Positions 1-64,000 of a DNA stretch of 64,000 bases are shown piece after piece. The position numbers and the translations under genes were made by a program. The DNA is from Vulcanimicrobiota bacterium (GTDB lineage Bacteria > Vulcanimicrobiota > Vulcanimicrobiia > Eremiobacterales > Eremiobacteraceae): positions 224,001 to 288,000 of the forward strand of contig CAWDVP010000002.1 in NCBI GenBank assembly GCA_963805945.1, written 5' to 3'. Positions within the stretch are counted from its first letter, which is position 1. The number at the start of each line of letters is the position of its first letter. Under the pieces are notes generated by a model. It saw only the letters and a list, made by a program, of their open reading frames with translations, had not been told where the DNA came from and made no database searches.

Positions 1-36
1 ATCCTCTCCGAGTTCTACGATTGCTGGAGGCATATC

Positions 37-198
37 ATGGAGCTTGGTGGACACATTCACGCCTTTGCGTTATATGCTGGCGTGTTCTTCGGCCAGCTTG
101 CACATACGCTCGAGACGCTGATCACGGGCGGGGCACACCCGGCCGAGACACTCATCACGGGCGGCGTGCATACCGCGGAAACCCTCATTACCGGATAG
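37..198 (+). CDS. Small repeat peptide precursor, 53 aa: MELGGHIHAFALYAGVFFGQLAHTLETLITGGAHPAETLITGGVHTAETLITG
   Basis: GGAGG at 26-30, ATG at 37, TAG at 196-198. Three ETLITG repeats at an 11-codon period that differ only at synonymous positions. Below the ORF-track size cutoff. Confidence 0.85.
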   Translation: MELGGHIHAFALYAGVFFGQLAHTLETLITGGAHPAETLITGGVHTAETLITG

Positions 199-217
199 GG
201 CGATCATCGTCAGGTCC

Positions 218-1549
218 TCATGCGATCTCTCGGCACAGTAAGTCGACGAGCTGAGGATCGTATTGGGTGCCGGCCCGCTCTGAAAGTACGCGCAGCGCTT
301 CCTGCTTGTTCAGTTGCGTGGTCGCATTGTGACCTGTAAGTAGGCACAAATAATCGCGGGTGATCGCGATAATGCGCGAAGCCACAGGGATGCGCGTCAA
401 GCGCATGCCGTGTGGATAGCCAGTGCCGTCGAATGCTTCGCACTGATGTTCAACCGCATAAGCCACCTCTTCCGGAATGATGCGGGGTGCCTTGCGGAGC
501 ACTTTTCCACCCAGTGTAGGATAGCGAAGGGCCTCTTGCTGCTGAGCGGGCGTCAAGTTAATGCCAGCTCGCAGTTCCGGAGTGAGCTTGCACTTCCCGA
601 TCTCGTGGAATTCCGCCGCCCACGCAAGGTTCTCTAAGTCCGCCTTAACCATGCCAAGCTTGCGGCCCATCTGAACCGCAAGGTAGCGGACGTCGCCGGC
701 GAACTGTGCATCATCAGGACTTAACAGGCCAATGAACTCTCGCATCATCTCGTGGAATTGGTTGACGACGAAATCGCGTTCATCGCGGGCCTCAACTGCT
801 TGGATTATGCGCTCGAACATACGCGTGTGCGCGACGACGTAGTAGAAAACAATAGCCCCTAGAATTCCGCCGAAGCCGTACATCCCAGCCAAAAGGTAGG
901 CCCAAAGAGCCGCGACAAAGCCAGCGCGCCAGTAGCGTACGAACGATGCCGGCTGGCCGAGAATTGCGAATCCTAGGATTACTAGTGCATTGTTTACAGT
1001 CTGCCAGATGATCCCAATCCCCACGACGCCGACGAGAACAAGGGGCGCGTAGAGAAAGTGCGATATTCGCGGCGCGAGGCCGAGAATAACTGCATAGGAC
1101 TGGACCATCAAGAAAACCGCTATAACAGATATCCCCAGTTGACCCGCCAATGCTGGTATCGCTTGGGCGGCTGGGCGACCGGCGGCAATCAGGCGCAAGT
1201 GAACGGCGGAAAGACCGACAACCGCAAGCGGTAGCGCCCACCAACCGACCATCGCCGTGGCTGCCGCTAGTATTGCCGCGACCGGCGCATGCACCGCGCG
1301 GAAACCTTCCTGGGGTCGCTCGTTCAGCGCGAGGAAAGCACCTACCAGCACGACGCTGATTATGGTTGCATACGAAGTGTCAAAATGCGGTGGAACGAGC
1401 ACCAAGAGTGCGGCACCCGCAATCAACAGTGCCCAATAGTAAGCGACTTTGAGTCCCTGTCGCCATGCAACAACATCTTGTTGCAGACCAGTTGCTGGAG
1501 CGCTGATCCGCTCGAGTTGCGCCTGCCCTGCCACGGCCATGACGCTCAC
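218..1549 (-). CDS. Multi-pass membrane protein with C-terminal degenerate HD-GYP domain
   Basis: Hydrophobic N-terminal ~240 aa. C-terminal FHEIGK, DGTGYPHG, IPVASRIIA and GTQYDP motifs typical of the HD-GYP fold. Confidence 0.85.
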   Translation of the reverse strand: MSVMAVAGQAQLERISAPATGLQQDVVAWRQGLKVAYYWALLIAGAALLVLVPPHFDTSYATIISVVLVGAFLALNERPQEGFRAVHAPVAAILAAATAMVGWWALPLAVVGLSAVHLRLIAAGRPAAQAIPALAGQLGISVIAVFLMVQSYAVILGLAPRISHFLYAPLVLVGVVGIGIIWQTVNNALVILGFAILGQPASFVRYWRAGFVAALWAYLLAGMYGFGGILGAIVFYYVVAHTRMFERIIQAVEARDERDFVVNQFHEMMREFIGLLSPDDAQFAGDVRYLAVQMGRKLGMVKADLENLAWAAEFHEIGKCKLTPELRAGINLTPAQQQEALRYPTLGGKVLRKAPRIIPEEVAYAVEHQCEAFDGTGYPHGMRLTRIPVASRIIAITRDYLCLLTGHNATTQLNKQEALRVLSERAGTQYDPQLVDLLCREIA

Positions 1550-1636
1550 CAGTGCCTTTCGTCAGGTCCGCGCCCGGGATAACGTCATATTAGCGAGACG
1601 TATGGGGTCGCGACCCTGTGGATAGTATATCGAACA

Positions 1637-1694
1637 TGTGACGCAAATCCCCACGAATTTGTGACAGCCCGCACAGGGTATGACGCTCATCACG
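1637..1694. promoter_or_regulatory. Three CRP/FNR-like TGTGA-N6-TCACA-type sites upstream of the HD-GYP gene
   Basis: TGTGA-cgcaaa-TCCCC (1637), TGTGA-cagccc-GCACA (1660), TATGA-cgctca-TCACG (1679). Confidence 0.4.
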
Positions 1695-1709
1695 CACACG
1701 TGTTCGAAC

Positions 1710-1732
1710 CCCGAGCTTCGCTCGGGCGCTAC
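1710..1732 (-). repeat. GTAG-type REP-like hairpin, family B
   Basis: Minus strand reads GTAG-CG-CCCGAGC-GAA-GCTCGGG. Near-identical copy at 20995-21016 on the + strand. Confidence 0.55.
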
Positions 1733-2745
1733 AGGCCGGTGGGAGAGGCCTCGGGCAGCGGGGCCTCGGTTGGCGTGGCCACCGGCAGCACCGGGGGGAC
1801 TTCCGCAGCGAGGAAGGCGTCGTAGGTCGCCCTGGAGGCCCTGCGGATAAGCCGGGCGCCGTCATCGAGATCGTCCAGGTGCGTCGTCAGCACGCAGATC
1901 ACGTACGGCGAGCCGGGCAACGCGACGATGCCGACGTCGTTGAGCGTGTCGTGCAGCGTGCCCGTCTTGTGCGCCACCACAACCCCGTGCGGCAAAGGCT
2001 CGGGCAGCAACTGGTTGTGCCGCTGCGCCGTGAGAAACGCGAGCATGACGTCGCTGGCCTGCTCGTTGATGAGCCGGCGCGTGGCGATCATGACGAGCAG
2101 GCGCATCATGTCATTGGTGCTCGTGCGCAGCTGGCGGATCGAGGGATCGCTCGCGTGAATGCTGGCGCCCAAGCGCGTCTGGGTCAGCCCCAGCCCGATC
2201 ATGGTCTGATTGATGTTCTCACGCCCGACCAGCCGGATGAGCATGTTCGTGGCCGTGTTGTCGCTGTTCGCGATCATGATCCGCGTGAGGTTGCGGACCG
2301 AGAACGTCATGCCCGCCGCGAAGTCGCACACGTCGCCGTAGCCGCAATCGCGGTCTTCCGGCAGCAGTTCCACTTGGCGATCGAGCGAGAAGCGGCCGAG
2401 CGATTCTTGCCGCAGCACTTCGACCATGACCGCGAGTTTGATCACGCTCGCCGCTGGCAGGTTCTCGTCGCCGTTGATGCTGATCGGCATGCGCCCTTGC
2501 GCGTCCGCGATCGTGATCGCGACCAAACCCGGCGTGTTATTGGCCAGGCGCCGCAGCTCGGGTTCGAGCGCGGCCATGCGAGCATCGCGCGCCACAGGCA
2601 CGTCAGGGGCCGGGAGCACGAGACCGGCGGACATGCCGCCGCCGGCCGCGATGAGCGCAGCAGCGAGCAGCATGGTGAAAAAGGCCCAACGCATACAACG
2701 ACCACTCTTCTTGGCGGCGGCACGGGACCGCCTGCCTTTCGGCAT
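1729..2745 (-). CDS. Class A beta-lactamase-like serine hydrolase (PenP family), probably exported
   Basis: AASVIK (SxxK), SDN and HKTG motifs; hydrophobic N-terminus. True start may be a downstream Met. Confidence 0.85.
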   Translation of the reverse strand: MPKGRRSRAAAKKSGRCMRWAFFTMLLAAALIAAGGGMSAGLVLPAPDVPVARDARMAALEPELRRLANNTPGLVAITIADAQGRMPISINGDENLPAASVIKLAVMVEVLRQESLGRFSLDRQVELLPEDRDCGYGDVCDFAAGMTFSVRNLTRIMIANSDNTATNMLIRLVGRENINQTMIGLGLTQTRLGASIHASDPSIRQLRTSTNDMMRLLVMIATRRLINEQASDVMLAFLTAQRHNQLLPEPLPHGVVVAHKTGTLHDTLNDVGIVALPGSPYVICVLTTHLDDLDDGARLIRRASRATYDAFLAAEVPPVLPVATPTEAPLPEASPTGL

Positions 2746-2777
2746 GAATCGCGCGCTGCGTCACGAACCGACAGCCG

Positions 2778-3677
2778 ATGCGCGACCTTGATATTATCGG
2801 CGTTCCTATCGACTATGGCGCAAGCAAGCATGGCGCGCGCCTGGGACCCGACGCAGTGCGCGAGGCCGGCCTGACCGAAAGCCTCGCGAAACTAGGCCTG
2901 CAGGTCCACGATCAGGGCAACGTCGCGGTGCCGGAGTCCAAGGACGGCGTGGCCGGTGGCCCGGGCCGCCCCCGGCATATCGAGGCCGTACGCCAGGCCA
3001 ACCTCAACCTCGCGGACGCCGTCGAGCGCTCCGCCCGCGCCGGCCGCTTCACCCTGGTCATCGGCGGTGACCACTCCATCGCCATCGGCATCCTGGCCGG
3101 GCTGGCGCGCGCGCAAGGCCCGCAGGGCCTCATCTGGATCGACGCCCATGCCGACCTCAACACCCCTGCCACCAGCCCCACCGGCAACATCCATGGCATG
3201 GCGCTGGCGATCGCGCTCGGCGAGGCCCGCGACATCTTCCCCGCCGCGAAGTTCCCCGCGCCATCGGTGGACGCCAAGCGCTGCGTCTTCATCGGCCTGC
3301 GCGATCTCGACCCCGCCGAGCGTCGCTCGCTGCGTGAGCGCGGGTTCACCTGCTTCACCATGTCCGACATCGACAAGCTCGGCATGAACACCGTCATGCA
3401 ACAAGCGCTGAAGGCCGCCTGTGACGGGCCCGGTAGCGTGCACGTCAGCCTCGACATCGACTCGGTGGATCCGAGCCTCGCCCCCGGCACGGGCACGCCG
3501 GTGGCGGGCGGCCTCACCTATCGCGAAGCGCATCTTGCCATGGAGATGATCGCCGAGAGCGGCTGCGCCGGCTCCATGGAAGTCACCGAAGTGAATCCGG
3601 TGCTCGACGAGCACAGCCGCACGGCGACGATCGCCGTCGAGCTCATATGCTCGGCGCTCGGCAAGAGCATTCTCTAA
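2778..3677 (+). CDS. rocF: Arginase
   Basis: GGDHS, DAHADLNTP..SPTGNIHGM, SLDIDSVDP..APGTGTPV and EVNP motifs. Confidence 0.93.
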   Translation: MRDLDIIGVPIDYGASKHGARLGPDAVREAGLTESLAKLGLQVHDQGNVAVPESKDGVAGGPGRPRHIEAVRQANLNLADAVERSARAGRFTLVIGGDHSIAIGILAGLARAQGPQGLIWIDAHADLNTPATSPTGNIHGMALAIALGEARDIFPAAKFPAPSVDAKRCVFIGLRDLDPAERRSLRERGFTCFTMSDIDKLGMNTVMQQALKAACDGPGSVHVSLDIDSVDPSLAPGTGTPVAGGLTYREAHLAMEMIAESGCAGSMEVTEVNPVLDEHSRTATIAVELICSALGKSIL

Positions 3678-3710
3678 AGGAGGGCGGCGACGCACGACGG
3701 GCTGGTCATC

Positions 3711-4673
3711 GTGATCGTGGTGTGCGCACTCGCCTTCAACGTCGTCGCCGGCTTCAACGACGGCGGCAATCTGCTCGCCGCGGCGGCGTCCAGCCGCACC
3801 ATCGCGCCAGGCGTCGCGTATTTCCTGATCGTCGGTTTCGCGTTTGTCGGCCCCTTCGTCTTCGGGACCGCGGTGGCCACCACGTTGGGGGCAGGCATCG
3901 CCGATTACACGACGTTGGGAGCGCCTTTGCTGCTCGCCGCCGTCCTCGCCGCTGTGGTCGCCGTGCTCGTCGCGTACGCCGCACGTGTCCCCACCATGAT
4001 GTCGCTCGCGCTCCTGTGCGCCATGGTGGGCTCGCTGCTCGTCGGCCCCGGGGCAGGCGTCATCCATTGGCCAGGCGTCGTCAAGGTCGCGTTGAGCACG
4101 TCAGGCTCGGCGCTGGTGGGCCTGCTCGCGGGCATGGCCGCCTATGCGGTGCTGCGCTTCCTCTTGCGGCCGGTATCGCGTGCGGCCGGCGACCGCCTCA
4201 TGCACCTGCAGTACGGCACCGTCGCGCTCCAAGCGCTTGGCTACGGCGCGAACGACGCCGAGAAGATGATGGGCATGATGGCGGCCGCAGGCGCTTTGCA
4301 GGCTGGTTCGCACGTCTTCGCGGTGCCGTTGTGGGCGATCGCCGGCGCGATAGCCGCCTTTGCGATGGGCATGGCGGTCGGCGGACTGCGAGTCGCCAAG
4401 ACCGTCGGCGGCAAGCTCTTCACCATCCGCCCGCAGCACGCGCTCGCGTTTCAGGGTGCGGCCGGTTCCACGGTGATCGCCGCCGCGCTGCTCGGCGCGC
4501 CGCTTTCCACAACCGAGACGACGGCGAGCGCCATCGTCGGCGTCGGGGCGATAGCACAGCCGCGACGCGTCCATTGGGATGTCGTCGCGCAAATCGCGCG
4601 CGCGTGGCTGCTGACCGTGCCCATAGCGCTCGCGGCCGGCGCGCTCGCTGGATTGATCGTGCGATGGCTCTGA
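3711..4673 (+). CDS. Inorganic phosphate transporter, PiT family
   Basis: GFNDGGN and GANDAEK signature repeats, multi-TM, followed by a DUF47 gene. Start may be ACG at 3690. Confidence 0.85.
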   Translation: MIVVCALAFNVVAGFNDGGNLLAAAASSRTIAPGVAYFLIVGFAFVGPFVFGTAVATTLGAGIADYTTLGAPLLLAAVLAAVVAVLVAYAARVPTMMSLALLCAMVGSLLVGPGAGVIHWPGVVKVALSTSGSALVGLLAGMAAYAVLRFLLRPVSRAAGDRLMHLQYGTVALQALGYGANDAEKMMGMMAAAGALQAGSHVFAVPLWAIAGAIAAFAMGMAVGGLRVAKTVGGKLFTIRPQHALAFQGAAGSTVIAAALLGAPLSTTETTASAIVGVGAIAQPRRVHWDVVAQIARAWLLTVPIALAAGALAGLIVRWL

Positions 4674-4696
4674 TAACTCGAGGGAGGTAGCACCCC

Positions 4697-5314
4697 ATGT
4701 GGCTGTCCGATTTGTTCACCGCCCGCAAGCAGCGGGTGTTCCACGAGCTGCTCATGGCGCAGTGCGGCACGCTGCTCGAGGCCGCGCACCTGCTCGAACG
4801 TTTCTTCGCGCGTGAGTCGACGACCGCGGTCGAGCAGGCCGACGCACTCGATAAGCGCTCCGAAGAGATCCTCGAGCAGATCGTCGCCGCGCTCACCGAC
4901 ACCTTCGTGACGCCCTTCGACCGCCAGGACATCTACAATCTCAGCGAAGCGCTCGACGACATGATTGATTATCTCGACAACGCCGCGCGCGAGGTGGTCC
5001 TCTTCGAGGTCGCGGCGACGCCGGCGATGATCGAGATCGCGCACATCCTCAGCGGTGCCGCGAACGACATCAACATCGCCGTGCGCACCATCGCGAGCGA
5101 TCCGAAGACGGCGGCCGCGGCGGCGACCGCGGCCTCGCTTGCCGAGGAGAAGGTCGAGGACGTCTACCGGCGCACCGTCGCGCATCTTTTCGACAGCGCC
5201 GACTTCCACCATATCTTCAAGGTGCGCGAGATCTATCGCCACCTGAGCAACAGCGCCGACCGCGCCGACGATATCGGCAAGCTGATCGGCAAGGTCGTGG
5301 TGAAGGTCGCCTAG
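4697..5314 (+). CDS. DUF47 / PhoU-like phosphate transport regulator
   Basis: TFVTPFDRQDIY motif; GGAGG RBS; operonic with pit. Confidence 0.88.
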   Translation: MWLSDLFTARKQRVFHELLMAQCGTLLEAAHLLERFFARESTTAVEQADALDKRSEEILEQIVAALTDTFVTPFDRQDIYNLSEALDDMIDYLDNAAREVVLFEVAATPAMIEIAHILSGAANDINIAVRTIASDPKTAAAAATAASLAEEKVEDVYRRTVAHLFDSADFHHIFKVREIYRHLSNSADRADDIGKLIGKVVVKVA

Positions 5315-5328
5315 GAAGCGTCAGGGAC

Positions 5329-6066
5329 CTAGACCAGCGCGACCCGCTTCAGCTCGCCCGCCAGCGTCTCGCCCGGCTTGAGGTCGATGATCTGCAGGCC
5401 TGCGATATCCTTGGTGAGCTCGCGCAGACGTGCGGGCGTGCCCGTGAGCGCGGGGAAGGTCGCATAGTGCATCGGCACCACCACCTTCGTGCCGAGCAGC
5501 CGGATGGCGTACGCGCACTGCAGCGGATCCATCGTGTAGTGGTCGCCGATCGGCAGCAGCGCGATATCCGGCTTATAGAGTTCGCCGATGATCTTCATGT
5601 CGCTGTGCACGCACGTATCGCCCGCGTGGTACACGTTGATCCCGTTCTCGAAGGTCAGCACGTAGCCCGCTGCCTCACCGCCGTAGACGATCTGATCGCC
5701 GTCGGAGATGCCGCAGCTGTGCTCGGCGTGCGTCATGGTGAACTTGACGCCCTCGACTTCAACCGTGCCGCCTTTGTTGAAGCTCGTGGTCTTGGCGACG
5801 CCCTTCTTATCGAGCCACGCCATCGTCTCGTAGATGCCGACGCACATCGCGCCGTGCTTCTTGGCAAGGCCCACCACATCGCCGATGTGGTCGAAGTGGC
5901 CGTGCGTCACCGCGAGCACGTCGAGCTTGGCGGGGTTCTTGAGCCGCGGCGGACAGGCCGGATTCTGCTCGAGCCACGGATCGACCATGATGTGCTTGCC
6001 GGACGGCGTCTTGAAGCCGAACGTCGCGTGGCCACAATAGGTGATTTCGAGATCGCCGAGATTCAT
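5329..6066 (-). CDS. Metal-dependent hydrolase, MBL fold (UPF0173)
   Basis: THGHFDH, YHAGDT, LPIGDHYTM and PMHYATFP motifs. Confidence 0.9.
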   Translation of the reverse strand: MNLGDLEITYCGHATFGFKTPSGKHIMVDPWLEQNPACPPRLKNPAKLDVLAVTHGHFDHIGDVVGLAKKHGAMCVGIYETMAWLDKKGVAKTTSFNKGGTVEVEGVKFTMTHAEHSCGISDGDQIVYGGEAAGYVLTFENGINVYHAGDTCVHSDMKIIGELYKPDIALLPIGDHYTMDPLQCAYAIRLLGTKVVVPMHYATFPALTGTPARLRELTKDIAGLQIIDLKPGETLAGELKRVALV

Positions 6067-6096
6067 CGGAATGCTCCCCAGGTGAGGGTGGTGAGG

Positions 6097-7275
6097 TTAG
6101 GCGGCCATTCTTGCCAGCGCGAGCGCCGCCTCTTCGCGCACCCACGCATCGGCCTCGGCGACGAGCAGGCGTTCGAGCGCCGCGCGCGCTGTGTTTGAAG
6201 ACGCGGGTTCGGTAGACGCCGCACAGAGCTGGCCGATAGCCCACGCGGCATGGCCGCGCACAAGCGGCTTGCGGTCCTCCAGCGCTTCGATGAGCGGCGG
6301 CAGCGCCGCAGGGTCGCGCGAGTTGCCCAGCGCCACGGCCGCATTGCGCTGCAGCACCGCCTTGCCGCGCCAGGCCATGGACGTGGGTCCGAACCACGCG
6401 CGGAACTGCGATTTCGTCATGCGCAGCACGGCGGGCAGGTCCACCGTGGTGCCGAGATGCGCCATCGGCTCGAACTCGTGCCGCGAACGGGCTCGCGCCG
6501 CCAACGCCTTGCGCTCGTTGACCGGGCAGACCGTCTGGCAGGCGTCGCAGCCCCACAGCCGGTTGCCGACGGCCGCGCGCAGCTCGCGCGGGATCGGCGT
6601 GCGCAGCTGCGTGAGATCGGAGATGCAGCGGCGCGCGTCGACGCTGCCGTCTGGCCCGATCGCTCCAGTCGGACAGCGGTCGATGCACTCGACGCATTCG
6701 CCGCATGACTTCTTGAGCGGCTCGTCGGACTCGAGCTCGAGCGTCGTGATGAGTTCACCGAGCAGCACCCACGAGCCGAACTCGCGCGTGAGCACGTTGC
6801 CGTTCTTGCCGAACCAGCCGATGCCGGCGCGCACCGCCGCGGCGCGATCGACGAGCGGCCCCGTGTCGACGCACGGCAGGCAGCGCTCGCCCGGGAATTC
6901 TGCACAGATATACTCCGCCAGCTGGCGCAGCTTCGCGCCGAGCGTGCGGTGATAGTCGCGCCCCCAGGCGTGGCTTGAGATAAAGCCGCGCAATCCGGGC
7001 GCATAGGAATCATACGGTTCGAATGCGGTCAGATATGACGTGGCGGTGCAGATGATCGAGCGCGCACCAGGCAGCGTCTGCTCCGGCCGGCAGTTCCGTT
7101 CCACGAGCTCGTCCGGATAGCGCCACTGCGCGAGCATGCCTGCGCGCGCGCGTTGCTTGAAGACGCGCTCGGTCGGCGCGAACGGCGCCGCCGAGGTCAC
7201 GCGCACGAGGTCGAATCCGATGTCCTTGGCTCGAGCGACGATGCGCTCTTTAGGCGATGCCTCGAGCGCGATCAC
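6097..7275 (-). CDS. queG: tRNA epoxyqueuosine(34) reductase
   Basis: GRDYH, VDTGP, GIGWFGKN, CxxCxxCxxxCP, GCDxCQxVCP, plus C-terminal HEAT-like repeats. Confidence 0.93.
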   Translation of the reverse strand: MIALEASPKERIVARAKDIGFDLVRVTSAAPFAPTERVFKQRARAGMLAQWRYPDELVERNCRPEQTLPGARSIICTATSYLTAFEPYDSYAPGLRGFISSHAWGRDYHRTLGAKLRQLAEYICAEFPGERCLPCVDTGPLVDRAAAVRAGIGWFGKNGNVLTREFGSWVLLGELITTLELESDEPLKKSCGECVECIDRCPTGAIGPDGSVDARRCISDLTQLRTPIPRELRAAVGNRLWGCDACQTVCPVNERKALAARARSRHEFEPMAHLGTTVDLPAVLRMTKSQFRAWFGPTSMAWRGKAVLQRNAAVALGNSRDPAALPPLIEALEDRKPLVRGHAAWAIGQLCAASTEPASSNTARAALERLLVAEADAWVREEAALALARMAA

Positions 7276-8048
7276 GTCGTGCCGGCTGCCGATGACGGGA
7301 AGTCGATGATGCAGGTCCCGTGCACGGGCAGACCGTTGAGCGTCGCGGGCGCGTAGGTCGAGTGGCGCGCGGCGTCGACCGCCGCGGCATCGAGCGCGCT
7401 GTCGCCGGACGATGCCAGGATTCGCACGCTCAAGACGTCGCCGTCGGGGCTGATCTCCACCTCGAGGCGCACATGGCGATTGGTGTCGCCCGTCGACAAG
7501 GCGGCGACTTGCAGCACGTGCGGCGGATTATCGTCGCCCCACTGCACCGCGCCGCCGACGCGGCTGGTGTTCGCGCCGCTGTCGACCTGCGCGCTGCGAC
7601 CGGCGGGCGGCACCTTTGTGGTCAAGTCGTTCGTGGCCGCGCCGGAGTCGGGGCCTGGCGCAGGGCTTGGCACACCGCGGTCGTGCACCGAGAGCATCGC
7701 GGTGCGTCGTGCCGGCGTGTGCACCTCGTGGTGCTTCGTGTTCGCCGCGATCTCCAAGTACTTGAGCGGCGACAGATTGGCGATGGTGCGCTTTTCGATC
7801 ATCGGCGGCGGATGCGTCGGCTCGACCACGACCAGCTTGGCGCGCGAGAGCGTCACCACCGTCAAGGCTTGATCGGGAACTTCGGGCGTACGGAACAGGG
7901 GGGCCAGCGTGGTCAGGGTCGGTCCCATGACGAGATGCAACGCGAACGAGAGCGCGAGGAACAATCCGACGACGAGCAGAGCACGGCGCTTGAAGCCCGT
8001 TCTCGAGCCTGGCGTGATCGGCGTATAACCTAAAACGGATCGCAGCAT
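7272..8048 (-). CDS. TonB C-terminal domain protein (energy transducer-like)
   Basis: N-terminal TM with SxxxH, Pro-rich linker, and a C-terminal SSGDSALDAAAVDAA motif. Confidence 0.75.
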   Translation of the reverse strand: MLRSVLGYTPITPGSRTGFKRRALLVVGLFLALSFALHLVMGPTLTTLAPLFRTPEVPDQALTVVTLSRAKLVVVEPTHPPPMIEKRTIANLSPLKYLEIAANTKHHEVHTPARRTAMLSVHDRGVPSPAPGPDSGAATNDLTTKVPPAGRSAQVDSGANTSRVGGAVQWGDDNPPHVLQVAALSTGDTNRHVRLEVEISPDGDVLSVRILASSGDSALDAAAVDAARHSTYAPATLNGLPVHGTCIIDFPSSAAGTT

Positions 8049-8094
8049 TTGTTTGTCCGCCTGCGCCCCTGGGGGTGGAGTATTTCCCGGGAGG

Positions 8095-8886
8095 CTAGGG
8101 CGCCGCCTTTGAGCGGTCGGCGGTCTGCATGTCGAGAAGTTCCTGGTATTTCTTGGGCATACCGGGCTCGTAGGTCAGGAACGAGGGGATCGGGTAGCGG
8201 ATACCACCCTTTTGCGTCCCCTCCAGGCCCTCGACCAGCTCGTCAGCCCGGTGCCAGGGCAAGGTGAACGCCATCTCGTCGTCCTGGGCGCCGGCGAAGA
8301 TGCGGTCGCCGTTGCACGGCAGGATGACCTGGTAGTCGTCGGTGCGCATGGGCACGACGAGGTGGTCCGAGCAGTCCATGCGTGCGGCGAAGGACGAGGC
8401 GATGCGCCCGCCCTTCTTCCATAGGGCGGCAGCCACGAGGCGCATGACCTGGGCAGCGTTGCCATAGATGATGAGGACGTGCGGCTCGAATTCCGCCCTT
8501 TGGAGGGCGCCGAAGACGATGGCGTCGATCTCGCCCGGCCTGAACTTCACCACCGACGCCTCGCTGCGCGCGCCGGCGGCTTCATCTTTGGTGTACATGC
8601 CCGAGCAGAGGTTGCCTTCGTCGTAGTAATCGTTGGGCGCCGCGAAGCCGGCGACGAGCGCCCCGAGCGGGCACTTCATGTCCTCGGCGCGCAGCACGGT
8701 CGTCCAGCCGTACTTGCGTGCGATGCCCCAGCCTTGGCAGACCGTCACGTGTTTGTGCAGGTCTTCGAGCGGGCGCTTGGCCTTCTCTGGAGCCGCCTCG
8801 CCCTTGCGCAAGAAACGCACCGCCACCGGGAACGTGGTCGGCCGGATGAACTCGTCGAGCTTCTCGGCGACGCCTTTCGGGTCCAC
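8095..8886 (-). CDS. DUF169 family protein
   Basis: PVAVRF, TVCQ..ARKYG, CPLG, PCNGDR and DDEM motifs; GTG start abuts the gdh stop. Confidence 0.8.
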   Translation of the reverse strand: MDPKGVAEKLDEFIRPTTFPVAVRFLRKGEAAPEKAKRPLEDLHKHVTVCQGWGIARKYGWTTVLRAEDMKCPLGALVAGFAAPNDYYDEGNLCSGMYTKDEAAGARSEASVVKFRPGEIDAIVFGALQRAEFEPHVLIIYGNAAQVMRLVAAALWKKGGRIASSFAARMDCSDHLVVPMRTDDYQVILPCNGDRIFAGAQDDEMAFTLPWHRADELVEGLEGTQKGGIRYPIPSFLTYEPGMPKKYQELLDMQTADRSKAAP

Positions 8887-10205
8887 TACGCGTAGATGCC
8901 CCGCGTCTGGTAACAGTCCACCACGCGACGGATCGCGACCATGTAAGCGGCCTGGCGCAGCGGCGCCTTGTAGCGCTGCGCGGTGTTCCAGACCTCGTCG
9001 AAGTTCTCGCGCATGACGTCCTTGAGCCGGTCGTTGACCTCGCTCTCGCGCCAGTAGTACCCCATGCGGTCTTGCACCCACTCGAAATACGACACGGTGA
9101 CGCCGCCGGCGTTGGCGAGGATGTCCGGGATGATCGTCACGCCCGCTTCGGACATGAGCTTGTGCGCCTCGGGCGTCGTCGGACCGTTCGCGCCTTCAGC
9201 GATGAGGAATGCCTTGATCTTGCGCGCGTTGCGGTCGGTGATCTGGTTCTCGATCGCGGCGGGGACGAGGATGTCGCAGTCGAGCTCGAGCAGCTCGGTG
9301 TTGCTGATCTGCGTGCCGCCGGGGAACCCCTCGAGGCTGTGCTTGACGTTCTTCGCCTCGCCGATGTACTCGATCGCCGCGATCGGATCAAGCCCATCTT
9401 TGTTCTGCATGCCGCAGAACTGGTCGCTGATGCCGACGATGATCGCGCCGTGCTCGTGCAGCAGCTTGGCCGTGATCGAACCGACGTTGCCGAAGCCCTG
9501 CACCGCGACGCGCTGGCCCTTGAGCTGTTTGCCCATCTTCTCTAGCGCGGCCTGGATGCAGATCATGACGCCGCGCCCGGTCGCCTCCACGCGCCCGCGA
9601 GAGCCGCCGACGCAGATCGGCTTGCCGGTGACCACGCCGGGCGTGTGCGCGCGCATGTGCATCGAGACGGTGTCCATGATCCACGCCATCGTCTGCGCGT
9701 TGGTGCCGACGTCCGGCGCGGGCACGTCTTTGTCCGGACCGATGATCTCGATGATCTCGGCCGCGTAGCGGCGCGTGAGCCGCTCGAGCTCGCCCTGCGA
9801 CAGCTTCGACGGGTCGCACGTGACGCCGCCCTTGCCGCCGCCGAACGGCAGGTCGACGACCGCGCATTTCCAGGTCATCCAAAACGCGAGCGCGGTGACT
9901 TCGTCGAGCGTGACGCCGGGGTGATACCGGATACCGCCCTTGGCCGGCCCGCGCGCGAAGTTGTACTGCACGCGGTAGCCTGTGAACACCTCGAAGTCGC
10001 CGTTGTCGCGCTGGAAGGGGATCGAGATGACGACCTGACGCGACGGGTGGGTGAGGATGCGGCGGATGGTCTTGTCCAGAGCGAGCCGGTCGGCCGCCTC
10101 ATTGAAGTAGGCGATCGCCTCGCCGAACACGGACGCTTCGTGTTTGTAACGCTCTTGCGTCTGCAAGCCCGCGGGCTGATCGTTGCCGACTTTGGTTGCC
10201 ATCAT
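8886..10205 (-). CDS. gdhA: Glu/Leu/Phe/Val dehydrogenase (glutamate dehydrogenase)
   Basis: GPAKGGIRYHP, GGGKGG, PAPDVGT, QGFGNVG, EGANGPTT and NAGGVTVSYFEW motifs. Confidence 0.92.
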   Translation of the reverse strand: MMATKVGNDQPAGLQTQERYKHEASVFGEAIAYFNEAADRLALDKTIRRILTHPSRQVVISIPFQRDNGDFEVFTGYRVQYNFARGPAKGGIRYHPGVTLDEVTALAFWMTWKCAVVDLPFGGGKGGVTCDPSKLSQGELERLTRRYAAEIIEIIGPDKDVPAPDVGTNAQTMAWIMDTVSMHMRAHTPGVVTGKPICVGGSRGRVEATGRGVMICIQAALEKMGKQLKGQRVAVQGFGNVGSITAKLLHEHGAIIVGISDQFCGMQNKDGLDPIAAIEYIGEAKNVKHSLEGFPGGTQISNTELLELDCDILVPAAIENQITDRNARKIKAFLIAEGANGPTTPEAHKLMSEAGVTIIPDILANAGGVTVSYFEWVQDRMGYYWRESEVNDRLKDVMRENFDEVWNTAQRYKAPLRQAAYMVAIRRVVDCYQTRGIYA

Positions 10206-10216
10206 CGTTCTCCAAT

Positions 10217-10244
10217 GGGCCGACCTAAAGGTCGGCCCCTACAT
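10217..10244 (-). repeat. GTAG-type REP palindrome, family A
   Basis: gggccgacct-aa-aggtcggccc-ctacat; six near-identical copies in the window. Confidence 0.85.
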
Positions 10245-11336
10245 CTACACGTTGAAGCGGAAGTTTACCACGTCGCCCTCTTGCATCACGTACTCGCGGC
10301 CCTCGGAGCGCAGCAGACCTGCCTCGCGCACCGCGGCGAGACTGCGCAGCCGCGCCAGATCATCATATGACTCGATCTCAGCGCGGATGAAACCGCGCTC
10401 GATGTCGCTGTGGATCTTGCCCGCGGCCTGCGGCGCCTTCGTGCCGCGCTCGATGGTCCAGGCGCGCGTCTCTTTTTCGCCTGCGGTGAGAAATGTCATC
10501 AGATTGAGGAGCCGATATGCGCCCACGATCAGACGATCGAGGCCGCTTTGCTCCACTCCCAGCTCTTTGGCATAGGCCGAAGCTTCGTCCGGCGGCAATG
10601 CCGCCAGTTCTGCCTCCAGCTTGGCGCAGATGACGATGGATTCGGCCTTCTCGGATTGCGCTCGCGCTCGCACCGCGGCGACGGCCGGCGATTGCCCGTC
10701 AAGGCTTGCTTCATCGACGTTCGCGACGTACATCATCGGCTTGGCGGTGAGCAAAGTCAGTTCCTTTGAGAGGGACACTTCAAGCTCGCTGCGCGCGATG
10801 GATCGTGCCGGCTTGCCTTCATTAAGACCCTCGCGCAGATTCTCGAGCGCCACGACCTCCGGCGCGAGCTTCGGCTCCGCCTTGGCGCGCGCGCGCGCTT
10901 TGTCGAGCCGCTTCTCGACCGTCGCGAGATCGGCGAGCGCCAACTCCACGATGACGATCTCGATGTCGCGTAGCGCGTCCGGCTTCTCCTCTACGTGCAC
11001 GACGTTGCCGTCTTCGAAGCAGCGCACGACCATGGCGATCGCGTCGACTTCCCGAATGTGCGAGAGGAACGCGTTGCCGAGCCCTTCGCCTTTGGACGCG
11101 CCGCGCACGAGTCCGGCGATGTCGACGAAGGTGGTCGTCGACGGCACGATCTGCTTGCTCGAGAAGATGTCGCTGAGCACTTGCAGACGCGGATCGGGCA
11201 CCGGCACGATGCCGACGTTCGGGTCGATGGTGCAGAACGGATAGTTGGACGCGGCCACGCTCGCGCGCGTGATCGCGTTGAACAGCGTCGACTTGCCGAC
11301 GTTGGGCAGTCCCACGATCCCACAGGCGAGCGACAT
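10245..11336 (-). CDS. ychF: Redox-regulated ATPase YchF
   Basis: GLPNVGKSTLFNA, NYPFCTIDPN, DIAGLV and IHSDIERGFIRAE motifs. Confidence 0.96.
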   Translation of the reverse strand: MSLACGIVGLPNVGKSTLFNAITRASVAASNYPFCTIDPNVGIVPVPDPRLQVLSDIFSSKQIVPSTTTFVDIAGLVRGASKGEGLGNAFLSHIREVDAIAMVVRCFEDGNVVHVEEKPDALRDIEIVIVELALADLATVEKRLDKARARAKAEPKLAPEVVALENLREGLNEGKPARSIARSELEVSLSKELTLLTAKPMMYVANVDEASLDGQSPAVAAVRARAQSEKAESIVICAKLEAELAALPPDEASAYAKELGVEQSGLDRLIVGAYRLLNLMTFLTAGEKETRAWTIERGTKAPQAAGKIHSDIERGFIRAEIESYDDLARLRSLAAVREAGLLRSEGREYVMQEGDVVNFRFNV

Positions 11337-12157
11337 CAGTTCGTGTGCCCCCCGGGCAGCCAGCCCTTGGCTTGCAGTGCTTGCGCGATGCGCGTGCGCA
11401 GCGCGTCTTCTGCCGCGCTCACGCCGCTCTCCGGCGCGCGCATCGACACGCTATAGGTCGCCTGCTGCGCATCGAAATCTTCGAGCCTGATGACGACCTC
11501 TTCCGACTTGACCGATATCGCGGTCGCCGCATCGGCGACGATCCCGCGGAGGCCGTCCTGCATCTCGTTCGCGCCGGCGCACCACGGCAGGACGAGTTTG
11601 ATGTCGATGCGTCGCCGCGCTTTGCTGCCGTTGGTGACCGCGTAGATGTTGCCGTTGGGGATGAACAGCGTCCGCCCGCCCTTATCGATGAGCCGCGTGG
11701 TCCGGATGCCGACCCCCACGACGATGCCGCTCACCACAATGCCGCCGACCCCGAGCGTGAGCTCGACATAGTCGCCGATCTCGAACTGGTCCTGGGTGAA
11801 GATCGCGTAGCCCGCGAGCCAGTCGCGCACGAGCGCCTGCGCGCCAAAGGCGAGCGCAGCGGTGACCGCTCCGGCGCCCCACACCGCCGAGGTGACGTCG
11901 ACCTGCCAGATGTCGAGCAGCACGAGCACGAGCACCACGACGACGACGAATGAGATGACCGACTTGAGCGGATCGACATAGGTCGACGCGCGTGACTTCT
12001 GCCCCTCGGTGTGCGGTGCGAAGAGGCGGTCGATCAATGCGAGCACCAGCCGCCACGCCACGAACGCGACCGCCAAGGCGATGAGCGTTTCGACCGCGTG
12101 GACGTAGATGTCGTGTCGCGTCAGCGATGGCACAGTTTCGTTCGGCGTCGTCTGCAA
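11336..12157 (-). CDS. Small-conductance mechanosensitive channel family protein
   Basis: AFGAQALVRD..G, GDYV and IPN motifs; three TM segments. Confidence 0.85.
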   Translation of the reverse strand: MQTTPNETVPSLTRHDIYVHAVETLIALAVAFVAWRLVLALIDRLFAPHTEGQKSRASTYVDPLKSVISFVVVVVLVLVLLDIWQVDVTSAVWGAGAVTAALAFGAQALVRDWLAGYAIFTQDQFEIGDYVELTLGVGGIVVSGIVVGVGIRTTRLIDKGGRTLFIPNGNIYAVTNGSKARRRIDIKLVLPWCAGANEMQDGLRGIVADAATAISVKSEEVVIRLEDFDAQQATYSVSMRAPESGVSAAEDALRTRIAQALQAKGWLPGGHTN

Positions 12158-12255
12158 GGCCCGCGCCCTTCCAGAGCGGTTTCAGCCGGTCCTGCGCTTG
12201 GCCGCTGTGACGTAGGAACCGACATTTTTTCCCGCGAAAGGCGGGTCGATTTCTC

Positions 12256-12735
12256 ATGCGCCAGATGAAAGTGGACAAACTCGGCATCGACCTGCTCACC
12301 CACGATCCGGTGGTGATCCTCAAAGACGTGGAGGGACGCCGCTACTTGCCCATTTTGATCGGCGCTTTCGAGGCGACCGCGATCCAGCTCGCGCTCGAAG
12401 GACAGCCGGTGCCGCGGCCGCTGTCGCACGATCTCATGAAAGCGATGCTCGACAGCCTCAGCGCCAAGCTCACGAAGGTCGTCATCCACGATATCCGCGA
12501 CAGCACGTTCTTCGCCAAGCTCGTGCTCGAGTGCAACGGCGAGGATCAGGAGATCGACGCGCGCCCGAGCGATTGCATCGCGCTCGCACTGCGCGCCAAC
12601 GCGCCCATCTACGTGAGCGATAAGATCGTGCTCGAAGAATCGGTTTACGACAAGAAGGCTGAGGAAGAAGAGATGCAGCGCTTCAAGAAGTACATCGAAA
12701 GCCTCAAGCCGAGCGATTTCAAAGCAGAATCCTAA
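12256..12735 (+). CDS. Bifunctional nuclease family protein (DUF151)
   Basis: LPILIGAFEA, RPLSHDL and IDARPSD motifs. Confidence 0.9.
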   Translation: MRQMKVDKLGIDLLTHDPVVILKDVEGRRYLPILIGAFEATAIQLALEGQPVPRPLSHDLMKAMLDSLSAKLTKVVIHDIRDSTFFAKLVLECNGEDQEIDARPSDCIALALRANAPIYVSDKIVLEESVYDKKAEEEEMQRFKKYIESLKPSDFKAES

Positions 12736-12749
12736 AGGGGTAGCACGTT

Positions 12750-13553
12750 GTGAAGCACACCGCCGAGATCGGGGTCTTCGGAGGCTCGGGGTTCTATTCG
12801 TTGATCGACGGCATGACCGAGATCAAGGTGGAGACGCCCTATGGCGCTCCGTCGGATGTCGTCGCGCTCGGCGAGATCGAGGGCCGGCGCGTCGCGTTCT
12901 TGCCGCGGCACGGCAAGACGCACTCGCTGCCGCCGCACATGATCAACTATCGCGCCAACCTGTGGGCGATGAAAGAGCTCGGCGTTACGCGCATCATCGC
13001 CCCGACTGCCGCCGGCTCGCTGCAAGGCTGGGTGAAGCCGGGGGACTTCGTGGTCTCCGATCAGCTCGTCGACCGCACCACAGCGCGCAAGGACACGTAC
13101 TTCGACGGCCCGATCACGACGCACGTCTCGTTCGCGCAGCCGTATTGCCCGCAAGTGCGCGACTTGGCGATTTCGGTCATCGGCAAGCAGGGCATCCCGG
13201 TGCACGAGCGCGGCACGGTGGTGTGCATCCAGGGACCGCGCTTCTCGTCCGTCGCGGAGAGCCGCTGGTTCGCCGCTGCGGGCTGGGAAGTCATCAACAT
13301 GACGCAGTATCCCGAGGCATATCTCGCGCGCGAGCTGGAGATGTGCTACGCGAACATCTCGCTCATCACCGACTACGACGTCGGGCTTGAGGGCGAAGAG
13401 GGCATCGAGCCGGTGACGCACGAGGGCGTGATGAAGGTGTTCACCGAGAACAACCAGCGCGTCAAGAACGTCATCCACGCGATGGTCGATCTCATGCCGA
13501 AGCAGCGTACGTGCAAATGCGGCAGCGCGCTCGAGGGCGCGCGCCTAGGCTAG
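12750..13553 (+). CDS. mtnP: S-methyl-5'-thioadenosine phosphorylase
   Basis: GGSG, LPRHG, NYRAN, GPRFS, NMTQYPEA and TDYD motifs. Confidence 0.9.
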   Translation: MKHTAEIGVFGGSGFYSLIDGMTEIKVETPYGAPSDVVALGEIEGRRVAFLPRHGKTHSLPPHMINYRANLWAMKELGVTRIIAPTAAGSLQGWVKPGDFVVSDQLVDRTTARKDTYFDGPITTHVSFAQPYCPQVRDLAISVIGKQGIPVHERGTVVCIQGPRFSSVAESRWFAAAGWEVINMTQYPEAYLARELEMCYANISLITDYDVGLEGEEGIEPVTHEGVMKVFTENNQRVKNVIHAMVDLMPKQRTCKCGSALEGARLG

Positions 13554-15145
13554 ACCGTAACGCGCCAGTTCGCCGGCGATGCGCTTGCCCTGATAGCGCG
13601 CCAGCGTCATCACCGAGATCATCGGGTTCGCTCCGCACGAAGTCGGGAACACCGACGAGTCGCAGACGATAAGGTTGCGCGCCACGCGTGATTCGCCGCG
13701 CGAGTTGACGACGCTGCGCTTGGCGTCTTCACCCATCTTCACCGAAGCCTGCGCGTGCGACGAGACGAGCAGCGTCTCACACGGGGTGAACTGCAGGTTG
13801 TCGCATAGCGCGGCGTCGCGCGCCTTGGTGAAGCGTGCCGGCTGACCGCCGAGCAGCTCCTCTGAAGTGATGACCGCTTCCTTCGCGCCAGCGGCGAGCA
13901 TGATCTCCACGCCGGTCCGTGCGCCGAAACGCAGCCGGCTCTTGTCGCTTTCGCTCACCCGGTAGGTGATGGTCGCCGCGCCGCGCGTGTCGTCCCACAC
14001 GACTTGGTTGTGCGGATCCGGCGTGTCGACGAGCATGATGCCGAAGCCCGCCAGCTTCGCGTACTGCGACATCACTTGGAAATGGTCGAGGCCGATGCCG
14101 GGCAGCGCAGTCGCCGCGCTCATCGGGTGGTCGAAGAGACATTCGAGATAGAAGCCGTGGCTGCCGTAGTAGTGGTCGCTGTAGTAGGCGCCAGTGATGC
14201 CGCGGTAGTTGGTCAGCGTCTGTCCGAAGACGCCGGCGATCGGCAGGCTGGGATGCAGCACGAGTCCTTTGCCGACGAGTTTCTGCGGATCCGGATACCT
14301 CGAGCGCTGCAGCAAAGCGGGCGAGCCGATCGCGCCGGCGCTGACGATGACGAGCGGAGCGTTGATGCTGATCGCGCCGGCGGCGACGCTGTTGGGCTCC
14401 GAGCCAGGCGCCGTCGGCCGCACCACGCCTCGTACACCAGCGACGCCGTGCTCCGCCGTGGTACCCGGACGAAGCTCGAGAACGCCCCTGGAGAACTCGA
14501 TCGCCTCGATGTCGCAATGGTGCACGATCTGCACGCCGCGCCGCCGCGCGTCCGCGACGTAGGTGACCATCGTGCTCAGCTTGCGGTCGTAGGCGCAGCC
14601 CTGGCCGCAGTAGCCGCAGCCGATGCAGTCGATCATGTTCAGCTCGAAGCGCTTGGTGGGGATATGCATGGCCTTGCAGCCGGCGGCGAACAGCTTGTTG
14701 TTGTCGTTGATCTCGCTATCCTCGGCGGATGGACGTTGATGCGCTTGCGCACGTCGGCGAGCGCGGCCGCCATGTTGAGCCCGCCGATGCCGAAGTCGTT
14801 GGACGCACGGTCGAACGAGAACGGGCCTACGCCGAACTCCCGCCTCCAATACCTCCACACGTCCTGTCGCGGATCGAATGAGAGCGCGTAGTTGATGGTG
14901 GTGCCGCCGCCGACGCACTCGCCCCCCTGCACGGGGATGGCGCCGTCTTGGGTGGTGCGTGCTCCGCGATCGGCATAGAGCACGTTCATGTCGAGCTCGC
15001 GCTGATCGAACCAATCCTTGGTGTAGTAGCCGCCCTTTTCGATGAGCACGATCTTCTTGTTCGTGAATTCTGCGAGCGTCGCCGCGAGCACGCCGCCGGC
15101 GGCGCCGGACCCGACGATCGCGATGTCAGCGTTGAGCGTCGTCAT
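13545..15145 (-). CDS. GMC family oxidoreductase (one frameshift near 14730)
   Basis: IVGSGAAGG, VGGGTTIN, CIGCGYCGQGC, AGAIGSP and DSSVFPTSCGANP motifs, split across two frames. Confidence 0.85.
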
Positions 15146-15792
15146 GTGTGACGCACGTGCAGGATCGGCCCGGCGTAGCCGATGATCGGCCAGACGGGGT
15201 CTGAGGAATACGTCGCGGCCATGATGAGCGTCTTCATCGAGACGTAGAAGCGGCGCCGCGTGCCGAGCGCGCTATGCGCCCAGAGCATGATGTACGAGCG
15301 TTGGTCCGACAGCCGCAAGTCGGCGAATGACTGCTGCGACGAGATTGGCGCGTGCCACGCTGCGTACGCTTTTTCGTCGCGGCTCTGGCGCGCTGCCAGC
15401 GCCGAAGCGTCGCTCTTCTCGGGCGGAATCGCCGGATACGTCTCCATCTCGGTCGCGAGCAACGCCGGCGGCGGCGCGGCGAAGAGGCGCAGTGCGTCGA
15501 ACAGGGCGAGATTCTGGCGGATCTGCGGGTCGTTGCTCACGCCGAACAGCGCGTTGAGTCGCGCTTCGATCGCCGCCGGCTTGATGGCGGCGAAACGCGG
15601 ATCGTCGAACGGCAGCACCGCGCGGATGAGCGCCGCTAGCGCAGCATCCGCGGTCGCGTCGGCCGTGGCGGCGATGGTATCCGCCGCGGCGGCGCTGGAA
15701 CTGCTCCCCATGAGGCCGCCAGCCTGCAGCCAGCGCAGCGACGAGAGCGCCGCCGCGGCCGAGCCGGCCAGCACGAAATCGCGGCGATCCAT
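15142..15792 (-). CDS. Tat-exported partner subunit of the GMC oxidoreductase (gluconate 2-dehydrogenase subunit 3-like)
   Basis: MDRRDFV twin-arginine signal; C-terminal W..IGYAGP; overlaps the GMC start. Confidence 0.65.
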   Translation of the reverse strand: MDRRDFVLAGSAAAALSSLRWLQAGGLMGSSSSAAAADTIAATADATADAALAALIRAVLPFDDPRFAAIKPAAIEARLNALFGVSNDPQIRQNLALFDALRLFAAPPPALLATEMETYPAIPPEKSDASALAARQSRDEKAYAAWHAPISSQQSFADLRLSDQRSYIMLWAHSALGTRRRFYVSMKTLIMAATYSSDPVWPIIGYAGPILHVRHT

Positions 15793-16886
15793 CAGAGGCT
15801 TCTCAGTTGCACTTGCAGCCAACCGAGCGTCGCCGCCGGCGCCACGTTCGTGTTCGCGATGCGCGAGGCTTCGTTGATCGCGTCGATGGCATCGGCCGCA
15901 CGCGCAGCGGTGGCGTCGCCAAGCGCCGCGAGTGTCTGCTCGTACGACTTTGGCGTTCTCCGGGTCGAAGATCGCCTTCTTGCCTGCGAGCGCGATGACC
16001 ATGAGATCGCGGGCGGTGAGGCGCGCTTGGCGCAGCACGTCATCGAGCTGACCCACGTGCGGTCTCGCGGTCGTCTTTGTCGAGCACGGGCATCGGCGGC
16101 AGTTTACCCGGCGCTCGCAGACAGGCAAGCAGCCACTCCCGCGCCGTTTGTCGTAAGGCCGACGCGTCTTCGTCCAGCTCTGCGATCGCGTCGCCGAGGC
16201 TGCCCTGCGCGCGGCGTGCCAGCGCCTGCGCGTGGTCTTTGGGCTGGCCGTATTCGGCGACGAGCTGATCGGCGATCTCTTTCTCCGATAGCGAGTCGAA
16301 GCGCACGAGCATGGCGCGCGAGCGGATGGTCTCGAGGATGCCCTTCGAGCCGCTCGGTGGTGATGAGGAAGAGCTTGCCCGGATCAGGTTCTTCGAGCTC
16401 TTTGAGCAATGCGTTATAGGTGGCGTCGCTGGTGACGTTCTCGAAGTCGGGCAGAATAGTCACAAGCCGGCCGCCCTCGTAGCTCTTCATACCCATGAGT
16501 TGGATGATGCGCCGGCTCGCCTCGACGCCGATGTCCGTGGTCTTACGTTCTGCTTTGCCTGCGAGCGCATCGGCCGCGCGGACGAAGTCGTCGTCGACGA
16601 TGATGGTATCGCCTGACGTGCCGGCGATGCCGCGTAGGCACGGCCCGCACGTGCCGCAATAGCCCGTGGGAAAGGAAGTCGGACGCTCGCAGTGCAGCGT
16701 GAGCGCGAGCGCGCGCGCAAAGGTCTTCTTGCCCACGCCGCGCGGGCCGTGCAACAGGTAGGCATGCGCGAGCTTCTCCGGACCAAGGCGTCGGAAATAT
16801 TCGATGACCTGCGGTTGACCGACGAACGGTTTGGGCGCGTCCGGTCTAGGGGGCGGCGCGACCGGCGCGGGCATTCTCTTGGGCAC
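15792..16886 (-). CDS. holB: DNA polymerase III delta' subunit (frameshifts near 16340 and 16055)
   Basis: HAYLLHGPRGVGKKT, CGTCGPC and NALLKELEEP motifs; lies downstream of tmk. Confidence 0.8.
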
Positions 16887-16890
16887 GCGT

Positions 16891-17220
16891 TCAGGTTCGG
16901 CGGTATGGACGGCCGCGCCTCGCCCATGGTTTTACAAGTCTCTTGGTGGTGGGAAACCTTCCGGCACCTCGGCCATTATTCAAGTCGTCAAAGTGCTCAT
17001 CACGCCACTCATCTACCCGGCGGCCCCCCTTCCACGCAACTCGCGCTTGATTTAGGGTCATCGGTTGGTTGTCGCCCTCGTCGCTGTCGGGATGGTCAAA
17101 CTGCCCGGGGTCATCATACCATCCGCAACGCGGGCATTGATCCCAAGACCGTGGGTCGGTGAAAGCAGGCTCTAGATTGCATACCGGACAGGCGAGCGAA
17201 TCCTCCTGATCAGAAGCCAT
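16891..17220 (-). CDS. CPCC-family cysteine-rich protein
   Basis: CPVC..., CPRCGWYDD and N..TLNQAR motifs. Confidence 0.7.
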   Translation of the reverse strand: MASDQEDSLACPVCNLEPAFTDPRSWDQCPRCGWYDDPGQFDHPDSDEGDNQPMTLNQARVAWKGGRRVDEWRDEHFDDLNNGRGAGRFPTTKRLVKPWARRGRPYRRT

Positions 17221-17223
17221 AGG

Positions 17224-17850
17224 CTAGCCTTTGTGCCGCGTGAGGATGATCTCGCGGATCTGCGCCGCTAACTCTTCCTGCGGCCGCGTGCCGTCGAGCA
17301 TGATGATGCGCTCCGGATCGGCCGCTGCTAAGCGCCGATAGCCCTCGGCGACCCGCTCGTGGAACTCGCGTTTCTCCCGCTCCATGCGATCCGCCAAGCG
17401 TTTGCGTCCGTGCAATCGCTCCACCGATTTCTCGATCGAGATGTCGAGGAGGAAGGTGATGTCCGGCGCGAGTTTGCGCGATGCGAACATCGTGATCTGC
17501 ATGAGCGTCTCGAGCGGCAGGCCGCGCCCGTAGCCCTGATACGCGAGCGTCGCATCCCAGAAGCGGTCGCATACCACGATGCGGCCCTCTTTGAGCGCCG
17601 GCTCGATGACCTTGTCGACGAGTTCGGCGCGCGCGGCGGAGAGCAGCAGCGCTTCCGCTTCCGGCGACATCTGGCCGAGCGGGTCGATGAGCAACTCGCG
17701 CAGGCGCTCGCCCAGCGCCGTGCCACCGGGCTCGCGGGCGAAGATGAACGGGATCGTCGTCTCGGAGAGGTACTCGTGCAGCAGGTGGATCTGCGTGGTC
17801 TTGCCCGCGCCCTCGACGCCCTCAAAGGTGACGAACAGCCCGTCGGCTAT
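17224..17850 (-). CDS. tmk: Thymidylate kinase
   Basis: [18 protein letters not shown] and [14 protein letters not shown] motifs. Apparent ATA start behind GGAGG, overlapping the upstream stop. Confidence 0.92.
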
Positions 17851-19443
17851 TGATATGCCTCCTGGAAGACGCGCACGCGACGGTTGGGCTCCGCGCCCGT
17901 GGAGCGGGATTGCAATTGGTGCTTCTCGGCGAGCTGGTGCTGCAGCCGGCGCACGTACGAGGATTGCGGCGACAGCTCCACCGGCTTGTGGTGCAGCATC
18001 ACCTGATAGACCGCTTCCTCGGCCTCGCGCAGCGCGAGCTCTTCGTCGTCCATGCGTGGGCAGTTCGAACAGGTCGCGCATGCAGGCCTGGATCTGCGAC
18101 GTCGTGTTCGTCTTGAGCGCGTAGATGGGCATGTTCTGGGCCGCCATCGCTTTGAGCTTGCCGTGGTCGCGCCGCTCGAGCGCCTTGAGCGTGAGCACGA
18201 CGTCGGCGTCATCCCATTGGCGCACGACCTGGGCGGGCACGCGCAGATTGGCGATGGCGCGCTCGATCTTCGTGCGGCTCACGCCGTACGGGAAGATCTT
18301 GGCGATGTCGCTGCCGGATTCGTCGTCGTCTTCGGGCTCGTCGTACGCCGCGATCGGCGCTTTGCCGGCGGGGCGATGCCGTCCGTTGGTCTCGTAGCGC
18401 GTCTGCACGGTCTGCGCTTCGGCTTGTTGCACGACCTCGACGCCGCCACGCTCGTTGCGCACGCGGATCTCCGGTTTGGGTTGATAGCCGCGCAGGATCG
18501 CGTCGACCACCTCGTCCACCGGCGCGTGGATCGCGAGCTTGTGGCGTTCTTGGATCTCGATGATGACGTCGAAGGTGGGCGGCGCCTTGCGCTCGAGCAC
18601 CGTCTTGCGCGTGCCGCGGCGTTTGGCTTCTTCATCGGAGAGCGTGACCGCGCCGATGCCGCCGACGAGGTCGGACAGGGTCGGGTTGGTCATCAGGTTC
18701 TCGAGGTCGGTGCCGTGCGCGGTGCCGATGAGCTGCACGCCGCGTTCGGCGATCGTCCGCGCCGCGAGCGCCTCGGCTTCCGTGCCGATCTCGTCGATGA
18801 CGATGACCTCGGGCATGTGGTTCTCGACCGCTTCGATCATGACCGCGTGCTGATTGGCCGGCACGTCCACCTGCATGCGCCGCGCGTGGCCGATGCCGGC
18901 GTGCGGCACGTCGCCGTCGCCCGCGATCTCGTTGCTCGTGTCGACGATGACGACGCGCTTGCGCAGGTCGCCCGACGAGAGCACGCGCGCCACTTCGCGC
19001 AGCATGGTCGTCTTGCCGACGCCCGGCCGCCCGAGCAGCAGTATTGATTTGCCGGAGCGCACCACGTCCGCGATGATGTCGATGGTGCCGTAGACGGCGC
19101 GGCCCACGCGGCACGTGAGGCCGACGATCTTGCCCGTCCGGTTGCGAAGGCACGAGATGCGGTGCAGCGTCTGCTCGATGCCCGCGCGGTTGTCTTTGCC
19201 GAACGCCCCGATGCGCCCGACCACGTACGCGATGTCGTCGGCGTCCACCGGGACCTGCGAGAGGTAGCAGAAGTCGCGCGGGAAGCGCGCCTCCGGCAGC
19301 CGCCCGAGGTCGAGGATGACTTCGATCAGATCGTGGACGTTTGTGAGTCGGGTGAGCGCCTGGCGTATGGCCGGCGGGAAGATGTCGAGGAGCGCGTAGA
19401 GTTCCCAGTCACCGCTTTCGTGCGCGGCAAGGTCCTCTTTCAA
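17847..19443 (-). CDS. SpoIIIAA/Ycf45-like AAA ATPase with C-terminal R3H domain (frameshift near 18055)
   Basis: [19 protein letters not shown] and IDEIG motifs; R3H motif RRLQH lies in the shifted frame. Confidence 0.88.
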
Positions 19444-19470
19444 GTATATGTCACCTCGCAGGTGCTTGCG

Positions 19471-20963
19471 CTAAGGGAGCACGCGGATGGTTCGCAGTTT
19501 CGGGTCCACGGGGCCCTGGATGTGGACGCCGGCTTTGAGCTCCAGCCGCAGATATGCGATGATCTCCTCGGTGAGTCGCTCGCCCGGGCAGACGATCGGG
19601 ATCCCGGGTGGGTATGGCGTGATCACCTCCGCGCAAATCCGTCCTGCACTTTGCTTGAAAGGAACTTCGACGTGGTCGCTGAGGAAGGCCTCCCTCGGCG
19701 TCACAACTCCCTCGGGAATCGGCGGCAGATTGTAGGTCTTTTTCTTAAGGCGGCTTTCGAGCACGCCGGTCGGCGCGTAGATGTCGATCGGACGGTCCTC
19801 GCGCCCCAACTCGCTCACCGCCAAGACGAGCTGGTCGATGTGATCTTGCGTCGTGCCGATGCTCACCAGCGCGACGACGTTGAAAAGGTCGGCCAATTCG
19901 ACTTGAACGTTGTAACGGTTGCGCAGGATCTGCTCGGCTTCGTAGCCGGTGTAGCCGAGGTCCTTGACCGTGACGACGATGCGCGTCTCGTCGTAGCCGG
20001 CGACGCCCGGACGGCCGACCTGGTCGAGGCCCATGCAGTAGACGCCTGGGATGTCGTTGAGACGGCGGCGGGCCTCGCGGGCGAGCGCTAGGGTCCGGGT
20101 GAGCAGCAGCTCGCCTTCGGTCGCCATCTGCATGCGCGCGACGTCGAGCGAGGCGATGAGCACGAGGTTGGGGCTGGTGCTCTGGAAGATCCGCAGCGTG
20201 CTGCGCAGCCGGCCGATGTCGACGCGTTTGCCGCGCGTGTGGATCATCGAGGCCTGGCTCATGGCCGAGAGCAGTTTGTGGGTCGAGTTGACGCACACAT
20301 CCGCGCCGATCGAGGTCGCCGACGGCGGCAGTTCCGGATGGAAGTGCAGGTGCGGTCCCCAGGCCTCGTCGACGAGCAGCAGCTTGTCGTGCGCGTGGAC
20401 GATCTTCTCTATCGCGTGGAGATCGGCGGTGGCGCCGTAATACGTCGGGCTCGTGATGAAGACGGCTTTCGCTTCGGGATGCTCTTCGAGGGTCTTTTCC
20501 ACCGTCTGCGGCGTGACGCAGTGGTCGAGGTGCAGTTCTTGATCCACCTCGGGCTGCATGAACACCGGCCTGCGCCGCGCTCATGATGAGCGCGCTCGTC
20601 GTCGACTTGTGGCTGTTGCGCGGCAAGATGACCGTGTCGCCGGGGCGCAGCGTCGTCATGAGCATCGCCTGGTTGCCCGCGGTGGAGCCGTTGACGAGGA
20701 AGTGCGTCGTGTCGGCGCCCCAGGCGTGCGCGGCGAGCGTCTGCGCTTCGAGGATCGGCCCGGTCGGCGCGTTCAGATCGTCGAGGTTGCCGACCTGGGT
20801 GAGGTCGATCGCGAGCACGTTGTCGCCGACGAAGTCGCGCATGCGCTTGTGCATGCCGATGCCCTGCTTGTGGCCGGGCGTGTGGAACGGGATGGTGCCG
20901 CTGGTGACGTAGTCCTGCAGCACATCGAAATAGGGCGTGCGAGTGTTGGTCGAGTCGGGGCAC
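19471..20963 (-). CDS. PLP-dependent Orn/Lys/Arg decarboxylase (frameshifts near 20945 and 20570)
   Basis: FHTPGHK, NGST, RNSHKS, DEAWG, STHK (PLP Lys), QSTSP and PYPPGIP motifs; AGGAG upstream of the GTG start. Confidence 0.88.
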
Positions 20964-20994
20964 TGGACTTGTGGCTCCTGTCTTGACTACCGTA

Positions 20995-21016
20995 GTAGTG
21001 CCCGAGCGAAGCTCGG
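20995..21016 (+). repeat. GTAG-type REP-like hairpin, family B, in the decarboxylase leader
   Basis: GTAG-TG-CCCGAGC-GAA-GCTCGG. Confidence 0.55.
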
Positions 21017-21032
21017 TCGAAAGGAGCCGGTT

Positions 21033-21110
21033 CTACCAGAATTCCCAGAAGTGCCGGCATGCGGGAAGCAGCCGGTGGCGTCGCTCGAGGCGGGAGATGT
21101 GCCGAGCCAT
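21033..21110 (-). CDS. Candidate leader peptide, 25 aa: MARHISRLERRHRLLPACRHFWEFW
   Basis: ATG at 21110 to TAG at 21033, in the 5' region of the decarboxylase. Six Arg, three His and an aromatic C-terminus. Weak RBS. Confidence 0.5.
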   Translation of the reverse strand: MARHISRLERRHRLLPACRHFWEFW

Positions 21111-21187
21111 GTCGTTCTTGATTCCGTCGTCGTCGCTATGCGCCCTTCGCAAGGTCGGGCGCGGCTAGCCACGCGAAGGCGGCGGAC

Positions 21188-22168
21188 ATGAAGGTTTTGT
21201 TAATAGCGCAGCCGGGCGGACCCGAGGTGCTCGCGATCGGCGACCGGCCGACGCCCGTGCCGAAATCCGGCGAACTGCTCGTGCGCGTGCGCGCGGCGGG
21301 GCTCAATCGCGCGGATACGCTGCAGCGGCGTGGCCACTATCCGCCGCCAGCCGGCGTGCCCACGGACATCCCGGGGCTCGAGTACGCCGGCGAGGTGGCG
21401 GCGGTCGGCGAGGGCGTGCGTCATTTCCGCGTCGGCCAGCGCGTCTTCGGCCTGGCGGGCGGCGCCGCGCAGGCCGAATTCATCGCCGTGCCCGAGACGC
21501 TCGCGCTACCCGTGCCGGATAATCTTAGCGATATCGAAGCCGGCGCGATCCCCGAGGCCTACATCACGGCGGACGACGCGCTTTTCGCCAACGGCATGCT
21601 GGCGCCGGGCGAGACGGTGCTCGTCCACGCGGTGGGTTCGGGCGTCGGTCTCGCCGCGCTGCAGATCGCCAAATCGATCGGCTGTAAAGTGCTCGGCACC
21701 GCGCGCGGCAAAGCGAAGCTTTTGCGCGCGATCGAGCTCGGGCTCGACGTCGGGATTCTGCCGAAGCTGGAACCGTTCGACGAGGCGGTGTTGCGCGCGA
21801 CTTCTGGCCGCGGCGTCGACGTCGTCATCGATTTCATCGGGGCGGAATACTTCGAGCGCAACCTCTCCGCGCTCGCGCCGCGCGGCCGGCTCGTCTTCGT
21901 CTCGACGTTAAGCGGTCCGACCGCGGAGTTGTCGATCGCGACGCTCATGCGCAAACGTCTGCGCCTCGCCGGCACGATGCTGCGCAATCGTTCGCTCGAG
22001 GACAAGATCGCCGCGACGCAGGCGTTCGCCGTGCGCGTGTTGCCGCTGTTCGCGAACGGCGCGATCAAGGTGCCGATCGACTCTGTGTATCCGCTCGAAG
22101 AGGCCGCCGCAGCCCACCGTCATATGGAAGAGAACAAGAACTTCGGCAAGATCGTCTTCACGATTTAA
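21188..22168 (+). CDS. NAD(P)H:quinone oxidoreductase, PIG3 family
   Basis: AAGLNRAD..QRRGHYP, PGLE, GSGVG and GKIV motifs. Confidence 0.9.
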   Translation: MKVLLIAQPGGPEVLAIGDRPTPVPKSGELLVRVRAAGLNRADTLQRRGHYPPPAGVPTDIPGLEYAGEVAAVGEGVRHFRVGQRVFGLAGGAAQAEFIAVPETLALPVPDNLSDIEAGAIPEAYITADDALFANGMLAPGETVLVHAVGSGVGLAALQIAKSIGCKVLGTARGKAKLLRAIELGLDVGILPKLEPFDEAVLRATSGRGVDVVIDFIGAEYFERNLSALAPRGRLVFVSTLSGPTAELSIATLMRKRLRLAGTMLRNRSLEDKIAATQAFAVRVLPLFANGAIKVPIDSVYPLEEAAAAHRHMEENKNFGKIVFTI

Positions 22169-22172
22169 GGGG

Positions 22173-22203
22173 TTGACGCCGGAGCAGTCAGAGGTGATAT
22201 ACT
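22173..22203 (+). promoter_or_regulatory. Putative sigma70 promoter with extended -10
   Basis: TTGACG at 22173 and TGaTATACT at 22195-22203; the spacer is long (19 nt). Confidence 0.4.
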
Positions 22204-22751
22204 TTGAGTGAGATGCTTGAGATCACAGTACCCGAGGCCAAGCCTGCGTTCGAGTGGGTCAACGGACGCGCGCTTCAAAAGCCGTACGGCGAAACCAAGC
22301 ATGCGCTCGCGCAGGCGCACTTGCGGGGCCGCTTTGGGCGAATGGGCGCGACGAGTATGGCGCCGGCATGGCCGGCATCGAATGGCGATTCGCGGTGCAG
22401 CCGCCCGTGAAGAGCGTCGCCCGCTCGTGCCCGACGTCGCGTATCCTCTCGTACGCCCGCCTTATCGCATGAGGAGCAATTGAAGACCGACATCCCCTGA
22501 CTCCCGCCCGACGCGGTCGTCGAGGTCCTGTCACCGGACGATCGGCGTCCAGACGTCGATGAAAAGGTGCGCGTGTATCTCGCTGCCGGTACGACGGTAC
22601 TCTTCCTGGTCGACCCGAAATCCCGCAGCGTCGAGGTCTACGACCGGAACGGGCAGACGCACGTCAGCGAGGATGCGGTCTTGGTCCACGATGCGCTGCC
22701 TGGCTTTCGCCTTGCGGTGCATGAGCTTTTCTCGCTACCACGCCGAAATAG
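22204..22751 (+). CDS. Uma2 family endonuclease (several frameshifts; ends approximate)
   Basis: KPAFEWVNG, LVPDVAY, PDAVVEVLSPDD and K..VYL.AGT..VDP motifs across frames. Confidence 0.8.
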
Positions 22752-22771
22752 CCCGCGAAGTCCCTCGCCGC

Positions 22772-23233
22772 TCACGAGTTCCGCTCGATCCGGCACGCGT
22801 AGCAGCCGGCCAGCGCGAAACGTGCGTGGAGATAGGCGATGTCTGGGTCCTCAAGCATCGCCGCGGCGCGCGCTTCGACATCACCGTCCACGAGCGCCGC
22901 TTCCCTGATCTCGTTGCGCTCGCCATAGCCTCGTAGCACGAGTTTCGAGGTCTTGAAGTCATCGGAAATGGTGCGCCGTCGAGGCGCGTCGCACTCATCC
23001 GCGTGGACGAAGATCGGCCCTACTTCTTTGTAGGGGCTCGGCGCGGAAAACGGGCTGTGCGAGAACAGCAGCACGGCTTCGCGGGGCTTGGAACGCCTCA
23101 GGCAGTGCCTGCACGGCGCTCCGCCCTCGTCAGGCGCGCTGCGTTCGATGGGATTGCCGAAAGCGTCGTGGGTGTTGTGGCGGGCACCGTGCGCGACGTC
23201 GGTCGCGAGCGCCACGATCTTCAATGTGCTCAT
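22772..23233 (-). CDS. DUF1203 domain protein
   Basis: PCRHCL, PYKEVGPIFVH, LRGY and GCY motifs. Confidence 0.85.
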   Translation of the reverse strand: MSTLKIVALATDVAHGARHNTHDAFGNPIERSAPDEGGAPCRHCLRRSKPREAVLLFSHSPFSAPSPYKEVGPIFVHADECDAPRRRTISDDFKTSKLVLRGYGERNEIREAALVDGDVEARAAAMLEDPDIAYLHARFALAGCYACRIERNS

Positions 23234-23287
23234 GCTCGGATGATAACCCGAGCGCGAGAATCGTTCTATCCGATTATTGCGGCGGCA

Positions 23288-23974
23288 TCAGAGCGGCTGC
23301 CAGAGGTCGCCTTCGCGCACCGTGCCGCCTGTGGCGACGCGGCAATACACGCCGAAGTTGCCCTCGTGTTGCTGCACCATGAACCGCAAGAATCCGGGAT
23401 CCTCTTCGTACGTCTGCGGGTCGATCGTCGTCAGCACGCAGCGCTCGTTCATCTTCACCGCTTCGAGCTCGAGGTCGCCGATCTTGAAGCGTTTGCCCGG
23501 CCATGCGAGCTCCGAGTACGGCTGCGCATCGGGGCCGTCGAGCATGATGCTCGGACGAAAACGCATCGGGTCGCGCTCCGAGCCGTATTCTTCGGTAAGC
23601 GCGCGGACCGACGCGAGATTGATGACGAGCACGTCGGAGTCGTCGTGATTGGCGCCGCTCGTGTCTTCGTGCAGGCTTGCCGGCCGCCCGACGAGCTGTG
23701 CGAGCGCTTCGCTGAAGCTGGGATCGTCAGAGCGCAGCGTCGCGCCGGCGGCGGTCTTCACCGCGACCGTGCCGCGCTCGTCCACCGATGCCGCATGCGA
23801 GAGCATGCTATGCACCTGGCGCGCGGTGATGGGGTGGCCGTGCCGCAATTCGCTCTCGTCGACGAGCATGAAGCGGCGATCCTGCTCGGGACCGCCCGGG
23901 CCGAAGCGCAGCGCCTTTAGGCGTTCGCCGCGGAACGACTTGATCGGGTAGCGCCAGAGTTGTGCGACGTTCAG
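23288..23974 (-). CDS. MOSC domain protein
   Basis: LWRYPIKS, DRRFML, RFRPSI, RCVLTTIDP and FGVYC motifs. Start extended upstream of the track ORF (CTG, uncertain). Confidence 0.85.
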   Translation of the reverse strand: MNVAQLWRYPIKSFRGERLKALRFGPGGPEQDRRFMLVDESELRHGHPITARQVHSMLSHAASVDERGTVAVKTAAGATLRSDDPSFSEALAQLVGRPASLHEDTSGANHDDSDVLVINLASVRALTEEYGSERDPMRFRPSIMLDGPDAQPYSELAWPGKRFKIGDLELEAVKMNERCVLTTIDPQTYEEDPGFLRFMVQQHEGNFGVYCRVATGGTVREGDLWQPL

Positions 23975-24519
23975 GCTTCTACGCGCTCTTCGATCGAGAC
24001 ATCATACAAGAATAGGAACTTGTACCACTCGCCCGGCACGGTGTGGCGCTTCACCTGGATCCACGGGATGTACTTCGGCCGGCGCGGCTTGCGCAGCAGC
24101 TTCAGGTTTGCGTCTTGCGGCGTGCGGTTGTTCTTGCGATTATTGCAATCCAGACATGCGCAACAGAGGTTCTCCCACGTCGAGGGCCCGCCGGCGCTCT
24201 TAGGCACGATGTGGTCGACGGTCATCGGACCGTTGGCCTTGTTGCCGCAGTACTGGCAGCGGTAGTCGTCGCGCAACAGCACGTTCTTCTTCGTGAGCGC
24301 CACCTGCTGACGCGGACGCCGGATGTAGTAGAGCATGCGGATGATGGACGGCATGCGCATCTGGAAGGTGGCCGCGCGGAGCAGCCGCTCGTGCTGGTGG
24401 AGCACCTCGGCCTTGCCCGCGAAGACGAGCTTCACCGCGCGCTGCAACGACGTGACGTTGAGCGCCTCGTAGGTGGCGTTGAGGACGAGGACGTCGGTCA
24501 CGACGCCGTAATCCCCCAA
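23971..24519 (-). CDS. HNH endonuclease (McrA-like, stand-alone)
   Basis: VLVLNATYE, RD.YRCQYCG, TVDHIVPKS.GG and WEN..AC..CNNRK motifs. Confidence 0.9.
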   Translation of the reverse strand: MGDYGVVTDVLVLNATYEALNVTSLQRAVKLVFAGKAEVLHQHERLLRAATFQMRMPSIIRMLYYIRRPRQQVALTKKNVLLRDDYRCQYCGNKANGPMTVDHIVPKSAGGPSTWENLCCACLDCNNRKNNRTPQDANLKLLRKPRRPKYIPWIQVKRHTVPGEWYKFLFLYDVSIEERVEA

Positions 24520-24579
24520 GGGGCTACCATAGCACCTACTGTCTTGGGCACGCGGGGGGAGGTCGCCCTGCTTCCGCGC

Positions 24580-25171
24580 TTAGCGGGCGGCGGCGCTTCG
24601 CGCGTGTGTGACCAGGTCTATGAACAGCTTGTGGATGCGGGGGTCATCGGTCAATTCGGGGTGGAACGAGGTGCCCAAGAGGTTGCCTTGGCGCACCATG
24701 ACGCCTTTGCCATCCAATGTGGCGATGATCTTCGCGTCGTCGTGCGCGGATTCGATCCATGGCGCGCGGATGAACACGCCAGGGAACGGCGCGTCCAAAC
24801 CTTTGACGCGCAGCGGCACTTCCGCGCTCTCGATCTGGCGGCCAAAGGCGTTGCGCTTGACCTCGATGTGCAGCAGACCCGAGCGTCGGCTGCTGCGATC
24901 CGGCGACCTTGTCCGCCATGACGATCATGCCCATGCACGTGCCCCACATCGGCATGCCGTGCTTGACACGCTCGAGCAGCGGCTTGGCGAGCCCGAAGTG
25001 TTCGAGCATGACGCCGACCGTCGTGGACTCGCCGCCTGGGATGATGAGGCCGTCGACCGCTTCGAGTTCGGCTGGCGTCTTGACGCGCACCGCCGTGACG
25101 TCGCAGCGCTCGAGCATCGCGATGTGCTCTTCGACATCGCCTTGCAGCCCAAGGACGCCGATGGTCGTCAC
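24580..25171 (-). CDS. pdxT: PLP synthase glutaminase subunit (frameshift near 24880)
   Basis: [33 protein letters not shown] and FHPEL motifs. Confidence 0.92.
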
Positions 25172-26125
25172 CAGCCGCGTGCCGGCCAGCAGCTGTTCTT
25201 TCGGGATCTGGCTGATCTCGAGACCGGCCATCGGCGCGCCGAGCTCCTTGCTCACCTCGAGCACGACCTTCGGATCGTCGAAGTAGTGCGTCGCTTCGAC
25301 GATCGCCTTGGCGGTCTTCGCGGGGTTCGCGCTCTTGAAGATGCCCGAGCCGACGAACACGCCTTCGGAACCGAGCTGCATGCACAGCGCCGCGTCTGCG
25401 GGCGTGGCGATGCCGCCGGCGACGAACGTGACCACCGGCAGCCGGCCGAGCTCTGCGACTTCGCGCACGAGCTCGACCGGTGCGCCGAGATCTTTGGCGG
25501 TCGCCACGAATTCTTCTTCGGGCAGCGTGCTGAGCCGGCGGATCTCGCTCGTGACCTCGCGCAGATGGCGGATGGCCTCGACGATGTTGCCGGAGCCGGC
25601 CTCGCCCTTGGTGCGGATCATCGCGGCGCCTTCGGCGATCCGGCGCAGCGCTTCGCCGAGGTTGCGCGCGCCGCACACGAACGGCACGGTGAACGGGCGC
25701 TTGTCGATATGGTACCGCTCGTCGGCGGGCGTGAGCACTTCGCTCTCATCGATGAAGTCGATGCCGAGCGCCTCGAGCACTTGCGCCTCGACGAAATGGC
25801 CGATGCGCGCCTTGGCCATCACCGGGATGGTGACCGCGTCCATGATGCGCTGCACGACTTCGATCGCCGCCATGCGCGCGACGCCGCCTTCTTTGCGGAT
25901 GTCGGCCGGCACGCGTTCGAGCGCCATGACCGCGACCGCGCCCGCTTCTTGCGCGATGGTCGCCTGCTCGGGCGTGGTGACGTCCATGATGACGCCGCCT
26001 TTGAGCATCTGCGCCAGACCGCGCTTGACTTTTTCCGTGCCCTTGTGCTTTTGCGGCTTCTCCGCGGCCTTTTCGGCCTTCTCGGCCTTTTCGGTCTTGT
26101 CGTGCTTGCCGTTCTTGTCAGCCAT
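25168..26125 (-). CDS. pdxS: PLP synthase lyase subunit (frameshift just before the C-terminal RGW)
   Basis: [27 protein letters not shown] and [10 protein letters not shown] motifs. Confidence 0.95.
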
Positions 26126-26141
26126 GATCATCCCTCAAGAA

Positions 26142-26169
26142 AGGCCGATCTAAAGATCGGCCTCTACAT
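26142..26169 (-). repeat. GTAG-type REP palindrome, family A (compensatory variant)
   Basis: aggccgatct-aa-agatcggcct-ctacat; both arms changed while keeping pairing. Confidence 0.85.
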
Positions 26170-26219
26170 TCTAGGTCGCGCGACAGCGATCCGTAACCCC
26201 ATTGGGGACAACCAGGACG

Positions 26220-27351
26220 CTAGAACGTCGCTTGGCCCTGCAGTTCCGCGCCGCTCGTGATGTGGCCCTCGATGGCCAGCCGGAACTCGGTCGGCTTGTC
26301 CGCCTTCGAGAAGGCCTCTTTCTCCGTGACCAAACCGCTCTGGTACAGGTCGAGCAGCGATTGCGTGAAGGTCTGCATGCCTTCCATGCGGCCGGTCGTC
26401 ATGTAGCCGTACATCTCGGAGAACTTGGCCTCCATGATGAGGCTCTTGATGGTCGGCGTCGCGATGAGCACTTCGATCGCAGGCACGCGGCCCGAGCCGT
26501 CGATGCGCTGGAGCAGGCGCTGCGAGACGATGCCGCGCAGCGAGGTCGCCAGCTGCACCATGAACATCTTGCGGTTCGCTTCCGGCAGCGCGTCCATGAT
26601 ACGTTCGAGCGCCTGCGTCGTGTTCTGCGTGTGCAGGGTCGAGAGCACCAAGTGGCCGGTCTCGGCCGCGGTGAGCGCGGTGATGATCGACTCCGGATCG
26701 CGCATCTCACCGATGAGGATGACGTCGGGGTCTTGGCGCAGCGCTTGCTTGAGCGCGATGGTGTACGATTCGGTGTCGATGCCGACCTCGCGCTGCGAGA
26801 TGATCGAGAGCTTGTCGACGTGGATGTACTCGATCGGGTCTTCGATCGTGACGATGTGGCGGCGCGACGTCGAGTTGATGTAGTCGATCATCGCGGCGAG
26901 CGTCGTGGACTTGCCGGTGCCGGTGGCGCCGGTGAGCAGCACGATGCCGTCGGGGAATTCGCACAGGTCGCGCAAGCGACGCGGGCACGCGCAGCTCTTC
27001 GAACGACGGGATGTCGAGCCGCACGGTACGATAGGCGGCGCTGATGGTGCCGCGCTGGAAGTATGCGTTGACGCGGAAGCGGCCGTGGCCATGCAGGCCG
27101 TAGGCGTAGTCGACTTCCTTCGTCTCGAGGAACTCTTGCTGCTGCGCGCGCGTCATGGACGAGAAGATGAGGTTCTCGCATTCGGGCAGCGAGAGCGGCC
27201 GTTCGGACAGCGGCGTCAGCACGCCGTGCACGCGCGCGATCGGCGGCGCCGCGGCTTTGAGGTGGAGGTCGGACGCCCCCATCGCCAGCATCTGCCGCAG
27301 CAGGCTGTCGAGGTCGAGGGTGGTCGAAGTGCGGCCGTTGGAACTGTCCAC
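26220..27351 (-). CDS. pilT: PilT/PilU type IV pilus retraction ATPase (frameshift near 26980)
   Basis: GASDLHL, GRFRVN, TGATGTGKSTT, TIEDPIEY, ALRQDPDVILIGEMRD and TGHLVLSTLHT motifs. Confidence 0.9.
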
Positions 27352-27521
27352 GAGATGTCTCCCGGGCGCGAATTGCGCAGCCAGCCCGCCCCTGGGGACG
27401 AGCGTGTCTTCCTATTATATCGGCAATTCCGGCTTTTGTCCTCGCGCCGCCCGGGGAACGTGGGACAGGACGGCCTTTTCGAGCGTCCGAAGCCTGGGAC
27501 CGTGATACGGGAGGCCGCACC

Positions 27522-28387
27522 GTGAAGCGCTTGGCACGAGCCAAGCTCAATCTGCGCTTGGACGTCCTGGGCCTCGAGCCTAGCGGCCTGCACGCGATCC
27601 GCTCGCTTATCGCGGAGTTGGACCTGGCAGACGACGTCGAAATCACCGAAAGCGACGGGCCGTTCAGCGTGACCTGTGAAGGCGCGGATATCCCCGAGCG
27701 CGAGAATCTCGCCTGGCTGGCCGGCACGCGGCTGGGGGTCGACCTCACCGGCCTGCAAGGTCCATATCCGCAAGAACATCCCGATGCAAGCGGGCCTGGG
27801 CGGCGGTAGTGCCGATGCGGCCGCGGTGCTGCGCGCTTTGACACGACCTGCTAAAACAGCGCGGCGTGACGATCTCCGACGAACAGCTGCGCAGCGCCGC
27901 GCGCGTCGGTTCCGACGTGCCCGCGTGCCTGGTGCCCGGCTTCAAGATCGTGGAAGGCACGGGCGACGTCGTGCGCCCGGTTCCTTTGGAGGCCCCGCCT
28001 GGGGTGTGCTCCTGCTGCGGCCGCCCGCCGGGGTGCCGACCGCAGAAGCCTATCGCTTGCTCGACGCCGGCCGCACCAAAGGCGCCCCGCCTTCGACGAC
28101 GACCGAATCTGCTGGAACTGTGCAAGGCGATCGAGGCATTCGACTTCCAGCGGACGTGCGCGCTGCTCTACAACGATTTCCAGCCGGTGCTCGAGTTCGT
28201 GTTCCCCAACGTCGCCGAAGCGCGGCGGCGGCTCCGAGCGGCGGGCGCTGCGGCGACGCTGCTGTGCGGCAGCGGTTCGTGCGTCGCGGGCTTCTTCCAG
28301 ACGCGCGCCGCCGCGAAGGCCGCCTTCGGCTCGCTCGCGATCGCCGACGGCGAATGGGCGACGGCGACCGGCTTTAGCGTTGCCTGA
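27522..28387 (+). CDS. ispE: 4-diphosphocytidyl-2-C-methyl-D-erythritol kinase (frameshifted)
   Basis: AKLNL.LDV, K.IPMQAGLGGGSADAA, GSDVP, NDF and GSGS motifs across frames. Confidence 0.9.
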
Positions 28388-29173
28388 CGACGCGTTCACC
28401 GTCGTCGCGCTCGCCGGCGGCACGCTCGAGCGCGACTTCCGCGATGCCGGGTATCCGCGCGGCGAACAAAGCCTATCTGCCGATCGGGCGGCACGCTCAT
28501 GCTCGAGCGCGTGCTGCGCGCGTTCCGCGGTTCGCGCGCGGTGGGCAAGATCCGCGTCGTCACCGATGCGGAGCGCCTTCCGAGAGGCGTTCGGCACGGA
28601 TACGAATGCGCTGTGCGACGAGCTCATCGCCCCCGGCGATGGGCTCATCAACAGCATGCTCGCGGGGTTTCGCCGAAATGGATTCGCGCGAGCGCGTCAT
28701 CGTCACCGCGACCGACGTGCCGTTGCTCACGCCGGCGATCGTGGATGCGTTCGCCGACAAGGCCCGCGCATCTCGGCAGCTACGACATCGGCTATGGTTT
28801 CGTCGCTCGCGACCGCTCCGAGTCGAAGTATCCGCAAGTCCGCCACACCTGGGTGCGCCTGCGCGAGGGCGTCTTCTGCGGCGGCGGCGTGAGCGTGCTG
28901 CGCGCCGGCGCCGCGGCGCAGACCGCGGATCTGCTGCGCCGCGTCACCTCGCTGCGCAAATCGCCGGCTCGCTTGGCGATGATGTTCTCGCCGGCGCTGC
29001 TCGCGCGCCTGGTCTTCGGCGGCGTGAGCATCGCCGACATCGAGGCGCGCGCGGACCAGATCAGCGGACTGCGCTGCCGCGGCCTGTTGTGCGACGCGCC
29101 GGAGCTCGCGGTGAACGTCGACCGTCTCACCGATCTGCACATCGTCGAAAACATCGTGAAAGGAGCCGCATGA
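28380..29173 (+). CDS. MobA-like NTP transferase domain protein (frameshifted)
   Basis: VALAGG, NKAYLPI, T.DVPLLT and ELAVNVDR motifs. Confidence 0.7.
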
Positions 29174-29544
29174 CCAAGAAGAACGATTTCGCCGAGGTCG
29201 CTGCCGCTCTCGGGGCGATCGTGAAGCGTGCGGGGCCGCGGCTCAAGTGCGCGGACACCTCCGGTGGTCGCTGGTGGTACCCCCCGGCCGTGGTGCATAA
29301 GGGCAAGCCGCTCTATGCGGCGGGCGTGCGGATCAACAAGAACTACGTGAGCTTCCATTTCGTGCCGCTGTACATGTACCCGGATCTGGGAGCGCGCATG
29401 TCGCCGGCGCTCAAGCGACACCGCCAGGGCAAAGCGTGTTTCAATTTCAAGGAAGTCGACGGATGCGCTCTTCACCGAGCTGAGCGCGCTCACCAAAGCG
29501 GGACTCGAGCGGTTCAAGACGTTCAAGACAAAGGATTGATCTAA
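29170..29544 (+). CDS. Small conserved hypothetical protein (DUF1801-like; frameshift near the C-terminus)
   Basis: AAGGAG RBS; KNYVSFHF.PLY..P and QGKACFNFK motifs. Confidence 0.65.
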   Translation: MTKKNDFAEVAAALGAIVKRAGPRLKCADTSGGRWWYPPAVVHKGKPLYAAGVRINKNYVSFHFVPLYMYPDLGARMSPALKRHRQGKACFNFKEVDGCALHRAERAHQSGTRAVQDVQDKGLI

Positions 29545-29551
29545 AGAAAAA

Positions 29552-29579
29552 GGGCCGACCTGAAGGTCGGCCCCTACAT
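29552..29579 (-). repeat. GTAG-type REP palindrome, family A
   Basis: gggccgacct-ga-aggtcggccc-ctacat, between convergent genes. Confidence 0.85.
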
Positions 29580-29593
29580 AGGATTGACTGCGC

Positions 29594-30124
29594 TCAGTCG
29601 ACGATGCCGATGCCCTCGGCGCGATAGTCCTTCGTCAAGCGGATGTACGCATCCGATGACACGTCGAGCCACTTCTCCGCGCCGCCTTCGAGTTTCTTCT
29701 TGACTTTGGCCGGCACGCCCGCGGCGAGGCACTCGGACGGGATCTCCTGATCCTCGAGCACCACCGCACCCGCGGCGATGACGCTGCGCTCGCCGACCTT
29801 GGCGCGGTCGAGCACGACCGCGTTCATGCCGATGAGCGCGTAGCTGCCGATGTGGCACGCTTCGAGGATCGCGCCGTGGCCGATCGTGACGTGATCTTCG
29901 ATCACCGTGTCGTGGCCTTCGTACACGTGGATGACGACGTTATCTTGGACGGAAGTATGCGCGCCGATGCGGATCGCGGCTTCGTCGCCGCGCAGCACCG
30001 CGCCGAACCATACGCTCGCGCCCTCGCCGATCTCGACATCGCCGATGATCGAGGCGGTGGGCGCGACGAACGCGCCCTTTCCTATCTTCGGCGTCTTGCC
30101 CTTGAACGGCAGGATGCACGCCAT
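29594..30124 (-). CDS. Gamma carbonic anhydrase family protein
   Basis: IIGDV.IG..ASVW..AVLRGD, QDN.VIH and IGH motifs; hexapeptide repeats. Confidence 0.9.
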   Translation of the reverse strand: MACILPFKGKTPKIGKGAFVAPTASIIGDVEIGEGASVWFGAVLRGDEAAIRIGAHTSVQDNVVIHVYEGHDTVIEDHVTIGHGAILEACHIGSYALIGMNAVVLDRAKVGERSVIAAGAVVLEDQEIPSECLAAGVPAKVKKKLEGGAEKWLDVSSDAYIRLTKDYRAEGIGIVD

Positions 30125-30128
30125 CCCG

Positions 30129-33100
30129 CTATTCCTCGTGATCGTCGAGACCTTGATGGAACGTCGGGTTGGGGCCGGTTTCGAGCGGCTGCTCGTCGAG
30201 CCGCCGCGCTTCCGCGCGCTCGCGCGCCCGGCGACGGCGTTCCTCGAGCTCGTGTTCGCTCGAGACGAACAGCGAGTCGTCCTTGCCGTTGCCGTCGATC
30301 TCCACCGCTTCGAACTCGAAGACCTCGGGGGCGCTCTCGATGACCGGCGCCTCGTCGGACTCCGCGAACGGCGACGGGGGATAGAGCTGACGCACTTTGC
30401 CCTTTATCGGCGGCGCCGAAGCCGCGCCGAAGATCGCGCCGTGCGAGGGACGTCGCTTGCCGAACGGTGCCGGCTTCTTGCCCGGGTCCGCGTTCTCGTC
30501 GATCGGCTCCGGCTCCATGTCCGCCGGCGGATAGACCTGTTTCACGGCCGGTCCGCTGCGCGCCGGCGCGCCGCCTCGGCCTCCTCGACCACCACCGCGT
30601 CCGCCGCGGTCACGTCCGCCACGGTCGTCTCGACCGCGAGGCGGGCGATCTTCGCGCGGCGCACGATCCTCGCGCGGCGCACGATCCTCGCGCGGCGCAC
30701 GGTCCTCGCGCGGCGCACGGTCCTCGCGCGGCGCGCGATCCTCACGTGGCGCGCGCACGTCGCGAAGCGCATGCTCGTCTCGCGGCGCACGACCGCGCGG
30801 AGCGCGGCCTTCGCGATCGCCGGGGCTGCGGATCGGCCGCTCGTCGTCGCCGTCCACATCGTGTTCGAAGCTGCGTGGACGAATGGACCCCGGTGGCAAG
30901 AACTCGATGTCGACGGCCGCCGGGCGGCCCGGCGCGACCACTGCGTCGAGCTCGTCGTCGAACTCTTCCTCGCGGCGCGGCGTCGCTTCGCGCGGCGCCA
31001 CATCGCGTGGAGCCGCACCGCGCGGCGCACTGCTGCGCGGCGTGACGCCACGCGGCGACGTGCCGCGTGACGATGGACCGCGCGAGCCACGCGTCGGCTC
31101 GCGGCGGCTCTCGCGCACCGGTTCGTTGAATGCCTCATCGCCCTCGGCGCTCTTGCGCCGGCCCCCGCGCACTTCCGCGTCCGGGTTGATCTCCACCGGG
31201 GCTCCGTAGAGCTGCCGGATCGGCCCCGAGAAGCGGCGTGGACGGCGCTCTTCGCCCCGATCCTCGCGGCCGTTCGGCCGGATCTCGGCCTCGTCTGCGA
31301 CGGTCTCGCGGACGACGAGCTCTTCATCGCCTTCGGCGAGCGGCGCGCTCGTGCGTTCGTCCAGACTTGCTCAGGCCGCGCCCGCCTCGCCCACGTCGGC
31401 GGCGGCGGCGACCGGCGGTCGTCGTCTCGGTGTCGTCACCGCGGACCGGCGTGATGCCTCCCGCGATCGGCTTCGTCTTATCGGGCACGACGGTGACCGA
31501 CGACTCATCCGAGTCATCGTAGTCGATGTCGGCCTCGCCGCCGACGACCAGCGGTTTGAAGCCACGCGCGTCGGCCAAGTCGCCGCGACCACCGCGACGG
31601 CCTCTGCCTCTACTGCCGCCCGATGCGGCAGGACGGCCTTCGCCGCGGCCCCGCGGCGCGGGCCGCGTCGTCGTCGAAGCGCTCACACCGCGCGTCCGGC
31701 CGACAGGCCTGCCGCGCATGGTGTAGTCTTCTTCCTCTTCTTCCAAGCCGAAGATGTTGCTGGGCACCGCGATGCGGTCGATGCGCGTCGGCTGCGGCGG
31801 CGGGGTCGGCTTCGCCGGCTCCTCCGTCTCGCCCGCGACCTTGCCGCGGCGGCGGCGGCGGCGCTTCGCAGCAGGCAGCGGTTCGGCGAGCTCTGCGCGC
31901 GCCATGTTGCCGTCGACGGCGACGATCCGCAGTTTCACGGTCTGGCCGACACCGTTGGCGGCGTCTCTGACCTCGACGAGCTGCCCGTCGACGACGGCGA
32001 CGCCGGACGACGGATCGGGCATGCGCACGGCGAGCAGGTCCGCTTCGACCTCTTTACCGGCGGCGATCGGCAGGCGCTGGCGCTGCGCCGGCTCGACGAG
32101 CACCTGCTCGCGATGGCGCATCGGTTGGACGTACAGCCGCAGATCGACGGTCAGCGTCTTCGCCAGCTTCTCGAACTCCTCGCGGTACCAGCCCATGAGC
32201 TGGGTCGCGACCGACGGCTCGGTGACGATATCCCACGCCTTGACGTTGCTCTGGTCGATGCCGTTCTGGCGGATCTGTCGCAGCAGCGCCGATGGCGAGC
32301 GTCTCGCTCGACATCACGTCGCCCAGACCGCTGCAGTACGGGCATTCGGAGCGCAGCTGGCCGGCGAGATCCTTGCCGACGCGCTTGCGCGTGAACTCGA
32401 GCAGGCCGAGGTTGGAGAACATCTGGATGGTGCTGCGCGTGCGATCGCGGCGCAGCGATTCGGATGAGCGTCGTGATGACCTGTTCGCGGCTGCGCTCGT
32501 GCGACATGTCGATGAAGTCGACGACGATGATGCCGCCGATGTCGCGCAGGCGCACCTGCCGCGCGATCTCCGCCGCCGCTTCGATATTGGTGCGGACGAT
32601 CGTGTCTTCGAGATTGCGGCCGCCGGTGAACTTGCCGGTGTTGACGTCGATGACGGTGAGCGCCTCGGTCGATTCGATGACGAGGTGGCCGCCCGAGGGC
32701 AGGAAGATCTTGGTCTTGAGCAGCTTCTGCAGCTCTTCGTCGATGCCGCGCACCTCGAAGAGGTTGCCGGGACCCTCGACAGCTTCAGCCGGTCAGGTAT
32801 TGCGGCCCGAGCAGCGACATGGTGGAGCGGATCTCTTCGTACTGCTCTTTGGAATCGATGATGACGGCTCGACGTCGCTCGTGAGGAAGTCGCGCACCGC
32901 CTTGAAGACCAGGTTGAGGTCTTTGTGCAGCAGCGCCGGCGCGCTCGCGCGCTGATAGATTCAAGGATGTCGTGCCACAGCCGCAGCTGCACGCCGAGGT
33001 CGGCGAGCAGTTCGGCTTCGCTGACGCCCGGGCGGCGGTGCGCACGATCGTCGCCATGCCTTCGGGCCGCAGCTTGCGCATGATGAGCTTGAGGCGGTTG

Positions 33101-33551
33101 CGCTCGTTCTCATCGTCGATGCGCGAGGACACGCCCGAGTAGCTGCCGGTGGGCATGAGCACGAGGTAGCGGCCGGGCAGCGAGACGTTGGTGGAGACGC
33201 GCGCGCCCTTGAGGCCGCGCGGCTCCTTGACGATCTGGACGAGGATCTCGTCGCCGACCTTGAGCAGCTCGTCGACGGTGTGGCCGCGGCGCCGCTCGGT
33301 CATCTCGGTCCTCCCCGATGTTGATGCGGGTCGCGACGGATGTCGTCTACGTAGAGGAACGCATTGCGGCCGAGCCCGATGTTGACGAAACAGGCTCCCA
33401 TACCGGGGAGGACGTTCTCGACGCGGGCCTTATAGATCGAGCCGATGACCTTTTCTTCGCGTTCGAAGTAGATCTCAGCAAGCGCGCCTGCTTCGAGGAC
33501 GGCGACGCGGTTCTCCCAATCGTCGCATGAGATGAGGATCTCGGTTTTCAA
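30129..33551 (-). CDS. rne: Rne/Rng ribonuclease with TRAM-like domain and long disordered C-terminal tail (multiple frameshifts)
   Basis: GSIYKARV..VLPGM.ACFV.IG, VQIVKEP.G.KG, IDVNTG, LRDIGGIIVVDFIDM and CPYCSG motifs, followed by an Arg/Gly/acidic low-complexity tail. Confidence 0.85.
30648..30755 (-). repeat. 18-bp coding tandem repeat (RAPRED x6)
   Basis: tcctcgcgcggcgcacg[ag] units inside the rne tail. Confidence 0.9.
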
Positions 33552-34020
33552 GAAATTCTACCTTTAGGGATGCAAAGTGAAAAGAGCGTGCCGACTGGAG
33601 TTCGGCCGCTGCGGATCTCGAGGGGTCTGGAATGCCCGTTACGGCGTTCCGTCGCGACGTACGCGTGAGCGCGGGCGGCGTGCCCGCGATCGACAGTCCT
33701 GAAATAGGTCTCTCCAGCTCTCGGTGATGCGGCCTGTGCCGCGGCTGGGGTGCTGCCTACCGTAAGGCGGCATCGGGCGCGTACGTGCGTCGTATGGTTC
33801 GCTGCGAATCAGATGAATCGAAAATTTCTGCTTTTGCCGGCGGCGTCCACTCGTGGGGACCAGCGACGCCGGGTACGCAACGCTCTACCGATACTCGGTA
33901 CGGGCTTCCAACATATGGCCCAGGTATGTCTATTCTTCGACATCGGGTCTGGGCGACCTTTATCCCGTTGGGTAGGACAAAAGATGCCCAGGCCACAATT
34001 AAGGCTAGGCTTGGCGGTGC

Positions 34021-34098
34021 GAGGCCCGGTTCGGGTCTCGTGCGAACCGTCGAGCCAAGTCACGTCGGCTATTTTTTTTGCTGCTGGGAGATAGATTG
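34021..34098 (+). promoter_or_regulatory. Duplicated structured leader, copy 1
   Basis: Closely similar to 35049-35124; ends in ttgctgctgggagatagattg before the ATG. Confidence 0.55.
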
Positions 34099-35049
34099 AT
34101 GCTACAACGGGTTCTTGGGCTCGCGATCATCTGCGTAGCGCTGGCGAGCTGCTCGACATCGTCCACGACCGTGGGGAGTTTCTCGCCGCCGCCGCCGAAG
34201 TTCACGCGGCTCCACGTGACGACGTTTCGCAGCTCCCCTAACTCCATGTTCGAGGTGTTCGCCCCGCCGTTCAGCGCATCGTCGACACCCGTCATAGACA
34301 TTTCAAGCGCAGCGAGCGGCTTCGATTCCCCGGCCGGCCTGGCGATCGATACGCTTGGCAAGATATACACTGTCAACGAGGGTGCTACGAACACGGTGAC
34401 CATTCACGCGCAACCGTTCACCGCAACGAGCACGCCGCTGGTCAAGTTCACCCTGCCCGGATCCGCAAACAATCCGTACACTCTATCGCTCGATAACAGC
34501 GGCGACATCTGGGTAGGAGACCGCAACGGCGCTGCGAGTCACCTCTACGAATACGTGGCACCGTTCACGAATTCGTCAACTCCGGCGCTCACCCTGACGA
34601 GTGCGAACGGGCTGACGGACGCGACCGGCACCGCGTTCGACGCCTCGGGCCACATGGCCGTTGGCCAAGAGGTCTCGTCAAACGTGTTGATCTACAACTT
34701 GCCGCTCATCGTGTCGAGCATGCCTGCGGCTACGATTCCCCTCGCGGCGAATGGTCAAGGCGTTGCCTTCGACAGCGCCGGCAATCTGTACGCGGTGCTT
34801 GAATCGGGCGCGGGAGGAGTTGAAGTGTTCCGCCCGCCGTTCACCAACGGCGAATTACCCGCGTTCTCCTTCGGCAGCGCTATAGGAGCGTTCCCCACAT
34901 TCGATGCGAGCGGCAACCTCTGGGTTCCCGATTTCGGGCAACACGTGAACGAATATTCTCCGCCCTTCTCCGCGTCGTCGACCGTGGTGCTGAGCCTGCC
35001 CCTGGCGAGCGGCGCCGCAGAGGCGACCGGGGTCGCGTTCGGCCCCTAG
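34099..35049 (+). CDS. Lipoprotein with NHL-like beta-propeller repeats, paralog 1
   Basis: LASC lipobox; repeated G.AFD.SG.L and Y.PPF...S.P units. Confidence 0.8.
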   Translation: MLQRVLGLAIICVALASCSTSSTTVGSFSPPPPKFTRLHVTTFRSSPNSMFEVFAPPFSASSTPVIDISSAASGFDSPAGLAIDTLGKIYTVNEGATNTVTIHAQPFTATSTPLVKFTLPGSANNPYTLSLDNSGDIWVGDRNGAASHLYEYVAPFTNSSTPALTLTSANGLTDATGTAFDASGHMAVGQEVSSNVLIYNLPLIVSSMPAATIPLAANGQGVAFDSAGNLYAVLESGAGGVEVFRPPFTNGELPAFSFGSAIGAFPTFDASGNLWVPDFGQHVNEYSPPFSASSTVVLSLPLASGAAEATGVAFGP

Positions 35050-35124
35050 AGGGCCCAGTCGGGGTCTCGCGCGAACCCGTCGAGCCAGTCACGTCGTCAT
35101 TTCTTGCTGCTGGGAGATAGATTG
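35049..35124 (+). promoter_or_regulatory. Duplicated structured leader, copy 2
   Basis: Similar to 34021-34098. Confidence 0.55.
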
Positions 35125-36078
35125 ATGCTACAACGGGGTTTTCTGCTCGCCTTCGTCTGCGTCGCGCTGGCGAGCTGTTCGACATCGTCCACGACCGTGG
35201 GGAGTTTCTCGCCTCCGCCACCCGCATTCCCGCGGCTGTACGCGACGACGTTCGATTCGCCGCCGAATTCGCTGCTTGAGGTGTACGCACCGCCGTTCAC
35301 CGCTGCGCCGACGCCTGTCATCGACATCAAGAGCGTCTTGAGCAAACTGAGCACGCCCGGCGGCATCGCGATCGACAAGCACGGCACGGTCTATGTCATC
35401 AACGACACGTGCTGCTACGTCACGATCTACTCGCAGCCGCTGACCGTCCTGAGCACTCCCACCACGCAGTTCAATCTGCCGGTAGGCGCCAGTAACGCGT
35501 ACAGTCTCGCGCTGGATGCGGCAGGCGACATCTGGACCGCGGGTCGGGGCAACAACGCGATCTACGAATACACGCCGCCGTTCACCAACACATCGACGCC
35601 GGCGTTGACGCTCACCGCCGCCAACGGCCTCACGAATGCGATCGGCATCGCCTTCGACGCCGCGGGGCACATGGCGGTGGCCAATGAGACGAGCAGCCAG
35701 CTGCTCATCTACAACCCGCCCTTCACGGGCGCGAGCATGCCCGCCGCGACGATCACCCTTCCAAACCAAGGTCAAGGCGTTGCGTTCGACGCCAGCGGCA
35801 ATCTATACGTGACCTTCTTCGTCGACCCGTCCGGCGTGACGGTCTACAAACCGCCCTTCACCAACGGCCAATTGCCGGCGTTCACCTTCGCACCGACGGC
35901 GCTCCACGACTCCGGCTTCCCCACCTTCGACGGGCTGGGCGATCTGTGGGTGCCGAACTCCGGAAACCACACGGTGACCGAGTTCTCGCCGCCGTTCTCC
36001 GCTGCAACCGTACCGGCTCTGGTATTGACGCTTTCGTCGTCGTCGGCAGCGCCCTACGGCGTCGCGTTCGGGCCGTAA
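35125..36078 (+). CDS. Lipoprotein with NHL-like beta-propeller repeats, paralog 2
   Basis: Same N-terminus (LASCSTSSTTVGSFSPPPP) and C-terminus (GVAFGP) as paralog 1. Confidence 0.8.
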   Translation: MLQRGFLLAFVCVALASCSTSSTTVGSFSPPPPAFPRLYATTFDSPPNSLLEVYAPPFTAAPTPVIDIKSVLSKLSTPGGIAIDKHGTVYVINDTCCYVTIYSQPLTVLSTPTTQFNLPVGASNAYSLALDAAGDIWTAGRGNNAIYEYTPPFTNTSTPALTLTAANGLTNAIGIAFDAAGHMAVANETSSQLLIYNPPFTGASMPAATITLPNQGQGVAFDASGNLYVTFFVDPSGVTVYKPPFTNGQLPAFTFAPTALHDSGFPTFDGLGDLWVPNSGNHTVTEFSPPFSAATVPALVLTLSSSSAAPYGVAFGP

Positions 36079-36152
36079 GTCTCGACTCAGCGTAATCACG
36101 ACACAGCGGCGCGACCGGTGACGGTGGCGCCGCTTCCTCTTGCGCCAGCCCG

Positions 36153-37262
36153 TCAGTCGAACGACATCTTATCTCGTTGCAGGTGGATGTTGAGCAGCAC
36201 CCCCACCGCCATGAACGACGTGATGAGGCTCGAGCCGCCGTAGGAGATGAAGGGCAGCGGGATGCCGGTCACCGGCATGATGCCGACCGTCATGCCGACG
36301 TTGATGAGGATGTGGAAGGCGAACATCGCGATGATGCCGACCGCGACGAGCACGCCGTACTTGTCGCGTGCCGCGGTCACGGCGAGCGCCCCGGCCCCGA
36401 GCAGCACCGCGTAAAGCCCGAGCAGCAGCATCGCCCCCAGGAATCCCAGCTCTTCGCCGATGACCGCGAAGATGAAATCCGTCGCGTGCTCCGGCACGAA
36501 GCCGAGCTGCGTCTGCGTGCCGTGATAGAGCCCTTTGCCCGCCAGCTGGCCCGAGCCGACCGCGATCTTCGATTGGATCAGGCTCCAGCCGGCGCCTTGC
36601 GGATCGTGCTTCGGGTCGAGGAACACCAGCAGGCGCTGGCGCTGATAGCCCTTGAGGAAGTAAGGCGTGATGACGGCGATCGTGCCGGCGACGACGACCG
36701 TCGCCGCATACGCCGCGAAATGCACGAGGCTCGGCAATGCGAAGAACAGCATGGCGCTGAGGATCGCCATGAGCACGAGCGCCGTGCCGAGGTCCGGCTG
36801 CTTCATCACGAGCGCGGCCGGCAGCGCGACGGCGGCGATGGGCAGCCAGAGATCGCGCAACCGGCTCCAGCTGCGCCGCGGATCGGCGAGCAGCGCCCCC
36901 AGCGAGAGGATGGTGAGCAGCTTGGCCAGCTCGGACGGCTGGAAGACGATCGGCCCGAAGCCGATCCAGCGCTGCGCGCCCAGCGCCTGATGGCCCGCCA
37001 CCGCGACCGCCGCCAGCATGAGTATGTTGATGATATAGATGGGCCACGCGAAGCGCGCGTAGAGGTGGTAGTCCACGAACGCGAGCACGAACATCGCGGC
37101 GATGCCCACGATGAGATAGGCGAGCTGGTGGGTGAAGTCCGCGCGGCCGCCGGGCAGGTGGAGCGTCGCGCTCTTTATGATGACGAGCCCGAAGACGCCC
37201 AGCGCGATCGCGGCGGCCGCGAGCGGATAGTTGAACGACTGATACCACGGGCGTTCGAGCAT
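36153..37262 (-). CDS. rodA: Rod shape-determining protein RodA
   Basis: GAQRWI, QPSELAK, QPDLGT, PEHATDFIF..GEE.G and PVTGIPLPFISYGGSS motifs; directly downstream of minE region. Confidence 0.92.
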   Translation of the reverse strand: MLERPWYQSFNYPLAAAAIALGVFGLVIIKSATLHLPGGRADFTHQLAYLIVGIAAMFVLAFVDYHLYARFAWPIYIINILMLAAVAVAGHQALGAQRWIGFGPIVFQPSELAKLLTILSLGALLADPRRSWSRLRDLWLPIAAVALPAALVMKQPDLGTALVLMAILSAMLFFALPSLVHFAAYAATVVVAGTIAVITPYFLKGYQRQRLLVFLDPKHDPQGAGWSLIQSKIAVGSGQLAGKGLYHGTQTQLGFVPEHATDFIFAVIGEELGFLGAMLLLGLYAVLLGAGALAVTAARDKYGVLVAVGIIAMFAFHILINVGMTVGIMPVTGIPLPFISYGGSSLITSFMAVGVLLNIHLQRDKMSFD

Positions 37263-37403
37263 GTCGCATCGATGCTTCGCCCGCGTGCGTGGGGGACCTT
37301 GGGCGGCGAAGCAATCGCCCCTTGCGACGCGAAGGTCCGTGGCAGTTCGCCGGACGCCCGTCTGGACTCCGGTCAATGCGCTGCGTCTTCAATGGAGGTT
37401 CCC

Positions 37404-38009
37404 ATGTCGCTCGAGCTGCTCAACACGGCGGGTACGCTGCTCACCGTCGCTATCGTCTCCGCGACAGCCATCGCGGCGCTGGTCCAGCTGCGCCACCTGC
37501 GTGCCGGCAACCAGATCACCGCGATGATCAGCATCGGCGAGAACCTCGGCGGGACGGCGTTCAGGGATGCGCTCAGCCTCGTGGGCCTGCGCCTCGCGAC
37601 CGCTCTTGAGGACCCCGGGTTCAGGGAGTACAGCGCGGCGCTCACGCGCGGACTCACGCCGAGCGAGATCTACCCTGAGTATGCGGAGGTGCGCAGCGCC
37701 GCGCTGCTGGTCGGCAACGCGTATGAAGAGCTGGGCATCCTCGTCAAGAACGGCATCGTCGACAAGACGATGTTCCTCGACCGCTACACCTTCGTCATCA
37801 TCCGGACGTGGGGCCAGCTCGAGTCCTTCAACGCGTTCAACCGCGCGGTGGCGGGCGACGCATCGCTGTGGGAGAACTTCGAGCTGTTGACGGTCTACTC
37901 GCAGGACTGGGACCGTGAACACCCGAGCGATTATCCCAAGGGCGTGCGACGGCTGCAGCTCACCAGCCCTTGGCCCGTGCCGCCGGTTCCCCAGCCGGCG
38001 CAGGCGTGA
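37404..38009 (+). CDS. Membrane-anchored hypothetical protein (DUF4760-like), paralog of 50652-51230
   Basis: GGAGG RBS; MSLELL..AGT..ATAIAA..QL.HLR..NQ, WENFE.L and YPK motifs. Confidence 0.75.
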   Translation: MSLELLNTAGTLLTVAIVSATAIAALVQLRHLRAGNQITAMISIGENLGGTAFRDALSLVGLRLATALEDPGFREYSAALTRGLTPSEIYPEYAEVRSAALLVGNAYEELGILVKNGIVDKTMFLDRYTFVIIRTWGQLESFNAFNRAVAGDASLWENFELLTVYSQDWDREHPSDYPKGVRRLQLTSPWPVPPVPQPAQA

Positions 38010-38018
38010 TACAGAAAA

Positions 38019-38046
38019 GGGCCGACCTAAAGGTCGGCCCCTACAT
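38019..38046 (-). repeat. GTAG-type REP palindrome, family A
   Basis: gggccgacct-aa-aggtcggccc-ctacat; a partial second GTAG unit follows at ~38052-38070. Confidence 0.85.
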
Positions 38047-38069
38047 TAGCCTTGGCTCGAGCCCCTACA

Positions 38070-38471
38070 TCAGATCTGCGGCGTGTCCGGCGACGGCGGC
38101 GGCAGATTGCGTTTGCGGCGGCGACGGCGGCGCCGCGATTGCGATTCCGGGGCAGGCGCGTCGAGCAGCAACGACCCATTGCCCGCAGTGCCATGCGCCA
38201 GCGCCGCCGGCACGACCGGCTTGATCTTCACGACGGGGATATTGGCGAGCAACATGAACTGCCGCTCGGCGTTCTCGAAATGGACGTCCAGCCCGCGCTC
38301 GTCGATGTCCAGGTAGCGACGCACGACGCTGAGCATCTCGGTCTTCATCGAGTCGAACACGTCCGGCGCGAGCGACACGCGATCGGACATGAGCACGAGC
38401 CGCAGACGTTCTTTCGCCTGCGTCTTGCTCGACTCTTCACGGCCGAAGAACTTGGTCAAGAAATCCAACAT
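38070..38471 (-). CDS. minE: Cell division topological specificity factor MinE with basic C-terminal extension
   Basis: AKERLRLVL.SDR and ANIPV motifs. Confidence 0.92.
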   Translation of the reverse strand: MLDFLTKFFGREESSKTQAKERLRLVLMSDRVSLAPDVFDSMKTEMLSVVRRYLDIDERGLDVHFENAERQFMLLANIPVVKIKPVVPAALAHGTAGNGSLLLDAPAPESQSRRRRRRRKRNLPPPSPDTPQI

Positions 38472-38490
38472 GCTCTTCTCTCCTCGCGCC

Positions 38491-39471
38491 CTACGGCTTG
38501 CCTAAGCCGAGCGACGTCTTCAGGCGCGACATGAAGTCCACCGGTGCCTGGAACGATGGGATGGGAACGCTCTCGCCCAACAGTCGCCGGACGATGCGGC
38601 GGAACGCGCCGCCGGTCTCGGAGCCGTCGATGTCGATGACCGGGGTGCCGCGGTTCGTGGCGATGATGATATCCTTCTCGTCGGGCACCACGCCGATGAG
38701 CTCGAGCCGCAGGATCTCCACGACGTCGTCGACGCTCATCATCGTGCCCTTGCGCACGAGCGCCGGCCGCACGCGGTTGACGATGAGCTTCGCCTCGACC
38801 TCGGGCGGCAGCAAGCCGATGATGCGATCCGCGTCGCGCACCGCGGAGACCTCCGGCGTCGTGACGACGATGGCTTCCTTCGCCCCGGCGACCGCGTTGC
38901 GAAAGCCCTTCTCGATGCCGGCCGGACAGTCGATGAGCACGTAGTCGAAGCGCGCGGCGAGCGTGGTGACGAGCTCGATCATCTTATCGGTCGGCACGTC
39001 GTCCTTCTCGCGGTTCTGCGCGGCGGGCAGCAGGTACAGCGTCCGCCGCACGCGATCGCGCACGAGCGCATCGTCAAGCGCGCACTTCTCCTCGATGACG
39101 TCGAGCAGGTGCTTGTGCACGCGGTTCTCGAGGCCGAGCACGACGTCGAGGTTGCGCAGGCCGACGTCGGCGTCCACCACGACGACGTTCTTGCCCGCTT
39201 CGGCCAAGCCGGTGCCGAGATTGGCGGTCGTGGTCGTCTTGCCGACGCCGCCCTTGCCCGAGGTGATCACGATGGTGCGGCCGAGGGTGACCGGTTTACC
39301 CGAGCTGCGCTCGGGCACTACGGACGGGCGTTCGGGCGCGACCGACGTCGGTTCGGGCGGCGTCGTGGCGGCCGCGGCGAGCGCGTCTTCAACGTAAGCG
39401 CTGCGGGGCTCTGGATTCCAGCTACGCTGGCATATATCGGTTCCGGCGTATCCATGCTCCTCACGATCCAA
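38491..39471 (-). CDS. minD: Septum site-determining protein MinD, second copy (start uncertain)
   Basis: TSGKGGVGKTTTTANLG, DADVGLRNLD..LGLENR, DCPAGIE.GF, TPEVSAVRDADR, and a C-terminal amphipathic helix. Confidence 0.9.
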   Translation of the reverse strand: MDREEHGYAGTDICQRSWNPEPRSAYVEDALAAAATTPPEPTSVAPERPSVVPERSSGKPVTLGRTIVITSGKGGVGKTTTTANLGTGLAEAGKNVVVVDADVGLRNLDVVLGLENRVHKHLLDVIEEKCALDDALVRDRVRRTLYLLPAAQNREKDDVPTDKMIELVTTLAARFDYVLIDCPAGIEKGFRNAVAGAKEAIVVTTPEVSAVRDADRIIGLLPPEVEAKLIVNRVRPALVRKGTMMSVDDVVEILRLELIGVVPDEKDIIIATNRGTPVIDIDGSETGGAFRRIVRRLLGESVPIPSFQAPVDFMSRLKTSLGLGKP

Positions 39472-40264
39472 TCACGAGCCGCTTCAGCCTGCCGAACAAC
39501 CCGTCGTCGGAGAGATTGGTGAACGGCACGTCCTCGCCCAGCAGGCGCCGGGCGATCGCGGTGTAGATCTTGCCGAGTTTGCGCGTGCCGTCCAGCACGA
39601 CCGGCTCGCCGCGGTTGGTGGTGTCGATGATCTCCTCGTCGTCCGGCACGATGCCGACGATGTCGCGCCCGAGGATCTCCTGGACGTCGTCCACGCTGAG
39701 CATGTCACCGCTGCGCACCATGTCCGGACGCACGCGGTTGACGATGAGTCGCGCGCGACGGCTGCCGAGCATGCCGAGGATGCGGTCGGCGTCGCGGATG
39801 GCCGAGACCTCCGGCGTGGTGACGACGAGCGCTTGGTCCGCGCCCGCCACCGCGTTGCGAAAACCATGCTCGATGCCGGCAGGGCAATCGATGAGCACGA
39901 TGTCGAATTCGACCGCGAGCTTGCGCATCGCAGCCCGCATCTCGTCCTCGGTGACGGACTCCTTGTCCTTGACCTGCGATGCCGGCAAGAGATAGAGCTC
40001 GTCGAAGCGGCGATCCTTGATGAGCGCCTGGCGCGCCTGGCAGCGGCCCTCGATCAGGTCGACGACGTCGTAGACGATGCGCTTCTCGAGCCCGAGCACG
40101 AGATCGAGATTGCGCAAGCCGATATCGGCGTCGACCAGCGCGACCTTGTGGCCGAGCTTGGCGAGCGCGCCCCCGAGGTTCGCGGTGGTCGTCGTCTTGC
40201 CGACGCCGCCCTTGCCCGATGTCACGACGTAGACCGTTCCTGGCAATCGCGTGTCCTTTCGCAT
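39461..40264 (-). CDS. minD: Septum site-determining protein MinD, first copy
   Basis: TSGKGGVGKTTTTANLG, DADIGLRNLDL.LGLE.RIVYD, and a GLFGRLKRL membrane-targeting helix. Confidence 0.93.
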   Translation of the reverse strand: MRKDTRLPGTVYVVTSGKGGVGKTTTTANLGGALAKLGHKVALVDADIGLRNLDLVLGLEKRIVYDVVDLIEGRCQARQALIKDRRFDELYLLPASQVKDKESVTEDEMRAAMRKLAVEFDIVLIDCPAGIEHGFRNAVAGADQALVVTTPEVSAIRDADRILGMLGSRRARLIVNRVRPDMVRSGDMLSVDDVQEILGRDIVGIVPDDEEIIDTTNRGEPVVLDGTRKLGKIYTAIARRLLGEDVPFTNLSDDGLFGRLKRLVIGS

Positions 40265-40292
40265 GGGCCGACCTGAAGGTCGGCCCCTACAT
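40265..40292 (-). repeat. GTAG-type REP palindrome, family A, abutting the minD start codon
   Basis: gggccgacct-ga-aggtcggccc-ctacat. Confidence 0.85.
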
Positions 40293-40304
40293 TCATGTTG
40301 CGGA

Positions 40305-41045
40305 CTAGGTCGCGGGTTCGGTGATGATCCTGCCGTCGCGCAGACTCGCCACTTCCGGCCCCGCCGGTTTCTTGCGCCGCTGCTCCGGCGCCACCGCCAG
40401 CTTGGTCGAGATGCGCAGTTGCATCGCTTCGAGGCGCAGCGCAAAGACCTTTGCTGATTCGTCGCCTTCCGCGCCGGCATGCGCCACGCCGCGCAACGCG
40501 CCCCAGACCAGGATGTCGCCGGTCGCGACCAGCTCGCCGCCGGCGTTGACGTCACCGACGACGACGATCGTGCCGCGTGAAGTGAGGCTTTGGCCCGAGC
40601 GCACCGTTCCTTTATGATAGAGGGTCTCACCCAAGCCTCGCTCGGGCACCACAGCGCTTGAGTCGTGCCCGTTGCGGCTACGCGTCTTCGCATGGCGGTC
40701 GCGGGCGGGGCCTGTCCGGTCGTCGCGACTGCGCGGCGAGGCGGCGATGCTGGCCCCGACCAGCCGCAGCCCCGCGGATTTGGCCAGCGCCGCGACCTCG
40801 TCGGCGTCGCACACCGCGCCATCCGCGACGATGCCGAACTGCTCCAGGGTGGCGATCACCGCGGCCAGTTCCGTCGCCTCGGCCGGTGCCGCGCCGAGCA
40901 TGAGCACGGCCCGGCTTCCTTGATAGAAGCCCGGCTGGGCGGTCAGACGCTCGCGCAGCTCCGTCACGGCGGCCGAAAGCGGTCGCTCGTGGAGGTGCAA
41001 GAGCAGCCCCGATTTCGTCCCCTTGATCTGCACTTCGCGAGTCAA
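40305..41045 (-). CDS. minC: Septum site-determining protein MinC
   Basis: IKG..G, TVRSGQ, GDVN.G and G.LRG.AHAG..G motifs. Confidence 0.92.
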   Translation of the reverse strand: MTREVQIKGTKSGLLLHLHERPLSAAVTELRERLTAQPGFYQGSRAVLMLGAAPAEATELAAVIATLEQFGIVADGAVCDADEVAALAKSAGLRLVGASIAASPRSRDDRTGPARDRHAKTRSRNGHDSSAVVPERGLGETLYHKGTVRSGQSLTSRGTIVVVGDVNAGGELVATGDILVWGALRGVAHAGAEGDESAKVFALRLEAMQLRISTKLAVAPEQRRKKPAGPEVASLRDGRIITEPAT

Positions 41046-41197
41046 TTACCGGGCGTCGGTCGTTTCCCTTGTGGAGAATCCTGTGAAAGCCATGTGCACG
41101 GGATGTGGACGATTTGGGGCGCGGCCAAGCGTCGTCGGAGGGACTTCCCGGCGGCCCGTCGCAAAGTAGCCTACCCGTCCCCGCCAGGAGTCGTCCG

Positions 41198-43174
41198 ATG
41201 AAGATTTGGAATCGCGTGATCGCCACCGGCATGCTGGTCGTGATGACGCTGACCAGCCTGCCCTTGCCTGCCGCCGCCGTCTCTACCCAGACCGAGATCA
41301 AGATGGGCCAGGACGAAGTCAAGCACGTCGACGCCGAGAACAACATCGTCAACGATCCCGTGCTCAACAACTGGGTGAATGGGATCGCCGAGAACCTGCG
41401 TCGAGAGCGCGCCCGGCCGGACATCACCTACACCTTCAAGATCATCGACACGGACGACATCAACGCGTTCTCGCTGCCCGGCGGCTTCATCTACGTCAAC
41501 TTTGGGCTGCTCAACTTCGTCAATTCGGACGACGAGCTCGCCGGGGTCATGGGCCACGAGATGGGGCACATCGAGCGCCGTCACGTGGTGACCTTGCCGG
41601 CCAAGGCGCAGGCGCTGAACATCCTCATCGGCATCCTGTCGATCTTCTCCGTGTTCGCGTATCGGTTTGGCGGCATCCTCGGCGCCGCGGCGCTCTACAA
41701 GATCTCGCGCCAAGACGAGCTGCAGGCCGATCAATACGGCCTCATGCTCATGAGCCGCGCGGGCTACGACCCGAACGCCATGGTCACGTTCATGACGCGG
41801 ATGCAGAAGGAGTTCGGAGACCAGGGCAACGTGCTCGAGAAGTATTTCGAGGACCACCCGGATCCGGTCGCGCGCGTCTCGCACCTCGAAGGCTACCCGC
41901 AGCTCTCCAAGACCGATTCGCAGCAGACGCTCGCCCAGGCGATCCACGACGAAGAGGAAGGGCGCTACGCGTACTCGCTCGGCAAGTTCGACGACGTGCT
42001 CAAAGCAGAACCGACGAGCGAGCTCGCGGAGCTCTACAAGGGCGAAGTCGACCTGGCGCTCGGCAGTTATGCCGCCAGCCAGACCGCGCTGACGCAGGTG
42101 GCCACCGCGCATGAGACCGAGGCCGGAACCGCGGCCGCGCAGCACGAGCTCTCGATGCTCCCGAAAGACCCGCTTGCGGGCACCTCACTGCTCACGCCGA
42201 ACCTCGACCCGCTGCGCACGGCGCTCGACGCATCGCAGAACCTCGTGCACAACAACTCGATCGCCATCGACCAGCAGGCCAGGCTGACGCGAGCCCAGGT
42301 CGCGCAGCTCAACGAGCGGCTCGACAACCTCTCCTACGAAGTGCCGGATTTCGGCAACATCGAAGTGCGGCCCGGCAGCCGCCTCGAAGGCGTGCTCTAC
42401 GACCTCGAGCACATGTCGAAAGACCTCAACCTCATCCTCGACAAGGCTCAGTACATCACGATCAACGACGCGGACCTGTCGAAGGACATCGTCGGCACGC
42501 TTTCCGAGATGCAGGCGCCGCTGCGCGACAAGGTGCTCACCGGCAACACGCTGCGCACGCTGCCCTACTACAACGACATGATCGTGCAGCTCAACACAGC
42601 ATCGAACGACACGCTCACCGCGGTGTCGGCGAGCCGCGGCGCGGTGGCGCTCGGCTGGCAATCGGTGCCCGCGCTCGACGCATACTTCCGCGCGCTGTCG
42701 CGGGCGACGACGGACTTCGGCGGCGATCTGTCGCCGAACGCCGCCGCGCAGCTCAAGCCGATGGCGGTCGCCGTGCTCACGCAGCTCGATGCCGCGGCAG
42801 ATGCGTCGCAAAAAGCCCATGCGCTGTACTTCGCGGCGCAATCGCGCCAGGTGCAGTCGCGGCTCACCCTGCTCGGCACCGGCTACCCCGAAGCCCGCTA
42901 CGACTTCTTCGCCAAGGCGATCCACGCGCGGCTGGGCATCGACGCGCCGTCATACGACGAGTCCTTGCAGCTGCATATGTCGCCGGGCGACGTGGCGGTC
43001 GCATCGTGGTTGGCGGCAGAGGAACGCGTGCCCGTGACCAACGTCATCAACGAGCAGCGCCAGTCGAACAAGCCGTTCATCGATCTCGCGCTGTCCAAGC
43101 AGTTCGCGCCCGAATCTCTCGAGGTCACCCTCGGGCTGTGGTTCGAAGGCTACGCGGAGAAGCCGGTCGAGTAA
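41198..43174 (+). CDS. M48 family metalloprotease with TPR and long C-terminal region, exported
   Basis: Signal peptide; INAFSLPGG, ELAGVMGHEMGH (HExxH), E.QAD and DHP motifs. Confidence 0.88.
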   Translation: MKIWNRVIATGMLVVMTLTSLPLPAAAVSTQTEIKMGQDEVKHVDAENNIVNDPVLNNWVNGIAENLRRERARPDITYTFKIIDTDDINAFSLPGGFIYVNFGLLNFVNSDDELAGVMGHEMGHIERRHVVTLPAKAQALNILIGILSIFSVFAYRFGGILGAAALYKISRQDELQADQYGLMLMSRAGYDPNAMVTFMTRMQKEFGDQGNVLEKYFEDHPDPVARVSHLEGYPQLSKTDSQQTLAQAIHDEEEGRYAYSLGKFDDVLKAEPTSELAELYKGEVDLALGSYAASQTALTQVATAHETEAGTAAAQHELSMLPKDPLAGTSLLTPNLDPLRTALDASQNLVHNNSIAIDQQARLTRAQVAQLNERLDNLSYEVPDFGNIEVRPGSRLEGVLYDLEHMSKDLNLILDKAQYITINDADLSKDIVGTLSEMQAPLRDKVLTGNTLRTLPYYNDMIVQLNTASNDTLTAVSASRGAVALGWQSVPALDAYFRALSRATTDFGGDLSPNAAAQLKPMAVAVLTQLDAAADASQKAHALYFAAQSRQVQSRLTLLGTGYPEARYDFFAKAIHARLGIDAPSYDESLQLHMSPGDVAVASWLAAEERVPVTNVINEQRQSNKPFIDLALSKQFAPESLEVTLGLWFEGYAEKPVE

Positions 43175-43230
43175 GCCGTAGACCCGTCCTGTAACAAGGT
43201 CGCGCTCTGGTGGGTACGGTAGATACTGCC

Positions 43231-44301
43231 ATGCCGCCAGAGCTCCCCACGCTGCCCGCGAACGGCGGCACCGGCGCCCACGTCGGGCACTGGATGGAGA
43301 CCGTTCGCTCTCAGGTCAACCTCAACGTCCTCGACGCGCAAGCCGCGCGGCCGGTGCGGCTGCTGTTGGCCGGGCCGGGCGCGGACGAGCTGGCCGACGT
43401 GCTCGACCCCGCGCGCATCGCGCGGGGCTCCGTCCTCGAACCGCTCGATACCGCGCCGGGCTGGATGGTCGCCGACTCGGCGAGCCGCGCGATCATCTAC
43501 TGCGCGGCGAGCGGGGCCGTCCCCGACTCGAGCATCGCGCACCTCACATCGTCGACGCTGCCGGTCTTCGTCATCGACCGGCCGGCCGGCGGCGTGACGC
43601 CCGACGCGCCGAGCACCGCCCCGTCTCCCCGGCCGACGCCGGGCGCGCCTGGCCGCTATTTCGTCAGCGCGCTGACCGCGCTGGAGCTCGGCAAGTACCT
43701 GCTGCCCGACATGGTCAACGCGTGCCGCGACGACGAGATCTCGCTCGCCGCAAGGCTGCCCGATTTCCGCCCGAGCGTGGCCGCGAAGCTCACCGTCGAC
43801 TGCGCGATCAACAGCCTGAAGATCGCGGTCGCCTCCGCGCTGGTGGACCATATCCCGGTGCTCGGCATCATGCTGGGCGGCATCGCGTCGGCGGGCGACA
43901 CCATCGCCATCACCGGCATGCAGATGAACATGCTGCTGCGCATCGCCGCGGCGCATGGCAAGAAGGCCGAGTTCGCCCGCATCGCCGAGCTGTTCCCCGT
44001 CATGGGTGGCGGCTACGGCTGGCGTGCGCTCGCCCGCGAGGCCTCGGGATTCATCCCCTTGGCCGGGCACGTGATCAAGGGCGCGCATCGCGTATGCCGG
44101 CACGCTCGTCATCGGACAAGCGGCGACGTACTACTACGAGACGGGACTGCGCATGGCGCCGGAGAAGGTCGAGCGCGCTCTATCGCGAGGCGGTGGAACG
44201 CACGCGAAGCGTGGCGATCGATTTCATGGAGCGCTTCCGCAAGAAACCGCCATTCGAATGCGACCGCTCCGAGGCGCCGACTAAAGACGGCCCTCATATA
44301 G
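43231..44301 (+). CDS. DUF697/YcjF-like protein (C-terminal frameshifts; end approximate)
   Basis: IPVLG...D..AIT.MQM.M..RIA..G and R..GFIP..G..IKG motifs. Confidence 0.65.
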
Positions 44302-44891
44302 GGTGCGGCGGCCTTCGAGCGCGCGCGCCAGCGTCGATCTCGTCCGCATAATCCAGCTCGCCGCCGATCGGCAGGCCGTACGCGAGCCGCGTCACCTTGA
44401 CGCCGGTCGGCGCGAGAGTCGGTGCAGATATAGCGCGGTCGACTCGCCTTCGGCGTTGGGGTTCGTCGCGACGATGACTTCCTTGATATGTCGGGCTCGA
44501 GCCGGTCGAGCAGTTCCTTGACGTGCAGCTGGCCGACGCCGATGCCCTCCATCGGCGAGATCAACCCGCCGAGCACGTGATAGCGGCCGTTGAAGTCATC
44601 GTCCGCTCGACCGCGTACACGTCTTTGGCTTCGCCGACGACGCAGACGAGCGTGGGATCGCGCCCGGATCGCGAGCAGATCGAGCACTCGTCGGCTTCGG
44701 TGAGGCTGAAGCAGCGGTTGCAGAAGCGCACCTTCTCTTTGACCGCGACGATGGCACGGCGAGCGCCCGTGCGTCTTCCGGCTCGCCGAAAGCAGATGGA
44801 ACGCGAGCCGTGCCGCGGTCTTCGGTCCGACCGTGGGCAGCTTCTCCAGTTCGCCGATGAGGTTCGAGAGCGGGGCTGCGATGTAGTCCAG
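44281..44891 (-). CDS. recR: Recombination mediator RecR (several frameshifts)
   Basis: [16 protein letters not shown]....[13 protein letters not shown] and RLAYGLP.GGEL.YAD motifs across frames. Confidence 0.9.
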
Positions 44892-44898
44892 GGTCCGG

Positions 44899-45203
44899 TT
44901 AGAAGCCCGGGGATCCCAAGACCGCCGGCGAGCGGGCCCATGCGCGCCTGCGACAGCTCCGTCACCTTGGCCTGCGCGTCCTTGAACGCGATGCCGATGA
45001 GGTCTTCAAGCGTCTCGACGTCGTCCGGATCGACCGCGGCTTTGTGCGATCTTGCACCGCGCTCGAGCCCCGTGGCCGTCCAACGTCACCGTGCACCGCG
45101 CCCGAGCCAGCCGACCCGGTCACCGTCTCGTCGGCCGAGCTCTTCTTGGACTTCGCCAGCTGCTCTTGGAGCTGGCGCGCCTGCTGCAGCAATTGATGCT
45201 GGT

Positions 45204-45207
<4 letters not shown>
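44899..45207 (-). CDS. ybaB: YbaB/EbfC nucleoid-associated protein (frameshifted)
   Basis: [13 protein letters not shown] and [11 protein letters not shown] motifs; located between dnaX and recR. Confidence 0.88.
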
Positions 45208-46906
<1,699 letters not shown>

Positions 46907-47207
46907 GATGCTTGGCGCTTCGGGCGGTTTGCGGCACTTTCCTCACGGGATTTTCTATTGACAATCGTGTTATCGTTATAGCAAGCACCATGGAGGAATC
47001 GTCCCGCATCCGGGGCCTTTGGGACGGCCCTGAAGATCGGACGCCATAAGCTGAAACTACGCGTTTTGTCGTTGAGTAATCAGGGTATCGAAAACACGGT
47101 CGGGTAGTCTCAAGTCGAGTTCGGTCCTCAGACGGTATACAGAGGCTCGAATTCTGCATCTCGGCGGCGCCCGGCCCGGACATCACGGCAGAAGGAACAA
47201 GGAACAT

Positions 47208-48870
47208 ATGAAGGTCGACATCGACCTGACCGAAGCGCTCCGCACGCACTTCGGCTACGAGAGCTTCCAGCCCGGCCAGGAAGAGGTCATCCGCCGCGTG
47301 CTGGACGGCAAGGACACGCTCGCGATCCTGGCCACCGGCGCCGGGAAATCGCTGTGCTACCAATTGCCCGCGCTGCTGCTGCCCGGCACGACCATCGTCG
47401 TGTCGCCGCTCATCGCGTTGATGAAGGATCAGATCGACATGCTCGCCGAGGCGGGCATCAACGAGCACGATCGCGCTCAACAGCACGCTGACCGAAGAGG
47501 AAGAGGTCTCGCTATCTCGAGCGCGTCGCGCGCGGCAATCTCAAGCTCATCTACGTCACCCCCGAGCGGCTCGAGGACGAGAGCTTCGTCGACGTGCTCA
47601 AACGGCTGCACGTGCCGCTGTTCGTGGTGGACGAGGCGCATTGCATCTCGCAGTGGGGGCACGATTTCCGGCCAGCATACCTGAATCTCGGCCGCGTCAT
47701 CGCGGCGCTCGGCAGGCCGCCGGTGCTCGCGCTCACCGCCACCGCCACGCCCGCGGTGCGCGAGGACATCGTCACGCAGCTCGGCATCCCGCCACCAAGC
47801 CGATCGTGCGCGGGTTCGACCGGCCCGAATCTCGTCTATGAAGTGGCGCGCACCGACGAGCGATGAGCTCGACAAGCTGCGCGTGCTCAAAGCCAAGTTC
47901 ACCGGGCCGCTCGACGGCGCGCTCGGCATCATCTATACCGCGACCATCAAGAACACCGAAGCCGTCGCCGAGTACTGCCGCGAAGAGCTCGGCATGCCCG
48001 CCGACGTCTACCATAGCAAACTGCAGAAAGCCGAACGCGAGCGCGTCCACGACCACTTCATGAGCGAGGACGTCAAGATCGTCGTCGCGACCAACGCGTT
48101 CGGGCTGGGCATCGACAAGTCGAACATCCGCTTCGTCATCCACTACGATCTGCCGGGCAGCGTCGAGGCGTACACGCAAGAGGCGGGGCGCGCAGGTCGC
48201 GACGGGCTGGAGTCCACCTGCCTGCTGCTGTATCGCCAAAGCGATACGCGCGTGCAGAACTACTTCTTGACCGGCAAGTATCCCGACGTCGAGGAGGTGC
48301 AGAAGGTCTTCGGCACGCTCACCTACTTCGAGAGCCAGGACAACGGCGTGTCGCTCTCCGATCTGCGCAAGATCTCGCAGCTGCCGTTGACGAAGCTCAA
48401 AGTGATCCTCGCGCTGCTCAAGAAGGGCGGCTACATCGTCAACGTCACCAAGTCGACGTACGGTCTCGCGCCGTTCGTCAAAGGGCAGAAGGATCTGACG
48501 CTCAATCTCGCCAGCTACGAGACGAAGCGCTCGTACGACCAGAGCAAGCTCGCGATGATGCTGCAGTACTGCGAGACGCGCAGCTGCCGGCGCAAGTTCA
48601 TCCTGAACTACTTCGGCGAGGACTTCGACGAGCCCAACTGCGGCGCGTGCGACAACTGCCGCGCAGCGCTCGCTGCGGGGCGTCACCGTCGAGGTCGACG
48701 ACGCGGACGAGACGGACGACTTCCGCATCGGCGACGTCGTGCATCACACGAAGTTCGGCTCGGGAACGGTGGAACGTCAGGAGCGCGATCTCGTCACCGT
48801 GCTCTTCCCCGCACACGGCTATAAGACGCTCCTCGCCTCGGCGGTGAACCGGGAACAGCAAATCGCCTAG
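47208..48870 (+). CDS. recQ: RecQ family ATP-dependent DNA helicase (frameshifted) with C-terminal Tudor-like domain
   Basis: [54 protein letters not shown] and CRR...YFGE..CG.CDNC motifs. Confidence 0.92.
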
Positions 48871-50590
48871 TGGGGCCAGCTGCGCTGCGCCGGCAGATCC
48901 GCGCCGCCGCGTGTGGCGGCGCGTTCGTGCTCGTGCTCACGGCGGTCGCGTACTCCGGCGGCGCGCGCGGCGATCAGACGCCGGCGCCGCTTCCTTCGCT
49001 CGCCACCGACGCCCGCGCCAAGGCGACGCCGGCGCGGCCCAACCCGGCCAACCCGTTCCCGCCAGCCCGTGTCCGTCCGGCGCGACCGACTGCAGCCCCG
49101 GCCCGCAAGGCACGATCATGCAGACCCCGACGCCCGCGCCCCAGCTCGTCATCGTCAATCCGATCGCTCTGCGCGTGCTGCTCGGCCACGTCGCTTCGGC
49201 GCGGCTGCTCTCGCCGCCAAGCGGCATCGTCATGCTCTCAGGCAACGATGAGAACATCGCGCACGCGGTCTTCAATCCCATCGACCGCACGATCGACTCA
49301 CGGGCTTGCATCCCGGCACGACCCGATGACCGCCACCGGACCGAACGGGCTCACGGCGACGCTCGAGCGTGACCGTGCAGGTGTCGGCGGGCAAAGCGGA
49401 CGCGTTCACCGCCATCAACGTGACTGGGCACCCGGCGACTTCGATCTTCTTGGCCGAGATGGCGCAGGCGGCCGCGTTGCGCGTCGCCTATCCGCAGGCG
49501 GGCGCGCATGGTGACAGGCTTCCCCGAGGACGTCGTGGAGCTCGAGCCCGATATGACGGCGGTCGTGCACGTGCCGCTGGACATCACCGGCGCCAACTAC
49601 TTCGCCTATCACACCAGGGTCGCCGTGCGCATCACGAATCTCGCCCAGCCGCGGCTGGCGCCGCTCTTCACCCTCGTGTCCGATTTCCCCGAGACGATCA
49701 CCGAGAACGGCACGCTCTTCTACAGCGACGTCACCTTCGACAAGCCTGCGCGGCTGCTGTACTACCATTACGCGCCGCCGGGCGCGCCGCTGCGGCGCGT
49801 GCTCGTCAAGGTGCAGAACAACGGCATGGAGTCGGCGCGGCTCGAGATGATCTCGGGCATCTCCGGTCCTTCGCCTGATATCTTGGGCGTTGGCCACGAG
49901 TCGACGCGGCGTTTCTTGGTGCGCGATGCCGCCGGCGAAGGCGAGGTCTTCGAGGTGCCGCCGCAAGGCCACGATCAACGTCGTCGATCAACTGCTGCCC
50001 GCCGGACAAGCTCGTGTGCGGTCTCATGCAGATGCGCGTCATCAGCGGGCCGGGGCTGCGCGTCGCGGTCGTCGTGCAGGACGCCGACGGCTCGCCGATC
50101 GAGCCGATCTCCGACACGCTGCTCTCGAGCGCGGTGAAGCACTCGCGCGGCGTGTATCAGGTGCCGGAGTTCTTCTACGAGGAATCGTACACCATCGGCG
50201 ATGCCCCGACGACGCTCGCCATCGGCAAACTGCCGTTGCCGAACTTCGTGCAGGGCGAGGTGCTCGGCGGCGATTACGGCGTGAAGCAGAGCGCCGACGT
50301 CAACCTGCTCAATCCGACCAACCAGCCGGCCGATGTCGGGCTGTGGTTCGAGCCGCGCGGCGGCCGCGCGACGGGGACGCTGCTCGTCAACGGCGACGTC
50401 GTTCAGCTGCATCCGGTCGACGCCTATGAAGGCCGCGCTCGTGCGCCGCTTCACCGTGCCGGCGCGCGGCTTCATGCACGTGAGCGTGGTGACGATGCCC
50501 GAAGGCGGATCGGCCTATCCGGTCAATCTGCTGTTCGCATCGGATCCGCCGCCAGGGGCGGGCTGGAATCTCTCACCCGCGGTCCACTAG
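48870..50590 (+). CDS. Large exported hypothetical protein (frameshifted)
   Basis: Signal peptide, Pro-rich linker, and continuous GC3-biased coding across frames (SDFPE...G.L, RLLYYHY, GDYGV). Confidence 0.65.
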
Positions 50591-50651
50591 AGCCGAGGCG
50601 ACGAGCGGCGCTGCGCGGGGCGCGCTCGTCCCGTCGGCTCGTCCTGTGTCC

Positions 50652-51230
50652 CTAGCCTGATGCTCGGGACCGTTTCGCTTCCGTGTCCACCGCCAGATAT
50701 TCGTCCACCAGCGACAGCCGCTGCTTGTGCTTCGGATAGGTGCCGTCGGGATTCTTCGCGATGTATTCTTTGGACTCGACGACCAGGTATTCGAAATTCT
50801 CCCACACGCCCGGCCCGTCCTTACGCCGGCAGATGGCGATCAGCTGCTCGCCCACCTCCCAGTCGCGCACCACGCGAAAGGCGAACACGTCGACCACCGC
50901 ATCGACCGGGATCAGGCGCTGCTTCGCGAGCGAGCCGACATAATCGTACCAGTTGTACAGGTGCAGCCACGGGGCGTCGTTTCGATCGAAGGTGTTGTCA
51001 TCGAGCACGCGGCGGAACTCCGGATCGGTGAGCCGCGCCACGTGCGCCTTGATGGAGTTGCTCCATTCGATGAGCTGCGGATCCTCGCTGCGGCCGACCA
51101 CGCTGAGCAGGCCGGTGAGCTGATTGCTCGTCCGCAGATGGTTCAGCTGGATCACCGCCGCGATCGCCGTCGCGGCGATCACGATGAAGGTGCCGGCCGA
51201 GGTGATAGTGCTCAGGAGCTCCAGGGACAT
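50652..51230 (-). CDS. Membrane-anchored hypothetical protein (DUF4760-like), paralog of 37404-38009
   Basis: MSLELL..AGTF..IAATAIAAVIQL.HLR.SNQ, WENFEYL and YPK motifs; GAGG RBS. Confidence 0.75.
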   Translation of the reverse strand: MSLELLSTITSAGTFIVIAATAIAAVIQLNHLRTSNQLTGLLSVVGRSEDPQLIEWSNSIKAHVARLTDPEFRRVLDDNTFDRNDAPWLHLYNWYDYVGSLAKQRLIPVDAVVDVFAFRVVRDWEVGEQLIAICRRKDGPGVWENFEYLVVESKEYIAKNPDGTYPKHKQRLSLVDEYLAVDTEAKRSRASG

Positions 51231-51246
51231 GCGAAGTACCTCCTCG

Positions 51247-52275
51247 TCATAGCAGCGAGCGGTAGACGGACATCATCGTCTCGGCGACGGCCGACCAGGT
51301 GAAGGTCGCGGCGCGCGCGCGGCCGCGCGCGACTCGCTCGTCGACGGCCGGACCGCCCGCCACGATCGCCTCGATGCCGGCCGCGAACGCGGCATCGTCG
51401 CCTGGGGACGCGTAGAGCGCCGCATCACCAAGCACCTCTTCGAGCACCGGGATGCGCGATACGACCACCGGCAGGCCCGCGGCGAGCGCTTGGAGCGGCG
51501 GCAGGCCGAAGCCCTCGTAACGCGACGGGAAGATCAACGCGGCCGCCTGCGCATACAAAGCCAGCAGCGATTCGTCGCTCGCATAGCCGCGCAGTTCGAC
51601 GCGCGCGCCGACGCCGAGCCGCTCGATCTCGCGGCGCACGTCATCCTCGAACGGCGTGCGCATGCCCACTGAGACCAAGCGCAGCCCGTCGATGCGGGCC
51701 ACCGCGCGCACCGCGGTGAGCAGATCTTTGCGCTCCTCCACCGTGCCGACCGCGAGCGCGAACGGCGGCTGCGACGGAGCCCGAGTGACCGCCGCGAAAC
51801 GTTCATCCACGCCCGCGCCGGCCACGGTGACCCGTTTCGGGTCGACGCCCAGACCATCGGCGACATCCGCACGCGCCGCTTCCGTATCCACGACGATCGC
51901 GTTCGCGCGCCGCGCGAGTCCCGGTTGAAAGCTGCCGAAATACCAGCGCACGTAGGCGCGCCCGCGGTTGGCGGCACGCAGCCACGTCAGATCGTGCAGC
52001 GTGAGCACGCTAGGGTGCGGCGGACGCCACGGCAGCGTGCCGCCGGTGAAGTGCGCGACGTCCGCCTTGGCGGCGCGCACCAGCGCCGGCGCGCGCACCT
52101 GATCCCACCACAGCCGCCGATCGAAGCGCCAGATGTCCAGCGTCGGGTCGGCGATCTCGACCACGTCGATGTCGCCGCGCGCGCGCAGCGCCGCCGCGAG
52201 CCGGCCGGCGTAGACGCCAAGCCCGGTCGGCGTGCCGAGCGCGAATTGCGTCTCGAGCGCGAGCCGCACGCTCAC
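51247..52275 (-). CDS. Glycosyltransferase family 4
   Basis: TLHDL, VGT.E.RK and PSRYEGFGLP motifs. Confidence 0.88.
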   Translation of the reverse strand: MSVRLALETQFALGTPTGLGVYAGRLAAALRARGDIDVVEIADPTLDIWRFDRRLWWDQVRAPALVRAAKADVAHFTGGTLPWRPPHPSVLTLHDLTWLRAANRGRAYVRWYFGSFQPGLARRANAIVVDTEAARADVADGLGVDPKRVTVAGAGVDERFAAVTRAPSQPPFALAVGTVEERKDLLTAVRAVARIDGLRLVSVGMRTPFEDDVRREIERLGVGARVELRGYASDESLLALYAQAAALIFPSRYEGFGLPPLQALAAGLPVVVSRIPVLEEVLGDAALYASPGDDAAFAAGIEAIVAGGPAVDERVARGRARAATFTWSAVAETMMSVYRSLL

Positions 52276-53045
52276 GGACCGATCGTCGGGGACGCGCCGA
52301 GCTGTGCGAGCGCCTGCTCCGCATCGGATTGGTGGGGATGCAGGGCGAGCACGCGGCGGAACGCGTTCGCGGCCGCGTGCCGGTCGCCCCAGCTCATCTG
52401 CGCGAAGGCGAACGACAGCAGATAGCCCTCGTTGAAGGGCGCGAGCGCGGTGGCGCGATCGAACGCAGCGATCGCCTCGCGATGGTACGCGGCCGCCTTT
52501 GACGGGTTCGCGTCGCCGGCGGCGGCGGCGAGCATGCCGACCTTGGAATAGGCGGCGGCGAGATCGGCGCGCAGGAAAATGCTGTCGCCGAGACGCTGGA
52601 TCAGCGCTTTCTCCAGCGCGATCGCCTCATCGTACTTGCCGTGCGAGGCCATGACGTCGACCACCGCCGCCAGGCGATGCGCGGCTTTGGCGTCGAGGTA
52701 TGCCTCGACCGCTTCGTCCGGGTGACCGAGCCGCGCGTAGGCGTCGCCCTGCCCCGCGACGCACGGCGGGCCGCACGCGGCGCGCTCGAAATCGCGCAGC
52801 GCGGTTGCCGGATCGCTGTCGAGCTCTGCGCGGGCGCGGTCTTCGAGCAGCAGATGCGAATCCGGCACAAGCGCGAGACCGCGGTCGAACAGCGACTGCG
52901 CGCGCGGGGTGTCGCCTTTGACCAGCGCGAGGTTGCCCAGATCGTCGTACCCCCAGGCCGCTAGGTGGCGCCAGACCAAGGCTACCGCGAGCGCGAGCGT
53001 GAGAGCAAGCGCGAGCAGCGCGTTGCGCCGGCCCGCGGTCGTCAT
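52272..53045 (-). CDS. Membrane-anchored TPR protein
   Basis: N-terminal TM followed by TPR-like helical repeats. Confidence 0.7.
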   Translation of the reverse strand: MTTAGRRNALLALALTLALAVALVWRHLAAWGYDDLGNLALVKGDTPRAQSLFDRGLALVPDSHLLLEDRARAELDSDPATALRDFERAACGPPCVAGQGDAYARLGHPDEAVEAYLDAKAAHRLAAVVDVMASHGKYDEAIALEKALIQRLGDSIFLRADLAAAYSKVGMLAAAAGDANPSKAAAYHREAIAAFDRATALAPFNEGYLLSFAFAQMSWGDRHAAANAFRRVLALHPHQSDAEQALAQLGASPTIGP

Positions 53046-53048
53046 GAC

Positions 53049-53076
53049 GGGCCGACCTGAAGGTCGGCCCCTACAT
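53049..53076 (-). repeat. GTAG-type REP palindrome, family A
   Basis: gggccgacct-ga-aggtcggccc-ctacat, 3 nt upstream of an ATG. Confidence 0.85.
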
Positions 53077-53098
53077 CGAGGGTTGCATGGGGCATGGG

Positions 53099-53132
53099 AA
53101 AAGATTCGGGGGCCGGGCTATGCCCGACCCCC
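53099..53132 (-). terminator. Probable intrinsic terminator of the SLH gene
   Basis: GGGGGTCGGGC-ATA-GCCCGGCCCCC stem followed by GAATCTTTT. A second hairpin lies at 53143-53162. Confidence 0.6.
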
Positions 53133-53178
53133 TAGTCCCTTTCGGTCGAGCAAACTCGACCGCTCCCAATCGCCGGTC

Positions 53179-55857
53179 CTAGAACTTCACCGTGAAGTAG
53201 ATGTTCTGCCGGGTCTGGTTCCAGTTGTACGTCGGCATCACTTGGTCTTTGTACTGGTAATACGTCGAGAAGAAGTTGACCGACGAGTTCGTGTTCGGGA
53301 TGTTGTAGAGGATACCGCCGGTGAACGCGGTCTTCTGCTGGCTGATGCTCTGGTTCAGCGTGTTGAGCGCTTCGCCGCCCCAGCGCTGGTCCACGTACGA
53401 GACGTTCGCCGTCAGCGCCGCGGTGATCGGGAGCGCGATCGCGCCGACGCCCTGGCGATGCGTCACGTTGGTGTAGCTCGGATAGAAGAAGATCGTCTGA
53501 CCCGTGCCCGTGAGCTCCGCGCTGCCCAGCGGGTTATACGCCGGGACGCCGAGCAACGGGTCGGCCGCGTAGACGAACGCCGTCGTGTCCGGCCGGTACA
53601 GGTTCTCGTACAGCGCGTCAAGGCTGACGGTCGCCGTGCGATCGAAGACCGGCAGGTTGATGGTGAAGCCACCACCGGCCTGCTTGTAGACGCCCTGGAC
53701 CGTCGACGTGTACGCCGGGCCGAAGATCGCGGCCGCGAGCGAGTTCGGACGGATCTCCTGGAGGCGCTGGCCGCCCAGACGCAGCTTCACGTTGAGGCCG
53801 CCCACGCGGATCGGGAAGTTCAACTGCAGCGCCGGGCCGCGCGTGTTCGGCGCGAACGTGCTGTAGAAGTACGGTCCCTGCGCCTTGAACTGGTTGAACA
53901 GCGGGAAGGAGAACGTGCCGTACTGGAAGGCGCCGTTCGTCTGGAGCAGCGGACCCGCATAGCCGGCGGCCAGCGCGGCGCTATCCACCTGCTGGTTGAT
54001 GACCATGTCGTTGCCAATGCCGAAGCCGACCGGGTACTGCGGCTGATTCCAGAACGAGAACAGCGCCGGCGGCTGGCCCGAATATTGGAACTGGGCGCCG
54101 TCGATGTAGTTCGGGCCGACGCTGCTGTAGCTGAAGGTCTGGTCGCCGCCGAACAGCTTGAATCTGATGCCGATCACGCCCGCGCTGTCCTGCAGCGCCG
54201 GAACGCGCTGGAAGTCAGGCGTGTACTTGCTCACCGACACTTCGCCGTAGAGCGCCGGCGTGATGACCGGACCCCACGCGCGTGCCAGCGGCAAGACCGC
54301 ATCGAAGCCGAACACCGTGTCGCTCACAAGCGTGTTCGGAACCGCTGCTCCCTGGAAGTAGACCGTATTGCCGGCCGCCGCAGAGTCGCCGCGGAGATCG
54401 AAGATGCGGTTGAAGGTGAAGCCGATCTTGGCCGCGCCGTTGCCGATGCCCGGGATGCGGTAGACCATGCGTCCGCCGACGTCGTAGCGCTGTGGGAACG
54501 TGTTCGCCGAGACGCTGTAGCCCTGATAGGTGATCGCCAGCGTCGAGCCCGCGGGCAGGGGCTGGAACGAGCCCGTGAAGACGATCTGGTTGGCCGTCTG
54601 CACGAAGTTGAAGCTCGGCTCGTTCGGCTGGTTCGCAGCGGTGAAGAAGCAGCCGGTCAAGCAGTTCGGCGGGCCGAGATAGTACGAGACGAAGATCGTG
54701 CCCGGTTGCGCGTTCGCGCTGAGCGTGACCGAGGTCAGCGTGCCTGTGCCGGCCGTGAACGTGTCGGTGGTCGGCGCGGAGCCGTACACGTTCGACGTCT
54801 GCTGGAAGTAGTACGGGCCGAGGTACGTGTTCGACGTCGTGCCGGTGTTCGGTCCGTATGGTCCGGTGTTGATGCCGACCGGGTCGATGCGCACGCCGAA
54901 CGCCTGCATGTCGAGCCAGTTGAAGAACGTGCCCGTCACGTCGACGCCGTTCGGATATGGACGATACGGGTCGGTGTAGTTGATGTGGAAGTTGTCCGCC
55001 GGGCTATAGGTCAAGCCGGTCAGCGAACCCTGGATGTTCTCGAGCTGGCCCATGCGGATGTTCAGGCCCTTCACGCCGTTCATGTTGGGCACGTTGAGCT
55101 CGATCGTCGGATTGATGCCGACGCCCGTCTGCTGCTGTCGGTAGCCGCCGCTGTAGTAGTCGAGGATCTTCACGGGCAGCGACACGATCAAGTTCGGACT
55201 CACCGCATAGGACGCGGTGAACTCCCACTGCGCGCGCGGCAGCAAGATGCCGGGGCCGACGCGGCCGTAATACGGATCGTTCGAGGCGTCGGTCTCGATG
55301 AATTGGTCGGTGAAATTGAAGACCGGGTCACTGCGCGCGAAGCACGCGTTCGCCGGCAGCGGGCCGGGCGGGCAGGACGAGGCGCCGGTGAGCACCGTCG
55401 GATTCTGGTTCTGCTCGCGCTGCGAGTAGGCTGACCACAAGGTGCCGTGGATCGCGAAGCGCTGTGCGAACTGCGTCGCTTTGTCGAGCGCCGCGAGCTT
55501 GTCTTCGACCGTGGTGACACGCACGCCCATGCCGTCGAGCTCATCTTTGTACGCGCTCATCAAGCGGGCGAGTTTGAGGAGATCCGCTTTGGTCGCGCCG
55601 CCCTCGGCCTCCACCTTGGCGACCGCACGCGCGAGCGCTGCCGCGACTTCGTTTCGCGTCATCTGGCGCGAGCCGAGGAATTTCCCGTTCGGGTACCCGA
55701 CCAGGATGCCGTCGGCGGCAAGCGTCTGGATGTAATCAGCGGCCCAATTGTTATTCGGGACGTCGCTGAACGGCGTTGCGGACGCCGGCAACGGCCGCGC
55801 CAACACGACAGAAGCGACGATAAACGCGCTTACCGCGAGGTAGGCGAATCTCTTCAA
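53179..55857 (-). CDS. SLH-domain outer membrane protein (OmpM-like: SLH, coiled coil, predicted beta-barrel)
   Basis: FSDVP..WA...GYP.G.F.G...TRNE SLH motif, helical stalk, aromatic beta-rich body, C-terminal Phe; AAGGAGG RBS. Confidence 0.85.
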   Translation of the reverse strand: MKRFAYLAVSAFIVASVVLARPLPASATPFSDVPNNNWAADYIQTLAADGILVGYPNGKFLGSRQMTRNEVAAALARAVAKVEAEGGATKADLLKLARLMSAYKDELDGMGVRVTTVEDKLAALDKATQFAQRFAIHGTLWSAYSQREQNQNPTVLTGASSCPPGPLPANACFARSDPVFNFTDQFIETDASNDPYYGRVGPGILLPRAQWEFTASYAVSPNLIVSLPVKILDYYSGGYRQQQTGVGINPTIELNVPNMNGVKGLNIRMGQLENIQGSLTGLTYSPADNFHINYTDPYRPYPNGVDVTGTFFNWLDMQAFGVRIDPVGINTGPYGPNTGTTSNTYLGPYYFQQTSNVYGSAPTTDTFTAGTGTLTSVTLSANAQPGTIFVSYYLGPPNCLTGCFFTAANQPNEPSFNFVQTANQIVFTGSFQPLPAGSTLAITYQGYSVSANTFPQRYDVGGRMVYRIPGIGNGAAKIGFTFNRIFDLRGDSAAAGNTVYFQGAAVPNTLVSDTVFGFDAVLPLARAWGPVITPALYGEVSVSKYTPDFQRVPALQDSAGVIGIRFKLFGGDQTFSYSSVGPNYIDGAQFQYSGQPPALFSFWNQPQYPVGFGIGNDMVINQQVDSAALAAGYAGPLLQTNGAFQYGTFSFPLFNQFKAQGPYFYSTFAPNTRGPALQLNFPIRVGGLNVKLRLGGQRLQEIRPNSLAAAIFGPAYTSTVQGVYKQAGGGFTINLPVFDRTATVSLDALYENLYRPDTTAFVYAADPLLGVPAYNPLGSAELTGTGQTIFFYPSYTNVTHRQGVGAIALPITAALTANVSYVDQRWGGEALNTLNQSISQQKTAFTGGILYNIPNTNSSVNFFSTYYQYKDQVMPTYNWNQTRQNIYFTVKF

Positions 55858-56144
55858 AGCGGTCCTCCTTAGCGAGAGGCACGGACGTCGGGGGCCGTTT
55901 CGAACCTGACGCTTGCAGAATCCATTGTTGCCTGCCCGGCGATATCAGCTCCGTCTGGTCCCGATCCGCTTGGATGGCCGACCATCCAGCGGCACAAATA
56001 TTCGGCGCCGTATCGCCCATGAGGAGTAGGCGAAGCGTCTACCGGCAACCTGTACGCCGGAAGTTACGCCTCAAAAAAGCCCATTCCTGCCCTTGGTCGG
56101 CCGGTGCCCGGCGAACCCTCTTTCCCGATGGGTGGGACCGGGAT

Positions 56145-56564
56145 TCAGGGCTTGTTATGGGCCAAAAAACGTTCGACGATGAGCAATGCGGCGTAGCCGT
56201 CAAGCGCTTCTTTTGGCACCAGCAGACCCAGCGGCACTAGGCGCAGCAAGCCTTTGGGAGGATGGTCCTCATAGTAACGCCGGCGCGCCTGCAAGGTGGT
56301 GTTGGTCTCGTCCACGATCGCGACCGGAATGTCCGGCCATGACGACCGGCAGAGCTGGGCGACCGACTCCGAGGTGGTCGCATGGCCGATGCAGATGGCG
56401 GCCACGTCGCCCCCACGTGCCGCCGCGTCCAGCCGCGCCGCGATCCCCTGCGTCGGCACTACCCCCAGCTCCACACGCTCGCCGTCTTCGAACACGATCG
56501 CATAGCCGCATTTCGCCCGGCCTGGATCCACGCCGATGATCCGCCGCCTGCGGGGCTCGCTCAT
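56145..56564 (-). CDS. YqgF/RuvX-like RNase H-fold protein
   Basis: GVDPGR.KCG, VDE.NTT..AR and DGYAA motifs. Confidence 0.82.
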   Translation of the reverse strand: MSEPRRRRIIGVDPGRAKCGYAIVFEDGERVELGVVPTQGIAARLDAAARGGDVAAICIGHATTSESVAQLCRSSWPDIPVAIVDETNTTLQARRRYYEDHPPKGLLRLVPLGLLVPKEALDGYAALLIVERFLAHNKP

Positions 56565-57507
56565 CGGCCTGGCGCGACCTTCAGTTCGGTGGTGAGCGGG
56601 CCGCGCGCGAGCACATCTCGCGCCGCGACCGCCTGCAGCACGACCGGACCGTTGATGCCGCTCAGCTCTTTATACGCGCCGGCGAAACCTTCGACGCTCG
56701 CGTCGGGCGTATCGGCGATCGACGGCGGCATGCCGTGATTGATCGCGTTGTCGGTGATCGCGATGCGCAACTGCTGCAATGCGGCGCCGGCGAGCTGCGC
56801 GTTGTTGCCGTTGGCGATGCCCACCGACGCGATCGTCTCGCCTTTGCGATAGATCAACCGGTCCTTGTAGACGTCGAACGAGATGACGAGCGCGCCGTGC
56901 CTGAAGATGTTCTCGCCGGCGACCGGTACGACGATGGCGTCGTCCGGGGCGAAACCTTTTATCTGTTTGGCGAGCACGGCGATCTTCGTCCGCTCTGCCG
57001 GCGTCAGCGTTTTCGGGTACGGCTTCACGTCGGGGATGTGCGAGTAGTGGTCCGCCACGACGAGGAACAGCTCCTCGAGATTGCGCGCGATCACGTCCTC
57101 GGGATCCGTCGTCGTCACGACGACCGGGCGCGAGATCGCTTCGCCGTTGCGGAACACCAGCGGCTCCTCGCGCATGAAGCGCAACAGCTCCTCGCGCTGC
57201 GTCGTGAGGCTGCGGATGTCGTCGCGCAGCGTGTTGATCGAGAAGAGCGCCTGGCGCGCCTGCTCGTTGATGAGCGCGACGAAGCCGATGGCCAGCAGCG
57301 CGATCATCATGCCGAAGCCGACCGCGAAGATCGTGCTCGTGTAGCGCGGCCGCAGGCCGAACAGAGGTGAGGCGGCGCCGGCCGACCTGATGGCCGACGC
57401 GGTCGCCGACGTACGCGACGAAACCGGCGATGAGGACGATGACGGCGACCGTGATCGCCGGGCGCACGTCGATCGCCGCCGAAGAGCGGAGTCAAGAGCA
57501 GCGGCAT
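56561..57507 (-). CDS. DUF3084 domain protein (frameshifted)
   Basis: AYVGDRVG..VGRRRL(.)FGLRPRYT motif; follows the lptF/G gene. Confidence 0.75.
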
Positions 57508-58599
57508 CACACGCTGGCCGCCAGCCGTAGCAGCCACACGCCGGCGCCGCTGAACACGATGTTGGGCAGCCACGCCATGGCGAGGCTCAGGCCGGGATTG
57601 GTGCGTCCGATGGCGAGGCAGATCGTCGTCACCACGTAGAACGCGAACACGATCGCGATGCTGATGCCGAAACCCCGCGCCCGACGTCGAGCGCTGGCGC
57701 CGGATGCCGAGCGGTATCGCGAGCAGGGTGAACACCAAGCTCGCGAACGGACGCGCCAGCTTGCTGTCGTAGGTGACGAGCAGCAGCGCGTAGCGCGATT
57801 GAGTCGCCGGAGACGCGCGCGGACTTGAGCAGCGGCCGCAGCTCGATGCGGTTAAGGTCTTCGGGCCGTCTTCGAGAGCTCGATGAGCTGCGGTCGGGCT
57901 CGCGCCGATATTCACGCCGGTGAGCGGCAGGCTGCCGACGGTGCAGCAACCGGGTGCGAGCCGGTACTGAGATGGCGTCGTAGAGCGTCCAGGTCGAGTT
58001 CTTGTACTGCGCGCGCGGCGCGAACAGCAGCGACAGCAGGGTGTTGCCGCGGTAGACCTGGACCGTCACCTGCTCGAGCTGCTGCGTCGTCGCGTCGAAG
58101 CCCTGAGGCGTAGGTCACTTGGGAGTCGCCGTTCGGGAGCACGGTGCGCACCACTTCGTTCTGCAGGATGTTGATGGAGCCGGACTGGATCTCGCTGCGC
58201 AGGATCTCATTGGCCTTGGCGGTGGCGGCCGGCACCACGAACTCCTGAAAGCCGAGGCCGACGAGCGAGGCGACGAGCCCCACCGCGGCGATCGGCAGCG
58301 CGAGGCGATACAGGCTGATGCCGCCGGCGCGCATCGCGGTGATCTCGGAGTCGCCGGAGAGGCGGCTCATCGCGAGCAGCACCGACAGCAGCATCGACAT
58401 CGGGAAGGTCAGCACGAGCGTCTGCGGCAAGCGTATACACGAAATACTTGGCCGCCGCGAGCAGGCTGGCGTGCTCTTCCGACACCAGCCGCGCGACGTT
58501 GAGCAGCTCGCCGGCCACGAACAGCAGCGTGAAGGCGGCCAGTCCGAAGAGGAACGGGCCGCCGAGCTCGCTGATCATGTAGCGGTCGAGCAGCTTCAC
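57507..58599 (-). CDS. LptF/LptG family permease (frameshifted)
   Basis: MKLLDRY..EL..PF.FG, RL..DSEITAMRAGG.S and AWLPN motifs. Confidence 0.88.
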
Positions 58600-59348
58600 A
58601 GACGGAAGTTCTCTCCCAGATAGAAGCTGCGCGCTTCCGGCGAGAGCGCGACTTCCTGCGCCGTCCCCGAGACCCGGATGCTGCCCTCGTTGAGGATGTA
58701 GGCGCGATCGACGATGGCCAACGTCTCGCGCACGGAGTGGTCGGTGATGAGCACGCCGAGCCCTTTCGCCTTGAGCTGGCGGATGATGTCTTGGATCTCG
58801 CCGACGGCGATGGGGTCGATGCCGGTGAACGGCTCGTCGAGCAACAGGAACGCCGGGTCGGTGGCGATGGCGCGGGCGATCTCGACCCGCCGGCGCTCGC
58901 CGCCGGAGAGCGTCTCCGCGCGCGCGTGCACGAGATGTTCGAGCCCGAACTCGCCGAGCAGCTTCGGCAGGCGCGCGTCCTGCTCGGCGCGCGGCACGCC
59001 GCGCTGCTCCCAGATGAGGCGGATGTTGTCTTCGATGCTCAAGCGGCGGAAGACCGACGACTCCTGGGCGAGATAGCCGAGCCCCTCGCGCGCGCGCAGG
59101 TGCATCGGCTGATGGGTGATGTCCACCGCCGTGCCGTTCGCACCGCGCAGCAGGACGCTGCCGTCGTTTGGCCGCACCAGCCCGACCACCATATAAAAGG
59201 TAGTTGTTTTTCCGGCGCCGTTGGGACCGAGCAGTCCCACGACCTCGCCGCAGCGCACCTTGAGGCTCACATGGTCGACCACAGTCCTGGGACCGTAGCT
59301 CTTGGTCAGCGCTTCGACGTCGATCTCAGTTGCTGCCGTTGTCGTCAA
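58596..59348 (-). CDS. lptB: LPS export ABC transporter ATP-binding protein
   Basis: GPNGAGKTTTFYM, LSGGERRRVEIARA, DEPFTGIDP and ITDHSVRETL motifs. Confidence 0.95.
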   Translation of the reverse strand: MTTTAATEIDVEALTKSYGPRTVVDHVSLKVRCGEVVGLLGPNGAGKTTTFYMVVGLVRPNDGSVLLRGANGTAVDITHQPMHLRAREGLGYLAQESSVFRRLSIEDNIRLIWEQRGVPRAEQDARLPKLLGEFGLEHLVHARAETLSGGERRRVEIARAIATDPAFLLLDEPFTGIDPIAVGEIQDIIRQLKAKGLGVLITDHSVRETLAIVDRAYILNEGSIRVSGTAQEVALSPEARSFYLGENFRL

Positions 59349-59360
59349 CCCGCGCTCCCG

Positions 59361-59927
59361 TCATTTCCCGAACGTCATGGTCTGCTCACCATGCGGCCCC
59401 CAGACGTGCACCGTCTGCAGGTCGAGGTCGGCGATCGCGCGATCGCCATCGATGGAGTTGCCGTGGTCGTCTTGGGCCCGCACGTGGCCGGTCGCGACGA
59501 GCACGTGGCGGATCCCGTCATACTCGATCGTCTGCGCGGTCATGGCCGCGCCGTTCGCGCTGCTCGCGTGCGCGCCGCCGCGGAGCGCGACATTTCGCGA
59601 ATCCGGGAGCACTTCTGCCGTCGGTGCCGTTACCCGCAGACGTACCGTCCCTCCTTTATAGAAGTTTAACGCCACACCGCTGAGGATGCCCTTGGAATCC
59701 GCCGTCTGATACGCGATCTGCGACGAGCGCAGCAAGTACTCCAATTTCCCGTCGTGGATCTCTTTGAGCTCGACAGGCCGGTCCGCGAGCGCCTTCGCGA
59801 CGATGTAGTAGGGCGGCTGCTGCGGCGGCGATTCGGTGGCTCGCGGCCCGGCAGCGCCGCTGCCGCCACAGCCGGTGAGCAGCAATGCGGCGGCGGCGAC
59901 GGCCGCGGCGGGCTGGCGCGCATCCAC
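59361..59927 (-). CDS. lptC: LptC-like lipoprotein (in frame with the upstream ligase; start uncertain)
   Basis: LLTGC lipobox, beta-jellyroll-like pattern, position directly before lptB. Confidence 0.6.
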   Translation of the reverse strand: MDARQPAAAVAAAALLLTGCGGSGAAGPRATESPPQQPPYYIVAKALADRPVELKEIHDGKLEYLLRSSQIAYQTADSKGILSGVALNFYKGGTVRLRVTAPTAEVLPDSRNVALRGGAHASSANGAAMTAQTIEYDGIRHVLVATGHVRAQDDHGNSIDGDRAIADLDLQTVHVWGPHGEQTMTFGK

Positions 59928-61152
59928 GCGCCGGGGCACGGGCGCAAGCGACAGCAGCAACCCGAGCATCGGCCACCACAGCAAGAACACGAAGGTGGAC
60001 ACGACGTCGAGCACGTTCTGCACCGCAGACGCGATGAAGCCCGCCACGAGCCCGAACGCGAGCAGCGTGCGCTCGAGATCGTCCGGCGGTATGCGCGCGA
60101 GCGTGCGCCGCACCGCGAGCACGCCGGCGATCACCGCCCACGCGAATGCGCCGAGGCCGAGCAGCCCGTTCTCGACCAGCACGTTGAGCGGCAGGTCATG
60201 CGCATGGACCTCGTCGACCGCCGCGTCCGGCAGCTTCAGGCTCGGATACACCTTCGAGAAGCCGATCGGACCGACGCCCGTGAGCGCGAAGCGCTCGGCC
60301 ATGCGCAGCGCGCCTTCCCACACGGCGATGCGCGAGGTGTTCTCGCTGGGGTCGTGCGCGACGTCGCGGAACGTCGTCGTGCCGAGCGCGAGCGCGACGA
60401 CGGCGGCGCAGCGCGTAGAGCACCATCGCACGCCGGCCGAAACGCGCGACGAGCACCGGCAGGCCGATGATCAAGCCGAGCCATGCGGCGCGCGATACCG
60501 AGAGCGCGAGCGCGACGATGCCGATCATGGCGGCGGCGCCGCCGAGCCGGCGCAACAGGACCGGCGCGCCAGCTTGCGCGAGCCCGAGCGAGATGAAGAA
60601 CAGCAGATAGCCGCCGAACTCGTTGGGCTGCAAGAACGTCCCTGCGGCGCGGCCGTGCTGGTAGGCGAACATCTCCGGCGGGTGGCGCGTCACGGTGAGC
60701 GCGACGCCGAACACCGTCGCGATGATGCCGGCGGTGAAATAGCAGACGAGCAGCGCGCGGCGCGTGCGGTCGTCGGACATGCGCCAGTAGATGGCGACGA
60801 ACGCGATCAGATTGCCGATCTCGCTGATGATCTCGAAGAGACTCGCGTTGAACGACACGCCGATCACACCGGCAAGAGTCGCGGTCGCGATCACGGCGAG
60901 CAGCGGCAGGGTCAACGGCGGTTCGACAAGCCCGCGCCAGCCGCGCCGGACGAGGATGCCGCCGAGCGTGACGAGCGTGGCGAGCGTCATGATGACCGCG
61001 AAGGCGACCGCATAGCCCTTGCCGCCGATGGCCACGCCGCGCGGCAGCACGTCGGCGAGCAGCACGAGCATCGGCAGCACCGGCATGAGGCAGAACATCG
61101 CGAACGGCATCACCAGCTCCGCGCTTTGCGCCGTCCTCTGCAACGCTGTCAT
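59928..61152 (-). CDS. O-antigen ligase family protein (frameshift near 60405)
   Basis: RA.GTF.QPN..GYL, SRAAW, R..VW..A, TGVG..F and HAHD motifs. Confidence 0.85.
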
Positions 61153-62321
61153 GCGCCCTTCTCCGACGCGAGCGCGATGACGGCCTGTGCGACGGCGGCC
61201 GACGCGCCGGAACCGCCGAGCGCGGCGCGCCCCGCGGCGGCCATCTCCGCCATGCGCTGCGGGTCCTTGAGCAGTTCGACGACGCCGTCGGCGAAGGCGC
61301 GATCGTGATCGGGCAGCACGAGCAGCGCATCGCCGAGCAAGCGCTGTTGGCGCATGCGGTACCAGCCGCCCGAGCCGCCGTCGCTGCCCGATGACGACGC
61401 GATCACCGGTTTGCCGAGGCCGGCCGCTTGCTCGTTGCCCGTGCCGGCCTGCCCGAGCACGATCTCGCTGGCGCGAAGGAGGTCGCCGAACGCGCCGGCG
61501 ATCAACATCACCTCGAGCCCGCCGGCGTCCGCACGCGCGATGACGCCGGTCGCGTTGCCGGTCTCGAGCAGCGGCGCGCCTGCTGCGGCGCAGGCCGCGA
61601 GCATCGCTTTCGCGGAGACGCTTGGCGCGACGGACACCAACGCCTGCAGCCGTGTCGGCGCGAGCGCGCGGGCCACGATCGCCAGCCGCCGCAGCGCGGT
61701 GGTCGCATTCTTGGGCGCATCGCTGCGGCTGCCGGGCAGCACGCCGACCACTCGCGCTCCCGCGGTCACCGGCAAAGGCGCTTCGGACGCCGCGATGCCG
61801 TCCATCATCAGATTGCCCGCATAGCTGGCTCGCACGCCGCGACGCGCGAGCGCCGCTGCGGTCTCCTCGTCACGAGCGAAGACCGCGTCGGCTCGCCGGG
61901 CGATGGCGCACTCCAGCGCCGAATGCGGCGCGACGCGCTCGGACTTCGCGGTCGCGACGAAGATCGTGGGGCGGCGTGCGAAGAGCAGGCAGGCAGCGGC
62001 GCAGTAGACGTCGCCGACGGCGACGACGACGTCGCGCGCGCGCTGCCGCGAGAGGAACGAGAACTGGCGGAGCGTCAGCGCGAACAGGCCGGCGCCCGCA
62101 TCGCGCGCCCAATTGCGCATGTTCCAATACGCGACGAGGCCGCCGCTCGGCATCTCGACCTGCGGCCCCACCGAGCGCAAGGCGCCCGGACCGTTCGGAA
62201 AACGGCCGACCAAGGGAAAATGCTCGATCGACGCGCCGGGGTCGAGGCCGGTGATGGCGCGCGCCAGATAGCCGGCGATCGCCGCTTCGCCATAGCCGTT
62301 GCTCACGAGCAGCACGTTCAT
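61149..62321 (-). CDS. Lipid-A-disaccharide synthase-related protein
   Basis: SNGYGE, PSGG, AVGD, GN.MMD, LPGSR, AGT.NEQ..GLGKP and Q.RLLG motifs. Confidence 0.8.
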   Translation of the reverse strand: MNVLLVSNGYGEAAIAGYLARAITGLDPGASIEHFPLVGRFPNGPGALRSVGPQVEMPSGGLVAYWNMRNWARDAGAGLFALTLRQFSFLSRQRARDVVVAVGDVYCAAACLLFARRPTIFVATAKSERVAPHSALECAIARRADAVFARDEETAAALARRGVRASYAGNLMMDGIAASEAPLPVTAGARVVGVLPGSRSDAPKNATTALRRLAIVARALAPTRLQALVSVAPSVSAKAMLAACAAAGAPLLETGNATGVIARADAGGLEVMLIAGAFGDLLRASEIVLGQAGTGNEQAAGLGKPVIASSSGSDGGSGGWYRMRQQRLLGDALLVLPDHDRAFADGVVELLKDPQRMAEMAAAGRAALGGSGASAAVAQAVIALASEKGA

Positions 62322-63055
62322 GGATCGGGCGCTCCAAGAAGCGGCACCAGCGAGAACGACGCGACGCTCGGGCGCGCGCCGCGCAGGTCGAGTTCGAGAC
62401 GGCCCGCGTTCTCGGCATACGCGCCGGCGTGGACGATCGGCACGCCCGCGACGATCTCCGGCGCCGGCAACGTCACGTGGGTATGTCCGCCGATGATCGC
62501 GCCGATCTGCGGAAAGGCGCGCGCGAGTTCGCGGTCGCCCGGCAGACCGAGATGCGAGAGCACGAGCGTCAGGTCCGCGCCTTCGCCGGCCGCGAGCATC
62601 TCGTCCATCGCCGCCTTCACCGACAGGAAACGCCAGCCGAACAACGCCTCCCAGCCGCTGCCGGTGCGATACTGCGGCGCGAGCAGAGCAAGCAGCCGCA
62701 CGCGCACGCCGCCCGACTCCACGATGAGCGAGCGTTTGAAGACCGGCTCGCGCCGCCGCAGGTCGAGCAGGTTGGAGCAGATCATCGGCACCGGCATAGC
62801 GCGCGCCCGCGCGAGAAAGAGCTTATGAAGATAGTGGAATTCGCGATTGCCGACCGCCTGCGCGCGATACGGCGCGGCTGCGAACTCGGCCATGACGGGC
62901 TCCTCGCGCCGATAGACGGTGGACGAGCCGAGGAGGCTATCGCCGCAATCCACCAGCAGCGCGTCCGCCTCCACGATCGCGCGCAGGCGCGCGCCGAAGC
63001 CGAGCCTGCCATGGACGTCCGCGGTGTGATAGACGATCAGGCTGCCCGCGCTCAT
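62318..63055 (-). CDS. Metallophosphoesterase (5'-nucleotidase N-terminal-like)
   Basis: HTADVHG, D.GD, GNREF, LSHLG and GGHTH motifs. Confidence 0.82.
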   Translation of the reverse strand: MSAGSLIVYHTADVHGRLGFGARLRAIVEADALLVDCGDSLLGSSTVYRREEPVMAEFAAAPYRAQAVGNREFHYLHKLFLARARAMPVPMICSNLLDLRRREPVFKRSLIVESGGVRVRLLALLAPQYRTGSGWEALFGWRFLSVKAAMDEMLAAGEGADLTLVLSHLGLPGDRELARAFPQIGAIIGGHTHVTLPAPEIVAGVPIVHAGAYAENAGRLELDLRGARPSVASFSLVPLLGAPDP

Positions 63056-63999
63056 GCGGCGCTGCCGTCGAGACGCGCGACGACGAAGCGCGCGATCTGC
63101 GTGAGCGCGTCAGGCGGGCCGAGCGCCGCGCGCAGCTCTTCGTAGCCGCGCAGCTGCGCCGCGCGCGCGCCCGCATCCGCCAGCAGATGTCTCGTCTGCT
63201 CCACCAGATTGCGCGGCGTGAGATCGGCCTGCAGCAGTTCGGGGATGACGCTGCGGCCGACGATGAGATTCGGCAGCGTCAGCGGCCCGCGCACGAACTG
63301 CGGCACGCGCCGCAACGCGATCCGGTATTGCGTCGCCGTCACCGCGTAGAACGCGATCTGCGGCACCGCGCGCAGCGCCGTCTCCAGCACTGCGGTACCC
63401 GATGCGACCCACGCGAGGTCGGCCGCAAGCGATGCCGTCGCGACGGCATCGCCGCTCACGACGGGAGGCGCGGGCCTGCCGGTCACCCGTTGCCAGAGCT
63501 CGCGTATCTGGCGCGCGCGCGAGTCAGACGAACCGGCGATCGCGAAAGCCGCGCCGCCGGCTTCGGCGAGCTCGTGCGCGGCGGTTGCCAATGCGGGCAA
63601 CAGCAGCGCCACCTCCTCGCGCCGGCTGCCGGGGAAGATGATGATGCGCGCGGCTTCAGGGGCGGCGACGCCGGCCGCCGCCGGCCACTCCGTCGCGCGC
63701 CCGCTGCGCGGCGCGATCGCCGAGACGAGCGGGTGCCCGAAGAACTCGCACGGCAGCCCGAGCCCGCGATAGAAATCGCGCTGACGCGTGAACGGCGACA
63801 GCGGCGTCGCCGCGCTCGTGACGGCGCGCGCCTGCGCCTCGACGTCGAGCCACGCGCCCGGCGGGAAGTAGTACACGATGTCGCCGCGATAGCCGCAGCG
63901 CCGCATGCGCAGGATGAGCCGCATGTTGAACGCGCCGAAGTCGATCGGCAGGACGAGGCGCGGCGGATGCGCGCGCAACGCCGCATCGAAACGCCGCAT
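63052..63999 (-). CDS. lpxB: Lipid-A-disaccharide synthase (5' end outside the window)
   Basis: IDF..FN, YY.PP.AW, GHPL, PGSR.EE, SGTA.LE, LPN and PELLQ motifs. Confidence 0.9.
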   Translation of the reverse strand: MRRFDAALRAHPPRLVLPIDFGAFNMRLILRMRRCGYRGDIVYYFPPGAWLDVEAQARAVTSAATPLSPFTRQRDFYRGLGLPCEFFGHPLVSAIAPRSGRATEWPAAAGVAAPEAARIIIFPGSRREEVALLLPALATAAHELAEAGGAAFAIAGSSDSRARQIRELWQRVTGRPAPPVVSGDAVATASLAADLAWVASGTAVLETALRAVPQIAFYAVTATQYRIALRRVPQFVRGPLTLPNLIVGRSVIPELLQADLTPRNLVEQTRHLLADAGARAAQLRGYEELRAALGPPDALTQIARFVVARLDGSAA

Positions 64000-64000
64000 G

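Follow-up and report, generated by a model that had tools for sequence, protein, structure and literature searches.

Positions 37 to 198 of the analysed DNA, a stretch of 64 kb that we refer to as the window, hold a real and conserved small-protein gene under purifying selection. As judged by sequence comparison, its 53-residue product belongs to an unnamed and undescribed family whose members share one architecture. The gene also appears to be co-located, and to have diverged together, with a convergent gene that encodes a membrane protein with an HD-GYP domain, which points to an undescribed peptide-sensor pair. Our favoured reading, held tentatively and as a serious possibility rather than a probable one, is that the small protein acts as a dedicated, probably unexported and helical partner or ligand of this HD-GYP sensor.

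The ligands of MASE-type membrane sensors in cyclic-di-GMP enzymes are mostly unknown. Because the small gene travels with such a sensor and carries a motif that changes by lineage, it would supply a candidate ligand or regulator that can be synthesised. If the link holds, small-protein or peptide signalling would be tied directly to second-messenger control, and the known bacterial small proteins would gain a repeat-bearing family; if it fails, a well-supported new small-protein family in Eremiobacterota remains. The pair is small enough to be studied in a heterologous host. The features of the locus, with their positions in the window, are as follows.

1..36, + strand: 3′-terminal 36 nt of a non-coding leader that is structured and conserved; the GGAGG at 26-30 is included
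26-30, + strand: GGAGG Shine-Dalgarno sequence, followed after 6 nt by the ATG
37..198, + strand: small-protein gene from the ORF listing, 53 residues plus stop (ATG at 37-39, TAG at 196-198)
37..111, + strand: conserved N-terminal part, residues 1-25, with invariant H8-A9-F10 and conserved His; moderately hydrophobic and predicted to be helical
112..129, + strand: repeat 1, ETLITG, preceded by AHTL
145..162, + strand: repeat 2, ETLITG, preceded by AHPA and lying 11 residues past repeat 1
178..195, + strand: repeat 3, ETLITG, preceded by VHTA, with the stop codon directly after it
218..1549, − strand: HD-GYP gene, 443 residues, convergent with the small gene, the two stop codons 19 nt apart

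The small gene and its protein family

A reading of this DNA made earlier from the sequence only had described a 53-residue ORF with a GGAGG placed 6 nt ahead of the ATG at position 37 and with three ETLITG cores introduced by AHTL, AHPA and VHTA, and all of these elements were reproduced on the sequence. It had further proposed that the peptide is conserved rather than the DNA. This is borne out: the three cores of the window differ from one another at 2, 5 and 4 of 15 nt, and only at third positions. Tandem Repeats Finder detects no DNA-level repeat in window positions 1-400, which is consistent with the codon divergence between the cores. Given that the core differences are all at third positions and that no DNA repeat is found, the repetition is held at the level of the peptide. 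A six-frame scan of the whole 64 kb finds the pattern [DE][TSA]LI[TANC] five times; the small ORF accounts for three of these matches.

Judged from the window alone, the ORF could belong to a longer gene, since its frame is open back to base 1, giving 12 extra codons that contain no start codon. That it might be the 3′ end of a longer ORF had been named beforehand as a test of the proposal, and the relatives settle it in favour of a stand-alone gene. Two Eremiobacterota MAG loci, L001 and L002, were obtained from a representative-genome scan with a 3-sequence alignment. The L002 frame is closed by a stop 7 codons 5′ of the homologous ATG, and no start codon intervenes; in the family alignment all members start at the equivalent methionine. 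The arrangement of GGAGG, 6 nt and ATG is common to the window, L001 and L002. Furthermore, pN/pS among these three loci is 0.31, 0.49 and 0.37, with 0.53-0.75 synonymous differences per site. The retention of the Shine-Dalgarno sequence and start in all three, together with these pN/pS values, confirms that the gene is genuine. Among the nine orthologous cores of the three loci, E-T-L-I is kept with 2, 4, 3 and 2 different codons at its successive positions, and at the fifth core residue Cys replaces Thr in one of the nine. In each of the three loci, the ORF's own frame is the only one without a stop along the full length of the gene. Over the repeat segment, one antisense frame likewise lacks stops in all three, but it ends within the gene and encodes a variable peptide.

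The ORF had been called unannotated. The protein is indeed unnamed; its exact 53-residue sequence is nevertheless present in protein sets derived from NCBI and ENA, and a near-identical JGI copy is labelled as a hypothetical protein. A phmmer search of 1.84 billion representatives returned 11 matches at E≤0.001, seven of which, the query included, are small proteins, while the other four are long proteins consisting of repeats only. The latter (P0006, P0011, P0012 and P0013; 150-426 residues) match the repeat segment and not the N-terminal part; they were rejected as low-complexity look-alikes and kept out of every alignment. A profile search extended the family to 14 clusters of 50-68 residues, so that homologues with repeated cores do exist, in 13 other clusters. 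The impression that the core comes from no described family was likewise upheld by searches of Pfam, NCBIfam, the ESM Atlas, PDB profiles and literature motif strings. Specifically, the small protein gave only a 9.8-bit chance match against Pfam and NCBIfam and no usable match in the ESM Atlas; the family profile gave a single chance row against the PDB (E=1.6); and the strings ETLITG, DSLINAG, DSLIAGG and HAFSLH are absent from the 8.4 million literature texts that were searched.

In the 14-sequence alignment, M1, H8, A9 and F10 are the invariant columns. The N-terminal part is His-rich across the family, with further His and Gly conserved beyond the HAF, and it is followed by three to four copies of [DE]-x-L-I-x. 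Leu-Ile is the most conserved pair of each repeat and core positions 2 and 5 vary. In place of Leu-Ile, Met-Val, Ala-Ile or Ala-Phe occurs in the two members most remote from the rest. The repeats are spaced by 11 residues in 25 of 34 cases and differently in the remaining 9, the full range being 7-13, and the spacers between them vary in both length and sequence. An 11-residue period keeps an amphipathic face nearly in register. All 18 sequences examined end exactly one residue past the last 5-mer, which makes the hexapeptide-sized unit of the sequence-only reading plausible. Within their 50-68 residues, the members contain 0-3 Lys plus Arg, 4-6 Asp plus Glu and 5-9 His, and a His stands three residues ahead of most acidic repeat residues. 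Cys is absent, apart from a single residue in one of 18 sequences (P0009). A family HMM run over 1,966 stop-to-stop segments found exactly one copy each in the window, L001 and L002.

Two physical properties that had been ascribed to the peptide were not supported. The "hydrophobic leader" does not look like a Sec-type export signal: the window protein has no Lys or Arg anywhere, and its residues 6-25 reach a mean Kyte-Doolittle hydropathy of only 0.99, whereas the membrane helices in the protein next to it score 1.6-2.2. A conserved cleavage site is not apparent either, the residues that flank the cores being variable on both sides with no shared motif. A double-glycine leader was considered and rejected, as Gly-Gly follows the cores in some members only and the Gly-Gly at residues 4-5 is too near the N-terminus.

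From the 14-sequence alignment, AF2 predicts a single helix over residues 2-52 with a mean pLDDT of 70.6; the block means are 71, 84 and 77 for residues 1-10, 11-20 and 21-30, and 57-66 over the repeats. The α-helical hydrophobic moment of the repeat tail exceeds that of shuffles in three of the four members tested (p≤0.003) and is not significant in the fourth. The spacers of the window protein contain Gly-Gly and Pro. These residues, together with the nine spacings other than 11, disfavour one continuous rigid helix.

The locus and the convergent HD-GYP gene

In L001 and L002 the small gene is preceded by leaders of 300-353 nt, and window positions 1-39 align with their 3′ end; positions 2-15 are matched exactly by the L001 leader. 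The 5′ leader is strongly structured (z=−4.86). Rfam, which covers c-di-GMP riboswitches, gave no matches on L001 and L002 at gathering scores, and two chance rows only on L001 9600-10300 at E≤10. The gene order shared by L001 and L002 runs from an ArsP_1 permease (− strand) and a class IV aminotransferase (+ strand) through the leader and the small gene (+ strand) to the convergent HD-GYP gene, then to a class A beta-lactamase-like gene and an arginase-family gene; from the small gene onward, the order in the window is the same.

The gene just 5′ had been expected to be a TPR/RRNPP regulator, a peptidase or a modifying enzyme; in the relatives it is the class IV aminotransferase. Nor is an RRNPP-type receptor or enzyme conserved near the gene within 10 kb upstream in L001 and L002. 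Across this 10 kb in both relatives and the window's first 6 kb, Pfam searches found no peptidase, transporter, radical-SAM, ATP-grasp, YcaO or DUF692 gene. Of the two relatives, only L002 has a BTAD-AAA-TPR regulator, situated 4.6 kb upstream. PADLOC had no match for the small protein or for the HD-GYP and beta-lactamase-like proteins.

The sequence-only reading had missed the conserved partner: 19 nt downstream of the small gene begins the convergent gene for the membrane HD-GYP protein. The two genes are adjacent in the window, L001 and L002, their stop codons being 19 nt apart in the window and 15-17 nt apart in the two relatives. Nine further pairs were assigned by matching a small protein and an HD-GYP orthologue that come from contigs of identical size and source, the contig sequences themselves being unread; they are given below.

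3973 bp contig: small protein P0003, HD-GYP protein P0022
2768623 bp contig: small protein P0002, HD-GYP protein P0089
49686 bp contig: small protein P0015, HD-GYP protein P0071
2914 bp contig: small protein P0070, HD-GYP protein P0026
3598 bp contig: small protein P0090, HD-GYP protein P0027
3931 bp contig: small protein P0091, HD-GYP protein P0077
2047 bp contig: small protein P0092, HD-GYP protein P0078
1949 bp contig: small protein P0017, HD-GYP protein P0035
1847 bp contig: small protein P0021, HD-GYP protein P0033

With the three loci read directly and the nine assigned ones, the pairing links 7 of the 14 small-protein clusters and extends down to 57-61% HD-GYP identity. On about five contigs the two genes must be adjacent, because these contigs are only 1.8-2.9 kb long. 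For the clusters of P0008, P0010 and P0018, on contigs of 2.4-9.9 kb, no matching HD-GYP orthologue was found, and four clusters lie on contigs of 540-1321 bp, which are too short for a whole neighbour gene. Among the three contexts read, the small gene was seen in no other surroundings. The pair also stands out in composition: GC3 in the window is 0.69 for the small gene and 0.62 for the HD-GYP gene versus 0.86-0.90 in five neighbours, and L001 has the same low-GC3 islet of these two genes. The pairwise identities of 10 small/HD-GYP pairs correlate (r=0.84, Mantel p=0.0002), a correlation that is expected from co-inheritance alone and to which near-identical pairs contribute part. Since the window, L001 and L002 are broadly syntenic, the adjacency in these three could be plain inheritance.

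The partner combines a predicted membrane part with the HD-GYP domain, the latter matched by Pfam HD_5 over residues 287-434 (1.4e-25). Its N-terminal part (approximately residues 20-245) appears polytopic, with several membrane-type hydropathy peaks; the AF2 model places seven helices between residues 20 and 241, and hydropathy and model agree that the membrane helices are joined by short loops only. Residues 1-253 match no Pfam family even at E≤1. A Foldseek search of the model against the PDB gave matches in the HD-GYP domain only and no credible structural relative of the membrane part; by profile search, the PDB relatives of the domain are V-cGAP3, PmGH and PA4781. The membrane part was also considered as an intramembrane protease and does not look like one, because none of its His, Cys, Ser or Asp residues is invariant. 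With the entire protein as query, 48 proteins were returned at E≤1e-5, the best 27 of which, at E≤2.8e-78, are 25 full-length orthologues (35-95% identity) and 2 fragments.

When the profile of the HD-GYP orthologues is aligned to PmGH (4mcw), their consensus shows Phe in the position of the first His, Tyr in that of the next His and HQ in place of HH; most members have HE in place of HD, and GYP is kept. The full metal-binding set (His, HD pair, His, HH pair and Asp, with residue roles as given in the available part of 10.1101/2021.11.05.467447) is absent from the partner consensus. Judging from this alignment, the HD-GYP domain of the partner is possibly non-catalytic. In L002 the HD-GYP gene is broken and the small gene there is intact.

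Possible roles of the small protein

According to the reading that we tentatively favour, the 53-mer would not leave the cell that makes it and would be an acidic, His-rich and mostly helical peptide. The docking site of its conserved N-terminal helix would be the membrane, or the membrane-embedded sensor part of the HD-GYP protein, and the three to four tandem [DE]-x-L-I-x units, with a His usually three residues before, would form a repeating amphipathic face of His and acidic residues. This face may modulate the HD-GYP sensor and, through it, a cyclic-dinucleotide output, the cue possibly being pH or a metal ion; expression of the small gene would be set by the conserved structured 5′ leader. 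We prefer an unexported and at least partly helical peptide on the grounds of the AF2 helix, the hydrophobic moment of the repeat tail and the expected placement of both His and acid on its polar face. The physical binding, the absence of export and cleavage, and the cue sensed are the parts of this reading that we infer. Several observations speak against it, among them the following: the genes are convergent and do not form an operon; the HD-GYP gene of L002 is broken beside an intact small gene; and identical cores with a protein end fixed after the last of them fit a cleaved multi-copy peptide equally well.

Because identical cores and a fixed C-terminal end fit it, the idea of a cleaved peptide is kept as the main rival, with the HD-GYP sensor as receptor. 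Here the small protein would be a multi-copy signal precursor, exported by a route other than Sec and cut into three to four identical hexapeptides, for which the membrane part of the HD-GYP protein encoded alongside would be the sensor; we consider this unlikely. Synonymous divergence between the copies shows that their identity is held at the peptide level, the spacers are variable with repeats 7-13 residues apart, all 18 sequences end one residue past the last core, the conserved N-terminal part resembles a recognition leader, and the conserved partner is a membrane sensor. There is also a precedent, tandem pheromones within one propeptide being documented for Rap-Phr in the available part of PMC11343458. 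Against this, the protein has neither a signal peptide nor a basic N-terminus, the three loci read revealed neither a peptidase nor an exporter, no cleavage motif is conserved on either side of the cores, and the short loops of the sensor are a better fit for a ligand within the membrane than for a hexapeptide that is acidic and soluble. In addition, the word "peptide" appears only once in the available part of a broad review of c-di-GMP sensory input (PMC8846402).

A related proposal leaves the matter of cleavage aside. A multi-copy [DE]xLIx peptide, cut or acting uncut as a multivalent cue, together with its own MASE-type receptor, which would read it inside the membrane and is fused to the possibly non-catalytic HD-GYP domain, would constitute a one-component module that converts a peptide signal into a cyclic-dinucleotide output; this, too, is doubtful. 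No earlier account of such a module was found. The lineage-specific core sequences, which under this proposal would be comparable to pherotypes, form part of it and are interpreted in this manner with no greater assurance. If true, a module of peptide cue and receptor would sit in a largely uncultured soil phylum.

Alternatively, the link with the HD-GYP gene may reflect no more than inherited gene order, and the small protein may work independently, for example as a metal-binding peptide rich in His, Asp and Glu or as a pH-responsive peptide at the membrane surface. Its 5-9 His and 4-6 Asp or Glu, with a His three residues before most of the acidic ones, and its amphipathic tail are what such a peptide could be expected to show, and the genes are convergent rather than arranged as an operon, with the small gene intact in L002 despite the broken HD-GYP gene. 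Yet the co-location persists at 57-61% HD-GYP identity and on contigs of 1.8-2.9 kb, the GC3 of both genes is well below that of their neighbours, and the three contexts read offer no other setting. On balance we find an independent role rather improbable.

It is very unlikely that the locus is a regulatory device in which the peptide is incidental, be it a leader or upstream ORF that senses the supply of Leu, Ile or Thr, or a transcript whose convergence with the HD-GYP gene impairs expression of the latter. Such a device would accord with Leu-Ile being the most conserved pair of each repeat, with the position of the gene downstream of a branched-chain-type (class IV) aminotransferase and behind a strongly structured leader (z=−4.86), and with convergent stop codons 15-19 nt apart in a region (window 1-1700) where no terminator-like site is found on the + strand. 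An attenuation leader peptide was nonetheless rejected: the next gene is on the other strand, leaving no same-strand downstream gene to attenuate, and the HAF, His and acidic residues are conserved too, though theirs are not regulatory codons. Moreover, the regulatory codons do not occur in runs, and pN/pS is well below 1 across the whole ORF.

Least probable is a multi-core RiPP precursor whose tailoring genes lie at another place in the genome. The layout of a leader with repeated cores, and a leader that is conserved as core positions 2 and 5 vary, would suit it. Yet no tailoring gene, peptidase or transporter was found in the 10 kb upstream searched in both relatives or in the opening 6 kb of the window, the contigs of 1.8-2.9 kb have room for the HD-GYP gene only, and Cys occurs in just one of 18 sequences (P0009, one residue).

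Relation to known systems

Multi-copy RRNPP/Phr propeptides, multi-core RiPPs and small-protein regulators of sensors are already known kinds. To the extent of the literature searched, the combination of a repeat-bearing small protein with a MASE-type HD-GYP protein is new: among the matches listed for Eremiobacterota RiPPs and for HD-GYP with small protein, precursor peptide or quorum sensing, none describes the pair.

Multi-core RiPP precursors, such as cyanobactin precursors of the PatE kind and graspetide precursors, e.g. that of plesiocin, consist of a leader followed by near-identical short cores with spacers. The sequence-only reading had invoked this layout, and the leader with repeated cores does correspond to it; what is missing from the loci is the co-located maturation enzymes, protease or exporter. 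The present family differs in that no tailoring or processing genes are nearby and that some members do not have the residues for known cross-links. A graspetide precursor in particular was rejected, since some cores have no hydroxyl or amine donor and no ligase gene is present.

In the AgrD-AgrC system, a small precursor has an amphipathic N-terminal helix, and the polytopic receptor senses through membrane helices that are bundled and joined by short loops. Here, similarly, a small protein appears to be paired with a polytopic membrane sensor whose predicted loops are short. In contrast to that system, there is no AgrB-like enzyme and no thiolactone Cys, HD-GYP takes the place of a histidine kinase as output domain, and the cores are repeated.

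MgrB and SafA, both acting on PhoQ, are small-protein regulators of membrane sensors that have a true transmembrane helix and no tandem repeats, and regulators of this type are as a rule not encoded next to their sensor. The likeness lies in the putative mode of action, a protein of about 50 residues that modulates a membrane sensor.

The comparison with signal propeptides of the RRNPP type (Phr, PapR, AimP), which the sequence-only reading had also drawn, stands in part. Tandem units at the C-terminus, in three to four copies, are present; a Sec signal and an adjacent TPR receptor are not. What is shared with RRNPP(A) propeptides is a short ORF with its own ribosome-binding site, a conserved N-terminal part and several C-terminal peptide units, and tandemly duplicated Phr pheromones within one propeptide are known (PMC11343458, available part). 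The differences are the lack of a Sec signal and of an adjacent TPR receptor, and a conserved neighbour that is instead a membrane HD-GYP protein. Host range differs as well, the hosts here being Eremiobacterota MAGs and not Bacillota or their phages. A Sec-exported RRNPP propeptide was accordingly rejected, with no basic N-terminus, a hydropathy of 0.99, no adjacent TPR receptor and the wrong phylum.

MASE9 is described in the available part of 10.1101/2021.11.05.467447 (Galperin and Chou) as an 8-segment membrane sensor of HD-GYP proteins, for which ligand binding within the membrane is proposed. The partner, too, has a polytopic N-terminal membrane part fused to HD-GYP, and a language-model atlas places it near clusters with 10-22% PF20972 (MASE9) members at a score of 0.90, which we treat as a lead only. 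Unlike MASE9 proteins, its membrane part has no Pfam match at E≤1 and several metal-binding His are replaced; the same available part of 10.1101/2021.11.05.467447 mentions no small-protein partner.

Finally, in Clostridioides difficile, small membrane-associated proteins are placed under c-di-GMP riboswitches (PMC13724677, available part). These were set apart on the grounds that the leader of the present family matches no Rfam family and that both the organisms and the architecture are different. What the two have in common, as far as the available part of PMC13724677 goes, is a structured leader and a tie, here a putative one, to cyclic-di-GMP signalling.

The conserved 5′ leader of the small gene

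The small gene (window 37..198, plus strand), which encodes the 53-aa repeat peptide with three ETLITG cores, is separated from the aminotransferase gene by a non-coding leader of 300-353 nt. It was delineated in L001 and L002, two homologous loci in Eremiobacterota MAGs that each carry a homologue of the small gene, and its last part is present in the window:

L001 9695-9994: non-coding leader
L002 9639-9991: non-coding leader
window 1-36: last part of the leader

At the DNA level, the leader is more strongly conserved than the small ORF itself: its identity is 79% over 231 nt, and that of the ORF is about 61%. Within the leader are a TATAAT-like box, one short palindrome, a stretch of about 26 nt in which every position is conserved and a GC-rich hairpin of 9 bp. 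The predicted fold of the L001 leader has an energy of -100.8 kcal/mol (z=-4.86), and none of 200 shuffled sequences was equally stable. Furthermore, in an alignment judged by eye, the pairing of a long-range helix seems to be kept in L002 through two one-sided changes. A search of Rfam gave no match between the leader and any family. We propose that the leader may be an undescribed cis-regulatory RNA.

Protein searches with the small-gene product also returned four long tandem-repeat proteins of 150-426 aa (P0006, P0011, P0012 and P0013), the first of which contains many 12-mers that include ETLITG. Their match to the query is confined to its repeat segment; they look like translated simple repeats of other organisms rather than relatives, and they were set aside.

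The HD-GYP partner gene

The small gene and the convergent HD-GYP gene (window 218..1549, minus strand) together form a low-GC3 islet at window 37-1549, with GC3 values of 0.69 and 0.62, respectively, and five other genes of the same window region have values of 0.86-0.90. The same low-GC3 pattern is found for the two genes in L001. A joint acquisition of the pair may explain this pattern, as may weak expression of both genes.

Two further features concern the HD-GYP protein:

window 218-789, minus strand: HD-GYP domain of the partner
L002 10183-11627, minus strand: HD-GYP orthologue split into two pieces

Profile alignment to PmGH (4mcw), an HD-GYP structure, shows that several consensus metal ligands are substituted in the partner family. 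The first metal-ligand His is replaced by an invariant Phe, the HD motif reads HE in most members, the His after this motif is Tyr, and HH is HQ; GYP is retained. The domain may be non-catalytic, or it may have a different metal site.

In L002, the small gene is intact beside a broken HD-GYP orthologue, whose two pieces encode 340 aa of the membrane part and 129 aa of the C-terminal part; the region of the HD motif is missing in between. The split could reflect either decay into a pseudogene or a fault in the assembly. As for the deposited gene models, the public protein P0086, from the same 717,026-bp contig as the window and in the partner's cluster, is just 296 aa long, compared with 443 aa for the partner ORF and 436-457 aa for its orthologues. 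The P0086 model probably starts too late, omitting much of the membrane part.

Other neighbouring genes

L002 2170-5424, minus strand: BTAD-AAA_16-TPR regulator, 1,083 aa, low GC3 (0.62)
window 1729-2745, minus strand: class A beta-lactamase-family protein (Beta-lactamase2, 2.4e-55)

In L002, the regulator gene is found upstream of the small gene at a distance of 4.6 kb, next to two further low-GC3 ORFs that have no Pfam matches; neither the regulator nor these two companions are present in L001. The beta-lactamase-family gene immediately precedes the HD-GYP gene, which shares its strand, with a gap of 180 nt; the translation of the beta-lactamase-family gene, judged by eye, has a hydrophobic stretch near the N-terminus. 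This gene occupies the same position in both L001 and L002.

Follow-up and report, generated by a model that had tools for sequence, protein, structure and literature searches.

At the start of the window, the 64,000-nucleotide stretch of DNA that was analysed, two convergent genes run towards each other and end almost at the same point. The gene on the plus strand encodes a peptide of 53 aa (37..198 with its stop; MELGGHIHAFALYAGVFFGQLAHTLETLITGGAHPAETLITGGVHTAETLITG); the last 36 nt of its 5' UTR (1..36) include a Shine-Dalgarno sequence, GGAGG (26..30), 6 nt before the ATG, and an in-frame stop upstream of that ATG shows that the reading frame does not belong to the end of some longer gene. 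The peptide consists of a hydrophobic, His-rich N-terminal part and three 11-residue units of the form H-x-x-ETLITG-G, whose cores are encoded at 112..129 (GAGACGCTGATCACGGGC), 145..162 (GAGACACTCATCACGGGC) and 178..195 (GAAACCCTCATTACCGGA), the last copy being followed directly by the stop codon TAG (196..198). Beyond a spacer of 19 nt (199..217), which leaves no room for separate terminators, lies the stop codon (218..220) of the minus-strand gene (218..1549). It encodes 443 aa, or 440 aa from the conserved ATG at 1540, and comprises an N-terminal membrane domain (821..1540, aa 1-240), a long helical linker (749..820, aa ~241-264) and an output domain of HD-GYP fold (218..748 with the stop, aa ~265-440 of the 440-aa form). 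Two palindromes of the CRP type lie upstream of it, at 1660..1675 (TGTGACAGCCCGCACA, one mismatch to TGTGA-N6-TCACA) and at 1678..1695 (GTATGACGCTCATCACGC, PWM score 13.8 bits). The sequence-only reading of this DNA had described stop codons about 20 bp apart and a gene block, from 1 to ~1700, less GC-rich than the housekeeping genes, and both descriptions hold: the GC content is 0.55-0.61 over 1..1650 as against 0.64-0.73 beyond, the low-GC block begins about 400 nt upstream of the window, and in most related loci, too, the block of the pair falls below its flanks.

The small reading frame is clearly under coding selection and, to judge from its sequence signatures, translated. Within the peptide of the window, pairwise comparison of the core copies gives 13 synonymous and no non-synonymous differences, and copy 1 departs from copies 2 and 3 at synonymous third positions only. 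Over six genomes of the same genus, the corresponding comparison gives 53 synonymous and 3 non-synonymous differences, so that the ETLITG repeats are more than a chance pattern. Between species, pN/pS of the reading frame is 0.28-0.89. In 19 of 20 loci the ATG is conserved and is preceded, at a distance of 6-9 nt, by a Shine-Dalgarno sequence (GGAGG or AAGGAG), and the frame is open in every locus despite less than 30% protein identity between genera.

In the larger protein the only domain recognised is HD_5/HD (Pfam HD_5, 1.4e-25 over aa 287-434), and nothing in Pfam matches the first ~260 aa. The structural model of this N-terminal part (pLDDT 83, pTM 0.80) consists of six long helices joined by short loops, with no soluble sensor domain, and a model helix of low to medium pLDDT (240-273) leads from it to the output domain; the multi-TM N-terminus joined to an HD-GYP fold, proposed earlier, is thus borne out. 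When the membrane-domain model was compared with 48,161 chains by VIA-align, the top 15 were all S components of ECF transporters (Z 7.6-11.7), led by RibU (5kbw; Z 11.7, rmsd 2.7, 149 aligned residues) and NikM (4m5c; Z 11.2, 181 aligned), with the next, unrelated chain at Z 7.2, although a Z under about 13 in helical bundles may reflect a common arrangement. A Foldseek search with the same model returned nothing at E<=0.001. The membrane domain is best described as a sequence orphan with a predicted fold like that of the S components, and its fusion to an HD-GYP domain argues for a sensor rather than a transporter.

The nearest described architecture is that of the MASE9-HD-GYP proteins (TM1467, HdgA), in which a membrane sensor lies directly N-terminal to HD-GYP and ligand binding is proposed to occur within the membrane, and MASE9 proteins occur with other output domains too, according to the portion of the preprint available to us (bioRxiv 10.1101/2021.11.05.467447). 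The likeness is one of arrangement: hmmscan of 16 members at E<=10 placed no Pfam family, MASE9 (PF20972) included, on the membrane domain, PF20972 found no match over the six-frame genome at the same threshold, and the available portion of that account describes no partner peptide for MASE9. In the ESM Atlas, 10-16% of the proteins in the closest clusters (score 0.91-0.92) have MASE9, a feature similarity that counts as no more than a lead. A profile of the membrane domain run against 1.84 billion representative proteins gave 20 matches, all of the same TM-HD-GYP family and none a distant homologue in another gene context, and a word-based search gave 22 close relatives; the domain is found solely fused to its own type of HD-GYP.

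The output domain is an HD-GYP fold, as Foldseek matches to 4mcw and 9rbz (TM-score 0.76-0.78 on the target) and to 4r8z indicate, with a degenerate catalytic site, which makes good the earlier label of a pseudo HD-GYP. In the numbering of PmGH, the eight metal ligands are E185, H189, H221, D222, H250, H276, H277 and D305, and replacing H189, H250 or H277 by alanine abolishes activity, as reported in the part of that study consulted (PMC4159591). Four of these eight positions are counted as replaced: alignments of the protein encoded in the window's genome (G000) show E185 as D, H189 as F, D222 as E, H250 as Y, H277 as Q and D305 as R, with H221 and H276 kept. The change of H189 to F is invariant in 16 of 16 aligned members, whereas other genera differ from G000 in having F at the H276 position and H at the H277 position. 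The GYP motif and the equivalent of Lys225 are kept (DGTGYP and HEIGK), the former being replaced by GQP or GGP in two of 16 aligned relatives. The c-di-GMP contacts R314 and K317 align with H and T in G000 in an ungapped phmmer alignment to 4mcw, and we hold with moderate confidence that they have been replaced, this being one pairwise alignment across a divergent region. Hydrolysis of c-di-GMP by this domain is accordingly predicted to be unlikely, and the c-di-GMP signalling output suggested by the sequence-only reading is doubtful because four metal ligands and, in G000, both aligned contact residues are replaced. Degenerate HD-GYP proteins are thought, in the sources partly available to us, to act by binding and not by catalysis. 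Bd1817 (PDB 3tm8), which is among the fold matches, likewise has an HD-GYP fold with an incomplete motif set; unlike Bd1817, the present protein keeps GYP and has lost four metal ligands, and Bd1817 carries, as far as its partly consulted description goes, a soluble DUF3391 domain at its N-terminus.

The two genes are strictly co-distributed. Across 61 related genomes, the peptide HMM gave 26 matches in 25 genomes (a single one in 24 of the 25), every one within 31 nt of a TM-HD-GYP match. Genome and metagenome scans yielded 49 further loci, and the peptide is present in 46; two of the remaining three are cut by contig ends and the third is apparently chimeric. The neighbourhoods of homologues, on which the sequence-only reading had staked the pairing, do not refute it: all TM-HD-GYP homologues with downstream DNA on their contig have a convergent peptide gene, and nowhere among the 61 genomes and the further loci was the peptide found apart from the TM-HD-GYP gene. 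A second pair in G001 lies on a contig of 2,945 bp (C32) that is cut inside the HD-GYP gene and so is not an independent context. Among the genomes searched, both genes are limited to one Eremiobacterota family, made up of uncultured soil bacteria, and the peptide occurs in none of 29 sister-family genomes. No paper in the open-access text literature that was searched pairs an HD-GYP protein with a small peptide gene. Taken together, peptide and TM-HD-GYP protein form a real and undescribed two-gene module, and they probably work as a pair.

How they might do so can be sketched. The two genes constitute one lineage-specific module of an Eremiobacterota family. On the reading that we favour, the translated peptide would remain at the cytoplasmic membrane, embedded in it or attached to it, and would bind the six-helix, S-component-like domain, whether as cognate ligand or as accessory subunit. 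From there the long linker helix would relay the signal to an HD-GYP domain which, having given up c-di-GMP hydrolysis, would work through contacts with proteins or by binding nucleotides. The partners could be coupled in their expression in two ways, by a CRP-family regulator acting at the palindromes of both genes and by the tail-to-tail layout, which would make the two transcripts mutually antisense. As a whole, comprising membrane peptide binding to the S-component-like domain, a non-hydrolytic HD-GYP output and coupled expression, the proposal is a tentative one that we rate as possible rather than likely. It has precedents in MgrB-PhoQ, SafA-PhoQ and CbiN-CbiM, in each of which the membrane domain of a larger protein is the target of a hydrophobic peptide of ~30-50 aa; CbiN is the small partner of an S-component-type protein. 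The present pair resembles CbiN-CbiM in setting a small hydrophobic peptide beside a membrane domain of S-component-like predicted fold. It differs from all three in that no sequence relation exists and the triplicated acidic tail of the window's genus has no counterpart, and from MgrB and SafA in that their genes do not lie tail-to-tail with the target.

The peptide itself lends this picture uneven support. Family members are 33-64 aa long, hydrophobic and Gly/His-rich, and in most genera they are His/Gly-rich hydrophobic peptides of 33-43 aa ending in a single C-terminal motif; in 10 of 19 loci, hydropathy over 19 residues reaches a maximum of 1.8-2.2. Outside the window's genus, the peptide thus looks more like a small membrane partner than like a secreted pheromone, as far as its sequence can tell. 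The peptides of the window's genus are much less hydrophobic (maximum hydropathy 0.6-1.2) and have a net charge of -3 to -5, which makes them a poor fit to a membrane-embedded partner.

Control of expression bears on this reading and on its foremost alternative alike. The peptide promoter and the remainder of its UTR lie upstream of the window (L002 11746..12036, equal to G000:C2:223746-224036): a -35 element TTGnnn, a spacing of 17-18 nt and a TATAAT box are followed 3-7 nt later by the palindrome TGTGA-N6-TCACA, the consensus of a CRP-type operator. Of 19 loci, 13 carry the perfect form and six a form with a single mismatch. No site of this kind in the genome is stronger than the one at the peptide gene, which overlaps the beginning of that gene's transcript. 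Only two perfect sites exist in 2.3 Mb, and the second (C6:34728) is uninformative by itself since it lies inside a pilC/gspF-like coding region. The motif is common to both genes of the pair. The palindromes at 1660..1695 have an empirical p of about 0.001 per 200-nt window of the G000 genome, and related palindromes 70-145 nt upstream of the HD-GYP start reach p<=0.014 in 11 of 18 loci and are weak or absent in the other seven, the related genomes not being independent samples. A CRP-family protein with cNMP_binding, HTH_Crp_2 and Crp domains is encoded at G000:C6 (L030 1431..2132), and its recognition helix (...TTRETVNRML) aligns with that of M. tuberculosis Crp (...ASRETVNKAL; PDB 3d0s); a regulator of this family is predicted from these sequences to bind the palindromes at both genes.

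The transcripts would meet as well. Among relatives, the two convergent ends are separated by +19 to -4 nt, a layout that predicts overlapping 3' ends, and in L017/L018 the reading frames overlap by ~62 nt. Within the window's genus, a 12-bp hairpin with a T-run, terminator-like on the minus strand, lies upstream of the peptide ORF (L002 11956..11986) and thus, as seen from the HD-GYP gene, beyond the entire peptide ORF. The 5' UTR of the peptide gene is long (~250 nt in G000, 190-290 nt across loci) and structured (-60 kcal/mol in the genus alignment), and in other genera the Shine-Dalgarno sequence sits inside a local hairpin when the alignment is read by eye; as Rfam gave no family on L002 11500..13800 at E<=1, the UTR is not a described riboswitch. 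On these grounds the coupling could be one of expression only, through shared CRP-type control and mutual antisense, with a peptide (a small membrane protein or toxin-like) that never touches the HD-GYP protein. Type I toxins are small hydrophobic peptides behind long UTRs, which a ~36-aa hydrophobic peptide behind a long UTR recalls, and type I toxin-antitoxin systems and convergent "excludon"-type pairs are the known comparators for overlapping transcription units; a small peptide that is hydrophobic in most genera, a long structured 5' UTR and predicted overlapping convergent units are all present here. Yet typical type I toxin loci differ from this gene, which is single-copy, vertically inherited and held at one fixed syntenic place; its antisense partner would be the mRNA of a signalling protein, and in other genera the T-run after the hairpin on the minus strand was not seen in alignments read by eye. 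Coupling of expression without contact is, on balance, a somewhat unlikely reading, and still a serious one. Transcript data bear little on it: in a soil metatranscriptome of 24 million letters, two contigs (90-99% likeness) cover the peptide gene of relatives, from the 5' UTR into the first part of the ORF, whereas the HD-GYP gene has none; DNA runs of relatives have matches to this conserved part as well, so the contigs prove neither transcription nor silence; a search of sequencing runs gave no run with half of the sampled words of the stretch.

It is also conceivable that the genes are neighbours by descent only, having been inserted together or successively at a variable spot between ilvE and a bla-like gene, and have unrelated functions. 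The two flanking genes are direct neighbours in sister families (G055 and G045), and the pair is therefore one inserted block. At the same junction other lineages carry other cargo, namely GST-like and unknown ORFs (G011), a GT39-like gene (G032) or an unrelated ORF (G037). Since the order ilvE / peptide / HD-GYP / bla-like is common to all ~70 loci with enough flank and represents one inherited synteny, the conserved adjacency is weak and non-independent evidence, and adjacency and co-loss may reflect one insertion and simple physical linkage. Against mere descent speak the tight convergent ends, which are kept though identity of the HD-GYP protein across the family falls as low as 33-40%, the palindrome motif common to both genes, the joint absence of both from G011, a genome 97% complete, and the fact that, on intact DNA, the peptide always accompanies the membrane domain. 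We consider unrelated function unlikely.

Returning to a peptide that acts on the membrane domain, the sequence-only reading had gone further and had the peptide cleaved and exported, its cores being several identical signals sensed from outside by the membrane domain in the manner of AgrC or ComD. In AgrD/AgrC and ComC/ComD, the gene for a short precursor, conserved towards its N-terminus and variable towards its C-terminus, lies beside that for a polytopic sensor without a soluble sensor domain, and the present pair shares that layout. The N-terminal part of the peptide is conserved (with two LGGVL-type motifs outside the window's genus) and the tail is hypervariable, a leader/core-like arrangement. 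The tail motif, H-x-x-[DE]-x-hydrophobic-hydrophobic, is found as a single copy in most genera and as three or four copies in the window's genus, where the cores are protein-identical within a genome though saturated with synonymous differences and all copies change together between species (ETLIT, ETIIA, ESLVNP, DQMIN, DSLIN). Such a pattern is that of multi-copy pheromone precursors; yeast alpha-factor and multi-core cyanobactin or graspetide precursors likewise hold several identical short cores separated by spacers. A pocket like that of an S component would, moreover, be sized for small ligands.

Cleavage and export fare worse. The peptide has no signal peptide, no conserved double-glycine site and no conserved Cys of the kind looked for as a thiolactone-type cleavage signal; GG follows the cores in G000 only, its place being taken by AG, AS or NP in the other species of the genus, including G001, G003 and G006. 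Among the ORFs on either side (about 6 kb upstream, 4 kb downstream), read by eye over L002 6000..14000 and window 1..4700 with the bla-like gene alone scanned against Pfam, no peptidase or exporter was seen, and nothing like AgrB or ComAB was seen nearby. In most genera the peptide is hydrophobic and has its single motif at the C-terminus, unlike multi-copy precursors, which also differ in that here no modifying enzyme, protease or exporter was seen in the adjacent DNA. The Agr and Com systems, for their part, signal through a histidine kinase from one operon, not through a degenerate HD-GYP domain from convergent genes. Within the genus, to judge from identities, the type of core tracks the species tree, so that co-variation of core and membrane domain is inseparable from phylogeny. 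An exported pheromone is therefore quite improbable. Of the earlier peptide-receptor proposal, what stands is the pairing in homologue neighbourhoods and the pseudo HD-GYP; adjacency has proved weak evidence, being one synteny, no export or processing gene was seen nearby and the c-di-GMP output is doubtful. The reading as receptor and ligand is partly supported.

A more daring variant confines itself to the window's genus, where the peptide might be a polyprotein-type pheromone precursor, a leader with three or four identical cores of 5-7 residues that co-evolve with an S-component-fold pocket, like that of a vitamin transporter, recruited as a peptide receptor, the dead HD-GYP domain passing the signal to type IV pili under the same CRP-type operator. 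We hold this to be very improbable; if true, it would be a kinase-less peptide-sensing pathway with no known processing system in an uncultured phylum. Two further ideas were set aside. A leader peptide of a BCAA attenuator, suggested by Thr/Leu/Ile-rich repeats beside ilvE, is rejected because the ORF lies downstream of ilvE, has its own promoter and is followed by no gene on the same strand; a graspetide or other RiPP precursor would call for an ATP-grasp or other modifying gene, and none was seen in the flanks read by eye. That the small ORF is untranslated, and that its region gives the HD-GYP gene a 3' UTR and terminator and nothing more, or else is a non-coding RNA, scarcely deserves credence, for although the peptide has no meaningful match in Pfam, NCBIfam or the ESM Atlas and its region runs antisense to the 3' UTR predicted for the HD-GYP gene, the conserved start signals, the open frame and the synonymous core differences set out above all speak against it.

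For the proposed pairing of a membrane peptide with an S-component-like sensor, the interest lies in the signal. Many sensors have a membrane bundle as their only input domain, and for hardly any of them is the signal known; in this case the gene of a candidate partner ends right at the tail of the sensor gene, and it is kept across a whole bacterial family with unusually clear selection (identical cores, silent differences only). The question of the signal is directly testable with two small genes. Even if the pair does not interact, there would still be a clean, conserved small-protein gene outside any family of standard annotation. Eremiobacterota are known largely from metagenomes, and an interacting pair would give a function to a degenerate HD-GYP domain and provide a first handle on signalling in this phylum.

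A forward-strand open reading frame (ORF) at positions 37 to 198 of the window encodes a 53-aa peptide, MELGGHIHAFALYAGVFFGQLAHTLETLITGGAHPAETLITGGVHTAETLITG, and converges on a reverse-strand gene at 218 to 1549 (443 aa, or 440 aa from a conserved ATG at 1540) that joins a membrane domain to an HD-GYP fold, with 19 nt separating the two ends. The sequence-only reading had described the peptide ORF, the convergent HD-GYP gene, the close stops, the low GC and the HD-GYP fold, and all of these are borne out. We consider it probable that some functional link exists between the two genes. The single reading that we favour, and only tentatively, is that the peptide would stay at the membrane as the cognate partner of a bundle resembling an ECF transporter S component, that the dead HD-GYP domain would provide a non-catalytic output, and that both genes would be under a CRP-type regulator.

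Pfam matches to the large protein are limited to HD_5 (1.4e-25, residues 287-434) and a sub-threshold HD match, while the HD-GYP region is matched by 4mcw, 9rbz and 4r8z in Foldseek and by 5z7c, 4r8z and 4mcw in profile searches. Alignment to solved HD-GYP enzymes indicates that the family retains the fold, and GYP and the Lys225 equivalent are also kept. In PmGH (PMC4159591), eight residues bind metal (E185, H189, H221, D222, H250, H276, H277 and D305), and alanine substitution kills activity at each except E185 and D305. At these positions, in order, the protein of the window's own genome (G000) carries D, F, H, E, Y, H, Q and R; F occupies the H189 position in 16 of 16 aligned sequences, and the HH pair reads F-H in other genera. 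A single pairwise alignment sets H and T opposite the c-di-GMP contacts R314 and K317. Given these replaced ligands and contacts, c-di-GMP hydrolysis is unlikely, and 'pseudo-HD-GYP', as the domain had been called, is a fair name. The genome has six GGDEF matches, and c-di-GMP signalling is present in it. In two loci (L017 and L018, from genomes G008 and G023) the protein extends about 18 aa further at its C-terminus, and its ORF therefore overlaps the opposite-strand peptide ORF by about 62 nt. Four few-contig assemblies have the gene frame-broken or with an internal stop next to an intact peptide ORF (G005:C2:644754-646078; G025:C5:892899-894091; G029:C8:357986-359237; G031:C4:373967-375253); sequencing errors and genuine decay are both candidate causes.

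Modelling of residues 1-240 (pLDDT 83, pTM 0.80) gives six long helices joined by short loops. This domain is an orphan by sequence: no Pfam family was found at E<=10, the MASE9 model does not match, and a 16-member profile searched against 1.84 billion representative proteins returned only 20 matches, all from the TM-HD-GYP family and, where long enough for a second domain, all of TM-plus-HD-GYP size. By language-model features the nearest clusters are MASE9-bearing (0.91-0.92). In a structure search of 48,161 chains the best 15 were all ECF transporter S components (RibU, FolT, PanT, BioY, ThiT, NikM, CbiM and BtuM) at Z 7.6-11.7, a range that is ambiguous for helical bundles, followed by an unrelated chain at Z 7.2; Foldseek returned nothing for the domain at E<=0.001. 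We take the modelled fold as a lead towards a small-ligand-binding bundle and not as S-component family membership. The module recalls pairs of a small partner and a membrane sensor, such as MgrB-PhoQ and CbiN-CbiM, and the peptide-receptor pair AgrD-AgrC, but it differs from these in having no kinase, no processing gene among the neighbours read and no sequence relation; for these reasons, and with no MASE9 match, it is a member of none of these systems. In full-text searches of the open-access literature, no listed title or abstract described a small peptide gene partnering an HD-GYP protein.

A conserved promoter (TTGnnn, 17-18 nt, TATAAT) precedes the peptide ORF and its 5' UTR of 190-290 nt, and 3-7 nt past TATAAT lies TGTGA-N6-TCACA, without mismatch in 13 of 19 loci and with one mismatch in the other six. 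CRP-type proteins read this palindrome, and perfect sites occur only twice in the 2.3 Mb of G000, the other one inside a coding region. With a weight matrix derived from the 19 promoter sites of the peptide gene, related palindromes were detected 70-145 nt ahead of the HD-GYP start codon, at p ~0.001-0.002 per 200-nt window in all six genus loci and ~0.002-0.014 in five loci of other genera; they are weak or negative in 7 of 18 scorable loci. We infer that a CRP-type regulator binds the predicted sites. Further, the UTR, within which window position 1 falls, contains a conserved hairpin of 9-12 bp with the loop TGGCAG(T), 44 to 14 nt upstream of that position (11956..11986 of L002, the extracted stretch holding the peptide gene). 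Aligned over six sequences of the genus, the UTR folds at -60 kcal/mol, and its hairpin there has 9 bp, of which one is a compensatory pair, and the loop TGGCAGT; across genera the loop sequence is kept and the stems differ, and Rfam has no match for the hairpin or the region. On the reverse strand a T-run comes after the genus hairpin, which is scored there as a terminator, so the HD-GYP transcript may run antisense through the whole peptide ORF. Inspection by eye of other genera revealed no T-run after the hairpin and placed the Shine-Dalgarno sequence inside a short local inverted repeat. That the genes are coupled solely by such shared control and antisense transcription is a serious possibility, if an unlikely one.

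It is rather unlikely that the two are neighbours by descent with unrelated functions, an explanation on which their distribution bears. The peptide profile matches 25 of 61 related genomes (named mostly Eremiobacteraeota or Vulcanimicrobiota at source, a few otherwise), all in one family, f1 (24 of 31 relatives plus G000), and none of the 29 genomes of its sister families f2 and f3. The sequence-only reading was to be refuted if homologues lacked neighbouring peptides, and this check did not refute it: each of the 26 peptide matches has the end of a TM-HD-GYP match at most 31 nt away, and of 49 loci from another 14 species genomes and 35 metagenome contigs, 46 have the peptide just beyond the HD-GYP gene. 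Two of the three misses are cut by contig ends and one has a truncated HD-GYP gene joined to unrelated sequence. The sole locus lacking the HD-GYP part, L071 (418..2557), is a metagenome contig where the membrane-domain ORF stops after about 229 aa and an unrelated large ORF comes next; a chimeric assembly is the probable cause. In genus g5, two genomes show a partial N-terminal match and no peptide match (G019, where a contig end cuts the locus, and the unpublished G010), and G011 (97% complete) has neither gene. On this co-distribution, and on the loci that lack both genes, the pair has behaved as a single unit of some 1.9 kb, with one gain and joint loss. The ilvE/bla-like/arginase synteny is identical in every locus with enough flank, so the conserved adjacency is not independent evidence; the co-occurrence may trace to a single event. 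The unpublished G010, G013 and G016 supply two of the 25 positive genomes and one partial match, and their loci L009 and L021 count among the promoter, GC and ORF loci (two of the 19 matrix sites); alignments A1-A5 and both structure models exclude these genomes, and no conclusion rests on them.

GC is 0.55-0.61 over window positions 1 to 1650 and the preceding 400 nt, against 0.64-0.73 in the flanks, and most relatives show this dip too, with means of 0.55 (UTR and peptide) and 0.58 (HD-GYP gene) against flank means of 0.61 and 0.63. The next gene upstream of the HD-GYP gene, on the same strand at 1729 to 2745, encodes a beta-lactamase-family protein of class-A type (Pfam Beta-lactamase2, 2.4e-55) whose N-terminal part includes a hydrophobic stretch; the gene is syntenic across the family and its sisters. 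Among sister-family genomes, G055 and G045 have ilvE and the bla-like gene side by side and convergent, about 180 and 130 nt apart; other genes separate the two in G032 (L027), which has a GT39-like membrane gene there, and in G037 (L028), which has an unrelated ORF of 185 aa. The G011 interval holds a GST-like gene and two tandem similar ORFs of unknown kind (L026 1500..3400). With such lineage-specific cargo, the junction may be a recurrent insertion spot.

The sequence-only reading had gone further and proposed an exported multi-copy pheromone sensed by the membrane domain, which we consider doubtful. In its favour is the identical-core pattern in the window's genus: the three ETLITG copies differ pairwise at 2, 6 and 5 codon positions, every change synonymous, and core copies compared within each peptide across six genomes give 53 synonymous against 3 non-synonymous differences (the pairs not being independent). 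The copies shift in concert between species (ETLIT, ETIIA, ESLVNP, DQMIN/DQLIN), and one metagenome relative has four DSLIN copies. Against it, no export or processing feature was seen: the peptides showed no signal peptide or conserved cleavage site, and the neighbours, read by eye with the bla-like gene alone family-scanned, no protease or exporter gene. In other genera, 28 distinct peptides were collected from further genomes and metagenome contigs, and 27 of them are 33-43 aa long; they have 2-5 histidines, a well-conserved N-terminal part in which two LGGVL-type motifs stand about ten residues apart, and a variable tail with a single H-x-x-D-[ST]-hydrophobic motif; genus g8 (two genomes, one unpublished) has DIILK/DIIIK-type repeats instead. 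Such a head and tail could represent a leader followed by a core, or a membrane anchor with a contact tail. Maximum 19-residue hydropathy reaches the membrane-helix range (1.8-2.2) in 10 of 19 loci and is 0.6-1.2 in the window's genus, where net charge is -3 to -5.

That the ORF is not translated is very improbable, and its features mark it as a real gene: GGAGG at 26 to 30 on the forward strand lies 6 nt upstream of its ATG, and an in-frame stop in the genome sequence upstream makes it a free-standing small gene, about 300 nt beyond an ilvE-like gene. In 20 same-family loci (G000 included) a small convergent ORF lies just downstream of the HD-GYP gene, its ATG 6-9 nt past GGAGG or AAGGAG in 19; in the other (G012) the peptide was detected by its profile. 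Between species the whole peptide has a pN/pS of 0.28-0.89, and is thus fast-evolving yet constrained.

Finally, two of the five best matrix sites in G000 are TGTGAC-N4-GTCA-type palindromes, each some 200 nt ahead of one of a tandem pair of type IV pilin genes outside the window (region C6:38060-41530; starts C6:38275 and C6:38996). After the pair come a third pilin-like gene, a prepilin peptidase gene and a CRP-family regulator gene (within L030, which spans C6:39400-42000); the third pilin-like gene (L030 79..607) has its N-terminal GFTLIELM part in one frame and the remainder in another, which suggests a frameshift or assembly error. The DNA-reading helix of the CRP-family protein aligns with that of M. 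tuberculosis Crp. The peptide and HD-GYP genes may form part of a pilus regulon.
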